Shown here: piece by piece, positions 1 to 19,105 of the stretch | Numbering within the stretch: the first letter of the stretch is position 1 | Layout of the letters: each line of letters begins with the position of its first letter | Source: an uncultured archaeon | GTDB taxonomy: Archaea; Asgardarchaeota; Lokiarchaeia; Sigyniarchaeales; Promethearchaeaceae | Length of the DNA stretch: 19,105 nucleotides | Direction: 5' to 3' | Assembly (NCBI GenBank): GCA_964426185.1 | Contig: CAYRPF010000035.1 | Location: 12,570-31,674, forward strand | Notes under the pieces: generated by a model | What the model was told of the DNA's origin: nothing | The model's database searches: none | Seen by the model: the letters and a program-made list of their open reading frames with translations, nothing else | Made by a program: the position numbers and the translations under genes

Positions 1-410
1 TCGCATGAATATTTGCCCCATTCTCAATCAAAAATTTCACAATATCTAAATTTCCGGTTTGAACACTTTTACGAAAAGCCTCATCGTTTTTCGCATGAAT
101 ATTTGCCCCATTCTCAATCAAAAATTTCACAATATCTAAATTTCCAAATTCTGCACTTTTTCTTATTGCAAAGTCTTTATCTAAACGAATATCCACTCCA
201 TTTTCAATTAAAAGTTTCACAATATCTAAATTTCCTGTTTGAACACTTTTACGAAAAGCTTCATCATTTTTCGCATGAATATCAGCGCCATTCTCAATTA
301 AAAGTTTCACAATAGCAAAATTTCCATGTTGAACACTTTTACGAAAAATCTCATCTTTTTTAGCATGAATATCAGCCCCATTTTCAATCAAAAATTGAGC
401 CATATCATTA
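1..410. repeat. 90-bp coding tandem repeat (near-identical C-terminal ankyrin units)
   Basis: Positions 1-55 are identical to 91-145. Positions 35-102 and 215-282 differ at only 3 sites. The 90-bp period continues through 271-410. Confidence 0.9.
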
Positions 411-1291
411 TGTCCGTTTTTTTCGCACCAATTAAGAATCAAACTTGCTTTTTCAGGTTTAGATTTAGCAAAATATTTAAGTATAGCCAAATTTCGATTT
501 TCTACAATTTCCTTTAGGAGCTTTTTATCTTTAACATTAATATCATCACCATATTTGGATATGTATTTGAGAATCCCCCAGTTTTCATTTTCTATGTACT
601 TTCGAAGAGTTAAAGTACTAATACCTTCAATTTTTGCCCCATGCATTATCAAGTATTCGGATAATTTCCGATTTTGCATTTCTATACTCTTTTTCAATGC
701 ATAATCATTATCAACATGTGTGTCTGCACCAGATTCTAATAAAAATCGAGCAAAGTTCCAATTATTTTGTTGAATACTCCTTCTAAGAAGATATTCATTT
801 TTTGCATGAATATTTGCCCCCTTTTCAATTAAATAATTCACTATTTCCCAATGATTTAAGGCAAAACTCCATCTAATGGCATAATCATCATCGGCATGAA
901 TATCTGCACCATTTTCGATCAAATATTTGATAACTTCCAGGTGATTTCTCTTGGCGCTCACTCTAAGGGCATAATCATTGTCTGCATGTATATTAGCGCC
1001 ATGATCGACTAAAAATTTGACATATTCTAAATTCCCTTTTACTGCATACTCCCGAAAGACTAAATCGTCATCTAAGTGGATTGCAGCCCCATGTTTTATC
1101 AAAAATTTTATCATTTCCCAATTATTTCTGCGAATACTTTCTCGTAGTGCATAATCATTGTCTAAATGGACATCAGCACCTTTGTTGATAAAATTTTTAA
1201 CAATTTCCCACTTTCCCCATTTAATACTTTCTCGGAAAGCAAAATTATCTTGAAAATCAAAGGTTGCTTCATTTATGATCAAATTTTTCAT
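1..1291 (-). CDS. Ankyrin-repeat protein with about 14 visible 30-aa repeats; 3' end lies beyond the window edge (partial)
   Basis: Manual translation from ATG at 1291 is open to position 1: MKNLIINEATFDFQDNFAFRESIKWGKWEIVKNFINKGADVHLDNDYALRESIRRNNWEMIKFLIKHGAAIH...NDEAFRKSVQTGNLDIVKFLIENGANIHA. It contains repeated G/NxLxIVKxLIENGADIHA ankyrin helix-2/loop motifs. GAGG lies just upstream of the ATG. Not in the supplied ORF track. Confidence 0.93.
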   Translation of the reverse strand, partial: MKNLIINEATFDFQDNFAFRESIKWGKWEIVKNFINKGADVHLDNDYALRESIRRNNWEMIKFLIKHGAAIHLDDDLVFREYAVKGNLEYVKFLVDHGANIHADNDYALRVSAKRNHLEVIKYLIENGADIHADDDYAIRWSFALNHWEIVNYLIEKGANIHAKNEYLLRRSIQQNNWNFARFLLESGADTHVDNDYALKKSIEMQNRKLSEYLIMHGAKIEGISTLTLRKYIENENWGILKYISKYGDDINVKDKKLLKEIVENRNLAILKYFAKSKPEKASLILNWCEKNGHNDMAQFLIENGADIHAKKDEIFRKSVQHGNFAIVKLLIENGADIHAKNDEAFRKSVQTGNLDIVKLLIENGVDIRLDKDFAIRKSAEFGNLDIVKFLIENGANIHAKNDEAFRKSVQTGNLDIVKFLIENGANIHA

Positions 1292-1329
1292 AGCCTCGAT
1301 CTTTGTTATAACTTACAATCATTGCTATG

Positions 1330-1337
1330 TATTTAAA
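1330..1337 (-). promoter_or_regulatory. Putative TATA box of the ankyrin gene
   Basis: TTTAAATA on the minus strand about 40 bp upstream of the ATG at 1291. The AT-rich background lowers certainty. Confidence 0.35.
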
Positions 1338-1388
1338 AAGATCACACTTTCATAAAAATAGATAAAAAAATTTGAGAAATTAAAAAAT

Positions 1389-2276
1389 TCAGAGTATTGC
1401 AGGAAATTCTTCAACTTTTTCAACTTTTACCTTATTTGGATAAATTTCTCCCATTTTTGGGGGCATTGAATTATAAACTCTTTCAATATCAACAATCCCT
1501 GTTTTTCTTTGAATCCCTAAGAATCTTCCTTTGATCAATTGAGTAACCATCTCAAAATCCATGGCGAACATGGCAACTTTCGAATCTTTTGGAATTGAGA
1601 GAAGATCATCTTTGAACTGCGTCAAAGGAATCCTAATTCGCTTACCTTCAACTGTACGGGCTTGAAAACAAGGAATAATAACTGGATATCCATCAGTATC
1701 AATATAACTAATGAATTTGGGAAAAATCGGTCCACTGAACAAGCGAATACCTACCGGTTCTAAACGTTCTTCATAATCTCCAGTTTTAGCTTTGAATTGA
1801 AATGGATTTAAATTTGCTAAAATACCCCTTACAATTCCAAAAAGAGAGATGTTACGGATTTTACGTGCTTGAATTATGCGATTAAAAAATGTTCGATAGA
1901 TTCGCATGTAGGTGTTATAACGAAAGAGACTTATCTGATTGAAATCTGCGGCATCTTCACCATCAGTAGAAATCGATTCGAGTTCACCTTTTACTTGAAG
2001 AAATTGGAAAGGCATCTCGGCCGTCATATATAGAAAGCCTTGTTTTGGGTTTTTTACTACATTTGATTTACTCTGTCCTGTGGTAAATTCACCCCATTTA
2101 AGTACTGATGGAGAAGTTGCTTTATTTGAAGTGATCATAGTTATATGGGGATAACCTTGCGGGTCAATTGTTGCAACAAATTTAGCCATAATTTCTATAT
2201 GAGAAAATTTTACTGCAGACTCATCCAACTCAGGAAGCCAGTGAAACTTATTAGTTGTAGATTTCATAATTTTCAT
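1389..2276 (-). CDS. Tandem-domain pyridoxamine 5'-phosphate oxidase-like (split-barrel flavin-binding) protein
   Basis: Domain 1 is KFVATIDPQGYPHITMI...GQSKSNVVKNPK, typical of PNPOx-like proteins (ATxxxxGxP...kskxNxxxNP). An internal repeat KFISYIDTDGYPVIIP marks a second, more degenerate copy. Confidence 0.75.
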   Translation of the reverse strand: MKIMKSTTNKFHWLPELDESAVKFSHIEIMAKFVATIDPQGYPHITMITSNKATSPSVLKWGEFTTGQSKSNVVKNPKQGFLYMTAEMPFQFLQVKGELESISTDGEDAADFNQISLFRYNTYMRIYRTFFNRIIQARKIRNISLFGIVRGILANLNPFQFKAKTGDYEERLEPVGIRLFSGPIFPKFISYIDTDGYPVIIPCFQARTVEGKRIRIPLTQFKDDLLSIPKDSKVAMFAMDFEMVTQLIKGRFLGIQRKTGIVDIERVYNSMPPKMGEIYPNKVKVEKVEEFPAIL

Positions 2277-2363
2277 CTTTGATTTTTATTTTTAATTTTC
2301 TTAATTTTGGCAATTCTTTTAATTCTAATTATTCTTTAAGTTGATTTAGTTGTTTTTCTATCG

Positions 2364-2388
2364 AAAAAAAATGAATCCCAGCGGAATT
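2364..2388 (-). terminator. Possible hairpin plus U8 terminator after the activase gene
   Basis: Minus-strand RNA reads AAUUCC-GCU-GGGAUU-CA-UUUUUUUU, about 30 nt after the stop at 2418. Confidence 0.4.
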
Positions 2389-2417
2389 TTTTATTCATTC
2401 AGCAATTACCTCAATTT

Positions 2418-3398
2418 CTACAGCTGGGTAGGGCCGGACCATTGAACATTTACTCCAACAATTTTTTGTGCAATTTGAACGTAATGTTCCATTTCGGCTT
2501 TAGTTAACAATGAACTGGATTTCAAAGGCCAGTTAAGATCTAATCGTTCGTACTTAGCGAGTGCCAAGTTATTAAATGACAGTAAATCCCATCTTTCAAC
2601 AGCATCTCCTAAATTTGTAGAAATAAATTGTGCAATTCCTTCAACGTTATCATCACGGGCAGTATAACCAGGAATTAAAGGAGTTCGAATCCAGAGTTTC
2701 ACTTGGACACCTGAATGAATTGAATCCGCCAACCATTTGCAATTCTTTAAAATGGTTTTATTTGAAACTCCAGTATATTCCTTATGCCGAATGGGATCAA
2801 TTTCTTTCAAATCATATAAGATTAGGTCAACATACGGAAGAATTTTTTCATAAACGGCCTGTGAAGCAAAACCAGACGTATCCAAGGCAGTATGAATCCC
2901 ATTTCTTTTGCATTCTTTCAGAAACTTTATTAAGAAATCAATCTGAAGTGTTGGTTCTCCCCCAGAACAAGTTATTCCACCGTTTGATGTCTCGAAATAA
3001 GATTTATCTTTGATTACTTCATTCACCAGAGTTTCTAAAGCGATTTTTTCTCCACTTACTTTCAATGCTGTTGTAGGACAAATTTCTGCGCATGAACCAC
3101 ATGCTAAGCATGTATCTCGATTAATTCTTAATCCAAATTTATCAAATGACAAAGAATTAGTGGGACAAACATCAATACACTGCTCACATCCAATGCATTT
3201 ATTATCAAACCACTGAATAGCCTTTCGGTATTCGATGGATTCTGGGTTATGGCACCACACGCATTTAAGTGGACATTGTTTGAAAAAAATGGTAGTTCGA
3301 ATACCTGGCCCATCTTCAGTGCTAAGCCTTTGAATTTCAAAGATATATCCTTCTTCATCTGAACTTTCTGCTTTTTGCTCCATTACCATAGTATTCAT
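2418..3398 (-). CDS. Glycyl-radical enzyme activating enzyme (radical SAM) with 2x[4Fe-4S] ferredoxin insert
   Basis: Motifs DGPGIRTTIFFKQCPLKCVWCHNPES (CxxxCxxC), ferredoxin motifs CIGCEQCIDVCP and CLACGSCAEICP, GGITCSGGEP, HTALDTSG, LYDLK and IRTPLIPG. It lies 30 bp downstream of a GRE gene. Confidence 0.95.
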   Translation of the reverse strand: MNTMVMEQKAESSDEEGYIFEIQRLSTEDGPGIRTTIFFKQCPLKCVWCHNPESIEYRKAIQWFDNKCIGCEQCIDVCPTNSLSFDKFGLRINRDTCLACGSCAEICPTTALKVSGEKIALETLVNEVIKDKSYFETSNGGITCSGGEPTLQIDFLIKFLKECKRNGIHTALDTSGFASQAVYEKILPYVDLILYDLKEIDPIRHKEYTGVSNKTILKNCKWLADSIHSGVQVKLWIRTPLIPGYTARDDNVEGIAQFISTNLGDAVERWDLLSFNNLALAKYERLDLNWPLKSSSLLTKAEMEHYVQIAQKIVGVNVQWSGPTQL

Positions 3399-3428
3399 CT
3401 TGAGTTCCTTCGCTTTTTTAGTCCTTTT

Positions 3429-5960
3429 TTACCAATTATGAGATTCACGGGCGATAATTTCATCTTGGAGTTCTTTTCCAATACTAGTGAAATAGGCATT
3501 GTAGCCAGTTACCCGTACTAATAGATTTCCATAATTTTCTGGATGTTTTTGGGCATCTTTTAGCATTAGACTATCAAGGATATTTATCTGAAGGGCCGTT
3601 CCTCCATTTTCAATATATCCTCGAAGGTAAGATTTGAATTTATCTCTATGTTCTTTATCTCGCAGTAAACTGGGATTGAAAGTGATAGTATGAGACGCTC
3701 CGTTTGGTAGAAAATTGATATAAGAACCATCATCGGATTTTCCGCCTAAAGCTTCTCCCACGGAATTTGTGACGGAAGTCGGCCCATTCTTATCTGCCCC
3801 ATTGCTTGGACATATTGCATTTGACAAAAAGGTTCCAGCATTTCTTCCATCTGGTGTTGCAGGAGTAAATGCAGCATCTTCTCCCGCCCAATAATTCCAA
3901 GATAACATACCCGGCCTAAATTGATAGCCAGTTGGGGTTTTATATTTCCAACATTCATTTGCCCAGAATTTCATCACTTCTTGAGCCAATTTATCAGATT
4001 CAAGGTCATTATTACCATATTTAGGAACTTTATTCTTCATCAATGCTTGCATTATTCGGTATTCTTTCTTTCCTTGAAAATCATTACTTAATGCTTCTTT
4101 TATTTCCGCAATGGTATATTTTTTCTGATCATAAACCAAAGATTTGATTGCCAATAGAGAATCTACTGTAGTTGCAAAGGCAACACCTTCAATTGTTACA
4201 AATCCGTATTTTGGCGGCGCTACCCTAATATCAGCAGCATTTTCTATACATCCTTCCACGATTGTAGATAAATAGGGTGTAGGATAATATTTCGCACGAG
4301 TAGCTTCAAAAATATTGTAGGTTTCAACCGTGTACTTTATAATAAATGCCATTTGCTGTTTCCATGCATTGAAAAATTCGTCCCAAGTGGCAAATTTTTC
4401 GGGATCTCCCGTTTTAGGTCCGAATTGAGTTCCTGGTTTTGCTTGTTTGAAGATATCACTTCCCATAATTCGTTTAAAACCAGGCTGATTCTTTCCATTC
4501 CACAGAGTTAATTCTATGCTTTTAGCGAGATTAGGATTGCAATTGACGGTACCCGATCTATCATTTCCACACATAGTATTTTCCAGGCATCCAACACAAG
4601 CATAATCCCAAGCATCTTCAGGAGGAACCCCCTCACGAATCATTCCCACAATAGTGCGTTCGTCGAAATTCAAGATAAAGGGCGCCCCCTGAGAGCGAGT
4701 TATCATATTTACAATCACATCCAATAAACGCTCAGGAGAATTACGATGAAGCCGAACGTTTGGCTTAGGTTCAAGAATTGGAGCCCATTCATCGAAAACT
4801 TCCAAAATCATATAGGTAAGTTCATTAGTTAGATCTTCTCCTTTAGGACCCATACCAGAGAGTGTCATTAATTGTCCAAATCCAGCAGTTATTCCTTGAT
4901 TACCCACACGCATTTGCGCATCGTAGGCAGTATTACAGTGAAATATGAAAGAACTGAAGATATCTTTAGCAAAATCTCTAGAAATTTTTTTTGTTTCTAT
5001 CACATCTCGCTTATAGAACTGCCATAAATATTGATCCAATCGTCCAAAACTCGTTCCTGGTCCAGGATATGATTCCTCGGCCATAATCAACATGTGAGTT
5101 AACCATAATGCTTGCATGGCTTCCCAGAAAGTTTGAGCTGGTTCCCAAGGAACACGACGTAAATTATCGGCCATAGTTTGAAGTTCAGCTTTTCGTTCCG
5201 AAGAAGTAGTTTTCTCTTTCAATCGTAGACATTCTTCTGCATATTTAGCAGCCAGATCACGAGGAATTTCACATGCCATCATCATGGCTCTAAGTTCTGC
5301 ACCCTTGGCTCCATTTTTTTCCTTTTCTGTGAGGCGCGAGTATCTTTGTTTGGCTTTTTCATAATAATATTTAAAACCGTGTAAAATCACTCCCTTATGA
5401 TTAGGAATGAGATGACCTCCAGTAGCACCGACATTTCCAAATCCTTCCTGATGGAAATGGAAAATTCGATGTCGATTCTTAATATTTTCCTTTTCATGCG
5501 CTTTTAATTCACGTTCATTGAGGCATTTGGATAACTGAGTGTTGAATCTTCCCCCTGCCAATAGGTCATTAGAAGATATAATTTCTTGGGGAAGATAATT
5601 TAGCATTACTTCTCGAAAGAAGATCATCCGACGCTCAGGAAGTGAAAGATCCCAGAAATTTTCCGGAAGATCTACTTGTTGTGCCATAAGATCTAATGAT
5701 AAACAGAATAATCCTTTCCCATTGACTCCAATAAAGCCATAAACTTCTGGAACGATATAGTAATCTCCCTCGCTCCAAATTCGATCATTTGAAATTCCAG
5801 TGGTAAATGGTGTATATTCATTATTCCATTTACGCTCATTGCCCATGAAATAGAATTTGCGTAACCAAGCAGCCCGTTTTGAAAGGTTATGAGGTTCTGC
5901 AACTTTAAAAAGGGGTGCTTGAAAATCCGTTTGAGGATTATCTTCGGTTATGTTACTCAT
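3429..5960 (-). CDS. Glycyl radical enzyme (PFL2/GRE family, single catalytic Cys; substrate unknown)
   Basis: C-terminal glycyl loop LLVRVTGYNAYF...LQDEIIAR, Cys loop YACVGCLEN, SFGRLDQYL, ATPDGRNAG and ALQINI. It lacks the CC pair of true pyruvate formate-lyase. Confidence 0.95.
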   Translation of the reverse strand: MSNITEDNPQTDFQAPLFKVAEPHNLSKRAAWLRKFYFMGNERKWNNEYTPFTTGISNDRIWSEGDYYIVPEVYGFIGVNGKGLFCLSLDLMAQQVDLPENFWDLSLPERRMIFFREVMLNYLPQEIISSNDLLAGGRFNTQLSKCLNERELKAHEKENIKNRHRIFHFHQEGFGNVGATGGHLIPNHKGVILHGFKYYYEKAKQRYSRLTEKEKNGAKGAELRAMMMACEIPRDLAAKYAEECLRLKEKTTSSERKAELQTMADNLRRVPWEPAQTFWEAMQALWLTHMLIMAEESYPGPGTSFGRLDQYLWQFYKRDVIETKKISRDFAKDIFSSFIFHCNTAYDAQMRVGNQGITAGFGQLMTLSGMGPKGEDLTNELTYMILEVFDEWAPILEPKPNVRLHRNSPERLLDVIVNMITRSQGAPFILNFDERTIVGMIREGVPPEDAWDYACVGCLENTMCGNDRSGTVNCNPNLAKSIELTLWNGKNQPGFKRIMGSDIFKQAKPGTQFGPKTGDPEKFATWDEFFNAWKQQMAFIIKYTVETYNIFEATRAKYYPTPYLSTIVEGCIENAADIRVAPPKYGFVTIEGVAFATTVDSLLAIKSLVYDQKKYTIAEIKEALSNDFQGKKEYRIMQALMKNKVPKYGNNDLESDKLAQEVMKFWANECWKYKTPTGYQFRPGMLSWNYWAGEDAAFTPATPDGRNAGTFLSNAICPSNGADKNGPTSVTNSVGEALGGKSDDGSYINFLPNGASHTITFNPSLLRDKEHRDKFKSYLRGYIENGGTALQINILDSLMLKDAQKHPENYGNLLVRVTGYNAYFTSIGKELQDEIIARESHNW

Positions 5961-6028
5961 GATAGTTACCTACTTCGTGTGAAGAACTAAATACGGTTTT
6001 CTTACATTTAATATTAAGTTAAACGATA

Positions 6029-6036
6029 TATTTATA
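6029..6036 (-). promoter_or_regulatory. Putative TATA box of the GRE cluster
   Basis: TATAAATA on the minus strand about 70 bp upstream of the ATG at 5960. An RBS-like AGGTA lies at 5967-5971. Confidence 0.5.
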
Positions 6037-6067
6037 GCTTTACATAAATAATGGCGTGAATTGCTGA

Positions 6068-6104
6068 GAAACCCAAGTTTCGGGCATGGAAACCCGAGTT
6101 TCCA
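6068..6104. promoter_or_regulatory. Two tandem palindromic operator-like sites GAAAC-N4-GTTTC
   Basis: GAAACCCAAGTTTC (6068-6081) and GAAACCCGAGTTTC (6089-6102; extends to TGGAAAC-CCGA-GTTTCCA). The copies are 13/14 identical, have a 21-bp period and lie upstream of the GRE TATA box. Confidence 0.6.
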
Positions 6105-6304
6105 ATTGAATAATTCACAAAATTAATTAAAAAATAAATCGAAAAATCATCCTTATCTGAACATTCAGACAATTTATTACATCTGATTGAATGATGCTTT
6201 ATTGCAATTATACAACAGAGCCACTGTTAACCCATTAATGCTCGGTATTGCTGTAGTTGATTTGTGGTAGTGTTCAAGAAGAGAGAAACAGGTGATACTT
6301 CTCC

Positions 6305-8113
6305 TTAAGCTTTGTTATGTATTTCATTTATAAACTCGTATGATTGATGCTTGAAATATGTATTATACAGCCTTGCGTAATATCCATTTTTCTGCATTAA
6401 ATCTTCATGATTTCCCTGTTCCACAATTTTTCCATGATCCAAAACCACAATTCTATCTACGTGCCTTACCGTTCGCAATCGATGAGCAATAATAATAGAA
6501 GTTCGATTTTCCATGATTTTTTCCAGTGCTTCTTGAATCCTTGTTTCTGTAAACGGATCAACTGATGCTGTTGCTTCATCTAATATTAAAATAGAAGGAT
6601 CTTGTAATAACACTCGAGCAAAAACGACTAATTGGCGCTGACCCATTGAAAGTAGTTTTCCTCTTTCTCGAATATTGGTATCTAAACCATTAGATAAATC
6701 GTTTACCCAATCACCTCCTCCAGCTTGTTCCAAAGCCCATAAAACTTCTTCACGAGTTGCATCGGGATTCCCATATTTCACATTATTCTCTAAAGTATCA
6801 CCCCACAAGAAAGGAGTTTGAGGAATTAATCCCATCCGTCTTCGATATGTTTGTAAATCTAAGAAGCGGATATCTTGACCATCTATTGTAATTGTTCCAT
6901 TTTGAAATTCGTAAAATCTCAATAAAATTCGAGCTAAACTGGATTTTCCCGCACCTGTGTGCCCAACTATTGCCACTGATTCTCCAGGCGAGATGCGAAG
7001 CGAAAAATTATCAAAAACAGGCTTTTCAGGAGTATAACTAAAACATAAGTTGTTAATGGAAACCTCTCCTCTAATTTTTTCGAGTTTCTTAGAGCCTTTT
7101 TGGATAACTTGAGGTTTGCTATCAATTAACGCGAATATTCGCTCAGCAGCAGCCATACCCGTCTGGAATTGAGGCCAAAATGCTGCGATTGAAAAAAGTG
7201 GAAAGAATAACCCCCATAAACTTTGAATAAACAGATACAAGGTGGAAACAGAAATGGATGGATTCTTTAGCACAGATTCCCCTCCATAATATAAAATTAA
7301 GGCCAACATAATCCCTTGAATCAACCCCAAGCCGGGAAAGATGAAATTCATGAAAAGAGCTCGATTTAGGTTAATTTTATAGGACTTCTTGTTGATGTCT
7401 TTAAACTCACGGTATAGAGTATTTTCTTGGCGGAAAGTCTTTGCAATTTGAATACCATTCATGGTTTCTTGCACAAATGAATGTACATTAGCCAACACCC
7501 GTTGACCTTGAAGTGTCTTCTTTCTTGCGACCTTCCGAAAAGAGAGAGTAAATAGAAAGATCAAAGGAACCATGGCTAAAAAGATAAGAGTTAATTTAGC
7601 ATCAATTATAAACATTGGAACTAGCATAATTATTACAACCAGAAATGAAGAAATGGAATCGATGAATATTTGGGCCATCTCAAAGAAATTCTGGCTGTCA
7701 GAATTAATTCTGCTTACAATTTTCCCTGTTGGATACTTGTCAAAAAACGACATGTCTTGGATCAGTACTTGGGATTCAACATCAGCCCTTAATTGATATG
7801 TTACACTGTTTAAAATTACCGCCGAAAGGCTTTTATTAATGTAGTTGAAGAGATAGGAACTTATATTCATAATTAAAGTTACAATAACTAGAGCAACGAC
7901 CATTGTGGTCGAACTTGTTGTTTCGAGCTGTTTAATGATCAAACTAGTTAAGTAAGGTAAAACACCTGCAGTGATAGAGGTCAGAACTAGAAAGATAATG
8001 ACCACAATCATTTTTTTGGTGTGTTGTCGAAAATATTTCAAAATCCTACGAAAAAGTTCTCGATCGGAGTAAGTACGGTCATACTCTTCTGCATCTAATC
8101 CTGCATATACCAT
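6305..8113 (-). CDS. ABC exporter half-transporter (TMD-NBD), subunit with consensus Walker B Glu
   Basis: N-terminal TM helices, Walker A GHTGAGKS, non-canonical signature LSMGQRQL, Walker B ILILDEAT and H-loop IAHRL. Confidence 0.95.
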   Translation of the reverse strand: MVYAGLDAEEYDRTYSDRELFRRILKYFRQHTKKMIVVIIFLVLTSITAGVLPYLTSLIIKQLETTSSTTMVVALVIVTLIMNISSYLFNYINKSLSAVILNSVTYQLRADVESQVLIQDMSFFDKYPTGKIVSRINSDSQNFFEMAQIFIDSISSFLVVIIMLVPMFIIDAKLTLIFLAMVPLIFLFTLSFRKVARKKTLQGQRVLANVHSFVQETMNGIQIAKTFRQENTLYREFKDINKKSYKINLNRALFMNFIFPGLGLIQGIMLALILYYGGESVLKNPSISVSTLYLFIQSLWGLFFPLFSIAAFWPQFQTGMAAAERIFALIDSKPQVIQKGSKKLEKIRGEVSINNLCFSYTPEKPVFDNFSLRISPGESVAIVGHTGAGKSSLARILLRFYEFQNGTITIDGQDIRFLDLQTYRRRMGLIPQTPFLWGDTLENNVKYGNPDATREEVLWALEQAGGGDWVNDLSNGLDTNIRERGKLLSMGQRQLVVFARVLLQDPSILILDEATASVDPFTETRIQEALEKIMENRTSIIIAHRLRTVRHVDRIVVLDHGKIVEQGNHEDLMQKNGYYARLYNTYFKHQSYEFINEIHNKA

Positions 8114-9970
8114 TTATGTTTGTGCCTCCAATAATTCATCTAATGATTTATCAAAACGAGTTACGAATATTTTACGATATTCTTCACAAGTTCTGAGCAA
8201 TTCTTCGTGAGAGCCTTGAGCTTTAATTCTTCCATGTGAAAGTACGAGAATTTTATCAGCCCATCTGATTTGTGAGAGCCGATGAGTAATGATAAAGGTG
8301 GTTCGACCCTTAAGGATCTGTGTTATTGCATATTGAATTTTCTCTTCAGTTTCAGAATCTATAGCTGAGGTAGAATCGTCCAAAATTAGAATTTTAGGAT
8401 TGGATAAAAATGCCCTCGCTATGGCGATTCTTTGCCGTTCTCCCCCGCTTAATTGAACACCTCGTTCTCCGACGGATGTTTCATAACCTTTAGGTAATTT
8501 TAGGATGAAATCATGAGCTTGTGCATCCTTGGCAGCTTTGATCACCGCATCCTTAGAAGCTTTTCTGCCGAAAAGAATGTTTTCATAAATGTTCTTTGAA
8601 AAGAGGAATATATCTTGCTCAATATACGAGATTTGATCCCGAAGAGAATGAAAAGAGTATTTTTGCAGATCGAATCCATCTAATGTAATACACCCAGAGT
8701 CAATATCATACAAACGAGAAATCAACTTAGTTAAGGTGGTTTTTCCCGAGCCAGTAGTACCTACTATAGCAACAGTTTGCCCCGCATAAACTTCAAAGGA
8801 TATATCTTCCAACACTTTGGTTTCGCTTCCAGGATAATGGAAAGAAACATTTTCAAATTTGATGTTCCCTTCAATTTCTCTCTTCAAAGGTGAAGCCGAT
8901 TCAGAGATTTCAGATTCTTGGTTCATTATTCCCAGTAACCGCTCAGCTCCAGCCCAAGCCCGCCTTACTATCGCAAATGCCCAGATACTAATATTTGTAG
9001 GAAATCTTAAACCGCCTAATAAACCAACGTATGCAATGATATCGCCAATGGTCATTGAGCCATGATAATAAAGAATGATGCCATGAATCAAACCACCGGT
9101 AACAGCCAATGCTACCAATAAAATGGGAATATAACGGGCTTGAATTTTTCCTTGAGTAATTCCTAAATTTTTATAACGGCTAGATGAGTATTCATACCGT
9201 TTTTTTGCAGTTTCTTCTTGGGCCATACCTTTGACTATTTCAATACCTGCCAGTGATTCGTTTAAAATGGAGTTCAAATTTCCATATTCCATTTGCAAAT
9301 CGACACTTACTGGACCAAGTTGATCCACATAGAGCTTCAAGGTATAAATAAATAGTATGCTAAAAATCAAGGGTGTGATTAGTAATTCCAATGGATAAAA
9401 ACGGATGATTAAAATAATTGGCAAGAGAACATTGATAAATGCTTCGAAAATCAAAGAAAGCGCAGGAGATATAAGATAATTCAATTGACGGACATCATTG
9501 GTAGCTCTTGCCATGATATCTCCAATTTTCTGGCGATCATGGAAACTTTGGCTTTTACCCAAGAGATTTACATATAATTCATAGCGTGCATCGCGCTCCA
9601 AGCGTTGAGCCAATAATTCTCTGGTCATATTTGCCACTAAATCAATAATTGGAGATAAAACTCCAAAGAGAAGGATTAAAAGAAGAAAATTTCTGAAGAG
9701 TTCTTCATTAGTAATTTTGAGAGCGTCAATTGCATTTCCAATATATTGTTTCATTTTTGCGAATAGAAATGCAGATAACACCACTAAGCTTAACCAAGTA
9801 AAAACTATAATTGAATTAATGCGATAAAATATATGATGCAATATCCAATAAGTTGCTCCTTTTCGACGACTTTTCATAAAAGGATCATATTCTGGATGAA
9901 ATTCTAAGATATCATTATATTTATCAAACTGCTTTATCATTCTGATGAGCAAGGATAGATCTATTAACAA
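8114..9970 (-). CDS. ABC exporter half-transporter (TMD-NBD), subunit with degenerate Walker B; true start may be ATG at 9940
   Basis: TM helices, Walker A GTTGSGKT, signature LSGGERQR, Walker B ILILDDST (Asp in place of catalytic Glu) and ITHRL. The TAA stop abuts the next gene's ATG (TAAATG). Confidence 0.95.
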   Translation of the reverse strand: MLIDLSLLIRMIKQFDKYNDILEFHPEYDPFMKSRRKGATYWILHHIFYRINSIIVFTWLSLVVLSAFLFAKMKQYIGNAIDALKITNEELFRNFLLLILLFGVLSPIIDLVANMTRELLAQRLERDARYELYVNLLGKSQSFHDRQKIGDIMARATNDVRQLNYLISPALSLIFEAFINVLLPIILIIRFYPLELLITPLIFSILFIYTLKLYVDQLGPVSVDLQMEYGNLNSILNESLAGIEIVKGMAQEETAKKRYEYSSSRYKNLGITQGKIQARYIPILLVALAVTGGLIHGIILYYHGSMTIGDIIAYVGLLGGLRFPTNISIWAFAIVRRAWAGAERLLGIMNQESEISESASPLKREIEGNIKFENVSFHYPGSETKVLEDISFEVYAGQTVAIVGTTGSGKTTLTKLISRLYDIDSGCITLDGFDLQKYSFHSLRDQISYIEQDIFLFSKNIYENILFGRKASKDAVIKAAKDAQAHDFILKLPKGYETSVGERGVQLSGGERQRIAIARAFLSNPKILILDDSTSAIDSETEEKIQYAITQILKGRTTFIITHRLSQIRWADKILVLSHGRIKAQGSHEELLRTCEEYRKIFVTRFDKSLDELLEAQT

Positions 9971-10030
9971 TTTTACTATTTTTATTTATTGAAGTTCGTA
10001 ATAGCATGAATAATGATAAATTAAAAAGGT

Positions 10031-10046
10031 AAAAACTCTTTATAGA
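10031..10046 (+). promoter_or_regulatory. Putative BRE/TATA promoter for the 10063 gene (possibly leaderless)
   Basis: AAAAACTC-TTTATAGA: an A-run followed by TTTATA at 10039-10044, about 19 bp before the ATG at 10063. Confidence 0.45.
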
Positions 10047-10062
10047 GGAATGAGATACATAA

Positions 10063-11118
10063 ATGCAGCCATATCATTTTATCAATCTATCTTTTGAAGA
10101 ACTTCAATATTTTCCGGAAAAGATGAGAAGATTGGTACAGAAATGGCAAGATCCCTGCATGAAAATTGATCGTTTAATTGCGACCTCACCCCAAAATATG
10201 ATAGAATTTCTGAAACAGGCATTTACTTCAAAAGAATCAATAAAAAAATCTCATTCTTCCACAACAAAGCTCATTCTCAATATTTTTTGCATCCCTTATA
10301 TCGATAAAATATTACAATTATTCCAAAATCTTTCAATTAATGTCCAAATGGAGATTTTATGCGATAATTCATGCAATTTAGCAGCAGAAAATGAGTTAAT
10401 TAATAATCTCTTGGAACAATTCCCCGTACTTTCAATCCCGAGATTTTCATTTATCCATTCTCAAGTTCATCTTGATTTCACAGCCAAAAGACCCATTTCT
10501 AGAAAAAGGAATCGCAATCCCCCTCTTAAATTCCAGAAAAAGCTGAAATCGAAGTTTCTTCAATATTTTCCTGCTTGTTTGGGTTCAGAATATTATGGAA
10601 ATGCCGTATTTAACATCTTTGAACAACTTTTCCTTAAATCTAGAATGCACATGGATGAAGAAGAAAAAATACAATATAATTCAACTTTGAAACCTATGGA
10701 ATTACCACTTCCGCCAAGTCCTATGAAGTACTATGATTTGCAAAACGAACAGCAAAATTGGATTGAATTACGCCTTAGTAATTATTTTGAATATCCTTTT
10801 TTCATTCAATTGATGGAATTAATTCAAAAAAACCTTGATACTTCGAAATTTCAGCTGTTCCGCAGTTCTTTTTGGTATGATTCATGGATGGATGGCATAC
10901 AATTCCGGCGAGCTTCACATGATCAAGTTTTATTCTCCCAAAGAGACATTGAATTTGCCTTTTATCAACAGAATCCAGAATTACTCTCTCTAATGAAAAA
11001 ACGACTTGGCTTTGGCACACTTTATTTTCAATTGACTGCTCCAATAGAAGATAATGATTTTCGAGTCAATCTTCTAGGAAATTTATGTGCAGAACACAAT
11101 TCCTTCCAGTTTCGTTAA
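10063..11118 (+). CDS. Hypothetical protein (351 aa, no recognisable domain)
   Basis: Long ORF in AT-rich DNA, divergent from the ABC genes, with an upstream TATA-like element. No motif recognised. Confidence 0.8.
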   Translation: MQPYHFINLSFEELQYFPEKMRRLVQKWQDPCMKIDRLIATSPQNMIEFLKQAFTSKESIKKSHSSTTKLILNIFCIPYIDKILQLFQNLSINVQMEILCDNSCNLAAENELINNLLEQFPVLSIPRFSFIHSQVHLDFTAKRPISRKRNRNPPLKFQKKLKSKFLQYFPACLGSEYYGNAVFNIFEQLFLKSRMHMDEEEKIQYNSTLKPMELPLPPSPMKYYDLQNEQQNWIELRLSNYFEYPFFIQLMELIQKNLDTSKFQLFRSSFWYDSWMDGIQFRRASHDQVLFSQRDIEFAFYQQNPELLSLMKKRLGFGTLYFQLTAPIEDNDFRVNLLGNLCAEHNSFQFR

Positions 11119-11169
11119 ATTAGTAATTTAAAAATAAAATTTTTCAGCCGTGAAATATTTCTCTATTTA

Positions 11170-12624
11170 ATGAGCTCGATCCCAGCAAAAGAATTATTCA
11201 AAAAGGGAGAAGTCTATCTCAAGAAAGCCCAAAAATTCTATCATAGTCAACAATTTAAAGAAGCAAATCGTTGGTTGGATCAAGCTTTAGAGAAATTTCA
11301 AGCAGCCGATGCTATTTTCAAAGAGGCAGAAGTGTTGGATATAAAAGGAAATATTGCAGAATTTGAAGGACGATTTAAAGATGCTTTGAATTTTTTCCAA
11401 CGTGCTGCTAAGGTCCGTCAAGATCGATCTAATTTCCTTTTACAAGGTTTGTCATTTTATAATTTAGCTCGAGCTTACTTTCATTTATCTCAATACGAAG
11501 AATCTCTATCTACTGCATTAAAATCTTATGACTTATTTGAAATGGGCGAACCCAGCCAAAAGAAAGCTGAAATTATGTTATTACTAAGCCAAATTTACTA
11601 CGCTCAGCAAAATTACAAATCAGCTGCATTCTACCTTTCATTAACTCAGGAATTTCTTGAAAAACACCCTAATTATGCCTTTGAACTTCTTGTAATTGAA
11701 GATATGGCCCACATTTCATTTCAATTGGGAGAGTTGGAAAAAGCAGAAAAATATTACCTAAAAGCTTTGCAACGGGAACATGAATTAGGAAATTTCATGA
11801 TTGTATTGAATATTTTATCTGCCTTAATGGAATTATATGTAGAAATGGAAGATTTTAAAGAAGTAAAAAAAATTTTGACAGATTTCATCAAAATGGAAAA
11901 AGTACTATACAATACTTTTACTTTACATGAAAAAAGCAAGTTTCATTTTCAAGCGGCAAAAATATTGTATGAACTGGGAGAATTTTCTAGTTCTGCCGAA
12001 TATTGTGAAGAAGCCATTGAAAATAACGAATTACAACCCTCGCCTGATCTGAATCTTCTCGCCCAAGAATTAATCTTGATGTCAAAAAACCTAATTCACA
12101 CCCTCGGTGGAGAATCTATCGAAAACTTAGATAAAATTACTCCCTACTTAGAAGAAGCAAAAGAACATGCTCAAAAAGCAGGAAATTTTCATCCCCAAAT
12201 CGAAATTTTGCTTATTTATGAACGAATTGCCCGCTTAAAGGCAGATATTCATGCAGCAAAGAATTACCAAGAAACTGCTATGAAATTAGCCCAAGAATCT
12301 TCTCACAAGGATGAATTAGGTATCGCTGAAATTTGGGAAGAAAAAGCCATAGAAGCCCATAAGCAAGGAAATTTGGAACAAGCCCGCGAATATTTTCAAA
12401 ATGCTCAGAAAAGTTTTATGTTTGCAAAAGAGTATCGCCACTTAGCAAGTGTTTATTATAATTTAGCGTGTGTTTCGGCAAGACTTCATCTTCCAGAAGA
12501 TGTACTTCATTATTTAGAGAAAGCTATTCATTCCAATCCAAAATTTCGAAAACTTGCCAGTTGCGATGAAGATTTTCATGGCTTACATGAAAATGAACTC
12601 TTTTTGCAGTTGATAAAAGAGTGA
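11170..12624 (+). CDS. Tetratricopeptide-repeat protein with C-terminal TPR capping domain
   Basis: Multiple TPR-like units (FYNLARAYFHLSQYEESL; MAHISFQLGELEKAEKYYLKAL). The C-terminus YYNLACVSARL...YLEKAIHSNPKFRKLASCDEDFHGL matches the common YNLAC...DxDF TPR terminal domain. Confidence 0.9.
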   Translation: MSSIPAKELFKKGEVYLKKAQKFYHSQQFKEANRWLDQALEKFQAADAIFKEAEVLDIKGNIAEFEGRFKDALNFFQRAAKVRQDRSNFLLQGLSFYNLARAYFHLSQYEESLSTALKSYDLFEMGEPSQKKAEIMLLLSQIYYAQQNYKSAAFYLSLTQEFLEKHPNYAFELLVIEDMAHISFQLGELEKAEKYYLKALQREHELGNFMIVLNILSALMELYVEMEDFKEVKKILTDFIKMEKVLYNTFTLHEKSKFHFQAAKILYELGEFSSSAEYCEEAIENNELQPSPDLNLLAQELILMSKNLIHTLGGESIENLDKITPYLEEAKEHAQKAGNFHPQIEILLIYERIARLKADIHAAKNYQETAMKLAQESSHKDELGIAEIWEEKAIEAHKQGNLEQAREYFQNAQKSFMFAKEYRHLASVYYNLACVSARLHLPEDVLHYLEKAIHSNPKFRKLASCDEDFHGLHENELFLQLIKE

Positions 12625-12779
12625 ATTTCCAACTCTGGAAGCAGCGACTTTTTTAATATTAATTCTTAAACGATATTTCAAACGGGAAGAAATTCCGAAG
12701 TAAGGGAGAAACGCAAGAAAAATTTGGACATCAAAGCCATACGGGGACAGATTTGCAAAGAGATCTTTCAAATTAGACA

Positions 12780-12867
12780 TTTTTTTGTCGGATGGATAAA
12801 TGACGACTATGGTATCCCTTCTTTGGTGCATTATGTCGGGCAAATCAGCAAGTGTCCGACAAAAAAA
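12780..12867. repeat. 13-bp perfect inverted repeat TTTTTTTGTCGGA / TCCGACAAAAAAA
   Basis: Arms at 12780-12792 and 12855-12867 with a 62-bp spacer. They are part of a cluster of WGTCG motifs. Confidence 0.6.
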
Positions 12868-12941
12868 AATCTGATGTTTATTGAGGGTGAGTTTATGGGG
12901 ATTTCCTAAATAACATCTCCCCTTTTTTAAAGTCGGGCGAC

Positions 12942-12978
12942 AAAAAAAGAAAGAGTTGAGAATTAACTCCTTTTTTTA
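12942..12978. terminator. Hairpin flanked by A- and T-tracts (terminator-like)
   Basis: A-rich run, then GAGTTGA-GAA-TTAACTC, then C and a T-run. Confidence 0.35.
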
Positions 12979-13261
12979 CGAATAATATCGTTTTATGTCG
13001 AGATTACAATTTATTCTGACTCTTTTGAATCATTTTCTGCAATTCTTTTTAGTTTAGCCTTTAAATAACTCTCTCCCCTTTGATATTATTAACTCACTAT
13101 GGTGATGATATGTTCATCATGTCTGGGCGTCTTTCAGATAATAAGTGGGTTGATATTGACAAACGAAATTTAATGAGTTGGGGATATTATGGGGATGTGT
13201 GGCTCCATTTCTGTTTCCCTACATTTCCAAATGTTTGTTGGGTTTTGTTCATTCATCAGGA

Positions 13262-13612
13262 ATGAAAAAACTCGTTAATAATAATAAAATCAGGATGTGT
13301 GTGAAAAAAATGTGTTCAATGTATCGAAAATACTTATTAAAAAGAGATTTTTGGGCTGTCCCAAAAAAAAATGGAGAAGAACCAAACTGTTATGTGAAAC
13401 ATGATGTACATGTTGGTGGTATTTATGCCTACCTAAAACATCGAGGAGTAAAAATATCCGTGCAGGGAGAAACACGGTATTTCAACAATTTTTCTGATCT
13501 GGACCAATTCTTGGATCAGTTGAAAATATCAACTAGATCCGAGAATTCGGAATTTATGGCTATTCTTAATCGACGCACTACAACTAAGTTGCTTCGTCAA
13601 ATTCCCTTATAG
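13262..13612 (+). CDS. Small hypothetical protein (about 100-116 aa; start uncertain among ATGs at 13262-13320)
   Basis: 3' part of the 13178..13612 ORF. It has globular alpha/beta-like composition (GGIYAYLKHRGVKISVQGETRYFNNFSDLDQFLDQL) and ends 15 bp from the convergent hydrolase stop. Confidence 0.6.
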   Translation: MKKLVNNNKIRMCVKKMCSMYRKYLLKRDFWAVPKKNGEEPNCYVKHDVHVGGIYAYLKHRGVKISVQGETRYFNNFSDLDQFLDQLKISTRSENSEFMAILNRRTTTKLLRQIPL

Positions 13613-13627
13613 AATTCCCAATTCTTA

Positions 13628-14533
13628 CTATTTTTCCTCCTTCTCTTTTAAAAACCGATCGATATACTGGAATGTGGTTACCGCTTTCCCGATTGCGACA
13701 TCATGATTTGCTTCTGGCACAATAATTAATTGAGATTTTCGAATTAACTGGTTAAGCACTTTAGAATAACGGATAGGCGCATCGATATCTTCATCACCGA
13801 CTAAAATTAAGGTAGAAACATTAATCCGAGGCAAAAGATTTCGTATGTCAAACAGACGCATGTTTTCTAATCCTTGAATAGTCGCAGCATAACTGGTAAA
13901 AAGTGTTCTCCCGCCAGTATTGTATTTGGTTCCCCACATGGGAAAATGTTCTAAGCCTAATGGTTCATGTCCTGCTTTTTTCCCCAGATATTTTTGCCAG
14001 AAATGTTTTTTGTAGTATTGGATAAAGAACCAGTATAGAATTTTCGCAAATGGTCGATCCACCCAATAAGCGGAAGTAGCTATCAGAACCAATTTTTCTA
14101 AATATTCAGGTTGTTCTATTGCGAGTAACTGCGAAATGCACCCCCCCATGGAATGAGCAATAATTACCACCTTTTTAAAATTAAATTTAGCAAGTATCAC
14201 TTTTTGGATAAACTTATCAATATCTTTTTTCATAGTTTCAAAGGAAAAATCATTTGTAGCTTGCTTCTGCGACCATCCATGTCCACGTAAATCCAAACGA
14301 AAAACAGGGTATTGAGATTGAGCAAGTTGAATATATAATGGATGTAATCGAAGACGGTTAGCTGTCCAGCCGTGGATCAATAAAATGGCTGTTTGCTCGG
14401 AAGATGAAGAATCATTCTTGCATTCATAATAAATTTGTACATCATTAATGATAGCATATCGTTCTTCGGAAATTTCATATTCTAAGGCGTTTGGATGGAT
14501 TTGGTGTTGTTCAGTTGAATTCATAAAAGGCAT
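13628..14533 (-). CDS. Alpha/beta hydrolase (Abhydrolase_1 family)
   Basis: Oxyanion motif LLIHGW, RLDLRGHGWS, nucleophile elbow AHSMGG, acid residue in LVGDED and catalytic His in EANHD. Confidence 0.93.
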   Translation of the reverse strand: MPFMNSTEQHQIHPNALEYEISEERYAIINDVQIYYECKNDSSSSEQTAILLIHGWTANRLRLHPLYIQLAQSQYPVFRLDLRGHGWSQKQATNDFSFETMKKDIDKFIQKVILAKFNFKKVVIIAHSMGGCISQLLAIEQPEYLEKLVLIATSAYWVDRPFAKILYWFFIQYYKKHFWQKYLGKKAGHEPLGLEHFPMWGTKYNTGGRTLFTSYAATIQGLENMRLFDIRNLLPRINVSTLILVGDEDIDAPIRYSKVLNQLIRKSQLIIVPEANHDVAIGKAVTTFQYIDRFLKEKEEK

Positions 14534-14864
14534 TTTTTCTTCATCAGCTTTAAAGGCAGTGGAATTTTAAAATGTTGAGTAAGAATTAGTTCTGAGTAAA
14601 AACTTTTAGGAAAAAATTGGTATAGTGTTTAGTAGGATAGTTAGGGAAGCACATTAATCATTTCAGTTTTCACTTTTTAATATTGAAAAAAATTTCCAAT
14701 TAATGAAGACAATGTTGGAATATTTTCAAATATGAAAAGCAAAATAGGAAAACTTGTATAGTAAAATTGGAATAACTCTAAAACGAAACCATAAAGCCTA
14801 CCTAAACCAATAATGTAACAATAGAAATATTTGATTACCATCAATACTCTATAACGTGAATCAT

Positions 14865-15104
14865 ATGCAAATACGAATTAACTATACATCTGAAATCGAT
14901 CACACCATAATAGATGAAATAAATTTTATTCGGGATGAATTTGACATTCTATTCGGGCAAAAAACATTATATACTTCTGAAGATCGTCAATTGGCTCGAA
15001 AATTACTGAATCACCTTTCAAAAATAATCAATTCCGCAAATTGCTTGGATTACTTAACCCAAACTCTTGAAGATTTAGAGGACTCTTTTCCAACTTTATT
15101 TTAA
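14865..15104 (+). CDS. Small acidic helical hypothetical protein (79 aa from ATG at 14865; track start is GTG at 14856)
   Basis: Amphipathic helical pattern (IIDEINFIRDEFDILF; LARKLLNHLSKII; LTQTLEDLEDSFPTLF). It fills the gap between the hydrolase and actin genes and converges with the actin gene. Confidence 0.7.
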   Translation: MQIRINYTSEIDHTIIDEINFIRDEFDILFGQKTLYTSEDRQLARKLLNHLSKIINSANCLDYLTQTLEDLEDSFPTLF

Positions 15105-15112
15105 TTTATGAG

Positions 15113-15125
15113 AAAAAAAATTTTT
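15113..15125. terminator. A8/T5 tract between convergent genes (bidirectional T-tract terminator candidate)
   Basis: AAAAAAAATTTTT in the 26-bp gap between the stops at 15104 and 15131. Confidence 0.35.
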
Positions 15126-15130
15126 AGGGC

Positions 15131-16249
15131 TCAAGCTTTCAATAATTCTTCACTAATTCCTTCTTCATAATATCTTTTACGATTAATCCATCTATCTTGA
15201 AATTCAGGTAACATAGCCAATATAGACCCGCCAACCCAATTTGAGAGAGAGCGCCCTTTAGGTGCAATTATATGCACATCTTGCGCAATTTTTCCCATAT
15301 TCACAAGTGTCTCTTCTAATTCTCTCTTTAAACGAATTTCCAAAAAGGGAAATAAAGAACTTCCTCCTGTTAAAAAGATGTTTGCCAACAAATCGCGGCG
15401 AATATCCACATCACAAGCTTCAACCACATTATTTATGGCTACAGGCAGTGATTCTACATCTAAACTCATCAATTGGGGCTGAAAAAGTAATTCTGGCACT
15501 AAAAACCTAGTAGCACCTAAAACAACTTTACTAGAATCGGGTAGTTCATATTCTCTTTTAAATTTATCTGCTTGGGTAATATCGGTCTCAAAATCAACAG
15601 AACAAAAACAAGCTTGCTCCTTTAATCCTCGGATGATATTTCTCTGCACCGCACTTTCAACCGAAACCCCCAATTCCTGCATTTTTTTTTGCATAAATTG
15701 ATCAAGTACATTGCCGCCCAATGGTAAAAATTTGATGGCATGTTCGATAATATAACCTTTGTATATAGGAGTAATCCGAATATTAGCGGCACCCATGTCT
15801 ACAATCAATCCAGTGTCAAATCCCCCAGAATACATGGTTAATAAAGCACCCCGAACTGGGTAATAACCAGCTTGATATTTCTCAATAAAAAGTTGAAACA
15901 GGCGGATTTTCGATTCTCGGGATAAAAATGGATTAGTTGTGAATAAAACATTACAAACAGAAGGATCAACTCGCAGAACATAGAAAATATAATCGATTAC
16001 TGCTTCAAAATGCGTCCAATCTACTATTTCACCACCATTGTCTATTGGATGGTGAACCTTATATAATCCCAAAGAATCAATTATTTCATTGCCGATATAG
16101 AGTTGCTTTTTTTCTTCTATGCCTATAGCTTTATATTTTGGACTACCTGTTATAGTATAAAAGACATCCCGAGGTTGATTCTCCCCCGCAAATCCAATCT
16201 TCGAAGAAAATTGACCAATATCTAATACGATGGTGTTTAGATTTTCCAT
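15131..16249 (-). CDS. Actin-family protein (divergent Asgard-type actin-related protein); likely start ATG 16249 (track start 16279)
   Basis: Colinear with actin: IVLDIGQFSSKIGFAGENQPR (phosphate-1), LYIGNE, TGLIVDMGAANIRITPIYKGY (phosphate-2), LKEQACF, YELPD, RFLVPELLFQP, CDVDIRRDLLANIFLTGGSSLFP (adenosine motif) and SNWVGGSILA. AAGGA lies upstream of ATG 16249. Confidence 0.95.
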   Translation of the reverse strand: MENLNTIVLDIGQFSSKIGFAGENQPRDVFYTITGSPKYKAIGIEEKKQLYIGNEIIDSLGLYKVHHPIDNGGEIVDWTHFEAVIDYIFYVLRVDPSVCNVLFTTNPFLSRESKIRLFQLFIEKYQAGYYPVRGALLTMYSGGFDTGLIVDMGAANIRITPIYKGYIIEHAIKFLPLGGNVLDQFMQKKMQELGVSVESAVQRNIIRGLKEQACFCSVDFETDITQADKFKREYELPDSSKVVLGATRFLVPELLFQPQLMSLDVESLPVAINNVVEACDVDIRRDLLANIFLTGGSSLFPFLEIRLKRELEETLVNMGKIAQDVHIIAPKGRSLSNWVGGSILAMLPEFQDRWINRKRYYEEGISEELLKA

Positions 16250-16405
16250 ATTGAATTCCTTCATAAGCGAGAATTTCATGATGTGATTATGTTATATCGG
16301 TGAAGAACTACTACTAATTAGGTATTCTTCTTTTTTCTTAAAAATATTGTGTGGTTTAACTTTGAAGAAAGATACTGAAAAATCCGCAAAAAAATCAATA
16401 AAATT

Positions 16406-16999
16406 TTAATTTACTTTGGTTAACTTCTCATTTTGTTTCTTTTCATAAATGCGACGGGCAATAGTTTCAAATAAATTATCCACATTTTCTCCAGTCAGCG
16501 CCGAGGTCTCTACATAATCTGGTATTCCTAACTGTTCTTGCATGTATTGTATATGTGGGGTGGCTACCTTTCGTTCTTCCTTCAAATCAGATTTATTGCC
16601 AAAATACACCATCGGTAAAGAAGTTAACCCGTTTTTTACTAATTCCTTATGCCACTCTTTTGTATTGCTATATGTATGTGTCCGAGTTAAATCAAAACCT
16701 AATAAAACGCCGTTTGCACCGTTAAAATATACTTTATGAAGAAGAAAAAATTGAGGTTGACCGGCAAGATCCCAGAGCATTAAATTAATTTTTACTTCTT
16801 TTCCTTCGATTTCAAGATTGATAGGTTGCTTAGAGATTGAAACTCCAACGGTGGGAATATAATCTTTTTCAAATTGATATTTCACATATTTTCGGATAAG
16901 ACTTGTTTTACCTATAGCAGGATCCCCAACAACGATAATTTTATAGATAATTTCCCCCTCTTCACGTTCTTGCACAAAAATATCTTCCGAAGTACTCAA
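16406..16999 (-). CDS. Ras-superfamily small GTPase, Rab-like
   Basis: G1 GDPAIGKT, G2 YIPTVG, G3 WDLAGQ, G4 NKSD and G5 ETSAL. RabF-like segments are YFNGA and LGFDLT. The TTG start has a GGTGA RBS at 17006-17010. There is no C-terminal Cys. Confidence 0.95.
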   Translation of the reverse strand: MSTSEDIFVQEREEGEIIYKIIVVGDPAIGKTSLIRKYVKYQFEKDYIPTVGVSISKQPINLEIEGKEVKINLMLWDLAGQPQFFLLHKVYFNGANGVLLGFDLTRTHTYSNTKEWHKELVKNGLTSLPMVYFGNKSDLKEERKVATPHIQYMQEQLGIPDYVETSALTGENVDNLFETIARRIYEKKQNEKLTKVN

Positions 17000-17142
17000 C
17001 TAATATCACCAATTATATAATATGTGAGGGATGTTAATAATAATTTCATTAGTAAGGAAATCAAATCAACAAATTTTTAGCATACTACAGTCATTGGGTA
17101 ACTATACAGTTAACAAAGAAAAAGTTGGAGAAAATTGGATTT

Positions 17143-18504
17143 ATGACACCTAAATTATTACCCGAATCAATTGTACTCTATCTGGACTTATCTACTGGAA
17201 TTTTATCTAAAAAAATGTTACAAAAAGGAATCGAACAATTTGTTAAGGATAAAATTAAAAAAATCCCGAATTGTACCTTTAGCTGTTTTTATTTTCTTAA
17301 AGACACAACTCCATTTTTATCAGAAGAATTTAAAGATTTTAAGAGCATCAAGAATCAAATTAATAGTGATTGGAAGAATCGCGAATCTAGCCAAAGTAAT
17401 TTTGAAAATGGTTTATTTTATTGTTTAAGTTTTCTCGCCCAAAAAGCTGCACAGAAAGCAGGAAATTACCGTGTAATTGTCATTACGGACTCTCCCAGCC
17501 AGAAATCATCCGAATACGCTGAAGCACTTATGGAATTAGTGGAAACCGTCAAAAATTTTCCCACTTTTATTGATATCATTCGAGTCGGCGGTAAAGAACG
17601 ATATTCTGATGATGTTAAATTACGTATTATTTCCACTTTGACTTCTGGAGGTTTATTTTATGCTCAAAATGATAAAGATTTTCTGGGTAAATTTGTAGCT
17701 CTGGCTAAGAATAAAATTTTGCCTGATTTACGCGCTGAAGGTGGCCAAGAAATCGATCCGGAGAAGAAACTCTATTATGAAAATGTAGCCAAGATGTTAC
17801 AACCAGCTGAAGCAAATGTTGGCCCGTGTTTAATTTGTGGCAAAGATCTCTGTGAATATTGCACCTTACCTGAAGATAAATTGGTATGTCCTTTATGTAA
17901 TCAACCTTATCACGAATGCTGTGCTGCATTATATACTTGGAAGAAAAACATTGGTTTAAAACACATATTTCGCTGTGTCAATTGTGAAGGTTTAGTTAAA
18001 ATGAATGAACGGCGAGTATATGAGATTAACGGAGAACCTTATCCAGGAGATGAATCACCCCACTTGGAAGAAACGGCTGAATTAGAAGGAGAAGAAACAT
18101 GGAATCCAGAAACTGATATGACCACTTCATCTGAAGCTGAAGAACCAGCTAAAATTGAAGAAGAAAAATCTAAGGAAGAATCCGTGAAAGTGCCCGAAAC
18201 CTCCTCAAATGGTGAAGTTAAACAAATAGGAAAGGTTAAAGTTAAACGAGGATTGTTTGGATTTCAACCTATTGGCATGGCAGACGATGAAGAAGAATCT
18301 AATAAACCAGAATCAACTACAGCTGAAAAAGAGCAAGAACCAAAAATGACTGAAGAAGAAAAACTTGCCTTGGCTCGTAAAAAGTTGGCAGAACGTAGGA
18401 AAAAGAAGAAAGTAAAAAATGGGATACGTATTTGTAAAGTATGCTCTCATCACTTAAAGCCAGACGAGCGAATTTGTCCTAAATGTGGCTCTCCTGCCTT
18501 CTAA
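17143..18504 (+). CDS. vWA-domain protein with C4HC3 (PHD/RING-variant-like) zinc finger, acidic linker, basic patch and C-terminal zinc ribbon; likely start ATG 17143 (track start 17125)
   Basis: vWA strands IVLYLDLS, RVIVITDS, IDIIRVG and ISTLTSGGLFY. The finger is CLIC...CPLCNQPYHECC...CVNC with an extra CEYC. An E-rich region, RKKLAERRKKKK and CKVC...CPKCG follow. Confidence 0.82.
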   Translation: MTPKLLPESIVLYLDLSTGILSKKMLQKGIEQFVKDKIKKIPNCTFSCFYFLKDTTPFLSEEFKDFKSIKNQINSDWKNRESSQSNFENGLFYCLSFLAQKAAQKAGNYRVIVITDSPSQKSSEYAEALMELVETVKNFPTFIDIIRVGGKERYSDDVKLRIISTLTSGGLFYAQNDKDFLGKFVALAKNKILPDLRAEGGQEIDPEKKLYYENVAKMLQPAEANVGPCLICGKDLCEYCTLPEDKLVCPLCNQPYHECCAALYTWKKNIGLKHIFRCVNCEGLVKMNERRVYEINGEPYPGDESPHLEETAELEGEETWNPETDMTTSSEAEEPAKIEEEKSKEESVKVPETSSNGEVKQIGKVKVKRGLFGFQPIGMADDEEESNKPESTTAEKEQEPKMTEEEKLALARKKLAERRKKKKVKNGIRICKVCSHHLKPDERICPKCGSPAF

Positions 18505-18568
18505 TTTTTTTCCTTTAATTCAATTGACAATTATGAGATTTTTAAAATCATATGTATATTTTAATAAT

Positions 18569-18582
18569 GAAAAGTTTTTATG
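18569..18582 (+). promoter_or_regulatory. Putative BRE/TATA promoter upstream of the 86-aa gene
   Basis: GAAAAG-TTTTTATG: purine-rich BRE-like sequence followed by a TATA-like box. Confidence 0.35.
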
Positions 18583-18704
18583 GGCGAGTTTAGTAAGATA
18601 TTATGGATGACGAAATTTTTTCGATTTGATTGTTCTGAGCTTGATAGTCTTTTGAAAAACAGTATTTTCTTTTTAAAAATCTAATTCTTAGGTGAAAAAC
18701 AACA

Positions 18705-18965
18705 ATGACAGACAAATATAAGAAGCCTCGGAAAAACGTACATGCTGAATTAAATAAAAAACGACATGAAGATATTCAAAAATTGGCAGATCTCGATTTG
18801 GAAGATCGTGCAACGAAATATAATCATGAAAAAAATAGATATGAGAAAATTATTGAAAATAGAAAATTGTTAAAGAAGATGAGAGAAGAAGAGAAAAAAC
18901 ATAAATTGCATATAGGAAAGCGCAAACATATTGAAAAGCGTGCCATTGCTGAAGTAGAAGATTAA
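18705..18965 (+). CDS. Small, highly charged basic hypothetical protein (86 aa)
   Basis: ATG preceded by a strong AGGTGA RBS (18690-18695). The K/R/E/H-rich sequence is predicted to be helical. Confidence 0.75.
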   Translation: MTDKYKKPRKNVHAELNKKRHEDIQKLADLDLEDRATKYNHEKNRYEKIIENRKLLKKMREEEKKHKLHIGKRKHIEKRAIAEVED

Positions 18966-19105
18966 CTAAATACAATTATTGAAAAGAGGGATCTTATCTA
19001 TACAATATAAACTAATACCGAACAATCAAATTGATTTTTTCATGTTATCTATTTTTTCGTGACATTTTTTTATTTTCCTTCTCATATTGTATTTTTAATG
19101 AATAT

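Follow-up and report, generated by a model that had tools for sequence, protein, structure and literature searches.

What reaction is carried out by a glycyl radical enzyme (GRE) that an Asgard archaeon encodes beside its activase and a tandem split-barrel protein? GREs catalyze anaerobic reactions that rank among the hardest, and newly assigned families have opened pathways for choline, hydroxyproline, isethionate and DHPS. We analyzed a 19,105-nucleotide stretch of Promethearchaeaceae DNA (the window), in which three minus-strand ORFs were found at positions 1389–5960 (Table 1), in agreement with the original prediction of three co-oriented genes (the trio). Its label of a new anaerobic pathway overstates what is a three-gene module. 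A homologue of the partner, as called, begins at Met4 (position 2267).

Table 1. Features of the three-gene module and its upstream region
Feature	Positions	Strand	Description
GRE (glycyl radical enzyme)	3429..5960	minus	843 aa; Cys458-Leu-Glu460, His183, Gly819 (RVTGYN)
GRE-activating radical-SAM enzyme	2418..3398	minus	326 aa; CX3CX2C plus two ferredoxin-type 4Cys motifs
Tandem split-beta-barrel partner	1389..2276	minus	295 aa; alternative start 2267
Operator-like palindrome GAAAC-N4-GTTTC, copy 1	6089..6102		upstream of GRE
Operator-like palindrome GAAAC-N4-GTTTC, copy 2	6068..6081		21 bp from copy 1
TATA-like box TATAAATATAT	6026..6036	minus	~66–76 nt upstream of GRE ATG; putative, read from sequence

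The first gene product matches Pfam PFL-like (410 bits) and Gly_radical (78 bits), and combines a PFL-like barrel with a glycyl loop of the RVxG[FWY] type (R816-V-T-G819-Y), as in the GRE superfamily. All of the motifs quoted earlier were present in the translation, namely CVGCLEN (residues 455–461), RVTGYN (816–821), EESYPGPGTSFGR, GMLSWNYWAG, AGFGQLMTL and WLRKFYF...WNNEYTPFTTG. Two traits read into them did not hold: the column of the “extra” Cys455 varies among orthologues (V, C, P or S), and the N-terminus described as atypical is kept throughout the GRE family and its sister subfamily. [quoted passage not shown] The GRE has Gly457-Cys458 where PFL has Cys-Cys, confirming that the PFL-type pair is missing. 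His183 aligns with GDH His164 and presumably corresponds to HypD His160, these two His residues being homologous, the HypD alignment itself beginning past that position; in that alignment, Phe361 corresponds to HypD Phe340.

Comparison of equivalog scores, sequence and fold showed that the GRE matches no characterized family, as had been claimed. Every NCBIfam equivalog score lay far under its cut-off, the highest being that of HypD (NF043068, 374 bits versus 1100), with CutC (TIGR04394) at 324 versus 1050 and PFL (TIGR01255) at 89.7 versus 994. Identity was ~25% to propanediol and glycerol dehydratases (~23–25%), HypD and CutC alike; the best PDB sequence match was GDH (308 bits), and BSS/MAS-type enzymes and HPAD reached 160–210 bits. 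The AlphaFold (AF2) model (pLDDT 87.2) matched the eliminase structures PD (5i2g), HypD (6vxc), CutC and GDH (1r8w) with TM of 0.75–0.81, X-succinate synthases and HPAD ranked below these eliminases, and PFL was absent from the 50 best structural matches. An ESM Atlas search returned unnamed clusters only. The GRE therefore lies outside PFL, HypD and CutC, and its chemistry could differ from that of known eliminases, since Gly, Pro or hydrophobic residues stand where GDH and HypD have their polar ligands for glycerol and Hyp, respectively.

In other genomes, too, the split-barrel gene proved to be in tight linkage with this GRE family. GRE, activase and partner occur together in nearly all 188 loci with enough flank, in hosts from the Asgard archaea and from six or more bacterial phyla; among 80 genome loci this holds for nearly all that have enough flank, and among 33 metagenome loci for 32. 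A second Asgard subfamily (subfamily B), in which the GRE is 42–47% and the partner 21–28% identical, has the same gene order, with GRE and partner in 14 of 14 loci, the activase also nearby in 13, and stop/start overlaps along GRE-activase-partner. The GRE lies elsewhere in the same genome in four of five linkage exceptions. Some loci are rearranged, leaving the partner beside the activase with the GRE displaced (L012, L015–L018 and L030) or with the GRE after the activase has moved (L009–L011, L024, L031 and L035). The source genome has two GREs and one partner, three other trio genomes (two Asgard, one bacterial) have 8–9 GRE paralogues each, and a separate survey of Asgard genomes usually gave a single match to the partner profile in each. 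Of 301 sampled Asgard genomes, 117 matched this profile (51 of the 90 of high quality), as did over 400 stretches in species genomes of bacteria and archaea. Searches for fused or longer forms of the partner were empty, the best 150 representatives all being ≤337 aa, and no other conserved enzyme partner for it was found. Thus the two outcomes named beforehand as counting against the original prediction, clustering of the GRE with a characterized enzyme and a partner unlinked to GRE homologues, were both absent. Among sequencing runs with related sequence, none of RNA was listed; all were DNA runs, from hydrothermal-vent and marine-sediment metagenomes.

The adjoining activase scored 319.5 bits against TIGR02494 (cut-off 174) and contains Pfam Radical_SAM and two Fer4 motifs, its Cys motifs being C42x3C46x2C49, C68xxC71xxC74xxxC78 and C97xxC100xxC103xxxC107. 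The AlphaFold (AF2) model of the partner (pLDDT 85.5, pTM 0.84) consists of two split beta-barrels, and split-barrel profile matches cover both halves; its PNPOx_N score is below the Pfam gathering threshold (23.2 versus 28.1 bits), which some homologues pass. Its N-terminal barrel matched FMN-binding split-barrel structures with Z of 15.6–13.7, led by 3in6 (15.6), 2htd (15.0) and HupZ (14.6). Only this barrel holds the FMN-phosphate-type motif S69-K70-x-N72, and the pattern [ST]-[KR]-x-N-[LV], which binds flavin phosphate in the split-barrel fold, is kept there in both subfamilies. Neither a recognizable NAD(P)H site nor a conserved Cys was found in the partner. The partner most likely binds one FMN in the N-terminal barrel; F420, which had also been proposed, is unlikely, as FO synthase was not found in the 92%-complete genome and a CofE-like match was under cut-off. 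The C-terminal tail (VYNSMPP...YP) is conserved, has low pLDDT and would be compatible with a docking peptide as well.

The GAAAC-N4-GTTTC palindrome upstream of the GRE is conserved in L001, L003, L007 and L039–L041. No regulon beyond the GRE was detected, the five other such sites in the genome all lying inside ORFs. A FadR-like TetR gene, whose best PDB matches are FadR proteins, is found near the trio in Asgard relatives, and at least 31 loci have a bacterial GntR/FadR_C regulator upstream; the similarities to FadR are weak (41 bits), and the GntR protein scores higher as NanR than as FadR. The conserved operator and FadR-like regulators provide an experimental handle, in that the ligand of the regulator should point to the substrate.

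Apart from the regulator, neighbor genes are clade-specific and heterogeneous (H4MPT biosynthesis, sulfatase, GH4, amidohydrolase, aminotransferases, GNAT/TrpY-like/MFS) and therefore do not converge on one substrate. One bacterial clade (Desulfacyla-like) runs on from the partner to AOR (aldehyde:ferredoxin oxidoreductase), SCP2 and FeADH, aldehyde-handling genes that fit an aldehyde product. Zn-ADH lies near the trio in L009, L067, L072 and L074; SCP2, acyl-CoA ligases, enoyl-CoA hydratases and a FabK-like gene are also found nearby, sulfatases adjoin the trio repeatedly in both domains, and a TauE-type exporter adjoins two bacterial trio loci. The neighborhood leans toward a hydrophobic alcohol substrate, possibly lipid-derived or sulfate-esterified. 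In the Asgard family f2, the trio is embedded within a tetrahydromethanopterin (H4MPT) biosynthesis cluster. We rejected this link as functional evidence, because f2 is a single lineage, partner homologues and related loci included neither methanogens nor any other non-Asgard archaea, and H4MPT is not known to be used by the bacterial hosts. A drug-resistance island (GNAT, efflux pumps, glyoxalase-fold and Nim-like fold) was set aside as a lineage-specific coincidence.

Our preferred reading, held tentatively and at somewhat less than an even chance, is that the GRE represents a new 1,2-eliminase family yielding an aldehyde or ketone, with a dedicated and probably FMN-binding partner for a redox or tautomer step. 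The activase would use SAM and three Fe-S clusters to place the radical on Gly819, Glu460 and His183 would form the acid/base pair as in CXE-loop GRE 1,2-eliminases, and a leaving group beside the carbinol carbon would be expelled with release of the aldehyde or ketone. The partner, which is specific to the GRE family, would act on the substrate or product of the GRE.

It is just as conceivable that the partner is a subunit or an electron carrier as that it processes an imine, enamine or aldehyde, the role first proposed for it. Docking of a non-catalytic structural or regulatory subunit that tunes access to the glycyl-radical domain, comparable to the small subunits of benzylsuccinate synthase and 4-hydroxyphenylacetate decarboxylase, is unlikely. 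In its favor, the partner occurs strictly 1:1 with the GRE and diverges along with it, the genes overlap in subfamily B, the low-pLDDT tail is strongly conserved, and neither fused forms nor another conserved enzyme partner were found. However, both subfamilies retain the FMN-phosphate-type motif, the fold is nearest to flavin-binding members, and known GRE small subunits are Fe-S proteins, whereas the partner has no conserved Cys. That the partner is instead a dedicated low-potential carrier, substituting for flavodoxin in reducing the activase [4Fe-4S] cluster for SAM cleavage, we consider distinctly improbable. Its structural neighbors do include the small FMN-binding protein of Desulfovibrio, its gene overlaps that of the activase in subfamily B, and it often remains beside the activase when the GRE is displaced, but other GRE/activase pairs of the same genomes have no such partner, and in the loci in which the activase has moved the partner stays with the GRE.

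The identity of the GRE itself admits two other explanations. In the idea of the original prediction, a HypD-like dehydratase would act on a hydroxylated amino acid or amine and the flavoprotein would reduce the resulting cyclic imine or enamine. HypD is the best equivalog and a top structural neighbor, the His160 and Phe340 equivalents are present, and some neighbors are of an amino-acid type: in subfamily B the operon runs on to a PAT-like GNAT, a TrpY-like regulator that senses amino acids and an MFS, L074 has a pair of class-III aminotransferases after the trio, and ProC lies 4–5 kb from it in four metagenome loci. We nevertheless regard this idea as improbable, as Gly replaces both essential Asp residues of HypD and its Tyr450 and Thr645 are lost, these neighbors are each limited to one lineage, and trio genomes hold a separate GRE paralogue of ~790 aa, the second GRE of MK-D1 being annotated as HypD. 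Hardly credible is the assignment as a pyruvate/2-oxoacid formate-lyase, the name given in most databases and, for MK-D1, in Supplementary Table 4 of Imachi 2020 (DSAG12_02704), or as an alkyl- or benzylsuccinate synthase, the Ass/Bss name given to Asgard GREs by Zhang 2021. The Gly-Cys pair, the TIGR01255 score and the structural ranking speak against the former; against the latter, the small Fe-S subunit genes are absent, the GRE resembles BSS/MAS less than it does eliminases, and one Hermodarchaeota “Ass” sequence carries the HypD-type WD...DF motif. This single sequence, the one examined, is HypD-like, and the Hermodarchaeota “Ass/Bss” proteins were not retained as members of the GRE family.

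DSAG12_02704 is the sole “pyruvate formate-lyase” gene of MK-D1 and is expressed; locus-tag adjacency and synteny in congeneric MAGs suggest that it belongs to the GRE family. In five related Asgard genomes, no ORF scored above the TIGR01255 cut-off for a true PFL, whereas controls were positive. Because this family lacks the defining features of PFL and the five relatives are PFL-free, the “hydrolytic” 2-oxoacid-to-formate route of the MK-D1 model would rest on a mis-assigned gene, given the suggested placement of DSAG12_02704. A more far-reaching proposal, to which we assign a low probability, is that the GRE and FMN-type partner form a two-component enzyme with chemistry new to GREs and, separately, that the MK-D1 “pyruvate formate-lyase” makes no formate. 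Such a two-component enzyme might, for example, cleave lipid-derived diols or glycerol ethers (or their sulfate esters) anaerobically into fatty aldehydes or alcohols, which, if true, would open a route of membrane-lipid recycling to Asgard archaea and sediment bacteria; the 2-oxoacid-to-formate branch proposed for Asgard syntrophy would likewise need revision. No paper was found that connects GREs with split-barrel/PNPOx proteins or with the cleavage of ether lipids, and an Asgard microcompartment preprint was unrelated to the GRE of the trio. A common GRE family with a partner type absent from studied GREs is a well-defined target.

Among known systems, GDH of C. butyricum (1r8w) and 1,2-propanediol dehydratase of R. 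inulinivorans (5i2g/9rco) are the best matches in sequence and fold, yet at the low identity given above. They share with the GRE the ten-stranded barrel, the Cys-x-Glu loop, the beta-1 His and the Gly loop, and their activases likewise have two extra ferredoxin-type clusters. Unlike the trio, they have no split-barrel partner, and GDH H281, S282, Y339, D447 and Y640, which we take to be the polyol-binding residues, become P301, G302, a deletion, V472 and L686. HypD has the CXE loop in common with the GRE, but its Asp278, Asp339, Tyr450 and Thr645 (the last two being carboxylate ligands) correspond to G300, G360, N475 and W688/gap, and a Rossmann-type P5C reductase, rather than a split-barrel protein, takes on its product. 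CutC and IslA/IseG resemble the GRE in eliminase scaffold and aromatic-lined pocket, CutC also in the Thr at Cys+13 (T502, equivalent to T471), and their pathway logic, from aldehyde to ADH or aldehyde oxidoreductase, is similar, the TauE-type exporter at the two bacterial loci included. However, the GRE has a two-residue deletion at the positions of CutC F395 and IslA W374, CutC Y506 is N475, and the sulfonate-binding Arg of IslA is G684; F395 and Y506 reportedly have assigned roles in CutC.

Benzylsuccinate synthase (alpha-beta-gamma) and HPAD resemble the trio in that a small protein always accompanies the catalytic one in addition to the activase. Those enzymes have Cys-rich Fe-S proteins as small subunits, in contrast to the 295-aa tandem split barrel, their catalytic subunits are more distant from the GRE, and no ORFs for X-succinate synthase beta/gamma Fe-S subunits were found in the window or related loci. 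For the partner, a two-domain analogue was not found in the PDB. Each of its barrels has the fold of COG3576-type proteins (Swol_0183, 3in6; Ldb0262, 2htd; HupZ, 5esc), and its terminal strand (...I-E-x-V-Y-N) resembles VERIFN of HupZ. Whereas those proteins are single-domain homodimers of ~120–150 aa, the partner is a pseudo-dimer made by fusion, has the flavin-phosphate-type motif in just one of its halves and bears an additional conserved tail.

The glycyl radical enzyme (GRE, 843 aa), radical-SAM activase (326 aa) and tandem split-β-barrel partner (295 aa) encoded in the window constitute a real, widespread and uncharacterised GRE family of predicted eliminase type with an obligate split-barrel partner. 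The source Asgard assembly (3.26 Mb, 92% complete; window G+C, 33%) is congeneric with Ca. Harpocratesius repetitus FW102 (Promethearchaeaceae), whose 4.4-Mb single-contig genome carries the related locus L001. Every motif quoted in the original prediction was found in the GRE translation.

Coordinates of the trio, its neighbours and the upstream palindromes in the window
Feature	Position	Strand	Remark
Ankyrin-repeat protein gene, 430+ aa	2-1291	minus	downstream of trio; extends beyond window
Split-barrel partner	1389-2276	minus	141-bp gap after activase
Activase	2418-3398	minus	30 bp past GRE
GRE	3429-5960	minus	
GAAAC-N4-GTTTC palindromes, two, perfect	6068-6081, 6089-6102		21 bp apart
MsbA-like ABC exporter gene pair	8114-9970, 6305-8113	minus	345-bp spacer to GRE
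351-aa ORF	10063-11118	plus	
TPR protein	11170-12624	plus	

The exporter pair is co-oriented with the GRE and directly upstream of it, as it also is in Lokiarchaeum ossiferum (L003), and is present as a single copy in L001. The 351-aa ORF has no family match and is found elsewhere only in H. repetitus; next to it lies the gene for a TPR protein that contains a "TPR end-of-group" domain.

When one genome of each prokaryotic species was scanned, 403 stretches were matched, and the best 80 of these were examined (41 Asgard and 39 bacterial, the latter from Desulfobacterota, Spirochaetota, Chloroflexota, Bacteroidota, Myxococcota and Bacillota). Among these best 80, the order GRE-activase-partner was kept wherever the flank sufficed, with GREs 52–85% identical and five apparent exceptions. 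In four of the five, an orthologous GRE lay elsewhere in the genome; in the fifth, the complete 2.27-Mb Asgard chromosome of locus L018, the partner was intact and the activase truncated, and the GRE persisted solely as a 167-aa fragment elsewhere, which suggests a cassette in decay. A metagenome scan that used bacterial partners as seeds yielded 80 further loci, and both GRE and activase were present in 32 of the 33 with room upstream, which bears out the predicted linkage of the split-barrel gene to GRE homologs.

The partner profile matched 117 of 301 Asgard genomes (51 of the 90 high-quality ones), and this survey exposed a distant sister subfamily, B, at about 115 bits in other families. 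In all 14 subfamily B regions fetched, a GRE (42–47% identical) lay beside the partner (21–28% identical); the activase was also nearby in 13 of them, with the order unchanged and the reading frames often overlapping. The partner is specific to the trio's GRE family. Two GREs but a single partner are encoded in the window's own genome, three trio-bearing genomes (G002–G004, two Asgard and one bacterial, carrying loci L030, L016 and L051) have 8–9 GRE paralogues each, and the partner profile usually found one match per Asgard genome. In G002–G004, some of the paralogues are arrayed in tandem, four at a time (G004, contig C53).

Clustering at 90% identity grouped the partner homologues into 122 clusters, and a profile search gave 407 representative ones; among these, no fused partner was found, all being about 260–337 aa or fragments. 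The predicted model consists of two split barrels, both of COG3576 type by profile matches, and the N-terminal barrel resembles the FMN-binding protein Swol_0183 (Z 15.6), Ldb0262 and HupZ. Although few residues are invariant across both subfamilies, the first barrel keeps an [ST]-[KR]-x-N-[LV] motif (S69-K70-x-N72) and the basic-aromatic pair R119-Y120, and the tail keeps Y268 and P273. From this pattern, we infer one flavin site per partner pseudo-dimer. A search of the 92% complete source genome found no FO synthase, and CofE-like scored under the cut-off.

Comparison of neighbouring genes revealed only the GRE, activase and partner to be common to both domains. Directly upstream in 14 + 17 bacterial loci lies a GntR regulator that carries an FCD/FadR_C domain. 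The operon of a Desulfacyla-like clade (partners 74–85% identical) adds a tungsten-type aldehyde:ferredoxin oxidoreductase, an SCP2 protein, an Fe-alcohol dehydrogenase and a second small protein, and in some cases a TauE exporter comes next. Four other loci have Zn-ADH genes close by, and two class-III aminotransferases extend one Myxococcota operon. One Asgard family has eight loci in which sulfatases, arranged in two different ways and accompanied by a FabK/NMO-like gene, flank the trio. A different sulfatase follows the partner at the bacterial loci L114 and L151; therefore, the sulfatase association reaches beyond one archaeal family. Subfamily B is represented by loci L094–L107; in one of its host families, the genes that follow the trio encode a PAT (phosphinothricin-acetyltransferase)-like GNAT, a regulator of the TrpY family and an efflux-type MFS transporter. 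These neighbours, each lineage-bound, point to an aldehyde as the product of the GRE and give a hint that its substrate may be an alcohol that is hydrophobic or esterified.

In one Asgard family, at L013, L025, L028 and about 20 further loci, the trio lies within an apparent tetrahydromethanopterin-biosynthesis cluster (pterin-binding/DUF4346, DUF1464, DUF447, archaeal dihydroneopterin aldolase, GHMP-type RFAP synthase-like, AIR-synthase-related and PP-loop genes), with a small rubrerythrin-like gene just upstream of the GRE. The cultured Asgard archaeon MK-D1 has a further PNPOx-like gene, DSAG12_01383, which adjoins the dihydropterin-ribofuranosylaminobenzene phosphate synthase gene in its gene list (Imachi 2020, Supplementary file 3). 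Split-barrel flavoproteins may also be involved in Asgard methanopterin biosynthesis.

The two palindromes lie upstream of a TATA-like box, 121–142 nt before the GRE start, and constitute a new observation on regulation. Six related Asgard loci (H. repetitus, L. ossiferum, two from Promethearchaeum MAGs and two further ones) carry one or two copies of GAAAC-N4-GTTTC 69–154 nt ahead of the GRE; the background frequency is 0.044 per kb. The window's own genome has seven sites in all, the other five being within ORFs. A TetR-family gene adjoins the trio in five of the six loci sharing the palindrome, L003 among them, and its orthologue in the window's genome is on a different contig (C15, 41256–41840); the best solved relatives of the TetR protein are the acyl-CoA-responsive FadR proteins of Bacillus and PfmR of Thermus, with scores of only 38–41 bits. 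The repeated element probably serves as a dedicated operator.

In MK-D1, DSAG12_02704 is described as a pyruvate formate-lyase under "2-oxoacid degradation," with an expression value of 251 (Imachi 2020). Because DSAG12_02702 is a partner homologue 88–89% identical to the partners of MAGs congeneric with MK-D1, in which GRE, activase and partner are contiguous, we infer that DSAG12_02704 belongs to the trio's GRE family. In five Asgard genomes, no ORF attained the PFL equivalog cut-off, which the controls did reach.

Pfam and NCBIfam assigned the window's GRE to the PFL2/glycerol-dehydratase subfamily, yet it scored 423 bits against a model cut-off of 678. In agreement with the enzyme having been predicted as unclassified, it fell far short of every NCBIfam equivalog cut-off (HypD, 374/1100; HpsG, 364/1000; CutC, 324/1050; PFL, 90/994). 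Its top PDB sequence match was glycerol dehydratase (GDH; 1r8w, 308 bits). The AlphaFold model (pLDDT 87.2, pTM 0.89) was equally close to propanediol dehydratase, HypD, CutC and GDH (TM 0.75–0.81, 22–27% identity); X-succinate synthases and HPAD ranked below these eliminases, and PFL was absent from the first 50 structural matches. The pocket segments GH(I/L)IP, E(S/N)YPG(P/A)GxSFGR, NQGIT(A/S)G(F/Y)GQ, VGCLENTMxGNDRSGTV, RPGMLSWNYW, FLSNAICP and RVTGYNAYF are near-invariant among 55 orthologues (32 Asgard, 23 bacterial), which argues for one substrate across both domains. The extra Cys of the original prediction, C455, is present in this GRE but occupies a variable column among orthologues.

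In HMMER alignments, C458-L-E460 forms the CXE loop and H183 corresponds to GDH His164. GDH H281/S282 are replaced by P301/G302, D447 by V472 and Y640 by L686, and a two-residue deletion falls at the aromatic position of GDH Y339, CutC F395 and the Trp of isethionate sulfite-lyase (IseG), whose sulfonate-binding Arg is G684 here. Asp278 and Asp339, which are essential in HypD (PMC7077986), are both Gly in this GRE.
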